Assembly: GCA_030704615.1 (NCBI GenBank)
Contig: CM060731.1
Span: 69,502,001-69,566,000, forward strand
DNA length: 64,000 bases
Direction: 5' to 3'
Source of the DNA: Takakia lepidozioides
Taxonomy: Eukaryota > Plantae > Bryophyta
Part shown: positions 1 to 64,000 of the stretch, piece after piece
How the letters are laid out: every line of letters starts with the position of its first letter
Numbering within the stretch: the first letter of the stretch is position 1
The notes under the pieces: generated by a model
What the model was told of the DNA's origin: nothing
Seen by the model: the letters and a program-made list of their open reading frames with translations, nothing else
Database searches by the model: none
Translations under genes and position numbers: made by a program

Positions 1-140
1 CAGACCCTCCAGCAGACCGGCACCCCTACAGTAGACCGGGCAGACCCCCTCCAGCAGACCGGCAGACCCTCCAAGCAGACCCCCCTCCAGCAGACGGGCT
101 TATACCCCCCTCCAGCAGACCTCCATCAGACCGGCAGACC
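1..140. repeat. Degenerate tandem CAGACC/CCAGCAGACC repeats, probably internal or subterminal repeats of the element ending at 654
   Basis: cagacc(c)tccagcagacc units recur throughout 1-140, with further copies at ~345-370. Confidence 0.75.
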
Positions 141-210
141 CTTCGACAAAATATATATTTAATGACACACATTACTTCGACAAATTATATATTTAATGAC
201 ACACATTACT
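141..210. repeat. 34-bp direct tandem duplication
   Basis: cttcgacaaa(a/t)tatatatttaatgacacacatta at 141-174 and 175-208, one mismatch. Confidence 0.9.
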
Positions 211-620
211 GCCGCAATACAACCCGACAAGATTTGAAAATTGCACCTTGTATTTATAATACATTGCTCTTAACCACCACACTACCCACCACTTTCTGTA
301 AACAATTGCAATAACTAATGTTTTATGTGCATATTGTGGGCCCCAGCAGACCGCTTGTCGGGCAGACCCATGGTCCGGGTAGGGGCGCTTCTACCCTCAA
401 TGACCCCTCTGCCACACGCGGGCCCCACCGCAACCACACACGCGGGCATTCATGACCCTATTATTGTTAAATGAGAAGCTTTTCTGTAGGTAGTAGCTTT
501 TGTTTCTTCTTAATTTTTCTATTTGCATTATATTCAATATAAGTACTTTGCCATAAAAGCTTTAGGAGTGGGCCCTATCAGAGGAGATTTGCTGAAATTA
601 GGTGGAAGTGGAAATTCAGA

Positions 621-654
621 GCGACCCAAGGTCGCTTGGGCAATTAAGGGTTAA
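621..654. mobile_element. piggyBac-like element right terminus (AGGG|TTAA)
   Basis: gcgacccaaggtcgc hairpin followed by ttgggcaattaagggTTAA; the reverse complement TTAA|CCCTTAATTGCCC matches the piggyBac TTAA-CCC terminus pattern. Confidence 0.5.
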
Positions 655-741
655 ACTTTGGACCACTGTTTCTTCATCACTTTGGGTATCTGCAATGATT
701 TAGTGGCACAAATGATAAATCCAGTGTTACTATCTGAACCC

Positions 742-770
742 TTAACCCTTAAACACCCAGTGCTAGTTTG
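742..770. mobile_element. piggyBac-like element left terminus (TTAA|CCCTTAAACACCCAG); no matching right end found
   Basis: Shares TTAACCCTTAA with the terminus at 644-654, in the opposite orientation. Confidence 0.4.
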
Positions 771-1617
771 ACTTTTTCAAAAAATAGGACCCCTGCAGTG
801 AAAATATGTTGTAATTTTGAGAAATTTGACTTTTTAATTTATTTGTTGAATGTGGGGCCATTGGAGAAATATATCAATTTTGGTAGTTTTCCCAAAATTT
901 GAGTGACGGCATGAACTCAGATTGAGGCAAAATTAGTAGGGCTTTGTCCCCTTGGGATCCCTCATCCAAGAAGCCAAAAACAATCCAATTTGGCCAAGGC
1001 CTTTGGTGTTGCCACTTGGTCAAACTTGGGCAAATCCCTTCACAATGACCCTCACACACACACGTGTGGATAAATCTTAGAAGAAAACAAGACTAGACTT
1101 AACCTTCATGAAAACCTGACCCCCCTCTTGCGTGATGAGACAACTTTGTTTTTACTCGAATTAGGGCAATCAATTCCCCAATCATGGGAGTGCACGACAA
1201 GGGCCAATGTATGGCACTAATTTCATAAAAATTGAAGCAGATCTAGAATTGAACTGGAGATGAGATATGGGAGGCACGTCCCTCATTTATGTTGTATGCA
1301 AGACATAAGCATTTACCATATTGGTGTCCAAGAGAAAGAAAAAAACTCTACGTCACCATTTGTGGGTCTTCAATTGGTGTGCTATATGCCCCACACAACC
1401 GATCATGTACGTCAACACACCTCACGCACGCCCGGTATTGTACACGCATAGGCACCGAGGGGATAGCCACACTATAGTTGCCCACAAAATCGTCTCACTA
1501 TCTCTTGCGAATTAGTCCCAAACGTAAGTCGAGCTACAAGCAGCTGATATGAGGAGCACTCCAGGCTTTTTATCCCACCACAACACAACAGCTACCTGCC
1601 TTGAAGAGTGCATCTTG

Positions 1618-1935
1618 ACTCCGAGGTGACCAATCGAACTATTTGACCTGTCAATGCACCGTGCGATAGCTGGTTCAAGGTGATCGCCATGGAAAAATTG
1701 TGTGTTGGGTAGCAAAATCCAGTTGAACCCCCTAACCCTGAATGCCCAAAGCCAAGAATTCTCCCTCCAGTACTATCATCTTCCCCCATAGCCGAAAATC
1801 TTCGAAATCCAAGTCCAATCTTTCCGTTTTTGTCTACCAAATTACTATACTCGCCAGAGGCTATAAAAGCATCAAGAATTGTAGGACTAGAGTATATTTT
1901 GCCAAGTGCTGGGGTTGCGACAACTTGAGGAGCCT
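1618..1935 (-). pseudogene. Orphan C-terminal fragment of the plant ABC1-kinase/beta-lactamase-domain protein (At5g24810-like)
   Basis: Translation KIYSSPTILDAF...GKIGLGFRRF...GFGHSGLGGSTGFC...FSMAITLNQLSHGALTGQIVRLVTSE matches the end of that family's beta-lactamase-like domain; no other exons nearby. Confidence 0.75.
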
Positions 1936-1947
1936 CTGGATGCATGC

Positions 1948-2375
1948 ATGAAGAAGTGAAAGAAGATATATGAGGACTACAAGGCTGATTACACTGCCAA
2001 TGGAATTAGTGGGAATGAAAATTCCGCAAAATGTAAGTGATACATGTTTGTTGACAATTGGATGCATGAAAGAGCAAATATTTTCAACCATCATCATGGT
2101 AGTGCTACAGATGTTGACCCCAATGGTGGGAATGTTGAAGAAGAACCAAAGAAATTTAGGTGTTGACATTGATGCAGCACCAAAACTTTTATAACTCCAT
2201 AGACCCTGACTGGGAAAAAAGGAGAAAAACAAACAACATAAGAAGCAATCAAGGAGTTTTCTCAACACTCAAAATGACTCCTTGACAATATCAAAGAAAC
2301 TGAGAATGCAAAATTAGCATTACTCCAACAAATGCTCCGTACAATGTTTGAACTTGTGAAGAAATTCTATAGGAG
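1948..2375 (+). pseudogene. Decayed Myb/SANT-like accessory ORF of a PIF/Harbinger transposon
   Basis: Frame from 1948 reads MKK*KKIYEDYKADYTANGISGNENSAKCK*YMFVDNWMHERANI; both TGA stops sit at probable Trp codons; the ORF converges on a Harbinger transposase. Confidence 0.55.
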
Positions 2376-3030
2376 GGCACCAAACAGTACCTACTCCTCT
2401 AGATTCATCCTCGCTCGATAGTCCTACATAGTGGTTTGGGCACATTTGTTCCATGTCCCTTATTCTCTTTCGGCTGAATAAAGACTTGGTAATAGAATTT
2501 CGTCCCGTACACATTTCCTCAGTGCTTGCGTTATCCCTGGTATTCCAACCTGGAAGTGTACCTTCACCATTGACATGTGGTCGTGTGCGAGTACTGAATT
2601 GTTGTGTTGTAAGCTTCACACCATTCATCTCCCATATTATGTCCTCTGCTACATCTGCTGCTTCATTTGTTTGCCTTGATGCATGCCCTACGCGACTTCT
2701 TTGAATGTTTGCTTGCAAATCACCTTGAGCTTCTTCAATCCAAGAGGTGTTGAATGAGTCTTTGTGAGTGATGATGATATTATACAAAATCAAACATGAA
2801 TGGGTACATATTCCAAATTGCAATCCATTCGTTTTAATAAAATCCTCCACCTTCCCTTCAGTACGCCAAAAACTCGTTTTATGCACATTCTTGAGCTTGA
2901 TTGCACAAAATTCCAATTTGTGTGTTGATCCCCAGTAAATCCATCTTTGCTTCCAATAAATGGAGCAAACATCAATGGCATGCATTGGTAAGCAACATCA
3001 CCTAGAAGGGCATAGGGATTCAAGCCACCA
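2320..3030 (-). mobile_element. PIF/Harbinger (HARBI1-like, DDE_Tnp_4) transposase C-terminal relic, frameshifted
   Basis: YALLGDVAYQCMPLMFAPF...NWNFVQSSSRMCIKRVFGVLKGRWRILLK...CLILYNIII resembles the GDxAY / FN...ERAFGxLKxRW motifs. Confidence 0.85.
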
Positions 3031-3679
3031 CTATGGCATACACGGCCAATATGTGATTTTCCAAACATGAATTTGGACCTAAGATTGGAGGGGTGAAGCT
3101 ACTTGTACAAAAGATTTTTTTAATTTTACAAATAATAAAAATTTAGGGGGATAAAATCTGCCAGAAAGAGCCAGTAGTTGAATATCAGGAGCCTGATTTT
3201 GCCATCTTGGACCCGCTCAACGTGCCACCTGCTAGACACCCACTTTGCTAACCCTGCCACCTTGTTATTCTCGCCACATGGGCGCTGAGTAGGATTCACA
3301 TCAGATGGCCCCTCTGGCGATTTTTGCGACGTGAAAAAAATAACACTGCCACTTAGGACTGGAGTGTTCTGACCTCCTCAGTGTCTATATCATAGGGTGT
3401 GTACAGAGGTTTGGTCTACAGGTCTCAGATTATACACATTCAACTTTCTGACTGGGATAGTCCCCGTGTGGACACAACCCATCTCCCTCTCTGGCTTCCT
3501 GGTCTGTTTCTTATATGTTGAGCACAGATGTGAGTAGCAAACACTAAGGCCTACTTGACTCACGGAGAAGGGAGGGAGAAGGCTACAGTGAAGATAAGCT
3601 TTGGGTTTTTCTAGCATTAATTGGTCGAAGTTCAGTTTCATCCTAGCTACCGAATGTCCAGTGAAGGAATAGGCCTATC

Positions 3680-3907
3680 TGAAAAGAATGAGTTGATCAA
3701 CTAACTAGAACACCAGAGGTGTGAATACATATACAACGTTTGTCACAGGGATAAGGAGAGTAGGACCACATGGGCCTTATCGCTAACTGTAATGAAGCTA
3801 TAATTACTGATGCAAATGGTGGCCAGCTACTATCTAGATTTAAGGAGCGGTGCATTAACAAAGGCCTGATCTAGCGGCATCACAACATGGGTGTGTTAAT
3901 TCCAACA
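3680..3907 (-). repeat. 3' LTR of copia-A (228 bp)
   Basis: tgaaaagaatg...ttccaaca; 6 substitutions versus 8470-8697 by manual comparison. Confidence 0.95.
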
Positions 3908-4083
3908 CCTCCTCTCACACCCATCCTCCTCTCAATACTGAACTACTCGCTTGAGGTGCTCAGCCTGCTAAGAGAGACAACACCTAGCTTCTCTCTAAGT
4001 CCTTCAAATTTCACTCTCCCCAAAGGTTTAGTCAGGATATCTGCTATTTGATCCCCGGTTGATACATGTGCAAGATCCACCAT

Positions 4084-7000
4084 TCATTGTTGTACTTGCT
4101 CTCGCACAAAATGATAGTGTACCTCGATGTGTTTTGTGCGTGCATGAAGAATTGGATTCTTTGCAATTTTTATGCTACTCATATTATCACACCAGATTCG
4201 TATGGGTTCTTCTCCGAAGTTACCTAACTCGTTGGATAGGTACTGCAACCAAATCGATTCCTTCGTCCCTTTGGCTAGGGCTCGATACTCGGCCTCTGTA
4301 GAGCTGAGAGCCACTGTGGGTTGACGTTTAGAGCACCGCGTTACATGACTACCTCCCAGTTGAAATACGTACCCTGTAGTGGATCTTCTATTTTCCTGGT
4401 CACCTGCCCAGTCCGCGTCGGTGAATCTTGTGATCTCGCTGGTTCCTTGTTTCTTGAAGAGAACCCCAAGCTCAATTGTCCCCTTCAAGTATCTGAAAAT
4501 GTGCTTAACTGCTTCCATATGAGGTGCTTGCGGGTTATTCATGAAGCGGCTAACGACACCCACAGAGTAGGAGATGTCAGGTCTCGTGTTGGTAAGATAT
4601 ATGAGCTTACCAACCATTTGCCGATATATAGTAGCATCTGCAAGCTCATCACCCATGTCAATGATAAGTTTTGTCCCTTCGAGCATTGGAGTCGGTTTTG
4701 GGTTGCAATTTGAAAGTCCAAATTGTTTGAGCATTTTGGTGATGTACCCACGCTGTGTCATGAAGATGCCCTCCCTGAGATACAAAAATTATATTCTCAA
4801 GTAATGAGACATTTCCCCCAAGTTTGTCATCTCGAATCTCTGCTGTAATTGATCTTTGATCCACTCAATTTGGACACTATCATTTCTGGTGATCAACAGG
4901 TCGTCAACATATAGCACAAGAATGACAAGTTTCTCACTTTCATTGACATAGTACATATTGTAGTCAGCATTGCTTCTGTGCATACCTTGTTCTTGGAGGT
5001 AGTTGTCGATTTTTTCATACCAAGCCCGTGGAGCTTGCTTCAGCCCATAGAGGGCTTTGTTCAACCTGCACACCTTATTCTCCTTCCCAGTGGCAATGAA
5101 CCCCTCAGGTTGAGTCATGAAGACTTCTTCTTCGAGATCCCCATTAAGAAATGCCGTCTTGACATCTAGGTGGTACATCTTCCAATCATGTTGAGCTGCT
5201 AGGGCTACAAGTGTTCGTAAGGTGCCCCACTTGACAACGGGCGCAAAGGTCTCATCGTAATCTATGCCTTCTCTTTGTTCGAACCCTCGAGCCACAAGAC
5301 AAGCCTTGAATGTATCACCTTTGCCGTCAGCTCCTTCCTTGATTTTATAAACCCACTTTGCCGTGATTGGATATTTTTGTGGCGGTAAATCCACCAAGTC
5401 CCACGTAGAGTTTCTTTTGATTGAGGCCATTTCTTGATCCATCGCAACTTTCCATTTCAGATTTCCAATTGCCTCAGAATATTTTTGTGGTTCACCAGCT
5501 TCTGCAATTGCTACGTAGTCATCAAATCGAATGGGCCGGATGATCGTTCTTCCAGACTTACGAATAGCCAGTGGGGAATTTATACCTGCTCTCGGCTGCT
5601 CATGTGCACCTGCAAGATCTTTATCATCGTCTGAAATTTCAACCCTTTGGTCTGGACCCCACTCTGGTGCGAGTGGTTCTGTCGAAGTCGTGGGCACCTC
5701 AATACCTAAAGGTGGTGAATGACATGACTCCGAGACACTTTGAGTTGAAGGATCAACAGGTGTAGCTTTGATGGGAGAAATGCAAGCTTGGTCAAGAACA
5801 AGTACAGTGGGTAGATGACAAGGTTGCAAATTGTCATTTATGATTGGACTTGGATCTGAAGAAGCACTTAAGGGAGGTGGAGATGAGGATGTTGGAAGGC
5901 TAGACATGCTCGATTCATCAAAGTGAACATCCCTTGTGATGACCACCTTTCTGCCTTGAGGACTAAAGCATCTGAAACCCTTGGTCTCCTCATCATATCC
6001 CACAAACAAACATTTCAATGACCTTGGAGATAACTTAGATGCCACGTCTTCATTGGCTATGTGAACAAAAACCTTGCAACCAAAAATACGGAGGAGTGAA
6101 AGATCTCGTTTGATACCTGAATATTTTTCCTCCGGAGTGATACCCGAGTTGGCCTTGGTTGGTGATCGATTCACCAGGTAATTTGCCGTGTTAATTGCCT
6201 CACTCACAAGAACTTGGGTAAGTTGCAAGTAAGAGCCATGCTGCGTGCTCTATCAAGCAAAGTACGGTTTTTACGTTCAGCAACACCGTTTTGTTGCGGC
6301 GTGTGAGCTTGAGTGAGCTGTCTCCGTATGCCTTCTTCATTGCAAAATTTGATGAAGTCATTTGAAAGATACTCACCCCCTCGATCAGATCATAGAATTT
6401 TAATTCTATGCCCTGTCTGATTTTCAACTTGAGCTTTGAAAAACTTGAATTTCTATAATGCCTCACTTTTCAGTCTCAAGAAATAAATCCACGTTTTTCT
6501 CGAATAGTCGTCTGTGAATGTGATAAAGTATCGAGACCCTCTCAACGAAGGTGACAAGGGGCCACAAAGATATGTATGTATGAGTTCAAGTACCTGTGTT
6601 GCTCGGTTGAGACTTTTCTTGGGGAAGCTCTCCCTGTGGTGTTTCCCATACTGGCAGCCTTCACATACACTAGATATCAGCGGCAGTTTTGGCAGCCCTG
6701 TTGCAACGACCTTGTTGCTCAAGTGAAGAAGACTTTGAAAATTAAGGTGCCCAAGCCTCTTGTGCCATATGAAAACCTCATCGATATTTTCGACCACATG
6801 CAACTCAACATTGGCGGGCTGAATGTGAAGACGGTATAGTCCTGTTGCATTATCTCTTATACCTCTAGCCACAATTTCAGGAGGCGTATTCTTAGTCACC
6901 AGCAAACACTTCTCAGAGTCAAATATTACTACGAGATTAACATCTGTCAAAGTACCTATTGATAACAGGTTCTTTGTGAGGCCTGGCACGTAAAGAACAT

Positions 7001-8150
7001 CGCTGATCTTTTTTATTTCTCCACTCGGGAAATAATTTCTTACATCACCCTTGCCACGCACAGCGTGCGATTGCCCACCGACAATTTTAACATTAGATGA
7101 CTCTGTCGGCTGTTTTATGTGATCTAGAAGTTGTGAGTTTCCAGTCATGTGCCTTGAGGCCCTTGAATCTAAGATCCATGATGTATCATCTGTTTCTAAA
7201 GCCATTGCTGCGAGTGCCGCCTCCAACACTTCATCGGCAGTCTCCGAATCGTTAATCTCGGGCTCACCTTCACTGTCATCACAAATGACATTAATTTGTT
7301 TTCCTTTGTTCTTCTCAAAGGAAGAAGTTTTATTGGAGAAGGAACTCCCAATACCTGGACATTCCCTTGCCCAATGTCATTTCTTTCCGCATTTGTTGCA
7401 GTAGCCAGGTTTAGTTTGTGAGCCAAACTGTCCGCCATCAGAGTTGAACCTCCTGTTTTCAACTCGATCGTTTCTCCGCTGCTTGAGGATCCTTCGAAAC
7501 TTGAGAACTAGGGCCTCCTCGTCTTGGGCTCGAGTTCGATTTGCATTGCGGCTCTCTTCAAGTTGGAGCCTCCCAGCTATTTCTTGGATGGTTGGGAGTT
7601 CTTTTTCGCTCGAGATAGCCTTGATGAAGCTGTCGAAACTGGCTGGCAAGGCATTGATTATCTGCTCCACGATGATGCTCTCGGATGGCAGTTCACCAAA
7701 CTCACTGAGTTGGTTGAGTGTGTCTTGTACTTCCCTCATGAAGTCAGCGACAGTCATGCCTTCCTCCATTCGTAGGTTTGAGAAACAATTTCGGATTGCC
7801 AACCTCTTGGCGTTGTTCTTGACTTCAAACTGCCTCTTCAAAATATCCCAACACTCCCTTGGTCCTTTGGCATGTAGTATGAAAGGTACAATCTGGTCTT
7901 TCACCGATAGCTTGATGATAGAAAAAGCCTTCATCCTTTGCTTTCTAAGAACATGATTAGCATCTCTAGGATCGGGCAAGAGCTCAGAGACGGAGCTAGT
8001 GTCGGCGGAGCTACTGCCTTCCTCCGGTTGTACTATTTCCCAAAGATCCTCGCGTTCAAGGATACTTTGTATCCTGAACTTCCACATGGCATAGTTTGAA
8101 GCTCCTTCAAGCTTCTGGTTCTCACCTATGGAGTGCTCTGTTCCTGACAT
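4084..8150 (-). pseudogene. copia-A gag-pol polyprotein, interrupted
   Basis: ORF pieces 7377-8150 (gag; zinc knuckle broken, CNKCGKK*HW), 6453-7229 (protease, pre-integrase), 4789-6228 (integrase end, RT) and 4084-4785 (RT, RNase H). Confidence 0.93.
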
Positions 8151-8469
8151 ACTGTTGTTCTACGAAGTGATATACACTACAGCAAAAGAAATAAATAAAT
8201 ATAGTAAGTGTTTACAGATCAATAGCTTACACTAATCTACTTTCAGCATAAGAAATGCTATGAAGAACTAAGAGAAAGAAAGCAAACTACTTTCGTGTAG
8301 CCTCTCCACGACGTCCCAGTCCAGGCTTGACCATCTTCTTCCTTGTTTCTCTACGAAACCAAAAAAATGCTCTCAGATATCCTCCTTAGACTCTAACCGT
8401 ATAGGTCTTGAAGGTACCCTCAAAGATTCATGACTACCCGTGTAGTCTACTATCCTCGCTCTGATACCA

Positions 8470-8697
8470 TGAAAAGAATGAGTTGATCAACTAACTAGAA
8501 CACCAGAGGTGTGAATACATATACAACGTTTGTCACAGGGATAAGGAGAGCAGGACCACATGGGCCTTATCGCTAACTGTAACGAAGCTATAATTACTGA
8601 TGCAAACGGTGGCCAGCTACTATCTAGAAATAAGGAGCGGTGCATTAAAAAAGGCCTGATCTAGCGGCATCACAACATGGGTGTGTTAATTCCAACA
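8470..8697 (-). repeat. 5' LTR of copia-A (228 bp)
   Basis: Directly abuts the PBS (gctctgatacca on the + strand, 8458-8469). Confidence 0.95.
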
Positions 8698-8726
8698 TCT
8701 TCTAGTTCCAGTCAGATCTCACCGGT

Positions 8727-11415
8727 GCTATGGAGTAGGTGATGCTTTTCCACCCTCCATTCACAAACAATGAACATGAGCTAAGATTCCTAAAGGCTGG
8801 TGCCATGACCTAGAGGGATGATTCATCTACATAATCGGCTTTTGGGATGAGGATGTCATACCAAAATTGCAAGCAAGAAGGTTTTGAATGACAAGCATCC
8901 AAAGTGGTGTCATGAACATATATATATCAAAGAACCAGAAAGAGGACACAGACCCTCTGAATTTTTGTGCTGTGGCCAAGAATGGCAAGCGCCGGAGGAG
9001 AGAAAAGGTGGAGACGCGCCACCTTCCCTCTTCCTTCAATCCACTATCTTGAGTGCGTGGGCGTGTCTCAGTCTTCTCTCTCTTCTCTTCTTCTTTATGT
9101 AGGAGCCCATTTGTGGGTACTACTAAAGCTGGCATCAACTCCCTCTGCAATATGCTTAGAATTGACCACTCCGTTTGTCATGTCCATGTCATTGATTGTT
9201 AGGATTTAAAGTACCGAGGTGAATTTGTTTCTCATTAAGGCAGTGATTGATCAGCGATCGAAATTGAATTGAGATTTCCAGTACAATGTCTGGATCTAGC
9301 TCACAGGTCAGTGTTGCAGCTGACAAGACGCACTCTGAGCTCCATGCCAAGCGAAATACGAACGGGGGAAGGCCTTGCACAAAGGAAATATCAGTGCCTG
9401 TATTTTCGATCGCCAATATTATAGGCAGAGGCGGGCGTACCTTGAAGGCTATGCAGATGGAGCCAGGCATTATCCTGGTGTCAGTGATTCAATCCAACCT
9501 GAACGTTGTCAAAGTCATTGGGAGCAGAGATGCGGTCGAGAGGATTTCTATTAAGATCCAGGAGCTGATCTCTACCTCTGAGACAGGTACCGGCAATTGT
9601 ATGTACTGATCAATAACCATTCGCAAGGTGAATTTGATTGCTTGTGCACGCACATAGCATTTTCTAAAAGTGCTGTGGCCCATATACATTCCAGGGAGAT
9701 ACTATATGCGCCCACGAGGAAGGTTCGAAAATGGCGCTCTCTCTCGCCGACCTCAGGTGCCTATACATGAAGAGGTGGTCGAAGTGCCTAGCTTTTGTAT
9801 TGGCGAAATCATTGGCAGAAATGGACGCAATATCAAGTCCCTGCAGCGGGAGCCTGGAATTACCTCGGTTGTAGTTATTGGATATCCACAAAATGTGGTG
9901 GTGATCAAAGGCTCTGACATAAATGCCGTCGAAAGAATCTCTGCTTCGTTGAAGCAAAAGTTGGATGCATTCCTTGACTTTACTGTGACTTGCTTCAATA
10001 GCTTCTTTTCACGGCCCTGTGGCCCCCCGTCTAATGTGATGATAAAGCTTCAACTGTCTTCTGGAAGCACACGACGGTTATCTAGGAATAATGGGAGAGC
10101 TTTTGCGTTCCAGCAGATCATGTTCTTCTTTCACAGCTCGATCTACCAGTGCACTAGTGATTTAGCCACGGGTGACGCCTCCGACAGTTCTCATAAATTT
10201 GCTAGGTCCCAGGGTGACGAGGATGAAGTAGAAAGCGAGACAAACAGCTGGTTCGCTGCTCAATCTACACAACCTCGAGCTCCTGCTAGTAACCGCGGGC
10301 CTGTAGTAACCTTTATTACCGCCCCAGACTGGAAGCAGGCTAACTATGGAGGTGTGCTTCGACAGTGTCTGATATCGGCAACGACCACTGGATTACAGAC
10401 AGATCAGTCTCAACAGCGTGGGGGTGTTGATGTTAGGGTGGTAATGGGCGTTGGCAAGTGCTTTTTCCAGTGTGAAGGTAACATTTTACAGTCTGAAAAC
10501 GATATGGGGAGGAACGTGGTATTAACGATTCCCGAGCTGAACAATCTCTTTCTACAACAACGCTTACGGCATCAGTTCAAATCTGGAAACCCAGACATAT
10601 TTGCAAAGATGCATCAACGTCTGAACAGTGGAGGAACTTACGTTAATTCGCGGATAGCTCGCACAATCTCCATCTCCTTTGTAGATAATGGAAGAAAACA
10701 GCGGTACCGCATCTCCATCCCTTGGCCTAGAAATACTCCTGTGAACTCAAGAAATATCATAGATGAGAATTACGTTGGCACGTCCGGCCCTTCTCTGCCA
10801 TTCTCAAATTCCAGTTCAGATTCAGAAGCCGCTCAGGACAGAGTGGGAGAGCTGTTGTTAAATAGCAAGTTTGAGATAATCAAGAAGAACCACGGATTTG
10901 TATGGTTTCTCCGCGAAGGGAACAACAGCAGCGATTTCAGATTGACAATCGAAAGCAGCGCCCGACAGGGAGCAGATTCTCTGCGGCCTGACAAAGAAGT
11001 AGTGGATTGGATAGAAGAGGCATACGGAAATAAGACTACAAGTGGATACCTTGCGTTCCCCAATCATCCTCGATTTGTATGTCTTGTCACTCGCTACAAG
11101 GAGGTAGAGACATACGCCAACCGAGATTTCAAAGTGAGCATCAAGAAGGTGATCGCGGCATCAGGTTCCAACCACCCATCCTCTAAATGGGAGGCAACCG
11201 TCCAGAGCTGGCGAGTGAGGAGATCACTGTGCATGAGAGAGAGGGAGTTGGTGGCCGCTGATGTGGACATGATTATGCCCCACATCGATGCCCTCGTTGC
11301 AGAGGCAGCGAAGCTCACGCGCATCAAACCCTTCCATCGTCATTCAACAGACTAGTCTTTGAGACTTCCACATTCCAGGGACAATAATTTCTCGTGCACA
11401 ACATCATAACAATGC
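8727..11415 (+). repeat. Segmental duplication, copy 1 (paralogous to 17871-~20730)
   Basis: Similarity starts at gctatggagtagg (8727 vs 17871) and runs through the upstream region, both exons and just past the copy-1 stop. Confidence 0.93.
9286..11355 (+). CDS. Tandem-KH-domain protein with an uncharacterised (putative CYTH/triphosphate-tunnel-like) C-terminal domain, copy 1; exons 9286-9586 and 9695-11355, ~653 aa
   Basis: KH1 EISVPVFSIANIIGRGGRTLKAMQ and KH2 VEVPSFCIGEIIGRNGRNIKSLQ both carry GxxG loops; AG|GTACCG donor and ttccAG acceptor are phase-compatible and conserved in copy 2 (an alternative in-phase donor lies at 9599). Confidence 0.8.
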
Positions 11416-11589
11416 TCAGCAAAAGCAAGTCGATCTGCAGATGATATGAAGAACAGTCGGACTTTATATTCCCTCCACAACGCAACAGCTACCTGCCTTG
11501 AAGAGTGCATCTTGGACCTGCAACTGTCACCATGCACAACATTCTTCGTCTTTTTCTTCATAATCAGAGTAGATGGTAGACGCTTCATG

Positions 11590-12430
11590 TTCAACCTAAT
11601 AGTGTCGGTGGCCCATTTCCAAGTTTTGCCATGTCATAAAACAGTTGGGATGAGGTGAAATGTTTATCAATGACTACCACGTGGCCCAGCCTATCACACC
11701 AAATATGTGACTACGTCATACCCTTCACATTTCCCGCCTCACTCATGTAGGGCCTCCACTCTTCCCACAATACACATCAAAATTATCATACACATAAGTC
11801 TTAGCATCTGTCAATGCCCAAATTTTTATGCCGAACTTCAGTGGGTTTCTTTGGCATGTACTATCGTAGAGTCCTTCGATGTTTAATTATTTCAGAGAAA
11901 GTAGGTCCGACACCTGAATTTAAATTTTTCAATTTTTGAACAAGTTGGTTGCATACATTTAAATTACCTCTAGGGAGGTAATTAGGGTATATCCCCTAGA
12001 GGATAACCCCAACGTGGAATTCCTTGTCGGTTCGACATTGAGGTCATTACTTTTCTGAATATTTCAGACAAACAAAATTTGAATTAATAAACGTCGGACA
12101 TTGAAGGACTGTCCAGTATAGAGTTGCATAGTACTTGCATTTGTAACAAATCATTACCTCATTGTGTCACCATCTTCCCAAATTCCGGTGCAACTTCTGA
12201 CTATCCAGTTTTACCGCACCTTCCCAAGTTTGTTCATATACAAAAGGCTACAGTAGACCCGAGGAAAGGTTGATAAGATGTAAGCAATGGATTATGGCCT
12301 CAAATCTGTCCTTGCTCATTACCTTCATAATGACTGGGCAGGCAAATAATATTTCATTGGACTGGCAATAACAGCGAGTATTCGACAACTTCTTCATGTC
12401 CATAAAGAGACAAATACCAGTGTTGGCCGG
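11590..12430 (-). mobile_element. piggyBac (PGBD-like, DDE_Tnp_1_7) transposase relic, split by a MITE
   Basis: Minus-strand pieces in piggyBac order: GICLFMDMKKLSNTRCY...VMSKDRFEAIIHCLHL; NKLGKVR; NEVMICYKCKY; YMPKKPT/KFGIKIWALTDAKTYVYDNFDVYCGK; GHVVVIDKHFTSSQLF. Confidence 0.85.
11859..12120. mobile_element. ~260-bp MITE with imperfect terminal inverted repeats, inserted at TA (Tc1/mariner/Stowaway-type)
   Basis: agtccttcgatgt (11870-11882) and acattgaaggact (12098-12110) are inverted repeats; TA at both edges; removing the element restores the piggyBac motif order; internal hairpin aattacctc-tagg-gaggtaatt. Confidence 0.7.
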
Positions 12431-12487
12431 GTATGGCATATGGACATGCATATCGGGCGGTTATTTGCCATTTATGCACATATGCAC

Positions 12488-13172
12488 AACCGGAAAGTGT
12501 AGCCCCTACAGGAACCGGCAAAAGCCATCGAGCTCCCTAACCGGCTAGAGAACCGACATCGTGATTGTAAGGATGTTATACCCGGAGCAAGATCCGGAGC
12601 AAATGTGGATGTCATAGAGGCGGTTCTAGATAATATAAGTCATGTAGGGGCTGGTGATGGTAGCTAAGAACATTACATATGGACAGATCCTGAGGGGAAT
12701 GTTATGTCTTACTAGTTACAATACATTTACAATGGTTAGGGAGAATGTCCAAGTAGATAGGAAATTAATTAGTTGAGCATTTGGCTAAAATAATAGTTGT
12801 AAGATGTAAGCTTAGGGTATTACAAGGGCAAAGCCCCCAGAGATAGATGATAGGAGTTGAATATTTGAAAATCAGATCCACATGCCAACACACGAGTGGC
12901 TTACCACCACCACCAGGCCCGCAGCCCTCTTGTGTAATTTTAAACACATACACAAAAAGTCGAGAAAAAGTAAAATAATAATAGTGGATGAATCCCATAA
13001 CCGGTACCATGGAACCGGCATTTTTTAAGATGACATAACCGGTAGATTGAGAACCGGACAAAAAAAAAATTCATGTGTTTAATGAGAACAATGTTTTTTA
13101 AACCTATTGGTATACCCTGCCCGGCCATCCATTTTTTCAAAGAGTAGGCTATAACCGGGATCGGAAGAGGGC
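12488..13172. mobile_element. Probable non-autonomous DNA transposon fragment rich in AACCGG motifs
   Basis: Repeated aaccgg/gaaccgg motifs clustered at 12488-12560 and 12998-13160; non-coding; abuts the copia-B polypurine tract. Confidence 0.4.
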
Positions 13173-13174
13173 TC

Positions 13175-16100
13175 AACTCCCTCTCAAACCACAATTATAG
13201 AATTCTAGTTTGGATCTCTAACTTCTTGCAAACTCCTCAGGCCTACTTCAAATCTACACTTCTCAAACTTGAGTCTTCCTAAGATATTAGACTTCTATGT
13301 GTTTAGTTCTAGCATGAAAAACAGGGTTATGCGCTATCTTAATGCAACTTTGATTATCACAGTACATCTGAATAGGCGCCCTTGCGTCTGCAAGACTCAA
13401 TTCTTGAAGCATTCGCTTCAGCCAAACAGACTCCTTGGTGCTATCTGATAATGACCTATATTCAGCCTTTGTCGATGATAAGGCAACAGTTGGTTGACGT
13501 TTACTCAGCCAGCTAATTATGGGTCCTACTCCCAACTTGAAAATTGATCTTCTGTTGTCATAGTTCCCAGCCCAGTCGGAGTCGGAATATCCGTTGATGA
13601 TATTAGAGTCACATCTCAAGTACATGATTCCCAAATCAATTGTTCCTTTGAGGTATCTCAATATGTGCTTCACTACTTCGAGATGCGTTTCCTCAAGCCT
13701 CTCCATGAATCTGCTTGCTACTCCAACTGCATAACTGATGTCGGGTCTAGTATTGGTAAATAAAGAAGCTTCCCCACCATTCTTCGATACATTGTTGCAT
13801 CTACTGCTTCTGTTCCCATATCTGCTGCTAACACGAGTCCCTCTGCCATGGGCGCTTTGCTCGTTCTGCAGTCCTCCATGTTAAATTCTCTCAACGTGTC
13901 CATGATGTAGAGCTTTTGCCCCATGAATATCTTTTTGTCAACATGGGTAAACTCTACCGAGATATCTGCTCAGTTGGCCAAGGCTAGACATTTCAAAGAC
14001 ACTCTCGAGTTGGGTTTGGAGCCAGCTAATCTTGGTAGTATCCCTACCAGTCAACAATAGGTCATCCACATAGAGTGCTAGAATGACTGTTTTGCCATCC
14101 TCATTGAAGAAATAGAGATTACAATCTGATTCACTTCTGTCGAGACCCTGTGCTCTCAAGTAGGTGTCTATCCTCTCATGCCAGGCTCTTGGAGCATGCT
14201 TCAATCCGTACAATGCTCTTCTTAACCTGCAGACCTTTCCTTCTTCTTCTGGCTTGATAAATCCATCAGGTTGCATCATATACACTTTCTCTCTCAACTC
14301 CCCATTTAAAAAAGCGGTCTTCACATCTAATTGATTGATCTCCCATCCCTCATGAGCAGCCATGGCAATAACGGTTCTGATTGTCGCCCATTTTACCACT
14401 GGGGAAAACGTCTCATCATAATTCAAACCCTCAACCTGTTGGAATCCCCTAGCCACAAGCCTTGCCTTTAATTTTTCAGGCTTTCCAATTGATCCCATCT
14501 TTATCTTGTACACCCATTTTGTTGTTATGGGTTGTTTCCCCGAAGGAAGATCTACCAACTCCCACGTTTTGTTTTTAGCGATCGACTCCATTTCAGAGTT
14601 CATAGCTTCTCTCCAGCCTCTATTCACAATCGCTTCTTCAAAGGTTACGGGTTCCTGCTCTTCTATGGACATAATGAAGTCAGTGTACCTCTTTGGTAGA
14701 CATTTCTGTCTTGTTGATTGCCGTGGCACATTCTCCTCAATATTCTCCCTTGAGTGTACTTGTATTTCTCTCGAGATGTTGCCACTATCCAACAAAGAGC
14801 CATCATGCATCAAAGGTGATGTCACTCCTTGCATCGTCTCAATTTCACTGTCAGAAAACCCTTCAGATGCATCGGTGTTTCCATCATTTGACAAAACACG
14901 CTCTTGTATTGTAGCAGGTGATGCAAGAAGCTTAGTTTTCAAGTCATCTTTCATTTCCCCGAAGACAAACTGACTCATTTCTGTCGGTCCTTGTAGTGCA
15001 TCAGCGTCATTTGCCCTAAATCCAAACTGGACTCATTGAATCTGACATCCTTGCTAATTTCAATGATTTTCTTCTTTGAATAGAACAACCTGTATGCTTT
15101 GCTTTGCTCTTCATACCCTACTACAAGGCATCGCTGGGACTTGGATTGAAGTTTATTTCTCTTATTTTTGGCAACATGCATGAATGCCTCACAACCCCAG
15201 ACTCTCAAATGGTCTAGCCGAGGTTTCTCGCCCGTAAGCTTATGGATGGGAGTCGTACCTTGTTTGCATGAGTAGGAAGTCTATTGGCCAAATAGTTTGC
15301 CGCATTCACAGCCTCTGTCCAAAGATAATCTGGGAGTTTGCTGGGTATAAACATGCTCTGAACATTTTCCAACAACGTTCGATTCTTCCTTTCAGAAACT
15401 CCATTTTGGTGAGGAGTATATGCTTGTGTCAACTCCCTCTTAATCCCATGTTCTCTGCAAAAATTGACGAAGGCCGATGATATAAATTCACCTCCACAGT
15501 CTGATCGCAGCGCTACTAGCTTCTCCTTGGTCTGATTTTTGGCAAGTAGCTTAAACTGTTTCAATTTCTCCAAGGTCTCTGACTTCTTCTTGAGAAAAAA
15601 TATCCAAGTGAATCTGCTATAATCATCAGTGAAGGTAGCAAAATACTTAGAATTGCGTAATGATGTTGTTGGCAATGGTCCACATAGGTCAGTGTGAACC
15701 AACTCGAGCGGCCTGTTCGCCCTTCTTGTGCTGATTTTCGGAGCTGACTCTCGGACTTGTCGCCCTGCCATGCAATGTTCATAGGTTTCATCTAGGTCAT
15801 CAAGCGTTGGCAACCCTTCTGCAATATTTTGCTTTTTCAGTAGCTTCATGTTCTGAGAGCCTAAATGCCCCAGCCTTTGATGCCACAACATGACTTCCTT
15901 CTCTCTCGATGACACAACATTTACTTCTATTTGCTGTATATCCATCTTAAAGAGACCATTTCTAGGATCACGAATCCCTTTTGCTACTATCTGTTTGGGC
16001 CCATTTTTGGACATTACTAGACATCTATGCGAATCAAACACAACGATGTGTCCGTTGTCCGCTATAGATCCGACTGACAACAAATTTTTGGTCAGACCCG

Positions 16101-17728
16101 GTACGTAGAGAACCTCGTCAAATCCTTTTCATTCCTGAAGAGGTTACAAATGTGGCTTTGCCTTTGCCTTTCACAGTGTGAGTCTGCCCTCCTGCAGACT
16201 TCACACGTCCATCATTCACAGAGGCCTCAAAATTGTCCAAACTATTTTTCTTTCCCGTCACATGTTTGGATGCCCCTGAGTCAAAGTACCACGGGCTTCC
16301 ATCGTGAGTTTTCTCTATCTCAAGAGAGGCCACTGCCATTTCAAACAGATCAGATCCCTCTTCAATAGATTCCTTGTCTTCATCACTTGATTCAGTTTGC
16401 ACGATGTTTGCAACTTGCTTCCCTTTTGCCTTGGTGCTATAATTTGTTTGATGTGGTTTCTTCCCCATTTCTTTTTGGTTAGTGCACTCACGGGCCCAGT
16501 GACCTGGTTCTCCACAATTGTAGCACTTGTCAAGCCTTGGCTTGGTCGACCTATGCTCATCGTTCATTTTGCATAGCTTCTTAAACTTCATGATCAAGGC
16601 CTCCTCCTCAACCTTCTTGGTTCCCTTCAGCTCCCTCCTAGTTTCTTCGTGATGGATTCGAGTCACAAGCTGGTCAAGTGTATGAAATTAGTCCCTACTA
16701 GAGATGCTTTGTATGAATGACTCATAGCTCTACCTCTCATAGCTCTCAGGTAGAGCATTGAGTATCGCCATGACGATATCTTCATTTGGTATGACATCTC
16801 CCATCGCTAGAAGCTGCTGGTGCAGATACTGCACATTTCTTAGGTAGTCAGATACACTACTACCCTCAGTCACCTTGGCACTATACAACTGATTCCTGAT
16901 CAACAGTCTTCTGGCTGGACTTGCTGAGGCAAACAAATTTTCTAGCTTGTTCCAGACTTGACGGGGATCATCAATCTTAGATATGTATGGTATGATCTCA
17001 TCTTTCACTGAAAGATTAATCATGGCGAGTAGCCTCTGCTTCCTGCGATTTGTGAGCTCCGAGTCATCCTCCGGCTCTGTGTCGGTGACGATATTCCAGA
17101 GATTGTCACGAACGATCAAATTCTTCAATCTGAACCTCCAAGTCTGATAATTGGCTACTCCCGCCAGCTTGTTGACTTCAAAGATAGCTCCCTCACTACC
17201 TCTTGTCATTCTCGACGAGTGTGGAATTTCGAGTGCTTTGAGCGTCGTTCTCCTTGTAGGATTAGTCACCTTTGACTCCTGAACACCACGCTCTTCCACT
17301 GAAATCTCTGAAGTCATGACCGTAGACACTTGTATCTATCTGTAAGCTAAGGATCAAATGGCTGGCTCTGATACCATGTTACAAAACTCAGCAACATAAA
17401 GCTCAAGCTTTACTATAATAGATCTCCACAAGAACGGTAATATGAGACAGTGACTTACAGGTCTTATATCGGTTACCTCACCTACCTATGTTTACAGCAT
17501 GCAGTGTGCTAATAACTCTATCGGCTTAATTTCTATCTACCCAGTTGTCTCTTTCATTGATGACTAACTACTTTACAACAAATCTTGCTGACTCTAGTTC
17601 TATTTGTGTTACATATAACCCTGACTTTATAGTTACAGATCAGGTGGTTTGTTATTCTACAAAGTGCCATTTTGCACTTCTTCAGTGCTCAGCATACATG
17701 ATCGTCCCCCTGCAAATTCACTACAACA
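13175..17728 (-). mobile_element. Second, distinct degenerate Ty1/copia element (copia-B); 3' LTR missing
   Basis: PBS gctctgatacca at 17365-17376; LTR starts at 17377, with the outer end uncertain (~17728 ..ctacaaca, or 17580); gag 16730-17329; CYNCGEPGHWAREC knuckle; WYFDSGAS protease; integrase 15214-16083; RT 13938-14978; RNase H 13287-13706; PPT at 13177-13187. Confidence 0.93.
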
Positions 17729-17870
17729 CAACCGGCCTCCAAAACAAATGAGAAATCGATAGTATAGTGGCCCATCTCATGTTGGCCACTGTTGGCCCAG
17801 GTTCTGGCCAAAATGTCTCTCTGTCTCCTAAGAAAGTAGTCTCATTATACTCATATTGTGATACAGCAAA

Positions 17871-20730
17871 GCTATGGAGTAGGGTGTTGCTTTTCCACCC
17901 TCCATTCACAAACAATGAACATGAGCTAAGATTCATAAAGGCTGGTGCCGTGACCTAGAGGGAAGTTTGGGATGAGGATGTCATACCAAAATTGCAATCA
18001 AAACCTGAGGTCTTGATTGACAAGCATTCAATGTGGTGTCATGAATATATATATCAAGGAACCTGAAAGAGGACAGAGGCCCTGTGAATTTTTGTCCTCC
18101 TAATGACAGTTCCCTGGAGTGCATTAAAAGTCAAGAATGAGCTTCAGGGATGCAAGCTAAAAAAGCATCAATTTAAATGATATCTAACATTGTCAATATA
18201 CAGCCTACTTGGTGAGGCTTGGCCAGAATGGGAAGTGGCGGAGTGAAAAGGTGGCGACGCGCCACCTTCCCTCTTCCAGCTTGTATCCACTATCTTGTGT
18301 GCGTGGGCGTGTCTCAATCTTCTTTCTCTTCTCTTCTTCTTTATGTAGGAGCCCATTAGTGGGTACTGCTACAGCTGGCAACTCCCGAGCTGCAATATGC
18401 TTAGAATTGACCACTCCGTTTGTCATGTCCATGTGATTGATTGTTAGGATCCAAAGTACCCAAGTGAATTTGTTTCTCATTACGGTAGTGATTGATCAGC
18501 GATCGAAATTGACTTGAGATTTCCAGTACAATGTCTCGATCTAGCTCGCAGATCAGTTTTGCAGCTGACAAGTACGCTCATTCTGAGCTCCATGCTAAAC
18601 GGAATACGAACAGGGGAAGGGCGTCTTGCATCACAAAGGAAATACCAGTGCCTGGATTTTCGATCGCCAATATTAGGCGTGCCGAGAAGGCTATGCAGAC
18701 GGAGCCAGGCATTATCCTGGTGTCAGTGATTCAATCCTCCCTCAACATTGTCAAAGTCATTGGGAGCAGAGATGCGGTCGAGAGGATTTCTGTTAAGATC
18801 CAGGAGCTGATCTCTGCCTCTGAGAAAGGTACCGGCAATTGTATACTGAATATTCATTTGCACACCAATGTAAGCGCCCCTGTAGTAAACTTTGCTTAGA
18901 ACTACTACCTAGTGAGCGGCAGGGAAAGCTACTTACGAGAGCCGGTACATCATGGAATGTAAGTACATGCAATCTTGATCAGTCATCTGGATAAATCACG
19001 CACTGAAAGGTAGCGTGTATTCTGTACTCAAGCTTTCAAGGTGAATCCAGAAGCTCAGCATCATCATGATCTTGATTGCTTGTGCACGCACACAACATTT
19101 TCTAAAAGTGCTGTAGCCCACATGTATTCCAGGGAGATCCTATATGCGCCCACGAGGAAGGTTCGAAAATGGCGCTCTCTCTCGCCGACCTCAGGTGCCT
19201 ATACATGAAGAGGTGGTCGAAGTGCCGAGCTTTTGTATAGGCGAAATCATTGGCAGAAAGGGGCGCAATATCAAGCCCCTGCGGCGGGAGCGTGGAATTA
19301 CATCAGTGGTAGTTTTTGGATATCCACAAAATGTGGTGGTGATCAAAGGCTCTGAAAGAGATGCCGTCGAAAGAATCTCTGCTTCGTTGAAGCAAAAGGT
19401 GGATGCATTCCTTGACTTCACTGTGACTTGCTTCAGTGATTCCTTGTCACGACCCTCTGGCCCCCCGTCTAATGTGATGATAAAGCTTCAACTGTCTTCT
19501 GGAAGTACACGAGGGTTATCTAGGAATAATGGGAGAGCTTTTGCGTTCCAGGAGATCACGTTCTTCTTTCACAGCTCGATCTGGTTCGCTGCTCAATCTA
19601 CACAACCTCGAGATCCTGCTATTAACCGCGGGCCTATAGTAACCTTTACTGCGCCAGACTGGAAGAAGGCTAACTATGGAAGTGTGCTTCGACAGTGTCT
19701 GATCTCGGCAACGACCACTGGACTACAGACAGATCAGTCTCAACAGCGTGGGGGTGTTGATGTTAGGGTGGTAATGGGCGTTGGCAAGTGCTTCTTCCAG
19801 TGTGAAGGTAACATTTTACAGCCTGAAAACGATATGGGGAGGAACGTGGTATTAACAGTTCCCGAGCTGAACAATCTCTTTCTACAACAACGCTTACGGC
19901 ATCAGTTCAAATCTCTAAACCCAGACATATTTGACAAGATGCATCAACGTCTGAACAGTGGAGGAACTTACGTGAATTCAGGGATAGCTCGCACAATCTC
20001 CATCTCCTTTGTAGACAATGACAGAAAACAGAGGTACCGCATCTCCTTCCCTTGGCCTAGATATACTCTAGTGAACTCAAGAAATATCAGAGATGAGAAT
20101 CACGTTGGCACTTCCGGACCTTCTCCGCCATTCTCAAATTCCAGTTCAGATGAAGCTCAGGACAGAGCACTGAGAGAGCTGTTGTTAAATAGCAAGTTTG
20201 AGATAATCAAGAAGAACCACGGATTTGTATGGTTTCTCCGCGAAGGCAACAACAGCAGCGATTTCAGATTGACAATCGAAAGCGGCGCCCGACAGGGAGC
20301 AGGCACTTTGCGGCCTGACAAAGAAGTACTGGATTGGATAGAAGAGGCATACGGAAACAAGACTACAAGTGGATATCTTGCGTTCCCCAATCATCCTCGA
20401 TTTGTATGTCTTGTCACTCGCTACAAGGAGGTAGAGACATACGCCAACACAGATTTCAAAGTGAGCATCAAGAAGGTGATCGGGGCATCAGGTTCCCACC
20501 ACCCATCCTCTAAATGGGAGGCAACCGTCCAGAGCTGGCGAGTGAGGAGATCACTGTGCATGAGAGAGACGGAATTGGTGGCCGCTGATGTGGACATGAT
20601 TATGCCCCACATCGATGCCCTCGTTGCAGAGGCAACCAAGCTCACGCGCATCAAACCCTTCCATCGTACTAATCGTTCGGACTTGCACATTCCAGGGACA
20701 ATTTCTCGTGCACGACATCATAACAAAGCT
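17871..20730 (+). repeat. Segmental duplication, copy 2
   Basis: High identity to 8727-~11415, with indels including a longer intron and a 105-nt in-frame deletion. Confidence 0.93.
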
Positions 20731-20748
20731 CATTACGCTCGCCGATGA
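18531..20748 (+). CDS. Tandem-KH / putative CYTH-like protein, copy 2; exons 18531-18828 and 19133-20748, ~637 aa; KH1 GxxG loop deleted
   Basis: Both exons are open with phase-1 splice sites conserved; KH2 IIGRKG is intact; KH1 reads SIANIRRAEKAMQ. Confidence 0.78.
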
Positions 20749-23414
20749 ACTCTTGAGAGAGACAATTTGGGAAAGAACTTGGTATCATGCGTGAGGCCTA
20801 TCATAGGTTAACATGTTTACAGAGACCAAGTTAAATGCATAGTTCAAGGTGTGACCTTCTATCACAAGAGTAAATATCTTTGCTTACAGTCCTCCCTTCC
20901 CCTTGAGTTGCTCATTGTCTGTTGTATTGTACCTGACAAGGAGCTATTGCTCCAAGGGAGTGATAGCCTGACTGTGTCATACTCTGGCTATTCACATGAA
21001 CCTTGCAATTGGAAGGTTCATGTTCTACATTAGAAGATCCATATGCTACTTGTGAATCAAAGATGAAGTGGTGTTGGGATGCAATTCAAGGTAATATTAT
21101 GCCAGAGGGTGGCACAGAAATTCAAAGAGAAAATGAGCACCTCAACTCCAGTCAGACCCAATTCGGCAAAGATACCATACATCAACCTGAGACACATCAA
21201 CAAGGTGCCACAGTTTGATGTCCCTGGTTGTACATCTTAACCAACATTTCGAAGGGTTTTCCACTGCTGAGATGTTTTTGATGAATGTTCTCATAATCCA
21301 ATCCGTATATTCCATATATTTTCTTTGAAATCTAGTCAGGAATTCCTGGACAGAATTTGCAAGTACATTTTCTGGAATTTCGAAGTAAGAATTAGAAAGT
21401 GCAAGGCAGGAGAACTGAAATGGATTACACAGTGGAGGAGCTCGGCCACTGTGGTTTCCAACCTGTCAGGCTCCCATCAAAATCCACCTCAGCCTCCCCA
21501 CCTTGGTAGAAATTTCTGGAGCCTTGAGTGCTTCCACATTCCGTAATCATATCCTTTTATCAGGTGTGCACTGTGTATCTTCTTGGGGCAATGAAAGAAT
21601 GCAGTGCAGCCATGCTCTTGGTAATCAGTGCTTCCATCCAGAGCATATCCATGGCAGAGACGACATTGCAGCTTTATAAGCAGTTTCTTCAAGATGCTGC
21701 CACATGCTGTAGGATGTGTCGTTGTATGATTGTTGTAGCAGCAAGCTTTCAGCTATTCTGACTGCAAGCCCCATAGGTCTTCAACAGCTGTCTCCCACTC
21801 TGCCCAGAACATTTCATTTCATACACTGCAACCAACACATTCAAAGCATGAAATTACTTGAGCAAACATATACAGAACCTCACAAAGTAGAAGACCTTAA
21901 GAGCAACCACAATAATACAACTGAGCTCCAGCTACAATATTACATGATAACCCCCCTTAGCCATCTAAGGCTGTGTCACATGCTGATACATTAGGTCTGA
22001 TCAAACTAGGGTGCCAACAAGTCTCTCCGTCGGACACTCAGTGGCATTTTTCTCACATATAGAAGTCCAAGAGCTAGACACTTCATATCCAACTAGATTC
22101 ACTAGCAATCATTGCATACATCTGGATTTAGGGTGCACATGTGGCAAACTAGAGTCTCATGATACCACAATATGGATCACTCTTAAGATCAGCCCAGATT
22201 GCCCTGCATGAGGTGCAGGGATCCTGAAAAAACCTTAGTGTCTCCAGATAAACTCCAGGAAGGAGAACCAGAGCATGAAAACCAGAGCTTCCGACAACTA
22301 ATCTGATTCATGCCCCACGACCTTCACTCATTTTACACAACCATTAGCAAACATGACAACTGCATTCTAGAAGTTTAACTGAGAGTAGAACTTACAACAA
22401 TATCCAGCCATTGTGAAGGGGATGCCATGAAAATTACTAGACAGAAGCCAACCATCAAGTGGCTATTTCCTACTCAGATCGGGCTCGCTTGTGCATCTGC
22501 CACCAACCTCCCAAGGAACTTCATTTTTCAAATAGAATGCTCGGAGCTCCTGATTCTCTTGTCAGAGGGAGGAAAGCCACAGGAAAATACTGCCACACAA
22601 AAGCACAGACATGAAAGGTAATCAGTGCCCCCCATGCCTCTTAGTATCTCACCCTAATTAATTCCAAGTAAATGGTATGCTTCCTGGAGAAACTTTTGAA
22701 AATCCCAGACCAGCTCCACACCAAAGGGGGTGTCCCCCTTTTTAACCTCACAAACAGCTCTTCTCCCTTTTCTGTTTCCAGACAGGCATGGCGCCTGTGG
22801 CACCAGGAAACAGCAAGTAGAAACTGATCAGTAGAGCGACTGCCAGGAAACCAGTTTTGAAGGATTACATTCCCCCTGAAACCCTCAATCCTATGTGGTG
22901 ATGAAGAGTTGAAATGTGCAGAATCTGACGACATGACTAGCAGGTTACACTTTGTCATACACATCTACTCTGGCATCGAGTCAGAAGCCAGGTTCCCTCA
23001 GCTGGTCGATGCCTGATTTCAGATGCCTGAACAAAGACAGCCCAAAGCCATATCGCTACAACCATCCAAGAGAAGGGAGCAATGAAACCTGAGAATCTGC
23101 TGTGCAAGCTTCAGATTACTAAATTTCACATCACTGGGACCACATGAACACAGGGCAACTACGACCCCGCTTCGTACCAGGGTTGGTTAAATGCCATGAG
23201 TGGCTTCACAAGGGTACTATCTCGCAGGGACTCAACCTGAAGGGAACAACATTGCCAATGTCCATAAGAAAACGTCAAATGTGGTGGATGACTGGACCTC
23301 TACCTCACTTTACTGAATGCTCCAAGTGCTTGGTGTAGGACATCAATGTTATGCTCAAAACATGTTCATGATGAAAATGAAGCCCGACTACATACCTCTC
23401 TGCCCCAGCAGGCC

Positions 23415-26400
23415 CTAGAAGTTCAAGAGAATCCTCTCACTTGGAACACCCTCAGTTAATAAAGCTGACGAAACAACCTACATCAAGAGACGATAAACCA
23501 TGATAGTGAAACGACTTACACTTAGAAGATAAAGCTGAAGTCAATAAGGGGAGGTTTAACATTGCTTTTCGAAGTCTATGATGGATGAGGGGAAACCTTT
23601 GTAGAAGACCTGTCCCATTACTATGACGTCCAGATGTGAATCAATTACATTGGAAACCCCCTCGACCATCTATTATATGCCCTTGGGCGTAAGCCATTGC
23701 AAACTTGGCTACAGAAATTTCCATGACACTCACCCACAACCAACTTACACAGAAGTAAAAAGAAGTGGTAGAGAGACTGACACAGAAGAGAGAAGAGACT
23801 AATGAGACAGCTTAAGAGAACAAGGAAGGATTTTCATCACACCTGCACCATTTCTTTATTGCCACACAAGAAAGCACCAGTCTGAGATGCATTTCTTATG
23901 CCTTTTTCTTTTGCAAAGGCTGTCTGCAACCCCCCTCAAAATAATGTGGGTGATAAGTGATAACCTGACATCTAAATTCCATATCACTCCCATACTCTAG
24001 AACACAAGGAGGGCGCAAAGAAAGGGGTCTGCATACACACACAGGATATAGTACAAGATTATGGTGACGCTCTCCTTCTGTGACATGAAGAGACCTACAA
24101 GACTCTCATGAGTTCGTGGAACTCAGGTCCACAATGGAAGGCATGTACTTGTTGGAGTTTCTTACTCTAGCCTTGTGGGTTATGGGCCGTACACCTAGTT
24201 TGGACACGGTGGGGGAAGGGTGCCAAGTTGGGCCACTGCCAGCTCCAGCCGTGGGGCTTATCTCACATAGTGATTCTCCCTTCCAGACTTGCTTGAGAAA
24301 GATCTCTATCAGGGGTCATACAGTTGAATAGACAGATCCCTGTGATACTTATCTCAACAGAGTCCTGCTCATATGTCCAGTCAATGTCAAATTGGGAGAG
24401 AACCCCAGGATTCGAATGTCTAAAGTTTCGGAAGTGCCAAGATTTAGTGAAGCACAAGCATTACCTGGACAGAGCCCAGCTCACCGGCCCAGTTCTTGTC
24501 AGGTTTGCACACCACTGGCACCACTCTTACACCCAATGCCTCCCAGTTCTTGAACTTATGCTGTCATGGTCAATGAAAGCTTGCTGAGGTTAGAGCAAAC
24601 ATTCATTTAGAGACAAGCAATGAATGCACCAATACTGCACTTGAACAATATATAAGACTGTACTCAGAAGACGTTTGCTGTAGCCTTGTGGCCATAGACC
24701 TCACGCAACAGTTTGGGCAGAACAAGAAGGAACAGAGACTAGCTTTTCTGAGGGGCTCACTACTTTCTACAATGTATAAGAGAACTCTAAAGAGGATTGG
24801 CACCATCACCATCCACACCTGGTAAGCCATTTGCTGCTGAGTGTAAGCACCATAGTATAGCCTGACATCCTTTCGTCTATGCGCATCAAACCCCGCCTCC
24901 AAAAGTGAGCGAATTGCACTGTCATGTATAATGGTGAGAGCTCAAATGGGCAAGTCTCATGTTCTCCTTTGCACATTCTTGAAGCAGAAGCACAAATACT
25001 TCATATTTGATATTCATGATCCATACCCCTTGGCTCTTCTTCAACACATGTGCAAGGTGCTTGATGCAAGCACAAGCAAATCGAATCAAAATATCTATCT
25101 TGAAATCACTAAGGTGAAAATCTAGTCACAGCCAGATCATTATGCTCACGAGGAAGCTGAAAATTTTCATCCATCAAGAGTGAAGTAGTTTGAAGTACGA
25201 AAGAAAAGAACTCCAAAAGAACAGAATGTGAAGAGAGATACAGAACAGGCCACAAATGGTAATCACTTAAACCTTGAGATCGAATATTTACGAAGATGTA
25301 GTGTCTTGCCAACCAACAAGGAAGAGTCATACTGAGATGTTTCAGCCAGGATGGTCAAGCCAGGAGATATTACCTGATGCCAGTACCAGTGGCAAAAAGC
25401 AACACAGTCGGGAAGTCTTTGGCTGGGGTAACTTGTTCCACGTGGAAGCCATTGCCCATAATCTGGCTAACTTCTACCTTGTCACCCTTCCCTAAGCTAC
25501 ACAGAAGGCCTGCTGTAGTGCCTTGCAGAGACTTGATCAAAAATTCAAGGGAACCCTGTGCAGCTACCTTGGGAGGAGATGCAATTGCAAGATATGCTGG
25601 CTTCCTGTTCCCGACTCTGACCTGCCATTCAACAAATAGTTTCAAAAAGTACAATATACAAATATGGCTCTTGAGATGATACCCCTGAAAGAAAAGGATG
25701 ACTGCAGGAGAGAGAGAAGTTGCAAATCTTCAGTAAATGTGGACGCCATCCAAACAAACTGTACAAAAATTTAAACTAACTGTCTCACAACTGGTGATAA
25801 ATAAGGAAGAGGAACCCAATATTTGGTTAGGCATTTCAGTAACTATGGAAGTTTCTGTTTAGAAAAGTTTCACAAAGGGGTGGCACTCTTCACATTACAT
25901 TCCTGTGCAAACAGGGCTATCTTCTCGCCAGATTCTCCGTACAGACATGAAAGTCCCTAGTTACCCACTTGGCAAGGCAAAAGCATGGAACCCGTAGCCT
26001 GACATCCAAACCTACCATGTGGGCAGTGGCCTAACCACTGTTTGTTGGTTGCTGCTACTTACAAATGTGCCAGCTATCACTTTTGAGTTATCTGATGAGG
26101 TTTTCAAGAACTAGCCAATCAACCAACAGAGCTTCTTGGATACTTTTACAGCTCAAGACCGGTATACAGCACCACGTGAGCCCTCAAAAACATAAAATGA
26201 TTTCTCTCGGTATGAAGGCCCAAACTGCAGCTTTGGTAAAATGCATTCTGCCCGTGCAACATACACTTCGGGTCCGGTTTCCATTGTATTTCCACAGGCA
26301 TTTGGTAGTGCAGCTACATCTCCTAGTCATTTGTGTCCGTCTCCGTTGATCTAGAGTTACCATCATGTTTTCTCAGGATAGTGGAGATGCCAGATGCCTG

Positions 26401-26985
26401 TACCAGATCGTGAGCTAAATCCGTGGATCCATACCCACGGAGTTTGACCCTAAACCATCGACCCTGGGGAGCTATCTTCAACATAGGTTGGATCAGAATT
26501 TGCAAGGACTGGTGCTATCTACTAGAGCTCTGGGTTCCGCAAGTGTCACACCTGTATAAACTGGCCAGCTTGGGTGTGTCCCTCCATAAGTTCCGGAATC
26601 CTTCTAATGTCCAACTCTACATGATAGAGTTGCTCCGCGGCATTACAGATTTCCGCCACAGGCACCTCCGTCCATAGGACCTCCTGCTTCCTCACAGCGG
26701 CAGTAGCTAGTCCCCCAATCCTCCCAGAATGCCTCCGGCGGCCATCACTGGCTTGCCGCAGGCTCCATCTTTGCAGCGCACCCAAGCTCCCTGCAAGCCG
26801 TGATCCGACCATGGCCTAAGCTCCAGAGGTTGCAGCCCTTGCTGCAAAAAGGGCTTGTGTACGAACATAGAGTCAGCAGCTCGATACACAAGATGGCAAT
26901 CAATGGTTGCAAAGTAGTTGGCAGTGTGGAGGTAGGGTTCACAGATCGCAAGGGCATCAGCTATGGAGGAAGAAATGGATGCCAT
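23415..26985 (-). CDS. FNR-like FAD/NAD(P)-binding oxidoreductase (fruit protein pKIWI502 / At1g15140-like), probably plastid-targeted
   Basis: Exons: ~26812(or 26985)-26553 (HTQAGQFIQ), 25621-25375 (YLAIASPP, LLFATGTGI), ~24917-24821 (RLYYGA), 24560-24465 (WEALGVRVVPV), 23923-23843 (FLCGNKEM), 23477-23415 (ILLNF*). Start codon uncertain. Confidence 0.88.
24659..24765 (-). repeat. Short copy of the LINE-3'-derived intronic repeat
   Basis: tgtactcagaagacgtttgctgtagccttgtggccatagacc... matches the copies at 53009, 53721 and 58703. Confidence 0.85.
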
Positions 26986-27524
26986 GGAGGGAGTAACGAG
27001 AACGACGATGCTGCTACTTTTAGGGTTTCCTCAATACATTTGTGTATTCCATTTAGCTAGCGTGTAGTAGGATCGATAGCTAACGGATGCCGATACTTAA
27101 CAGAACCCAGTATAGTTTCCTGTTGCTATCGCTCCGCTTTGAATTCATAAGTCCTCAAAAGCCCCCACACCATAGATGCTGAACGCTTTAGGGACCAGAG
27201 GGATGCTGAACTGTAGCAGTCTTGAGAAGGTGACCAACATAGGCCTTGTGGTTTCTTCACAAAGCGACTAGTAAAAGGGAGTCTGCATGCCGAGTCTTTC
27301 CCAGCAATCTGTCAAAAACTCTCCTTCTTGGACCTCACTGCTGCTGTTCGACAATCATCACCATAGGCAGCTCACAAAAAAATGTGGTACTTGACTACAG
27401 ATTCCAGACTACTTCTCCCCACTTAATTCTCAGCTCTCAAACATAGTGACATATTATGACTAGTCCACACTGGTCCACCCTCACATGTTAAGCCATGAGC
27501 TTGCTTTCATGCCCGTTTCTTATT

Positions 27525-28910
27525 TCAACACAAGAGCATACCCCATCTTGGAATTCGTGAAAGCGGTTCACCAAACTGAACAACCGCAGTTCACCAAACA
27601 ATCTTCAAGATGAAATTGGTGGAGGTGTAGCAGTCACCGCACACCTGAAGGATGACACGGATAGACATGCCAGGGGCTGCGTTAATGAGTCCAAAAGCAA
27701 TAGCTCTCTTCTCACTATGGTGGTGAAGAGAAAATGCCTTTTCCACATCATGCAATACAAAGCATATGTCAGGCACATACCCGATCTGACCTGACAATCC
27801 AGCATTGCCTCAATTTGTGATGTACCTTGTCCTGTACAGCAAATGTGCACAACTTAATCCAGCTGCACCATGCCTCCTTTCTAACACCTCTGTCCTGCCT
27901 CATTTTTCTAAACACTGGTTTTTATCACTTCCTGCAAGCTGCAGCATAGATGTTAGACCACATAACCGGGCATCATTCTGTGGATCACTCTTGAGTATAC
28001 TTTTTGCTACACGTTCTGCTAGCTCAAGATCGCCATGAACTCTGCAGGCGCCAAGCAAAGCCCCCCATACCAAAGCACCTGGTTCGACAGGAATATTGTT
28101 AATGAAGTCCTCTGCCTCATCCAACCAGCCTGCACGGCCAAGAAGGTTCACCATGCGGCCAAAATGCTCCACTGTGGGAGTGAGGCCATGATCTTGACTC
28201 ATGGAATGATGACCTTTGTCTACTAGGCCCCCATGGTTACATGCAGACAGAAGAGATAAAAAGGTGACATTGTCAGGCTTCAAGCCTTCCTGTATCTGGA
28301 GCAATCCCGACTTTGATGATGTCAGCATGGACCTCTTGGCCCTTCTCCAGGGTTCCTAGGCTGGCACAGGCATTGAGAAGGCGAGTGTATGTCACCTTGT
28401 TGGGTGTCACCTCTTCCCCTTTCATTTGCTCATAGATCTCAAAAGCCTCCCTACCACACCCACGCTTGGCATATCCTACCATCATTATATTCCATGTAAG
28501 CAATTCTCATTCAGGCATTTGGACAAACACTTGGCGTGCATCCACCACACTCCCACACCTGACATACGTGTTGACGGGTTTTGAGTAGGAAGATACTTGG
28601 CTTGAATCCACTGTGGACAATATGGGCATGCATCTGCTTTCCCTCTGCTATACTTTTCCTGTCACTCCTGCAAGATACAGACATAAGTCTTGGAGTCCGC
28701 CCAAATGCCTCTTTCAGTCAAAATGTGCAAAGCATCCTTCAATCGTCCTGTTTTACATAGTGTCCTCAGATCACCACAACTGCCCACAAAATTCTTGTTC
28801 ACTCCCTCTCTTGCTCTTCTTTCAAAAGCAGTGATGATGGCGGAGGTGGTGCCCCTGCTGCCAGTCTGAAATCCAACAAACTGTGAATGATTTAACCCCG
28901 CCCCCTCCAT
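27525..28910 (-). pseudogene. PLS-class PPR E/DYW pseudogene with internal deletion, frameshifts and no terminal DYW
   Basis: Fragments LCKTGRLKDAL, TWNIMMVGYAKRG, KPDNVTFLSLLSAC, WGALLGACRVHG, HHSEKRAIAFGL, VCGDCYTS and NRFHEFQDGVCSC lie in different frames. Confidence 0.9.
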
Positions 28911-31544
28911 GACAACTCTTCAAGCCTTCAACAGGACTACCTCTAAGCCCCTCATACTTTACAAAAAGATGTGACCATTGAAATGTACCCATTTTTATTC
29001 ACTTGAGTTGGAAACCTTGAATTGTAATCATAACATTACCTGTTGTCTTCTAGGCCTGGAGCTGCATGGTTTCAGGGCTCAACCAATTTTCAATCCAAAG
29101 GACGTCATTTGTGAGTTCATGTGTGAAGTCTGGTGATTCTTGTCTGTAGACATTGCGGGTGGGCAGGTGAGCAGCCAAACCCCCCATGGCAGCTGCTTAT
29201 ATGCTAGACTGCTGAAGGTACTCTAATAACAAGGGAACAACATCCTGAATTCCCTGTAACATCTTTTAATTAGCTGTGTGGAAGACTGCACAGATAAGTT
29301 CCCATACCCTCATGAGTAGAAGCTCCACAACTGGCTGGGGGAGGGTTGATAGCAATGTTCATGGCCAACTCACAGGGGATGGTCAACTAGTAAATCTCTC
29401 TCTGCCTTATCGATCCTTGAGTGTGACCGGCAATTCTGGCTCTCAGCTGCCCCAAATGAGAACAGCAATCGGGTCACATCTGTTGTCACCGCCTCTCCGC
29501 GTTAAGGAGGGAGCTAAAAATCATTGCAGGTCTTGGAACTTACATTGCAGCAGGATCTCGGTGGGCTATGCTCGAGCACTGCCATAACTATACGCCTCAC
29601 AGGGGTTGTGGCCGCAAGCAAGTCATCTCTAAATGGGCACCTATATCTCCCTCTCTCGCGCTCACCAGAAAGTTGCAAGGGAAAAAGATGGGATTATATT
29701 CTCCTGGTGTGGGTCAAGGACAGAAACACAGACGCTGGGCTACACACCCAAAATACCGACCAAAGAGTTACAGGTCTCTATACCTTTCTTCGGTGTGCCT
29801 GAAATAGACGGGGGAAGCGTGATGGCACTCTCGGGCCTGGCAAGGATGCACATATCAGCTCCACGGCCTTGGCCATTACTCTGCTGCATGACGTAAGAAC
29901 TCCCGGTCATTCATCGCAAGAAGGTGCGGAATTGGGTCGGGCGTGCCCAAGAGCGTCGGAGCACGTTGTCATACCTGTGACGAAGCCGGAAGCAAGAAAG
30001 TTTGAGCGCAACAAAGAAAGCGTTAAAGAAAATCAAGTATGCTTCTTGCACTACAGTGCTTATTGGTAGCTGCATACTAAAGTGGGCGAGTGGTATAATT
30101 ACTGCTTGTGTCCAACACGACAGCACGGCTTCATCTTCAATGATGGAAACCAAGTGGATCTTAGAAAGAACCCAGAGATTTGTTGGGCTCGGAGGTTACC
30201 GCACGTCATTCACATTCTTCAACAGCAAAAATTGCCGCAGGTCCGAGCCACAGCTTGTTGAACCAATCCTCAAAAGGGTTGAATTGTGTACTCTGATGGG
30301 ATGTTTCGGTAGCTATGTGTGTACCTACTTCACCCTGCTCCCTCTGCGCAGCCTGGTTCTCTCAGCGAACTCTCTTTTCTGCTTTTGCAAATTGACAATT
30401 TAATCCTCCGCTATGGAACTCGTCAAAATCCCAGGGAGATTGAAGTCAGGCACAAAGATAGATACATAGAGTGATGAGCTCGTGAGCTTTGCACAGTACA
30501 GTATGCAATGAAGGGGTGATCTGAAAGGTAGCGGGAGTGCGTAGAGGAGGAGCACGCTGCCTTAATTTGTTCCGTGGCCAGGCAGTCCAACTGATAGCAG
30601 GCTGACGACCAGGAACAGGGAAGTCAAATTTTTAGTGAAGATTGAGCCGATCCTGAATGATGTGGCGGCTAGCATGTAACTAGTATATTTCATTGTCTTT
30701 AGCTTTCTCTCTCTTCCCTTACCTCTTCAGTTAGCTGCCCGTCTCTCTTCCGTCTCCTTCCTGGAGAGAGGTGGGCAACTTGTGGCACGACTGGAAATAT
30801 AGGCGTGTAACACACCAACATGCAGTCGCAACAAAACATGTTAAGCTGGCCATTGGGGAGGGAGTTAGAGACTCGGGTGAAGGAGGCTGCATAGGGGAAG
30901 CATGTTGCAGGGAAGGGAAAGTCGAACAAGCTTTGGCTACTCAAGCTTTACCCAGGGCCAAATCTGTCGAGATTCTGCGAGAGAGAGAGGCTTTCTTTAT
31001 AGCTCCTCCGCTGGCGCAGTCCAGTCACCTCAGTAGGATAGCTTGGCGCTCTCAGGCATGAACTTCGAGCTAGAGTGATGGCCCTGGTTAAGTGATACCA
31101 TTGATTCGGAAAGCCAAGCAGCTGCAGTTCCATGAGAGTATTCTTCAGCTGTGGTAGATGCAGGACCTCTTCAGATGATGCATTGTGTGGCTAATACACC
31201 ATTTCCGTCAAAGCTTCATCACTAAACTTCTACCGACTGTGCTGCCCAGTGAATTTGCAATCTTGACTTTGAATCTCGACAACAACTGAACTGAAGTAAC
31301 TGAATTATCAATCTTGACTCTTACTAACAGTCTCCACTCTATTTACGCAGAGTGATGTTAGCAAACTTCGACTCTCCTTGAGCATGCGTCAAAGACATTG
31401 ATCCAGTCAGACCCCAGGTACGAGAATTCATTAACAATAACCCCAGCAACCTAGTTCGAGACACCAATCTGACCTGCTACATGAAAGCTTATCATTGCAG
31501 CCAGTGAGACTGGGTGCAACAGTTGCATCGAGAAACACAAAGGA

Positions 31545-31667
31545 TGACAGAAAAAGAGAGACACATAGCCAATGATGCAACCACATCTATGACAGAAAAA
31601 GGAGAGAGACATAGCCAATGAGGCATCACATCTTCAAGCTGCAGAGAAAAAGGAGAGAGATATGGCC
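31545..31667. repeat. ~46-bp imperfect tandem repeat, ~2.5 copies
   Basis: gacagaaaaa(g)gagaga(g/c)acatagccaatga(t/g)gca(a/t)cacatct is repeated. Confidence 0.8.
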
Positions 31668-33091
31668 TATCTTGGACTTCCAGGCACCAATACAAGCTTC
31701 CATGGCAGCAATTTGTCAAGCAATCTGTCAGGATTGCCCACTCCAAGACTGGTCTCCCTCAGCAGCTCAGCACCAGGTAGGGGGTGGGTGGGGCCCCTGC
31801 ACAAACAAGCATGGGCTGCTGGCAAGAGTGTACCAAGTGTACCGGATATGAGGTACAAATCCAGGCAGGATGCATATCCATAATAATGTTGGCCCATAAC
31901 TCTATATATCCAATGCAGGATATATATCCCATAATGTTTGCCCATAACCACCACTCCCTCTTATCATACTAGCCTAACTACTGTACTACTTTTCCAGTAA
32001 AAACTAAAAACCAGCACCAGTAAAGTTAACTACAGCAGTTGAAGTCAGTCAATGAAACTACAGTAGTTAAGAAGGCAACATAACCTTTGCCGTGATAATG
32101 TTCCCTACATTAAGGAGCCGAAGGTCCGGTCGGGTCGGTTCCGAATCGACTGAAATGCTTTTGTTTGGCATAAACAGACTGTAAAAATGTCTACTCACCA
32201 ATTGGGCAACGGCATCACTGGCGAGGTGACGAATTTAGCAAGTTGTTCATCTACCTGAAGGGTATGTGTCTCATATGCAGCAAAGCACTGAAAAGAGTCC
32301 GGAGTGATAAGCCAACCCCAATTCGATAGAACAGTGAGGATTGAGAATCCGACCCAAATTCGACAGAACAGTAAGGTTGGGTTACTTACTTAACACGGGA
32401 ACTAAATGGATAAGATAAGATAAAGTTTCTTTAACGTAACTAAACGGATTCAGCTAAGGAACTATGACCTACCGGACCCAAGTAATAGCTCCACAACAGG
32501 TGCCGCCGGGATGTGGAACATTGCCGTTCCGGCGGGCCCTCTCTTGGAGCCATCTGCCCTATACAGAACGAACTTGCCGGCGGCCGGCACAACCTGCCGG
32601 CCCATTAGTTACATCATTTTGTTACTGCCTCGGTGACGTGGCGTTGGCGCTTACTACAAGGGAACCGAGGGCATGACGTGGATGGGTTTGGGCCGACGAT
32701 GGTGGATGAGCGGAGCACGTGGAGATGTTTTCGCCGCCCATCGTGCCGGTGGGCCCAATTTATTGCTGCCCAATCTACCTGCCGTACATGATTACTCGCC
32801 CACTTATTATATATTAAACTGGAATATAAGATATAAAATATTTGATGACAGAATATGTTCCAAATGAGTATTTTAGTATTTAGTACTATTCCAACTCATC
32901 ATCATCTGTTTGGGTTTTAGTGTCTTGGAATACGAAAATAAATTAAAATAATAATCCGCTCTGGATGTTTCTCATTCATATATATATATGACGGCAGCCG
33001 GAGCTAGCGTAAATAAGAGCCTCTTCCCCTTGTGGGTACTACCCCTTTTGCGGGCGGGCTCTGTGATGTTGTGGCACCGGAATGCACTCAC

Positions 33092-33165
33092 ATCGAACTC
33101 GTTCACACCGAACTCGTTCACACCGAACTCCAAACAAGTAGAGAATTCCACAAGTAGAGAATTCC
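33092..33165. repeat. Two adjacent short tandem duplications
   Basis: cgaactcgttcacac x2.5 followed by acaagtagagaattcc x2. Confidence 0.8.
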
Positions 33166-34604
33166 GCTACTATGCTCTTCTCTAAACATATACGCTACAA
33201 GATGAAAGTTCGAGACAAGCGGGCACTTGCTCTATCCGATAATGAGGTTAAAGAATGTTGGTGGGCGCAAGATCGGCCATGGCTTATTTCTTGTCCGTTC
33301 CGCCCGGCCGGAAGTGTGTTGTCCCAATCGGTAGCACACCAATGCTTGCCTTCATATTGATTAATAATTATTTCGCAGCTTCGAGAACTCCCTTTCCTCG
33401 GAGGAAACGTTTTGCACTGGATGGAGAGGATGAAAGTTGGGATGGATGGACGATAATCATCCATCTCCGACAGGAGAAGCTTCCAAACGCGGAATAGCAA
33501 AAACTATCCGTAGCGCGCTACCGCGGGCCCACACATAAGCCAACGGGAAAGATCGGGATCCGGCGTGCTAGAAACCGGCCGTTCGTAACCACCATCGTGG
33601 CCGTTGGATTTTTGGAAAGAGAGGATCTGAGCCGTTGGAAGGAGAAAAAGGGAGCGGTGCGTAAAAGAGGGAACGTGTCTTGGAGTGCAAGGGAGATGGT
33701 GGAGGTGTGATGCTGCTTCTGGCTGGCCTTCGTACATTACTGGGATGTGTGTGCGGATGCACGTCACGCCCACGCCCTGCATTCCTTGATCTTGCTGTCC
33801 AGAGGGGGCTATGAAGCTCCTCTCTCGCTCTGACACTTTTCCATTCCTGATTTTCCTCGTCTTTTTCTGTTTCTGGAATGCGTTTTAATCACACTAACGG
33901 TAATCTCTTGCTGGGGCCCGAATGAATGCTGCGTGGTTTTTTTTCTCAGCAACACCAGTTAGGTAGACACAGCATGCTGATGTGTGTGGCTGTCGGTTCT
34001 TTGACATATCTTTTGCCTTCTCTCTTTCTCTTTCTCTTTCGTTACTCTCCTCCCTCTAGAGCGTGAGCCGTTGCGCTGGATCTTGGTTCCGTTGGATTTG
34101 GTGCAGCTCACAAGCAGACGGTCTGGTCAGGGTATCACGTGGTAGGCTTAATCAAGCTCCGGTGTTTCACCGTTCTTCACGACTCTTTTGGTCCCGGGCC
34201 TGAGGATTGGACTGTGCACCTGATCTGCAGGCTTTCGATCTGATGAGCTTGAAAGCGTTCCGTGTGCTGGTAGCCGACCTTTGTTCTTTACACTGTCCAG
34301 CTGTGAAGCTAACTTGCCGTGTTTAACCTTCTCATTTTGTAAGGCCAATCTGTGGCCTTTAGTACTTGGAGTTTGGATGTTTTGAGCATTTTGTTGAATT
34401 ACTGGAACTGTTTGCTGTTGGATGCCTGAGGAGTCCGCATTGCCTGCTGTTGGCTTTGAATTTGTTGTCTGGTCCTTCGTCAGTAGCCGGTTGGGATTTT
34501 CGCAAGTGCTCTCTGGTTTGTTCTTCGATAAGGAGAATCTGTGATCGGTTCACTCTCTTCAAACCTTCGCATTTTCGTACCCGTTCGATTCAACCGGCCT
34601 GCAA

Positions 34605-35774
34605 ATGTTGGAGGCCGAAGTGTCTTCTTGCGTGATTGCCAGCCATGGCAAGCAAACGGATAGGCAATCTCATAAAGAGTTGAGAGGGACTGGGGCTGGA
34701 AGGAGCCGTATGAGGTACTCACGGAACTCAATACGGGGGGCTGACTTCGACGTTTATGCCAAGTACCTCCCCATTGGTCCTCTTGGACGTGGCGCATATG
34801 GTGATGTGTGTGCCTTCACGAACTCAGAAACAGGGGAAAAGGTTGCAATAAAAAAGATCGCTAACGCGTTCCAGAACAACATGACTGCCAGGCGCACGCT
34901 TCGAGAGATCTTGCTTCTCCGGCACACGAACCACGACAACATAGTTCCCATCAGGGACATCATTGTGCCAGCAGCTATCGAGGATTTCCACGATGCTTAC
35001 ATTGCAAATGAGCTTATGGACACAGACCTGCATCAAGTGGTGCGAACAACGAAACTCGATGAATATCATTGCCAGTTTCTGCTGTACCAGCTGCTCAGAG
35101 GCCTGAAGTACATTCACTCAGCCAACATCCTGCATCGTGATTTGAAGCCAAGCAACATTCTTATCAATTGCAATGACTGCCTGCTTAAAATTTGTGATTT
35201 TGGTTTGGCTCGAACTTCATCGGAGGACGAATTTCTCACGGAGTATGTGGTCACCCGACCATACAGAGCTCCTGAGCTGCTCCTTGGAAGCCGGATGTAC
35301 ACAGCGGCTGTGGATATGTGGTCAGTTGGCTGCATTTTCGTGGAGATGCTGACAGGACAACCATTATTTCCGATCCGTTCGAGACAAGAGCATCCTGTCA
35401 ATCACTTGAAGCTAATCACTGAGCTCTTGGGAACACCTGATGACTCGGATCTATCTTTTCTGCAAAACGCAGATGCTCGCCAGCGGATACAGAGTGCGTT
35501 GGTAGGGCAAGAACGGAAACCTCTGGCTTCCAGGTTCCCTCAGGCAACATCTATTGCATGGGACTTGGCTGAGAAGATGCTGCGGTTCAATCCTTCCGAG
35601 AGAGTAACCGCTGAGGAGGCGCTGGCGCACCCCTACCTCTCAGAACTGCATGATGTTAACGATGAGCCCAGCTGCCCTTTGATGTTTGATTTTGACTCTT
35701 ACCTTCCCAATCTCACGGTGGAGCACGTGAAACATCTCATCTGGAGGGAGGCTACTGCATTCAATCCTTTGTGA
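34605..35774 (+). CDS. Mitogen-activated protein kinase, TEY type, intronless CDS, 389 aa
   Basis: [38 protein letters not shown], and CD docking motif LHDVNDEP. Confidence 0.97.
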
Positions 35775-37655
35775 GTTTCCGAACGAGAGAAGTGGAGGAG
35801 GAAGGTCTTCAGTTGCGCACCAAGCTCCCAGTTAGAGTTGGAGGTGAGAAAGTATCATCAATCTGCTTTTATGTCAATGGGTGTACTGTCTTGTAAGAAT
35901 TGTACTCTTTGTTGTGGGCATGTCTTATCTGACCAACCTGTTGAAACCCTAAGATGTGCACCAAGCCCTCGAGAAAGTATGCATATATACTTATCAGTTG
36001 TGACTTTCAATCTTCCACCAATCATCGCGCTTCTGATCAGTTGATGAGCACCACTGGTAGAGTCAGCTTCGAAAAAACTCCAGAGTTATCTCTTTGCAAG
36101 CAATTGCAAAGGCAGGTTTGGTAGGAAGTCTTTCTTTCTGATGCATAAGAAAATGGGAAGATGCAGCTTTATTGTTATCGGTTGAATGGGTGTCAAAGGT
36201 ACATATGCAAAACTGTTGAGTAATCCGGGGTTAAAGTATGTCATGAAATATAAATCGCCCTTTTAACATGTGCTGTCTATGATGCTCTTGGTCTTTCTTT
36301 CTCATCATCCATGCATTTGCTTGTACACAGGTCAAAATCTCCAAGAGAACTTCTAGCTTTCTGATTTTTGCGTTCGAAAGCGTGAAGGAAAAGGCATCTG
36401 TCTAGCCCATTTGAAACTCAATATGGTCATGTATATGTGCTTAAAGCAGGCCGTAGCATGTACATCCATTCCAGTATGTTCAATTGCATCTGCTGTGTAT
36501 CACAAAGGTGGCATTGCAGGTTGATTTGACCTATTCCTTACTTTGTCATTCATGGAAGGATGTTAGTGGCACCTAATTTTCAAGCTTAGTGACATCACTG
36601 CAGATACTGTAGACCTTTCTGTATAGAGGGAACAATTCTCTTACAAATTTCGGGTTGTGTATCCCTTTCGAAATTGGTGGTCTTATGGGATTCACTGGAA
36701 TACAAGGGGACCAACTTCCATCTCTTTGTGAATGTTTCTTGCATTGTGTTGTTTAAAGCTGACATTATAGGGATGTTGCCACTAGCCACCTATACTATGT
36801 GTGGTAAATACTTGTTGGAAGACTGTTTACATCATCAGGCATACAGATTCTTGGGGGCACAAATTGGCCGCAGTCATGGATGGTGTGGTGAAATAGTGGC
36901 ATGAGGACAAAGTTTCGCTCTAACTCTGGGTGTGATTGAATGACTTAAACCCGCAGAGCTGTGTTTATGTCATTGTGTTTAGGCCATTACATTTCTGTCA
37001 AGGACTACATCCATTCATGACAAAGATCCCTGAAGAAAATGCTGATCATCTGATGGAGCATGCGTATCATACTAATAGTATCACTGTGCTGTCGATAAGC
37101 ACTGATCCACAAAGCTGTTCTTGTGAAGAGGTGTCACCATGGCAATGGGTTCTTTGAGCTAGTTGTATAGCCAAACAGTAAACATCATGATCACTGAGGC
37201 TCCTAGCTGCACTGAAAAGACACTACATGGGTCTGTCAGAGGAAATAGGAGAGAATGTCGGGAACTACAGCAACCAGTCACACCGAGCAATCTGATGCTC
37301 TTGTTCAGAAAGGAAATGTGCACTGCTTAATCAGCTGGTCTTTTACAGTGCATGAATGGTCTTTTACAGAATTACACTCTCAATAGTAGCTCTGAACAAG
37401 TTAAATGCTGGTATGTGTGCGTCCCCATTGCTAATGAATCTACCCGAGAGTTGCTTGAGAAATCTGAGGTTACAGAGTCTGCGGCGTGTGTGTCGGACAG
37501 AACACGCACTCATCTCCAGCAAGCTCTTAGTGCCGTGGCCAGAATGACTACTGTCATGGTAAGCTCAAACCATGCAAGCTTCTCACAGCCACCTCTTGCT
37601 CCACACAAAGGTCGGTAACTCCTGGAGATACTGTACAATACAGCTAAAGAGCTGA

Positions 37656-40600
37656 TCAGAGAGAAGACAGGTTCTCCTGTGAGACAAAGGCAACAGGCAG
37701 CCAGATCTCCACGTGGGTTCCACCAGCACCAGGTGGTGCATTCAGTAGGTGGGGTGACTGCACACGCAGTACACCACCCAGCTGTAGCTCCACAATTTCA
37801 CGAACAAATGCCATTCCATTACTGCCTAGCCCATGCTTCTCGTCGCTCCCCAAGTCTGTGCCCCTCCATTTTGGCGCAAGGCCACGCGCTTGCATCTGCA
37901 AAACCAACATCGGTATGTTCTGCAGTGTTCTTCTTGAATTTGAAACAGCTTTCAGGCTCCAGACAATACGCATGTGTGGCTAGCACTCACTTTGGCCATC
38001 TGTCAAGACTGAAACAAGAGAGCGAGCTTGCAAGTGGAAGCTAACAAGAACTGTGCTACGTACCGCAAGGTCTGGTCCATTGTCTTCAAAAACAACAAGA
38101 ACCCCACCTCCTGGGGCCTGCATAGCATCTGTCCTGACCCATCCACCAGTTGGGGTGTGTTGCAAGGCTCTGTCCAGCAGGTGGCTGCAAGCTCGACGGA
38201 GACTGACAGTATCAACTGCAGCCCACAATGGTGAACTTGAAGTAATCTGCAATGTCTGATGCCTTTGATTGGCTAGCCCATTTGCAGCTCTACCCAGCTG
38301 CCTCAGTATCTCAGCCACATCACATGGTCTGCATGAGAAAGGCAAGAGCCACAGGCAACAGTGGTAAGTTTGCTGCCTGCCTGATGCTTTAAGACTGAGT
38401 GTGGGGAAGGCAAATGGTCTGATTTGCGAACATCTAATGCATATTGAACAGCTTGCCAATCAATGGTGACACCTAGTAGAATAGCTTCTCCAGAGTAGCA
38501 CGATGCTATGATAAAGAGCTGTCTGAAGGAAATCTGCACGGAATCTGGAAAGTCACAGTAAGGTCAGTCGCTGAACTGGACCACACCTTCAGCCATGGTA
38601 AAGGGCCCCATCATGCTATTGTTCATGGCCAGAAGGGCCACCAAGGTCTGTCAACAGTTACCTCACCCAGCTGCTGCACAAAGGACGGAAATGTAACAAA
38701 GTATAGGGTGATCTGTAGGGGTATGGCTCCACCTGCTAATATCATGGCTGGGAAGAGGGGCAAGCGCAAGTGGAGGCATAGGGGCCTCGACATCTTTCCC
38801 TTTCATGTAAGCTGATGGGAGCAACCCTTGCTGCCTTCGGCCAGTATCTGCACTTTCTCCCACACTGTGAGGCCACATATGCAAGGATTCTGGTGGCTCC
38901 TGCAGATCTCCACTGTAATGCACGAGATTTTGCCCATCCTGCAGAAGTACAGACAGTTGAAATGTCATCAGGAGTTTAGATTGATCCATGACCAACGGCA
39001 AGACAGAACCGTCCTCATTGTGGATAACATTGGGGATACCGCCTACACTGCCAGGGATGAGGGATGCAACCACATGTATCACACACCTGTTAAGGTGGAG
39101 GACTAGAATAAAAATGCTAACCAGGGTGATGCTGCTTTCTACTTGATATAAATCTCATGTAAACCAACTGATGTGAAGCTGAGCCAGATCATCACATGTT
39201 CTGGACGACTTTCATACCCCGGTGTGTTAAAACCCACTGCCGGCCTCTGGCAACATGCTTGCTGGAGCTCGAAATAGGCATAAAACTATAGCGTCAAGGA
39301 CAAGAGTAGTGCTTTATGGCCTCACCTGAGACACGTTATGAAGCTGTTGGAGCACATCTTTCATTCGGGTCCCTTGCACCAACATATCTTCCACAACATC
39401 ACGAGAGATCTGCAGAGGCCCATACTCACTTTCAACATGTATGATTATCACATCGTCCTCAACTCTCTTACCAAATTATAACTGAACGAAGAACATTCCA
39501 AATCCTACAGATGACATCAACTCTGAGGGGCAAAGGAAAGGTACAGGTTAAAACCTCGCCTCTCTTTAGCTGAGGTAGTAGCAGCTGGCCCAGTGTCCTC
39601 ATAGCCTGGAGAGGTCCTTGTGCCTACCCACACCCCACACGTCCACTGCTGTCACACTATGACAAGAAGGTGTATTAGATAGCAGTACTAGTTTGCCAAT
39701 ATGTAGACATCTTACCTTTGTTGCTGCAGTGCATCATGCCTTAGTTGATAATCTCACTTGGATGGTTCGATGGCTCACATATAGCTTAAAGTCATTGAGG
39801 TAGTCACATCCAAGAGGGAGATGTGCGCATCACTGCAGATGCGACTATGCCTCCGCTTCAGGCCATACTCCCTGCAGGATACTCATTGACCTTGCAACGG
39901 ATGTATCACATGACAGTCTTGGCTGTAATGCCAATCATTGAAGGCTGAAACGAAAACCCCTAAATCACTCATCCGCCTTCACATTGAGCATAACCACTGA
40001 CGTCAGTCAAAACTAAGGGATATCTATCTGGTGCAAAATTGCTCACTTGTTCCAGAAGGCTGTCAATTTGAGCTCCCTTCTGCCATATAGATTTTTGAAG
40101 CAGCAATGCCCTCTGTGACAGACAATACCATAGCAAACTAAGTTAACATTCATGTGCCATAATGGCTGACAATTACAGAAACTTTTGACAGATGCATACA
40201 AGTAAAACCAACTATTTCCTTGGGTGAATATCCTCAGGGCTTTAAGAGTATATGCACAGCTGCTCTCTTTGCATGGCAATAGACTCTCTTCTTCCAAAAA
40301 CCATCAGCCTTCCAAACACAATGTCCGATGGTTGAAAGTGGATCTAACCCAAGACCTCCTTCAATGTGAGTATTGTGTCTGGAGATTATGTAGGTGGCAC
40401 TCCCAGCTGAGCTGTGGCATTGCCTTACCAAAGTGGATACAGAAACGCTCTAGTGGAAATCTGATTTCCACTAGAGCACTTCTGTATGCAATTTGGTAAG
40501 GCAAAGTGCCCACCCAACAGGAGGCCGTGTCCCGAAACAACAAAGCACTATAAGTTATACTGCTATAGCCCGCGTCATCCTTGTTCATATATGATGGTAT

Positions 40601-42547
40601 TGAAAGATTTCTACTGGAAAGCATCCAAAAAAGTACCTGATCCAAGACACAAGCCAAAGCCAAAGAGCGTGCGATCTTAACAATTTCTGTCAACTGATTT
40701 CTGCTCAAGGTGCTTGCTGTTGTAGAGGAGCCCAAAGCATGGGAAGACGTTGCCAGCACATCTGCTTGCTTGGTGCTGACCTTCTTTGGTGGCCACATAG
40801 GACGCACTGGTTTTAACTTCCCAGATTTTACCCCCCGAGCTTCTACGACCAACAGCCCTATTAAGAACAAGTCCTTAACCATCGGTAGCACCACTGCTCC
40901 TGTGCCACTTGCCACCTCCACTGCCTGCAATTCACTCTAGGCACTTAAACATTTTTGTAGAGTACATACACACATGCACCAACATCAAGGCTGGCAACTT
41001 GGAAGATCACAGCTCCAGACTTGCCACTCTCAGATTGAATCCGAGACGAAAACAAACAGTTAACCTTTTTGTGCTAGTAAATATGGCACTTGGCCACATC
41101 ACGCATCAGATTGGGTCAAGATTCTCCACAATATACAAGCGACCAGTGTCAGAGTGATTATTGGCTTGCAGCCTTAGCTAGGCCTTATGCTAAAATGGTC
41201 CATCTTGCCATTGGAAGCAGCAGTGTCTTACCAAAGAGCATAGCAACTCTCTATGCACAATAGGTAAATAATGTCCAATCCTGAATGAAAGCATTACACC
41301 TTAAATGGCCAATCTGACATAGTTGGTATTTTTCTTCTTCTACCAAAGCGTCTCTTTGCAATCCATCACCTTCTTCTGTCACACCAAGGCCGACTGACTT
41401 CAACCATGATGAATGATGGTTTACCTCTTGTGTGATGAGTGCAGTCTCTGCCAACGCAATGGAGGCATCAGCATCTGACTGCTTCAGCACTGGCAACTCC
41501 TCCTGCTGGCTAGGATACACAGCGATGCAATGGAACTCCAGTTGTCCAGTGCTGTAACATTCTGCAGGCCGAATGTATACCTGCAGGAATTTCGACTAAC
41601 CATTCAGAAAGGTCACAAATTTGCCCCCACCCACACATCTTCTACATGGACTGCTGGGCATCACCTCATTGAGAGAATGTGTGGCAGGTTGGAGCTTCTT
41701 AACCCCTCATTTTGGCGCTCAAGTATGCAGTAGGCCCAAGCTTTTGTTATAACTCTTTCGAACAACTTCTACATGCCTTGATGCTTCGAAGAAAAATAAA
41801 ACAGATCGACGTAACAAATTATCCTGTTTGTAAATTAATTCGGTCTGTGAGCATGAATCTCTCTCTTTTTGCAAGTACGACCCTCCTCTTGTCTGAAATC
41901 AGGTCAAGCTTTGCATATAAGGAGAATGCGGACTTAAATCTGGCAGGTCAAAATTCCTCCACAAACGGAGGTTCCGTCCCAGAGCGAGCCTCCACAATCG
42001 GAGGTGGGCTTTAGTCTCCGGTCCTCACGACCCTCTTCAACTTCCACCTCTCTGCTCTGTCTGACAAAGTAAGACCAAGTAGTATGAGGAAACAAAGTTG
42101 CTTGCTAACCGTCAATTTGGCATTGTGCCCAACAATGTCGTCACAAAGAGTCAATTGTTCGGCGCAGAGGGCCAGAAACTCGGCACTTGGGGCAGAGTGC
42201 GCGTGCTTGGAATCCACTGTTTTCCCGACAACAGTGAAGGAGGTGCCGACTGCCGCGGCAATCGCCATTGCTGAGGATGGAAGCTCCTCATCTTGCACAA
42301 GTTTGTCAGTCGTGCGCACCTCTGTTACAGGTTGAAATGCTCTCACTGTGCTGGCTGCTCGAACGGAAGGGGAGGCCGTCACAGGACATAACGATGCTGA
42401 TGACTGCAAACCCTGGAATTGGGTTCTTGGATTCCAATGGAAGTAGGAGACATGGCACAAGTTGGATGTGTCTTCAGAGCAGTAGTGACCAGCTGAGGAT
42501 ATTTTCACTTGGGGAGGAAACGCAGCAGTGACTGTTGCGGCCGCCAT
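37656..42547 (-). CDS. CSK: Chloroplast sensor kinase (GAF plus modified His-kinase domain), ~9 exons
   Basis: Transit-peptide-like N-terminus, SAEFLALCAEQL, VYIRPAECY, AVVLPMVK..LIGLLVV, LALACVLDQ|RALLLQ, LLEQ|ARGPL (Glu at the H-box His position), RRACSHLLDRALQHTPTGGWV, EDNGPDL, VREIVELQLGGVLRVQSP, GGTHVEIWLP; GT-AG junctions. Confidence 0.9.
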
Positions 42548-44324
42548 AGCCTACTCCTTCATCAACACCCAGTCCTGAAGCTCTCAAATCATGCCGCACT
42601 CAGCATTTCTCCACAACCCAAATGCAATTTATGATCGTACTCGTGGGTCAGAAGCAGCCAATTTCTTATGGACCGCGTCACCGCACACGCCCGCCAAATG
42701 ATTTGCACCAGAAGGCAAGCCTGGTTGAGGTCCTTTACCAGTCAGTTCAAAGCTCATTGTTTGGCCAGCAACAGTTGCTCTTTACAAACTAAAACTTCGA
42801 CCAAGGAAAGATTGGAGCGATAAATAAAGTTTCCCAATGCTCTCCACACACAACGGACACCACATCTTCCACTCCTGAACCTCGTGCTTCAGGACCTGGA
42901 CCCAGGGAGAAATGATTCCAAACCCAAGGAAAAAATGCTTTATTATTTAAAAGATTCTTTCGCCCAGGTTCCGAGAAAGCGACGAAGCGACTCTATCCAC
43001 GGCCAGTCTCGGGACTCGGGAGAGATTAGGTGCGGGGTGAGGTCCAGGAAGCTTGGTTGGAAAGGCCCAATTCGAACCAGCTTCAATCTTCCAACACCTA
43101 CCTAGCCTAACTTAGTTGAATGATCAAACTGCAACTTGAACCTTGAAGCTGGATGAACTGGGCATTGCGGAGCCTGGTGGTGCAACTGTTTATTGCATGT
43201 CCAAGTGCACGAGGTGGGCTGCTACCAAAACATATCTTTTAAGTAGTTCTCTGCCATTCTTTGGTGATGATGGCAGCGTGCTCGGGCGTGGGGCAGATCA
43301 TGCATTTGGACTCACATCATGCAGCAGCAGGGCTGTGGAGCTGAAAGCCGCATATCCCTTTGCAATGCGCCAAGTACTGAGCCCCTTGCAAGTGGTGGCT
43401 TCAGGGACGTAATTTAAGGTATTGACACGAAGAATTTGGATGTTGGTTTGGGGGGGCCGTCGTTGTGTAGGATCTGCGTTTGAATTATTTTTTGACGTAT
43501 CCGGCAGAAACTAATCTAACGCAGTCAAAGAGCACACAGGATGGTCACACGACGGCTAGAAATGACACTTTCCCCTCTTGAATCTTTTGGTGTATCTAGC
43601 ACGTAGGTCAATGCTGGAGTATGGAACGGCTCTGGCAGAAGTTCTTCAAAATATCCTTCACAGTGGTGGGACTACCTAGAATCTCTCTTTCTACTGAAAA
43701 AGCTTCTCTTACTGTCAGTATCATAGGTTGTTCTTGTGAAGCAGAGCATAGCAGTACGACGCCCAAGGTCTTCTCCCTCGAGTTTGCAAGGTACTTGGAG
43801 AGTTGATGGTTTCGGCTTGTTCGTAGCAAGCCGGGGTCAATACTTTGGCTGCTCAGCTGCATTCTGGTGGATTTGACATCCAGTCGAAGTTCATCTGACT
43901 ACAGACAGAAGCAGCACGCACAAGAGGTTGTTTGGACTGAGGGTTGTTGGAATCCTATTTGGGTCAATGAAATGCTCTGCTGCCATGACACCAGGTCCAG
44001 CACAATGTGGTGAGGGCACCTTCTTGTGTTTCTTGATTTGTCCTTATCAGATTCATCCCTACTGTTTCATCATGGGTTTTGTCAGCTAGCTTGTCGGGTG
44101 CATCTCTGGTGGTATGGAGTGTTGTTGACATGTTTCTGCCAATGGGATTGCAGGCAGATATCCAAAAATCAAAAATGTAGGGAAGGAGAAGCTTTGGAAA
44201 GAATATTTTTCAAGCCCCAATCAGTGGTGGGACAGAAAGGTGAATGGCTGTTATGGAATCTAGTGTGTTGTAAGTAGGGTGGAGAGTTGGTTATATTATT
44301 TTTGGGGTTTGTTATTGTCAACAG

Positions 44325-46993
44325 CTAGCAGCAAAAGAGAAGCTGTAAGCAGTATCCTTATTGAGGCAGGGGTGGAGTGTGGTGCAGACCCAACTGATAA
44401 AAAAAGACGGGAATTCGAGCATAATGCTACCAATGACGCACGTTGCATTGATAGCTACAAGAAAGTTGTATGCGTAGATGGACAACTGGAAGCAGCACCA
44501 CCACTGTTCATAGCATCAGGCACCTCCACTACGGCCACTGATTCTGAAAGAGGACCAAGAGAGATCTCCTCTGGCATTTGTGGGCATGTGAGGACACTAT
44601 GTGAGGCAGGACACCTGAAAGAGGCTCTGCAGTATTTGAACCAAGGAGGCATTTTGGCAGATTCCTATACTTATGTCTGTCTCTTGCACAAGTGCACCAA
44701 GATGAAAGACCCAGAAGCGGGAAAGCAGGTGCATACCCACATCATACAAAGTGGATTCAAGCCAAATGTGTTTCTACACAACACCCTTCTCAACATGTAT
44801 GTCAAGTGCAGAAGCATTGTGGATGCATACCAATTGTTTTGCAGAATGCCTGAACGAAATATGTTTTCCTTTACTATAATAATGGCAGGATATACCAAGC
44901 ATGGGTGTGGTAAGAATGTCTTGGAGACCTATGAGCAGATGATACAGGAACAGGTGACGCCTGACCAGGTCACATTCATTTGTGTTCTCAAGGCATGTGC
45001 CAGCCTGGCAGCTCTTGAAAAGGGCAAAGAGGTCCATGCTGATATCATGAAAACAGGAATTGTACCCAATGTCATCCTGTACAATACCCTCATGAACATG
45101 TATGCCAAATGTGGGAGCATTGAGGGTGCAAAGGGAGTGTTTAACACCATGGCTGAACGAAATGCGGTGTCATGGAGTGTGATGATTGCAGGATATGCCC
45201 AGAATGGGTACGCAATAGAGGCTTTGAAGACCTATGAGGAAATGCTGCGGGAAGGGGTGATGCCCAACCAGGTCACGTTTGTTTGCATTTGCAATGTATG
45301 TGCCAGCCTAGTAGCCCTGGAAAAGGGCAAAAAGATCCATGCTGATATCATAAAAGCTGGAATCGTGCCAAATGTCATCTTGGACACTACCCTTGTGGAC
45401 ATGTATGCCAAATGCGGGAGCATTGAAGATGCAAAGTGTGTGTTCGATAATATGGTTGAACGAAATGTGGTGTCATGGAGTGCGATGATTGCAGGGTATG
45501 CCCAGCATGGGTGTGCTATGGAGGCTTTGCAGACCTATGAACAAATGCTGCTGGAAGGGGTGAAGCCTGACCAGGTCACATTCGTTTGTGTTTGCAATGT
45601 GTGTGGCAGCCTAACAGCCCTGGAAAAGGCCAAAGAGGTCCATGCTGCCATTGTGAAAGCTGGAATCATACCAAATATCATTCTGGGCACTGCCCTCGTA
45701 GACATGTATGCCAAATGCAAGAGCATCAACGATGCAAAGAGAGTGTTCAAATATATGGCTGGAGGAGATGTGGTATCATGGAATGTGATGATTGCAGGAT
45801 ATACCCAGCATGGGTGTGGCATGGAAGCTTTGGAGACCTATGAGCAAATGATGCGGGAAGGGCTGAATCCCAACCACGCCACATTTGTTTGCATTTGCAA
45901 TGCATGTGCCAGCCTGGCAGCCCTAGAAAGGGGCAAAGAGGTCCATGCTGACATGATGAAAGCTGGAATTGTACCAGATGTCATTCTGCAGACTGCCCTT
46001 GTGGACATGTATGCCAAATGCGGGAGCATCGAGGATGCAAAGGGAGTGTTTGACAACATGGCTGAACGAGATGTGGTGTCATGGAGTGCGATGATTGCAG
46101 GATATGCCCAGCATGGTTGTCATAGGGAGGCCCTGCAACTATTTGAAGGAATGCAAAAGGAAGGCTTGAAGCCAGACAGTATCACCTTTTTGGGGGTTCT
46201 CTCTGCATGTAGCCATGTTGGTCTAGTGGATGAAGGCAGACACTACTTTGAGTCCCTGAGTCAAGATCATGGCCTCACTCCTACAGTTGAACACTTTGGC
46301 TGCCTGGTAGACCTTCTTGGCCGCATAGGGCGATTGAATGAGGCAGAGGACTTCATAAACAAAATGCCAATCAAACCAGATGCTGTGGTGTGGAAGGCCT
46401 TGCTTGGTGCTTGCAGAATTCATGGAAATGTGGAGGTGGCAGAACGTGCGGCAAAATGTATTCTTAAGGGGGATCGACAGGACATTGCAACTTATGTGTT
46501 GCTCTCGAACATTTATGCAACAGCTGGCCAGTGGAATGATACTGCAAAGGTGAGGAAAATGATGATGGTCAAAGACGTCAGAAAGGAGCCAGGTCGCTGC
46601 TGCATTGAGGTTGGGAACAGGGTTCACACTTTTGGTGTAGATGTCAAATTGCATCCAGAAATGGAGGAAATCAATGCTGAGCTCAGAAGATTGTCTCTGC
46701 AGATGAGGCAGGTAGGGTATGTGCCTGACGTGCCCTTGGTATTGCATGATGTGGAGGAGCGAAAGGAAATTGTCCCTTGCCACCACAGTGAGAAGCTGGC
46801 CATTGCTTTTGGGCTGATCAGCACGGCCCCTGGCACACCTCTCCGTGTTGTCAAGAACCTTCGGGTCTGTGGTGACTGCCACACGGCAAGCAAGTTCATC
46901 TCGAAGATTGTTGGGCGAACAATTGTTGTACGGGATGCCAACCGCTTTCACTGCTTCGAAGATGGAGTTTGTTCTTGTGGGGATTACTGGTGA
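44325..46993 (+). CDS. PLS-class PPR protein with E1/E2/DYW deaminase domain (organellar C-to-U editing factor); N-terminus probably on an unresolved upstream exon
   Basis: 17 PPR motifs in L-S-P triplets ending P2-L2-S2; PG box KEPG; HSEKLA; CGDCH; C-terminal CSCGDYW. The ORF start at 44279 is GTG with no in-frame ATG before the first PPR; a likely acceptor caacAG ends at 44324. Confidence 0.95.
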
Positions 46994-49279
46994 AGCAGTG
47001 TTCCTTGTGGAGTGTACTTCATATGTTGAACTGTGCAGCTGCTTGGTTCATCCACTGTCCCCTGGGAATACAGGCTATTCCACACTGGACAGGCCATTTC
47101 CTCTGGAGCATATCAGTCCTCAAAGAGCTGATTGTGGGTCGTACCCAGGAGGTTACAATCTCAGCCGAAATTCCGATATGCTCCCCCATGACCCACAGCT
47201 GCAGTGATTTTCGCATGTTCTACAACCTGGGAAAGACAGGTATTTGTGGATCATTTGGTACCCCCTGACTTTTCCAATCTTCAACTCTAGCCATAGTCTC
47301 TCCCCATCCAGCTACCATAGACATGTCTACTACTTAGCCTCATTTTAGTCTCTCTTGCTTTTGGTTATATTATGTGCTGCCCACTTGACCCCATATTGCT
47401 GTTGTCTTAAATATTCATCTGTTGACTCTCGATGGCACAAGAAAGAAGGCATATTATAGATGCATGTGCATATTTATGATGTTGACTAGGTTTCATTCAA
47501 GAGCGGGGTTTTATTTTTATGAGGCTTGTTGATATGCTGCAGATGAATCCTGGACAATGGTGGTGGTGTACACTCAGTACTAGGTTGACTATCCTGTGCC
47601 CCACCTGGAAGCTCTGGTAATGTATCTCCTCATACATGCCTTTTTGGTGTGTGACAGTGCAGAGAGGTTGGATTGAACCATGCTTATATTAAATGTTCTA
47701 GCCATTGGTCTCATGCCCTGCTGGGTTGGAGGAGCAGAGGGAGAGAGTGTAAGAAGGTTATGTCTGAAGGGTTCTTGAGTATATTGAGATTATGATTTTG
47801 CAATAATTCTCCTGCAGCTGCCTTTGGTCATAAGATTGCATCAATGTGTGGATTCATTTCTCAATTGGGTTTCTGTTGCAGCAAGCTTCATTCATCTGTG
47901 CAGAGGTCCGTCATCCAATACAGGCAGAAAAAATGGTGAGGCGGGTTGGGGTGGGATGCCTTGCACAGCACAGGTCCCACATTTGTTGTCCCTACACAGT
48001 CTACTCTGGGCTACTAAGGCCTCTGCATCAGTGTTACAGCCTGGAAAGACAGATGTCCTTAGTGCTCACTCTCTGTGACTGTTGGCATGACCTACCCTTC
48101 AGGTAACTGACCCTATCCTTGGCCACCAGTGTATGTCTGTGTCCCATACTTGGCATGCACAGCCAATGGCTATCTGATTACAGGAATTGTTGACTCGAGG
48201 ATATCCTAGAAAGCATTCAAAAGAGAGGGTTGCTATGTTCACAGGCCACCCAAAGAGCCTCTACGAGCTAAAGTAAGTTCCAAGAAAGAAAAGAAGGAAA
48301 CTTCATGGGGCAAAGAAGAAATCAATGGCAGGAGACAAATACGGCCATCGTCATTTCTGGGCATATTGAGTTCATTGGTGAGGGTAATTTCAAATGATTG
48401 AATTGATCCAGGAAACATAGATCTATGGAACACCCTGCAGCCTCATTAGTCTCTTTGAAAGAGAAGTTTGAGTAAGGGATGTTGGAGGCTGAATGCCCAC
48501 CAACATCATCACTATGAACAGCCATACCTGACAAGACACGCTTCTTTTTCTTTGACCTGAACTGGCTCCCCTTCCTGTGACTCTCCTGATGCGAGATGAT
48601 ACAACCAACAAAACCATAGAAAAAATGTATCATGGAACGATGATATCCCTACAACATACAAACTACAAACGAACTAAACAAAAATTGGACACTGCGGCCA
48701 GGACATGGATGCCCATCAGGAGTTTGTTATTCCCCTCATTTCTTAAATACAAAAAATGTAAGTAAATGCACAAACTGCAGACTAAAAACACCCGGGAGCA
48801 ACCACTCACAATTCAGTGAGAGGAGAAAATAACCTTTTTCATAGTAACCTCACCATGAGGTGCCCAGCACACACACAACTATATTCCTCAGCATCTACTA
48901 TGGTTTAAAACAGAAAAGAAATATACTCAAAAGCTTGTGAAACCCATGGCAAGATTAATTTGATTGTAAATTTTCCTCTCATTGTAATTAAGGGGCCGCA
49001 GTGGCCTTCACTATCAACCGGCCAGTGTTTCCATTCTTTCTTTCTTTTGTTTCATTCATTTATTTATGAAAAGGGATACGAGGCCAATATTCAGCCCTCG
49101 GTCCCTCCAGTCACGTAGAATGGAACAAATTTGGATAGCAGTAGCAAAAAGGAGGAAAAAACAAATCGAATGACCAAAAGAATGAAACTACGATAACGTT
49201 ATGCAGTGCAATACACGGCGAACAATGTTCATATGTGGCACCGAAGCTGCCAGTACGCGGTTTGGATGTACGAGCAATT

Positions 49280-49323
49280 ATCCCATATCGATTGCCCGCA
49301 ACTGACTAGACTTTGGGTATATA
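49280..49323 (+). promoter_or_regulatory. Plant snRNA promoter: USE (ATCCCATATCG, 49280-49290) and TATA box (TATATA, 49318-49323)
   Basis: One mismatch to the RTCCCACATCG USE consensus; TATA box ~30 nt upstream of U1 +1. Confidence 0.85.
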
Positions 49324-49347
49324 ATGCAGCTCGCTGCGCAATTACTC

Positions 49348-49507
49348 ATACTTACCTGGGCGGGGTCTATCGGTGATCATCAAGGTCGATGGCCTAGCCG
49401 CGTCTGCCCCATTGCACTTCGGGGTGGGTGAGGCTAGCATCTCCCTACGGGGGGCATGCACGTCGTAATTTGTGGCAGCGGGGGCTCGCGTTCGCGCGGC
49501 CCCCTCC
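49348..49507 (+). ncRNA. U1: U1 spliceosomal snRNA
   Basis: 5' ATACTTACCTGG, loop I GATCA, loop II ATTGCAC, Sm site AATTTGTGG, terminal stem-loop with TTCG tetraloop; ~160 nt. Confidence 0.97.
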
Positions 49508-49956
49508 AATCAACCCTAAACCGGACTTGTACTTAGGGTTTGTGTAGTGGGAATGAATGAAAGGGTTTATCACACCTGTTACACCCCGCTGATAATGCGA
49601 AGGTAAGTCGTGTGGGCAGATCTAGAAGGTTTGAAGCTACTGAACTCACCAAATGATTAATAGAATTGAATTGTTGCTATGGTGGGAACGATTGAGTTGT
49701 TGTGGCTCACCTAGTTACGGCCTCTGGCTGAGATTTCTTTGTGGGTGTCATCTGCATCACATGTGAGCTTCTATGTCTCACATTATCATCTAGCTCTCCA
49801 CCTCTACATGAATTTAAACAGCATTTCATCTGTGTCATACATCTTTTTGTTGTTGGATCTATGGTCATCTCAGACTTTGATTGCACAGTCCACTACAAGA
49901 ATATGCCTTGCTTCTCAAGAGCCTGCGTCTGTTCTGTTCCTTAACCAACAACACAT

Positions 49957-50001
49957 CCACTGTTTTGCAAGGCACCACTGTTTTGCAAGGCACCACAGTT
50001 T
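49957..50001. repeat. 18-bp tandem repeat x2.5
   Basis: ccactgttttgcaaggca is repeated. Confidence 0.85.
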
Positions 50002-50553
50002 TATCCCCCGTTTCCCAGCGAAAGTGAAGGTGACAAGCTTGTGTGAAGTCGAGAAGAAAGGAAATCACACTAGCCCAGAACACCAGGTTGTTCATCAAAC
50101 CCACTGGAATGGCCTACGGGCCAATTGGAGGTATCAAAAGATTTCAAAACAAATTCCCTGGAAAGCTCTGACAGAGAGACTCAGAGAAACAAGGTGAGTG
50201 AAAGAAATCCAAATTTATTCACAGCGACTAGTTAACACGACCAATGTTACAGTGAATTATATACAGAGGACTTTTACATTGACATTAACACTATTGCGAA
50301 GGTAGTCCTTGAAAGGAAAACCTACTGCACAATTTGAAGTGCATCTCTCCCTCTTCAGAAGTTATTGGCAATAGCTTAATGGGTGCCCACCTCTCTCCAC
50401 TATGGATGCCCACAGAAAAAGGAAAAGATCATTGGGTACAGCCATGAAACTCTCAATATTCCTGCTGCAGAAGAGCTAGACCGCAATAAAAAATTTGGAT
50501 CCCACGTTAGTCATAATCAAGGCTTGAACTTGATTCTTGAGTGGGTACAAAGC

Positions 50554-53500
50554 TTATTCGAGGCGTGACCTCTTCCTCGTATCCAACTCATCTTCATCGT
50601 CATCAGATAATACGGACACCAGGCGCTTACTCCCAGCAGTAGTGTTGTTCACTGGTGTCTCCTCTCTAGCTGCATCTGCACTACTACTTGTGGGAGTGTC
50701 TTCCTGCATCCAGTGAGGCAAAGACAAATTATACACCAAGGTAACACTCCCTTTTCTGGTCAGCATATGAGATTTCGCTAAGATTTTCCTTAGGGCTGCC
50801 AAGGCTCTCCCAAATGGCAAAACAAATCAACCAGACGCTTCCTCCTGCTACCCTTGAACACAAATGGTTCTGTCAAACCATATCTGTACATGGATGTTGC
50901 AGAGTGATTGCAGCTAGGATGATGATCTGTTAAAGATGCAGTGAAAGGCCTGCTGACAAAGTCCAACAGACAGCTTATCATTGTAGGACAGAAGGTGATG
51001 GTTGGGTCCCAGGGTTCCTGGCTGACCCTTGATCTATGACAAAGTGGTGACAGAATGACAGAATGTCCACTAATTAATTCACATACTATGCATCGTCGGA
51101 TGGCAATATAGTTTCCTGGCCCCCTGACACATGCTTCCTGTCTTCACCTAATGAAGTTGGATGTATGCAAAAGCACCTGCTACAATTTTCTTGTTGAAAT
51201 GATTCTTCCAGAACCACCAGTTGTAACTGAAAAGAAGAATAGTCCGGGAGCATGGCTACCTTGGTTGATCCCCCTGAGAGAGGCGTTGAAATCACTGTTG
51301 TTTCATCAATGTGAGCATCCCACGCAGGCTTGCTGACTGGCAATTGTTCCTCAGTGGCGGATCCAAACATTCCTGGTCGATCAGGGCTGAGGGCCTGGCC
51401 CCTTTCTGCTTCTGGGGGGACCCCCCTATCATCCTCTACCTCTTGTCCCACAATTTCAACATGAGAGGAAAGTACTTCCTTCCTCTTCCTCCTGGTATCT
51501 GACTTGGGCGCCTTATGAGCAGTTCCCAGTCGTGAACCCCCTGTCGAGACTGGGGCTCGAAGCGTCTGACGCACCTGGAAGAGGGGAGTGTTGTCGTCAT
51601 CATCATCCTCATCCTCATCAATGGCTTCCCCTGATTCACTCGCAGGAGGTGTTTCCTCCTCGCCGCTACTTTCAGGGTTCTCAAACAGTTTCTTGCCCTT
51701 GATCTGCGGCTTCTGTCTCCCAGGCTTTGGTGGCTTACCTGCAGCTCCATTCTCCTTGTCTCCTGTATAGACATAACCATTGGAGAACTTCTTTATGTTC
51801 TGTCAAGCTAGCTCGAACTTCCCATCAAATACGAGCCTCAATCCCTGTCAACCTCTTGTGACCACCTAAGAGATTTCTTCTCAGATTCACCTACTCAGTA
51901 TTTATAAAGAGATTCTAGCACAGAGCAAGTCTGGTGAATGGATCAGGTTTTAGGTATTTATCCCTCCCTTCTATCAATCCATGATGAATGTGGGTCCTGC
52001 AATTGGACAGTTGCATGCATATGCAAGCTCATAGGTCCATCCCCACATCCACCAAGCATCCATACCAGGGTTCCTGTGCACAATGTTTTCTGGAGATCGA
52101 AGTGAGTGGGCCAATTTAACTTCCATAAATAACATTCACTGAGCAGCAGTCAGAGACAGGATTTGCACAAAAGGTTGGATCAAAAACTACCAGCAGGTTC
52201 AGACCGAGCAATCTTCTCACGAAGGGTATCAATGAAAGTGTAGTACGGCCGCCAACCGCTGGGGTCTGCATCAGTGTCGATTCCCTCCACTCGATTTTCC
52301 ACATTGGCAAGCCTGGAGGTGCACATTAATGTCCTTATGTTACCACTCTGCTGAATTCTGCCAAGTCTATCGTTTGTCCAAAGACTACCTTCCAAGTGCA
52401 CCCTTACAAACCTGGGTGGACAGATATGTGTCATGACACCATGATGCAGGTGCTCCACTCCCATGCATGTTAAACTCATATACAGACAGTATTCGATAAA
52501 GCCAAAAGTTCCTACTCTTGAGAATTACTGGTCATCTTTCCAAGCCTAGCATTCTAAGAGTCATTCTTACTGGGAAGCACTGAAAGCCAGCCACAAATCC
52601 ATTATAAACATAGCTAGGCTTGCAATCCTTCCTCCTAGATAGGAAAAAAATGGAAAGTGGGGCCTTACACTTCACGAATGTCTACAGCCGGAAGCTTGAG
52701 ACCAAACTGTACAACTCCTGCCTCCAGAAAAGGAAGCTGCCTGGGTGGGTCCATGAAGGCAAAGTCAATTCCGCCCATCACTGTACCAGAGATGCTGGGG
52801 CGGTACTCCTTGCGCTGGAACCCAAAAAATGTGGCGGACAGTCGGTTTCCCAAATCCTTACATGCCGCAAAGGACTCACTGCGTGCCCAATCCTCATCAC
52901 TCCTCAGCACTTCATCCATGTGCCGCTGATAAGCCTGTAACATATGACACAGGAATTCAGTCTCTGTTCAAAGTAGTAGAGGGGGGGGGGGGGGGGGGGG
53001 GTGGAGAATGTACTCATAAGAAGGTGTTTGCTGTAGCCTTGTGGCCATAGACCCCACGCCCAGTTTGGGCAGAACAAGAGGGAACAGACAGTACCTTTGT
53101 GAGGGGCTCACTCTGGTAGTGGGACTTACCTTGATATAACAGTTAGTTCGGGCTTTCCAGATATCATCTAGAAATCCCTCCACACAAGCGTCAATCTGCT
53201 GAGTGTGAGCTGCCCAGCAATTAGACCCCAAGAGGGCCCAGGCTTTAGGCTCAGCCTCGAGAATTTCGAAGTTGGGAATAGAGGTGGGAACTGAAGAGGG
53301 TCACCCTCTGGTAAGAATACCCTGGACCATGTATCAGGAAATGAATATTGTCTTCAGGCTGCCCGCACTTCGGGCCAAACCATCTCCCTTTCCTCTCTGC
53401 ATCTGTTTATTGTTCAAAGGTAGCCTCGGGGGTTGGGGAGGAGAGAGAATACCCTTGTGGTCATAGACCTCGCGCCCAGTCTGGGTGGAAACAAGAGGGA

Positions 53501-56500
53501 ACAGACACTACCTTTGTGAGGGTCTCACTCCAGTGGTCGGTTTGGTATAAATGATTGCAAGAGGGCGAGGGCTTTAGGCTCAGCCTCGAGATTTTGCAGG
53601 TTGGTGACCAGAGGTACAGGGACTATGTTCTTCGTGATCCTGAAGAGGGTCACTCTCTGACGAGAATACCCCGGACATTGTATTATAAAATGGATATTGT
53701 CATCAGAGAGAGAGAGAGATTGTACTCATAAGACGTTGTTTGCCGTAGCCTTGTGGCCATTGACCCCGCGCCCAGTTTGAGCGGGAACAAAAGGGACAGA
53801 ACCTACCTCTGTCAGGGGCTGACGTTGGTAGTAAGACTTACCTCCATATAAAGAATTAATCCGGGTTTTCCAGATATCCTCTAGAAATCCCTTCACACAA
53901 GCATCAATCTGCTGTGTGATTTGCCCAAAAACTAGGCCTCAGGAGGGCCTGGGCTTTTGGCTCAGCCTCGAGACTTTCAAAGTTGGTAAACAGGGGTACA
54001 GGCACAATTCCCTCAATAGATTTGAAGAGAGCGTCTCTTTGGTGAGAGAACCCCAGACAGTGTATCAGAAAATGAATACTGTCTTCAGATTGCCCACACA
54101 ACGGGCAATTGCACTCTCCCTTTCCTCTCTGCTTCTGTTTGCTGTTCAAAGGTAGAGAGAGAGAGAGAGAGAGCAAGATTTTGATTGGCCCAGAGAGACT
54201 CTCCTACACAATAGAACATCAGAGTTAGAGGGTAAGAGAAGAACCGATGAGTGCATAGGATGCCCAGAGGACTATGGGTTTCCAGAGGGTCAACTTGACA
54301 AAAAAGAATTAGCGAGACAAAGAAAGACATACATATGTCAGTTGGTCCCTGTGGAACAGTAGAGACAGAAAAAACAAATTAACTCTTTAACGTGCACAAT
54401 GGCCCTGAGGGCCCATGCGACAAAAAGAAACCACTTCAAACTACACTAAATTCAACCGCCAGAGGAGTGGTGTTGGTACCCGTTTCATGGCATCCAAATA
54501 CACAGATGAGAGCTCCTCAAGCTTGCTATGCTTCTTTACTTGCACCAACAGCTGTTTCACAGTTTCTGCCACCATCTTGCCGTGCAGCACATAGTGTGAC
54601 AAAATCTCAGGTCCCAGAAAGTCCTGAAGAAACGCCACATCCAGGGTGGTCATGTACTGAAAAATGTCCACTTTCAACAATGTCAAATAGTGTGAAACCC
54701 TCTCAGGCTTCATCTCTGAACAAAAACTAATTTAAACTATTTTCAATTTTGCCGTATAAGCATATGGATCTTTACAAGAAGTCTCAATTCAAACCTTGGG
54801 GACCATATTGTGTGCGATCAATTTTGCTGCAGCTGACATAACAGCATCTTTCTCATTCAAATATTCTGAACCGTGCGACTGTTCTGTCACCTCTTCTTCA
54901 CTGTCCTCTGCACAAGTACACCCAAAATCCAATTAGCCCTCCCACACATCCAGACTTTATCCTTGAGAAAGAAAGGAACTCCATACAGTGATTTTGTTTC
55001 TGTGACATCGGCAGTACATTTAGCTGAAACTCGTAGTGCCCTCAATTATATACACTTCATCACGTCTGGAACATGCCAGACATACCTGGTGCAATGAGGC
55101 GATATTCACAAAGCTTCCAAAACTGTTTCAAGAGGTCAGTCGAAGGGCAGAAACCCAGGGCCTGAAGTTTGGTTCCTTCCAATTTGGCCTGACTGAACAA
55201 GCTCCAAAAGTCCGACAGTATTGCGCACATCTGGTAGCCAAACAGGATGATCTCAGATGACAATCAAACTTAAATGACCAATTTTTATCTCACCAAGTGT
55301 TGAAAGTGATGGCCATGGCTTTAGGATGTGTAAGGTTACAATTGCAAGTCAAGAATGACATGACTTGCACTATTATGGACAAACACAGACAAAACAAAAG
55401 CAAACATGCGTGGATGCATGCAAATCCTCTCTCTCTTCAGTTACAGGACAAACATGACTTCCAGCAGTGTTGTGATGATTACGGACAGTGCAAGTCAAGA
55501 GGTTACGGGCAGCCCCCTGCTCCCAGCTCTCCAGAAGAGAGGTGATGAAGGCCTCCAAGTGCTGCATGAAGATGGCTCGTTTGCCAAGCAAATTAGTCAC
55601 TGCAGCATCATCCAGGTTTTCCGGATCAATCCCTTTCAGAGACCACGCCATAAGTAGGAACATGTTCAAAACAACCAGACGAATGACCTGCACATGAGTC
55701 ACAAACTCAATGATCAACACTGAATGACTGAGGGCTGTCAAAGTTCATCATCACAAGGTTGAGACTTTCAGAGATGACATGTGAAGTATACAAACTATGC
55801 AGCAAAAGGGAAGAACTTCATCAGCTGAAAAGGGCAACATGAAAATTCCTCTCATTCTCACACACTGCTCCATGTCAGGAAAAAGCCCCAGGGGCTGTCA
55901 GTTACTCAATGTACTTTCCACCCACCTATTCTTGTTGACTACAAATCAACCGAGTATGATGAATTTGAGGATGTGATTACTAAGGCAGATGTATGCTAAG
56001 TAATCTGCAGGATGAGCATTCATGACTTTGTGAATCTCAAACCAACCACCCACAAATCATGTTCCAAACACAAGAACCAAACTTGGGGTGAATTGAGAAG
56101 TACACCTCATCATCCAAGTTACTGAAGTCCTCAAGCACCCCGCACAAGTCAGCAAACAAGCCAGTATCAACATTCCATGCCAACTGTAGCTGGTACAAGC
56201 GCTTCAAATTCACTATCAATGAATAGTCGTCCTCTGCCTCCTGCAAAAGCAGAGCAGCCTATAAGACTTCCTCAAATAGATCAGACATAACCCAGGTGTG
56301 AAAGTCAAACAACCTAATAAATCAACACAGCTGAATTGCCTCCAATCAGGGCTTTGAGTTGCACTACCTTTGCAAAAGAATATCTCAAATAGGACAAACA
56401 AAGTACCCTATATTTCCATCTATCACCTGAAAGCGAAGTTTACAGTTTCGTAACAATCACACGAATATAAGCTACTCCTCGTAAATCTACTCAGAGATTT

Positions 56501-59500
56501 CCGGCACAGATCTTGGCTTATATAAAACAGGGGTCCGGGATCCACTCCCCAGGACTGTCCCACTAACTTCTTGTTGGCCTCTATAGGACCAGCTTGACAA
56601 TTACTGATGTTGTTGGTTTTTGAACCCTGTGTAAGATGGGGGAAACCGTTACCCCAGCCCCTGAAATCGCTGACCGCAGTTTAACAAGAAGGTCGTCGGC
56701 CGTTTCCTTCAGAATCTGATTGGCTGAGTCTTGCAATTCTGCATGGCTCTCATGGACTGTAAACGTCAAGGCCTTGATGCAACTCTTAAGTGTGCTCTCT
56801 TCACCGTGCTTGAAGAATGCCTCTTTGATGAGTTGTAATACAGATGTAAAATTCTGAAATAAAATTATATGCATGGGAATTAGCAACATAGAAATTTGAC
56901 AAGACTTCAAACATGCAGACCAGGCATGGAGAGTGAAACAGAACATAATCAGAAATTTTCCATTCGATTTGTAAGAATTCTCCCTCCCCACCTCTGTTAG
57001 ATATCCATCCCTGTAGAGGTCCCCACCCTCTTTGCATAGGACTTGCCTGCTCTTGCCTCTTCAAGGAATAGAGTCCAAGCTGCATGTACTGGATGATGTC
57101 AACAATTGCAGCAACTTTGGCATTGTCTGCCAGATATTTACGCAGCAATTTGGCATGTGACTTCACCATGGCCAGGGTCATCTCCTTCTTTCTAGTCTCC
57201 AACAGCTCCTGCATTTACAAGGCTGTAATACAGTTTAACATATCTTGGAAAGGGGGGTGTATGCAAGCAATGCCTCAATCCCATATCCCGGAAACCAGCA
57301 CCAATTGCTCCAGTGAAGAGACAAGATGTTGACATTTCATGGGTCAGGTTCATCATAACTCACCACAGGGCTATGCTCAACCAGCATTTGGCAAGTGTAT
57401 ACATAAGGTAACTCTTCCAGAGTACGATTTTCAGAATGCTGTCCACAACTAGGCTACAAAATGAATGCAATTGGCAGCAACACAATACACGATTGCACAT
57501 GGGATCAACTAGCTTTCAAGCAACATGGCCACTTCAAGATCACAGGTTACAATTAGACAGTGCACAGTATAAACTCTTGAGGTTTCAAGATTGCCAACAA
57601 AAATAAATCAGGCCCGCTGGGCAATGAGACTGGATTAATGTATGTACACCATAAGGTTGACAAGGAGCCTACCTTTTGGGCTTTGGTGAGCGAGGGTTTG
57701 CGGTGCTCGCTAGAGGGCACAATCTTGTCTCCCACAGCCTTTTTCACTGATGCTGACAACAAGCGCACCAGATTGGTGGTGTCTAGGTCATTTAGCTCCT
57801 TGTGAGTCCGGTCCTCAAGAAGCATGGAGATAATACACTTCCAGTCCTGTTCAACATGTGCCCATCAAATTATGTATGATGAAGGTACAGCCTTCTAGAC
57901 TCTCAGGGATACTGAATGAAGTGGGTGCTATGACCCCTAAAGTTTGAATGGACCTGTTTCCTGCTGCACCAACTTCTGAGATCACAAAACCCTACTGGCA
58001 AATCCTTGGAAGAAGTTGCAACATCCGAGAGTCCTTTTTGGAATAGCGTGGTTAAGGTAATAATACCTTCATTGCCTGACACTTGTCCCACAGTGCATCT
58101 ATTACATAGTCACAGAGAATTGGGTCCGATGAAAACTCTCTAAGAATCTGCAAGACCCGCTCCAGCTGGCCGTCCAAGTCATCCTCGTCCTGCCCTGCTG
58201 CAGATCCAGCTCATAATGTTCAATATTTCCAGAATCATTTGTGCAAATTGTAATGTCCAACACAATATTTCCACCTAGCAGATGGGGGCTGAACAAGGTA
58301 AAAGCCCCAGAGGAAAGTAGTCCACTGAGCACACACACCACTTCGCAGCAACTTAAAAGTATAACAAACCTTCAGATGAGTGAGCAATCAGGTTCTCATA
58401 CACCAAGTCTCCAACAGCATGGCGGATTTGTGGAGTCTCATCAATCAGAAGGTCATACAGCGAACCCAAATCTTCCTGATTAAGCAGTTGATGCCTACAC
58501 AATCTCCGCAACAGCAGGTTTAGCAACATTTTGAAACAACACAACAATTGAAACATAACTTCCATTGTATAAAAGTGCCATAACCATTCCATTAGCAATC
58601 CTTCACGGCATTATGGTCTTCTCATTTGAGCTCTTAACCAAGAAAAGGTTTACAACAGCACGCTTGACCTCTCACACTCACATCATTTCTACATAAGAAA
58701 AATGTACACATAAGACGTTGTTTGCTGTAGCCTTGTCGCCAAAGACCCCGTGCCCAGTTTCGGCGAAACAAAGAGGGAACAGACACTGCCTTTGTTAGGG
58801 ACTCACTCTAGTAGTGAAAATTTCCTAGATATAAACAAATTTGTTCAGGCTTTCCAGAATTCCTATAGAAAACCCTTCACACAAGCACTAATCTGCCGTG
58901 TGTCATCTGCCCTAGCAGTCAACCCAGCAGGGCCAGAACTTCAGGCTCAGCCTCGGGTATTTGAAGTAAGTGAACAACTTATACACTAGACTCATCCTAT
59001 GAGCATATAATACTCAGGAAAGGACAATGACTGATAAACTAACCTGAGTAATTGCTTCAGCAAGCCAATAGCCAAAACAGCAACTTGCATGTCTACATCG
59101 TCCGCCATCTCCACCATGCGGTTGCAAAAGCGCGTAGTAAACAGAGTCAATGACGGCACATGGTCATCTACGGCATAGAGAGCCTGCAGTGCCGTAATGG
59201 AGCTCTTTCGCACACCAGCGTTCTTCAATCCATCGGGCACCCCCCCAAAAACAACAATGATTAAAGAGAAGTCAGTGCACCACAGTAAAGAAGCTACCTG
59301 AGGTCAAGTTTACCATGCAGACAAGAAGGGAGATAGAAAGAGACAGGTACAATGAATCTTTGCCAGAAAACCAAATCTTAATTCACAGCAAAGAAGCTTT
59401 TGTAAAACAGACAAAAGTGTGCCAACTTAAGAATCAGTAAGAAAGAGGAGAAGAGGCAGAGATAGAAACAAGGATTGGGACAAAAGATCTGAAGAGAACA

Positions 59501-62500
59501 ACAATGACAGGGACACGGACAGGACAGGCAGAGAAAAGAAACCTTGTCATTCAGTGTCCAGCCAATGTACTTCAAATACAAGTCCTGCAGAAACAAGGAT
59601 GGATAGGAAACGATCCATGACCCTATAGCGCTTATGCATGCCTGTCGAATTTCTGGTAAAAAATCACGGTAACGATGCATGAAGAGCCTGCGAACCCAGC
59701 CAGCCCAAACCGATATAGCAACAAAACCTGACTCGAACAACCGAACCTTGATGGACACTAAGCTCCTTCACAAGTTAGAAAAGTATTGCAGTCTACCGAA
59801 GTTGGATAGACACGTCCAGCCTGAAAGAAAAAAAATCAACAGTTTTGAGGACCTGGAGGGATACCAAGCAACAAATAGCAAAAAAAGAAAAGATGGTGAG
59901 ATACAAACCCAGTAAAAATTTTGCGCATCATCTCTTCCACCATTGTGATCTTTTCATGCTTCTCTGACAAAATTTTGTTGAGAGACTCGATACGGGCACC
60001 CTCCTTGCGTTTCCTTTTCTCTGCATTGAGCTGGCGTTGGGCTGTTTCACGCGACTGACCCAAAGTTTTTGCCACTGCTACAAATGATGTCACAAGCTGC
60101 AGCCCTACCAGCGTGGCCACATGCCGAAACACTCTTGGGGGAGTACTGGCCAACCAACATAAAGCAGAAGACCGAGGAAGAGTGAGAACCAGATCAAGCA
60201 AATTAACACGACTTTTAAGACAGCCTAGGCAAAGCAGGGGAAGATAATTATCAGTATTGAGCTGTGCATAACATAAAGGCACACTGTGACAATCTCAAAC
60301 CATGAAAGGAACTCGCCAATCTCAGTTAAAGAATTGTTCCGATCTCTGCATAGCAAAGATAATCCACAAACCAAAATCACAAACATACCAAGAGAGTGCA
60401 ATAACATAGTCCATGCATTTGTCCATGAGTGTCTGGTCAAATAGAGCTCCTTCCTGAGCTTCGTGGACCAAGCTATCCCAAAATGTCAGCAAGTTGAGTT
60501 TGAAGTTGCGCACATCTTTTTGCTTTGATCCAAGGTAATCTTCCAAAGCACCCTGCCAACTAGAGTTAAGGAGAAGACCTCTCACTCTCATTGGTATTTA
60601 GAAGCTTACAAGATTCCCTAAACCTAGCAGTGAACAACAATCATGCTGGATTAGTCAATGCAGGTTCAAAAGCCCCCATAACAGTACAAAAGCCAAATTC
60701 ATGAACAATGTACATTACAGAAGACGCAGGAACTGAGTTCAGTTCTATTTGAACAGCAAAGGATACGTGTTTAGCCTGTGCCACCATCTCTTTCACAACA
60801 TCATCAACATCCATTTCGACCAAAGATTCGCCCTCCAAGTTGAGTGCCACGCCACATGCCTGTCATGCAGACGGCAGATGACTTAGGAATCTTGCTCTCT
60901 CTATACAAATTAGCCTCCTTCCAGCAAACAAAAAACTTGCACATGTTGTAGCTCATGTAGATTGCTACCCTTCTCACAATAGATTGACATAATTTCAGGG
61001 TACTTTGCAAGTAGTTGGGCTAACAGACCTCAAACAATGTCAAAAGCAGCTCATTTAATCCCTCCTGTGGCTTGGACTCGTAACGCTCAAGCCATTTGGA
61101 TGCTGCTAGCTGCACAAACTTTCCCTTGTGCTTGATAATTTCTGAGCCAACAGGTAAATGCAGATGAGTGTGACTAGTAAACCTTCATATTGTTCTTCCA
61201 ATGCTGGCACGTGCTGTATACTAGGTGCCGGCTTCTTAACAAACTTTTCTGCTGTTGTGGACTCATGTTCTTGCAGAACACGTCCTCTGTCGCTTCACGC
61301 CCCAATGCATTACTTGTTATTGAAAAAATTGGTAGTAGGACAGTTTTAGCTTTACAAATATGTAGAATTCCAGAGAATGTACGAAATCATTCTAATCTCT
61401 TGAGAAACTTGCATGGTCCTTTCTTCCAGTGAGTCTAAGGATGTCTTACCAAAACAAATGTGCTGCTCATCAACTACTAAGAATAAGAACAGACGAGATG
61501 AGCATCAAGATCAAGATAAGGAAGAAGTTAGCACTGTTACCAATCAAAGTCTCGTTCTCAACTTCTGATGCAGCTGCTGCAGAGCTTAACTGCTTCTTGG
61601 TCTTTCCACCACTTCCCTTTTCCACCTCCCCATTGGCTTTAGCTTGCTTCTGTGATGCCAGCAGTACAAAAGCCACACATGTTGAGTATGACGTGGTATT
61701 CACCATCAAGATAATGATCAAATGTCACATAATGGATCAGATATTCAACAACTCTCCAATTATAGTGCCACCAACTCAGTTAAAGGGTACTTCTTTACAT
61801 TTCAATAAATGGCAAGGGGACTTCTGAAGAGTTTTTTGCCCAAATGACGAAAGTGATAAGGCAAGTCCCACTCACAATGATAGTGGCCACACAGATTCCT
61901 CTTCCCGCTTCCCACAATCCCCACCATTCCAGCTACAGGAAATGTCCATAAGGCTGTGACAAAAAAATTCCTCAATGTACCATGCTACGCAAGACTTGAG
62001 ATATCTAAGGGCGTACCTGAGGTCGAGCAGTCTCAGTGGTATGTGCACGTTTTTTGGGAGGCTCTTCATCTTGCTCTTCCTTATCCGTCTCCTCATCCCC
62101 ACTGCTATCCATGATTCTGCATGCAAATAGAAACCTAATTACTCCCCTTCTGCTAGGAAGTCGAGACAGGGCGCAATTTCCTACTCTTGTGCCCTTCATA
62201 CTATAGGCCAGATGCCACCATCTCTTTGGAGACTAATATTTGGCACAGGCCTTCAGTTTTGAGGACCAGAATGTCTGGCAGCTTACCTCCCTACCTGATG
62301 TGATAGCTTAGCCCATCAACTAACACTCAATTTCCTGTAACCAGATGGTTAATGATTGCACACATACGGTATGACAATTCCAGGCTTAATTTTATCGCTG
62401 AACCAAAGCCCTACCTGGAGAGCCCAGCTCTAGGGAAATTTAGACACAATAGCATCAAGACTAGGTCATAGTTAAAATTGACAGGAGTGAATAGTGAGTG

Positions 62501-63215
62501 CACCTTGCTCTTGCATAATTACAGTCCAAATTTTTGAGATTCATGATTGAAAATGACTTGCATCACAACCTATCCCTCAAGAATTCCCCTAACCAAAGCA
62601 ATTACGATGGACTCCCCATACTGGTGGGCACATTCAAGTCCTTTGTCAAGCCTAGGGTAAGGCTCTAACACCATACTCTGCCAATGGGGGACACAACTCT
62701 TGCAAGATCTGCAGCTCGGCTCTGCAATCTACCAATCCTTGAGAAACACGTAAGTTCTACCCTGTACAAACATCATCTGCCTAGCCGGAAGACAGAACCA
62801 ATTGTGTACGTCAATGTGCACGTCGCTGGTACACTCCACAACTGGAGAATGAGTTCACCGAGCTTGAATTGTCTCAAGGCATATCAAGCTAAAAGGCCAC
62901 GGCATAGGACGGGTAAGACTGAGCTCAATTTCCTCACTGAGTCCACGATTTTATATGAATCATGTACCTAAACAAACACCATTCCTGCAATACTCCCAGA
63001 TCAAAACAGCACCACCGATCTCCAATCCTGCACCGCACTAACTACAACTACACGAGCCTAGTAGAATTACATAAGAGTGAAGGACAAAAAGGAGACAGAG
63101 ACAGCGGGGGCCGAGGGGGACACAGAAGGGACCCTCACTCTTTCAACAACAAAGAATTGAGCACTGCCTCGCGCCGCTCCCTCTTTCGAGGCTCAGCCTC
63201 CGTGCTTTCTTCCAT
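50554..63215 (-). CDS. SCC3: Cohesin subunit SCC3/STAG (sister-chromatid cohesion protein 3), about 20 or more exons; start at 63215 or 62112
   Basis: Exons encode [103 protein letters not shown]|[10 protein letters not shown] and an acidic/basic C-terminal tail ending RSRLE*. Confidence 0.93.
53009..54155 (-). mobile_element. Three head-to-tail ~250-430-bp non-LTR (LINE 3'-end)-derived repeats in one SCC3 intron (53009-53423, ~53453-53705, 53721-54155)
   Basis: Mutually similar; the minus strand encodes a [14 protein letters not shown] knuckle typical of the LINE ORF2 C-terminus; flanked by G21 and (AG)n tracts. Confidence 0.8.
56854..57046 (-). other. GC-AG intron in SCC3
   Basis: CAG|GCAAGT donor and ttTCAG acceptor join KRQEQ to NFTSVL in phase 0. 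Confidence 0.8.
58703..58966 (-). repeat. Further copy of the LINE-3'-derived repeat in an SCC3 intron
   Basis: tgtacacataagacgttgtttgctgtagccttgt... is colinear with 53721 onward. Confidence 0.85.
60553..60766 (-). other. U12-type (minor spliceosome) GT-AG intron in SCC3
   Basis: Donor GTATCCTTT and branch site TCCTTAAC (60572-60565) close to the CAG acceptor; joins AKH to GALEDY in phase 0. Confidence 0.9.
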
Positions 63216-64000
63216 CTGCCAACGAATTTCTCCAGCCCCTTCTCCTCAGCTGAAAAAGGCCACCTAGTAAGTCCAACACAAGAGCAAAACCACAGCCTTC
63301 ATTTGTCCACAGCCTTTGATCGATCCTTGCGCATTCCGTAGCAATCTCTCTGCCAAGTACGAGACTAGTACATGAGACCCCTAACCCTCGGATGCAATCT
63401 TAAACTCGCGATATCCAAAGAGAAAACGAAGAGAGCGGGAAGAAACCTTTGGACTACCTACTGCGGGGGTTCCTACTTCCTACGACTCTGCCGGTTGCAG
63501 TCTACGGTGAACCGGAATCTCCCCCTGCTTCATTTTTACCCGATTACCCGCTGGACTGTAAGCGAAACCCTAATGTCATCCACAGAAGGCCTCTTCACCG
63601 TAATAAGACGTGCTTGATTACGGGACGGCGTCCGTCCAGCTTTCTGTGCCGCGTTTTCTACTGTGCTGCGCCAGTAAATGATAAATTTGTGTTGCTTCAC
63701 GGAAGGCATTTCGATGCAAGGTTTTTCCCGTGTGCAGCCCGCTGCCCAGGAAATTTCCAGGCGGCGCCATTTCGTTAAATTCAAATTGGTCAAGGAGACG
63801 TGTTCCAACATTGGGAACAGAACTGGGAACAGAAATGGGAACATAGGTTTCTACATGAGAACCAAGTTCACCGGTCGCCATAGCTAGGGTTTAATTACTT
63901 GTGCGGAGGGGAGAGAGAGTAGTGTGAGAGGGTGGAGATGGCGAACCGCACCGATCCCACAGCACGCAGCGTCGCACGAATCCGCAGAATCTGGTGGAGA

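Follow-up and report, generated by a model that had tools for sequence, protein, structure and literature searches.

The window, a stretch of 64,000 nucleotides from Takakia lepidozioides, contained a two-exon gene on the forward strand at 9286–11355 (copy 1) and a duplicate of it downstream on the same strand, at 18531–20748 (copy 2). The first exon of copy 1 (9286–9586) carried the start codon and a first KH domain, and was delimited by a Pfam KH_1 match, the open reading frame and a GT donor; its membership of the mRNA is putative. It was followed by a putative phase 1 intron of 108 nt (9587–9694), read from the sequence and the frames of two ORFs, with GT at 9587 and AG at 9693–9694; comparison of the sequences showed that both donor and acceptor were preserved in copy 2. 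The second exon (9695–11355, approximately 1.66 kb), defined by a 561-codon ORF, encoded a second KH domain and a triphosphatase-barrel-like domain and continued to the stop codon. Spliced lengths of 653 codons for copy 1 and 637 for copy 2 were obtained by arithmetic, the exons having been searched separately and never joined. Two small RNA runs with the same species label lacked the sampled words and contained nothing on 9200–11450, which is no proof of silence. Judged from its sequence, and under this putative splice model, copy 1 is probably a functional gene encoding a protein of about 650 residues.

Both KH domains of copy 1 scored above the Pfam KH_1 (PF00013) cut-off of 21.5 bits and possessed a GXXG loop, the characteristics of type-I KH domains. 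The first (approximately 9379–9561, forward strand; GRGG) scored 29.4 bits in the ORF at 9286–9606 (E = 6.6e-7), while the second (9772–9939, forward strand; GRNG) scored 32.7 bits in the ORF at 9670–11352 (E = 6.5e-8) and was also located in alignment A1; the two GxxG KH domains of the original prediction were thereby confirmed. They were 50% identical to one another (E = 5e-15) and, by this measure, derive from an internal duplication. Gymnosperm homologues of the gene (described below) have a single KH domain, and its counterpart in alignment A1 was the second KH domain of copy 1. To describe the mature protein as 'tandem KH' may be wrong, since the exon encoding the first domain has evolved no more slowly than upstream DNA (90.7% identity between the copies, against 90.1%) and an ATG at 9706 would yield a product with a single KH domain, as in the gymnosperm proteins.

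The copies lay between Copia elements in TE-dense surroundings, in agreement with an earlier description of the locus as a TE-dense island. Directly upstream of copy 1 was a Copia-type LTR retrotransposon on the reverse strand (3680–8703), with LTRs at 3680–3913 and 8470–8703 and gag, RT and integrase ORFs at 4084–8150; a second Copia-type element with RT and integrase (13938–17329, reverse strand) was situated between the two gene copies. The duplication that had been reported here was recovered as a block in which 8727–11418 matches 17871–20732, and the left end of this block adjoined a Copia LTR. Carriage of the gene as cargo of a TIR transposon was considered and dropped, because inverted repeats of at least 25 nt were absent around either copy.

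Sequence comparison showed that exon 1 of copy 2 (18531–18828) still encoded the first KH domain, but that its GXXG loop had been deleted (IIGRGGRTLK to IRRAEK). The putative intron (18829–19132) kept GT...AG and was approximately 200 nt longer than that of copy 1. Exon 2 (19133–20748), with the second KH domain and the barrel, was 84% identical to copy 1 by BLASTP; it had undergone an in-frame loop deletion of 35 codons, and its C-terminal tail was altered following a deletion of 13 nt close to the stop codon. Copy 2 thus appears to be a decaying duplicate. The loss of the GXXG loop, the 35-codon deletion and the altered C-terminus would also suit a bleaker interpretation, namely that both copies are unexpressed, decaying pseudogenes among Copia elements, with frames left open through recent duplication; the absence of the stretch from the two small RNA runs, the TE-dense setting and a first KH exon conserved no better than flanking DNA all accord with this. 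The second exon argues otherwise. Its DNA was 94.3% identical between copies, compared with 90.1% for upstream DNA and 74% for the intron, and all indels within it were in frame, save at the extreme end. Frames of more than 530 codons were still open in both copies at a Ks of approximately 0.10, and Ka/Ks for exon 2 was 0.50, synonymous changes significantly exceeding the neutral expectation (p = 0.002). This showed that purifying selection had operated between the two copies. Since residues invariant in the wider family were also retained, at 22–30% identity to gymnosperm proteins, the pseudogene explanation is considered improbable.

An exhaustive phmmer search with the window protein returned seven matches, those to the gymnosperm family at E = 9.5e-13 (the best) to 2.1e-10; when the query was run through a word-indexed homologue search, whether as the protein or as alignment A1, the result was blank. 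A follow-up search seeded with a gymnosperm member raised the family to 19 members. The taxonomic range, which the original prediction had proposed to establish by profile search, therefore included Ginkgo (Gb_07235), Cryptomeria (SUGI_1196440, SUGI_1196470 and XP_057840871), Taxus (KI387_019085) and Picea (cDNA-derived proteins, e.g., B8LLG2). These proteins are unnamed and combine KH and barrel domains, sometimes with a J-like insert, which in conifer members is placed within a barrel loop. There were at least six copies in Ginkgo, and paralogues were clustered in Cryptomeria. Alignments A1 to A3 ran colinear from the KH domain through the entire barrel, with the invariant DFR, RYK, ETY and WE motifs retained in the window protein; relative to gymnosperm members, the window gene carries one more KH exon and lacks the J-like insert. 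On this evidence the window protein is homologous to the gymnosperm family. The weakest phmmer match, P0007, was situated on metagenome contigs, where neighbouring ORFs had no Pfam match.

The combination of KH and barrel domains is not, then, unique to the window; the same architecture occurs in gymnosperms, and databases contain look-alike shapes among plant DUF7903, fungal DUF7905, SLS1 and KH proteins of oomycetes and cnidarians. The claim of a new system could not be upheld for these reasons. The literature search did agree with the accompanying statement that no characterised plant protein of the KH-plus-tunnel type was known, in that no paper on one was found.

The barrel domain of copy 1 (9970–11319, forward strand) comprised approximately 450 beta-rich residues, began directly after the second KH domain and matched no Pfam family; its extent was set from phmmer, alignment A2, models of a homologue and of the protein itself, and Atlas features. 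A beta-rich C-terminal domain had previously been placed at approximately 10426–11330; the domain is real, but it starts at about 9970, the earlier start corresponding to the first barrel strand. Two inserts within it (approximately 10140–10250 and 10730–10860) were poorly modelled and are probably disordered. Proteins with a TTM/CYTH-like fold form a tunnel from an antiparallel beta-barrel of some eight strands, flanked by helices (PMC8233210); such a barrel was found by modelling in the homologue and was indicated for copy 1 through homology, a weak model and Atlas features. The AF2 model of the homologue, a member of the gymnosperm family (P0002:85-453), had a pLDDT of 74 and a pTM of 0.76. 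When compared with the PDB by Foldseek, it matched RESC1/2 (E = 4e-11), Pct1 (2e-8), Trypanosoma cruzi Cet1 (1e-7) and yeast Cet1 (4.5e-7). VIA-align gave Z = 21.0 against RESC1, with 270 residues aligned at an rmsd of 3.8, followed by yeast Cet1 (Z = 16.5), Pct1 (15.5), T. cruzi Cet1 (15.1) and the mimivirus enzyme (10.5); Mediator Med18/Med20 (Z = 8.5–9.3) and CYTH enzymes (Z = 8–10) were also matched. A Cet1/CYTH-like fold had been called by eye, with a structural comparison proposed as its check, and the comparison made with the homologue model returned a tunnel barrel of the Cet1/RESC type. The seven sequence blocks on which the call was based all fell, in order, on beta strands predicted in the homologue model, the pairing with Cet1 being that given in the original prediction. 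As modelled, the gymnosperm family has a Cet1-like triphosphate-tunnel fold.

For copy 1 the fold rests mainly on homology at 22–30% identity, because the protein's own model was poor (pLDDT = 50.5). That low-confidence model nonetheless ranked RESC, Cet1 and Pct1 at the top (RESC2, Z = 8.6; Cet1, Z = 7.4), and an Atlas feature search with the copy 1 protein placed mRNA_triPase/DUF7903 clusters first (0.93; 191 of 256 features in common). Homology, the weak model and the Atlas features together support a shared tunnel fold in the copy 1 protein. Sequence searches returned less: neither the copy 1 protein nor 20 relatives matched Pfam mRNA_triPase or CYTH at E values up to 10; the PDB yielded matches to KH domains alone when searched with the copy 1 protein, and nothing relevant when searched with the family profile. 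The DUF7903 HMM (gathering score 26.5 bits) gave a sub-threshold match to a single Cryptomeria member (E = 0.1, 11.9 bits) and none to the copy 1 protein. A two-copy complex prediction for the homologue barrel scored 0.00, which speaks neither for nor against dimerisation.

The catalytic hallmark of TTM proteins is a metal-coordinating N-terminal ExExK, located on the first barrel strand (PMC8233210). The corresponding strand in copy 1 (VRVVMGVGK, 10432–10458, forward strand) was identified by its position after an N-terminal helix and within the Cet1-aligned range, rather than by residue-level superposition. Here, gymnosperm members read V-K-L-I-I-R-F-G-K and both window copies read V-R-V-V-M-G-V-G-K, such that ExExK has become KxIxR in the gymnosperm family and RxVxG in the window, where both glutamates and the lysine are missing. 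The loss of metal ligands that had been predicted was therefore borne out for ExExK; with the motif reading KxIxRFGK in gymnosperms and RxVxGxGK in the window, a metalloenzyme is probably not what copy 1 encodes. The last barrel strand (KWEATVQSW, 11185–11211, forward strand; RWECxLSSR in the family), located from the alignments and strand table, carries one family-conserved glutamate, E408 in numbering from 9970, flanked by non-acidic positions. Catalytic members of the superfamily bear a second acidic motif on the last strand (ExE; E494/E496 in Cet1), and E408 is possibly the counterpart of a motif-C glutamate of Cet1, its register against Cet1 being inferred.

Family-invariant acidic residues occur on the strands (D242, E236, E294/E296 and E324 in P0002 numbering), and tunnel-fold enzymes are chemically diverse (PMC8233210), so that the protein could be imagined to retain catalysis, as a phosphohydrolase or a nucleotide cyclase employing other acidic residues of the tunnel. 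Against this, the ExExK required for metal coordination is missing and Pfam profiles for mRNA_triPase and CYTH found nothing at E values up to 10; in Cet1, a point mutation at any one of E305, E307 and E496 abolishes activity, and RESC1/2, in which two of the three metal-binding glutamates are missing, have been judged inactive (PMC10201420). Retained catalysis is accordingly rated highly improbable. The interpretation preferred here, with moderate confidence, is that copy 1 is a functional gene whose product joins the KH domain(s) to a Cet1-like tunnel domain without ExExK and acts as a non-catalytic RNA binder.

Such a protein would hold single-stranded RNA through its KH domain(s), while the barrel may either clamp a phosphorylated RNA end (5'-ppp or 5'-pp) in the manner of RESC2 or serve as a docking scaffold. 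The model for the former is provided by RESC1/RESC2 (GAP1/GAP2; PDB 8cdp, 8fn4 and 8fn6), the best structural match to the family model, in which RESC2 binds the 5'-triphosphate of gRNA within an inactive Cet1-like tunnel (PMC10201420). The RESC1 alignment covers the whole domain, including an N-terminal beta-hairpin extension that is missing from Cet1, and both RESC1/2 and the plant family combine a Cet1-like barrel with the loss of most metal-binding glutamates, so that inactivity is presumed. At 12–14% identity, however, there is no detectable sequence homology between them. [quoted passage not shown] Binding of 5'-ppp RNA was demonstrated for RESC2, while its extension to the plant protein would be by analogy.

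The distribution of basic residues bears on this analogy in both directions. With tunnel-lining residues assigned from strand alternation alone, four basic residues on polar strand faces (R244, R291, K293 and K304, P0002 numbering) were invariant, window protein included, and alignment of the C-terminal half showed nearly all family-invariant residues to be present in the window protein. Elsewhere, eight invariant or near-invariant basic strand residues of the gymnosperm proteins, about half of the family's set, were lost from the window protein (R118G, K179N, R183A, K185T, R206P, R222E, R306S and R330W in P0002:85-453 numbering), which weakens the case for triphosphate binding by copy 1. That its barrel binds RNA 5' ends is consequently a tentative suggestion, and a doubtful one; the same property is somewhat likelier for the gymnosperm relatives, because these retain many more basic residues on polar strand faces. 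The same losses would be in keeping with a barrel that is a structural or protein-docking module without a phosphate ligand, leaving all RNA contact to the KH domain(s). Med18/Med20, which have the tunnel fold and are not known to bind phosphate, would be the precedent, and the J-like insert in the conifer barrel loop hints at protein-protein interaction. Yet RESC1/2, Cet1 and Pct1 (Z = 15–21) are far closer in structure than Med18/Med20 (approximately Z = 9), and the four basic residues and one glutamate are invariant throughout the family. A purely docking role is rather unlikely on this evidence.

If the barrel did grip 5' ends, RESC2 would be a precedent for a tunnel that reads 5'-ppp RNA, and the tandem or clustered paralogues here and in Cryptomeria, like the number of copies in Ginkgo, could recall a sensor of such RNA that evolves fast and acts against viruses or transposons. 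The original prediction had spoken of a fast-evolving defence-type gene, a description that fared badly. Ka/Ks was 0.5, and not greater than 1, and so gave no sign of positive selection; copy 2 shows decay; the window showed neither partner domains nor neighbours of a defence type; and the window protein has a degraded set of basic tunnel residues. TE neighbours, for their part, are usual in large plant genomes. A sensor of this kind is thus very unlikely.

As a probable non-catalytic RNA binder, the window protein can be set beside several other groups. Cet1-like RNA 5'-triphosphatases (Cet1, Pct1, T. cruzi Cet1 and the mimivirus enzyme; PF02940) have in common with the family the tunnel fold, strand order, a strand with paired basic residues (RYK) and a last-strand glutamate; the plant proteins differ from them in adding an N-terminal KH domain, extra N-terminal strands and loop inserts, and in lacking ExExK. 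In plants, mRNA capping relies on an enzyme of the cysteine-phosphatase type. The occurrence of tunnel triphosphatases is usually limited to viruses, fungi and protozoa (PMC10201420). The superfamily fold is present in the plant CYTH-type proteins AtTTM1, AtTTM2 and AtTTM3 (Z of approximately 8), but these belong to the CYTH branch and are not Cet1-like; their barrels are much shorter, they have no KH domain and they are far weaker structural matches to the family, although AtTTM1 and AtTTM2 likewise lack ExExK (PMC8233210). Among ESM Atlas shapes, those nearest to the KH and barrel family were two uncharacterised Pfam families, DUF7903 (TM = 0.72) and DUF7905 (TM = 0.71), over approximately 320 residues. 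DUF7903 (PF25475, Streptophyta), which was mentioned in no paper found by the literature search, also supplied the Atlas clusters nearest to the window protein by language-model features, and some of its clusters partly match PF02940; unlike the plant family, its listed clusters have no KH domain. In fungal DUF7905 (PF25482), about 10% of the members of one cluster carry KH_1. Yeast Sls1p (SLS1_N, KH_SLS1 and SLS1_C) joins KH domain(s) to a similarly shaped domain (Atlas TM = 0.67 over 309 residues), a likeness in the shape of a cluster representative only. Sls1p is a mitochondrial inner-membrane protein that binds mitochondrial RNA polymerase, and takes part in the expression of genes whose primary transcripts lack a cap (PMC2896726). 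Its mitochondrial, membrane-bound state sets it apart from the plant proteins, which, as read from their sequences, begin at the KH domain and have no obvious presequence.

A broader view would unite these proteins as an old, patchily retained eukaryotic class that reads uncapped RNA 5' ends, in which the body of the RNA would be held by the KH domain and its 5'-ppp or 5'-pp end gripped by a dead triphosphatase tunnel. Its members would be the gymnosperm and seedless-plant family, the oomycete and cnidarian KH proteins, DUF7905 and Sls1p, together with plant DUF7903 and trypanosome RESC1/2, which lack KH; the plant targets would be uncapped transcripts, whether organellar, Pol IV/RDR-derived or viral. 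This generalisation is speculative and, as a whole, unlikely to be correct.

These results show the presence in land plants of a Cet1-like barrel that lacks its metal site and is fused to a KH RNA-binding domain, where the usual description limits Cet1-type tunnel triphosphatases to fungi, protozoa and large DNA viruses. No inactive tunnel protein other than RESC1/2 is known to bind the 5'-triphosphate end of an RNA. The window gene is a diverged and possibly weakened member of its family, and the Ginkgo and conifer proteins are for this reason the better test subjects. For the unnamed proteins of the KH and barrel family, for DUF7903 and DUF7905, and perhaps for Sls1p, the comparison offers a testable idea, that they may recognise uncapped RNA ends.

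The predicted product of the gene at 9286–11355 (copy 1) was a KH protein whose barrel was Cet1/RESC-like, with a triphosphate-tunnel fold, and lacked ExExK, the metal-binding hallmark motif of catalytic tunnel enzymes. Two forward-strand ORFs were present, the first at 9286–9609 with an ATG start and the second, of 561 codons, at 9670–11355; Pfam placed a KH_1 domain above the gathering score in each (E = 6.6e-7 and 6.5e-8 respectively) and found no other family in either. The first ORF runs for 301 nt up to 9586, followed by GT at 9587, while the second frame picks up at 9695, after AG at 9693–9694. These putative splice sites and the frames of both ORFs predict a 108-nt phase-1 intron that joins them, and by arithmetic a spliced gene of 653 codons; the two exons were searched separately, rather than as a joined protein. 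The KH domains were 50% identical (E = 5e-15), which indicates an internal duplication. The mature protein may have two KH domains or one: the exon for KH1 was no better conserved than flanking DNA, and an alternative ATG at 9706 would produce a single-KH layout, as in relatives.

A word-indexed homologue search returned no matches. Exhaustive phmmer searching with the post-KH region (9970–11352) produced seven matches (best E = 9.5e-13), and a search seeded with one of these recovered 19 proteins. Family members were uncharacterised proteins from Ginkgo biloba (at least six genes), Cryptomeria japonica, Taxus chinensis and Picea sitchensis, together with many Logan and JGI contigs of transcript length (1.5–2.3 kb). 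In all relatives a single KH domain at the N-terminus preceded the same stretch of approximately 350 residues; their identity to the window protein was 22–30%, and the alignment was colinear all the way from KH domain to C-terminus. A subgroup from conifers and Taxus (P0001, P0004, P0038 and P0040–P0043; e.g., L001:10001–11706) carried a DnaJ-like insert (PF00226, E = 1e-7 to 1e-5) in the loop between the barrel halves, where the window protein had a serine-rich insert instead. The tripeptide HPD is usual at one position of J-domains; in the alignment this position read FDQ, FDN, FDS or FH, and the insert may therefore not stimulate Hsp70. The sole intron of the Cryptomeria gene lay inside this insert. 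Two Cryptomeria paralogues of 538 and 530 residues (L001:10001–11706, forward strand, and L001:18499–20171, reverse strand) were approximately 7 kb apart, showing that clustered paralogues are not peculiar to the window. The weakest match, P0007 (E = 8.7e-4), was confined to the C-terminal half of the barrel and came from ENA metagenome scaffolds (L002:6001–6621 and L003:831–1451) that are probably of eukaryotic origin; ORFs adjoining it had no Pfam match.

The AF2 model of the window protein's post-KH region was poor (pLDDT 50.5 overall, with only the C-terminal third at 70–83), while a gymnosperm homologue (P0002:85–453) gave a usable model (pLDDT 74, pTM 0.76), consisting of a helix, then a series of long strands in antiparallel order, and finally a long helix at the C-terminus. 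Foldseek comparison of the P0002 model with the PDB placed the trypanosome RNA-editing substrate-binding proteins RESC1/RESC2 first (E = 4e-11), then S. pombe Pct1 (2e-8), T. cruzi Cet1 (1e-7) and yeast Cet1 (4.5e-7), followed in order by mimivirus triphosphatase, Mediator Med18/20, E. coli YgiF, and CYTH and thiamine triphosphatases. By VIA-align, RESC1 scored Z = 21.0 (270 residues aligned, rmsd 3.8, model residues 1–369), yeast Cet1 16.5 (model 85–369 against Cet1 279–539), Pct1 15.5, T. cruzi Cet1 15.1, mimivirus triphosphatase about 10, and CYTH enzymes including Arabidopsis TTM3 8–10. The window's own weak model had the same proteins on top, with values that are marginal alone (RESC2 Z = 8.6, Cet1 7.4) but consistent with the other results. 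An independent search by language-model features, with the window sequence as query, ranked plant clusters with mRNA_triPase (PF02940) and DUF7903 highest (scores 0.93 and 0.92; 191/256 and 188/256 features shared). The original prediction, which had recognised a Cet1-like fold by eye, was thus supported; its seven paired blocks were in the correct order and all on strands, these being the two properties checked. The start it proposed, 10426, is the first barrel strand, while the domain itself begins right after KH2, at about 9970.

In Cet1, metal is bound by E305, E307 and E496, and the gamma-phosphate is contacted by R393, K409, K456 and R458 (PMC10201420). The first barrel strand read V-K-L-I-I-R-F-G-K in the family and V-R-V-V-M-G-V-G-K in both window copies; on this sequence both ExExK glutamates appear to be gone, with the register against Cet1 inferred. 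The predicted loss of metal ligands was borne out in the window copies, and it is very improbable that the window protein is an active enzyme. The last-strand glutamate (WE motif) was conserved family-wide. Gymnosperm members had many invariant Arg/Lys on polar strand faces; by P0002 numbering, the window protein retained equivalents of R235, R244, R291, K293, K304, R322 and E324, and eight family Arg/Lys were replaced (R118G, K179N, R183A, K185T, R206P, R222E, R306S and R330W). Which of these residues would face the tunnel was inferred from strand alternation.

The block at 8727–11418 was repeated at 17871–20732. By comparison with copy 1, the second copy (forward strand) has exons at 18531–18828 and 19133–20748, separated by a putative intron (18829–19132) with the same GT and AG; this intron contained approximately 200 extra bases (18845–19071) without counterpart in copy 1. 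DNA identity between copies was 94.3% in exon 2, 90.7% in exon 1, 90.1% upstream and 74% in the intron. The KH and barrel protein was under moderate purifying selection: exon 2 Ka/Ks was 0.50, with 34 synonymous and 59 non-synonymous differences, a significant synonymous excess (p = 0.002), and exon 2 proteins were 84% identical. Copy 2 appears to be a duplicate in decay; the GXXG loop of its KH1 was deleted, a 35-codon stretch was absent from a loop, and a 13-nt deletion close to the stop codon altered the tail.

A reverse-strand Copia-type LTR retrotransposon occupied 3680–8703, its gag, protease/integrase and RT ORFs split over several frames. Its LTRs (3680–3913 and 8470–8703; at least 234 nt) were 97% identical, and the right LTR stopped 24 nt short of the duplicated block. 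A second Copia element lay at 13938–17329, and no terminal inverted repeats were found around either gene copy. Elsewhere in the window, a 389-codon ORF with an ATG (34605–35774, forward strand) specified a protein kinase domain that was complete (Pkinase, E = 3e-68), and its exact sequence had no match in the protein collection. A long intronless forward-strand ORF (44279–46993; first ATG at 44702) encoded a PPR protein with an E motif and, at its C-terminus, a DYW deaminase domain (PPR_2, E = 3e-87; DYW, E = 7e-39), the type of an organellar C-to-U RNA-editing factor.

Atlas shape searching with the P0002 model matched DUF7903 proteins of Streptophyta (TM 0.72), fungal DUF7905 (0.71), KH proteins of Cnidaria (0.69), fungal SLS1 proteins (0.67), KH proteins of Oomycota (0.63) and capping-enzyme beta subunits (0.55); a feature search with full-length P0002 again returned DUF7905 and the KH clusters of oomycetes and cnidarians. 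Hence, the layout is not unique to the window gene, and the proposal of a new system was not supported, since KH and barrel already occur together in databases across eukaryotes, albeit unnamed. The family did not reach Pfam thresholds for DUF7903, mRNA_triPase or CYTH, and a literature search turned up no publication dealing with DUF7903 or with a KH protein that also has a triphosphate tunnel. Inactive Cet1-like tunnels are a known kind: RESC1 and RESC2 are without two of three metal glutamates and were judged inactive, and the RESC2 tunnel accommodates the guide RNA's 5'-triphosphate nucleoside (PMC10201420). The window gene's product would be another, distinguished by its fusion to KH and its occurrence in plants.

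Such a protein would bind RNA without catalysis, with single-stranded RNA bound by its KH domain(s) and with its barrel either clamping a phosphorylated 5' end in the manner of RESC2 or serving as a docking scaffold, as in Med18/20. Recognition of RNA 5' ends, as originally proposed, is plausible and has a solved precedent in RESC2; the accompanying suggestion of a defence gene was not supported. Sls1p, which resides in the mitochondrial inner membrane and binds mitochondrial RNA polymerase (PMC2896726), acts, like RESC1/2, where primary transcripts retain a 5'-triphosphate; the parallel is suggestive, but no more than that. For gymnosperm proteins the 5'-end clamp is attractive; for the window protein it is rather unlikely, because half of the basic residues are lost. 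The window gene is a diverged, possibly weakened member of its family, which makes its gymnosperm relatives better suited to experiments.
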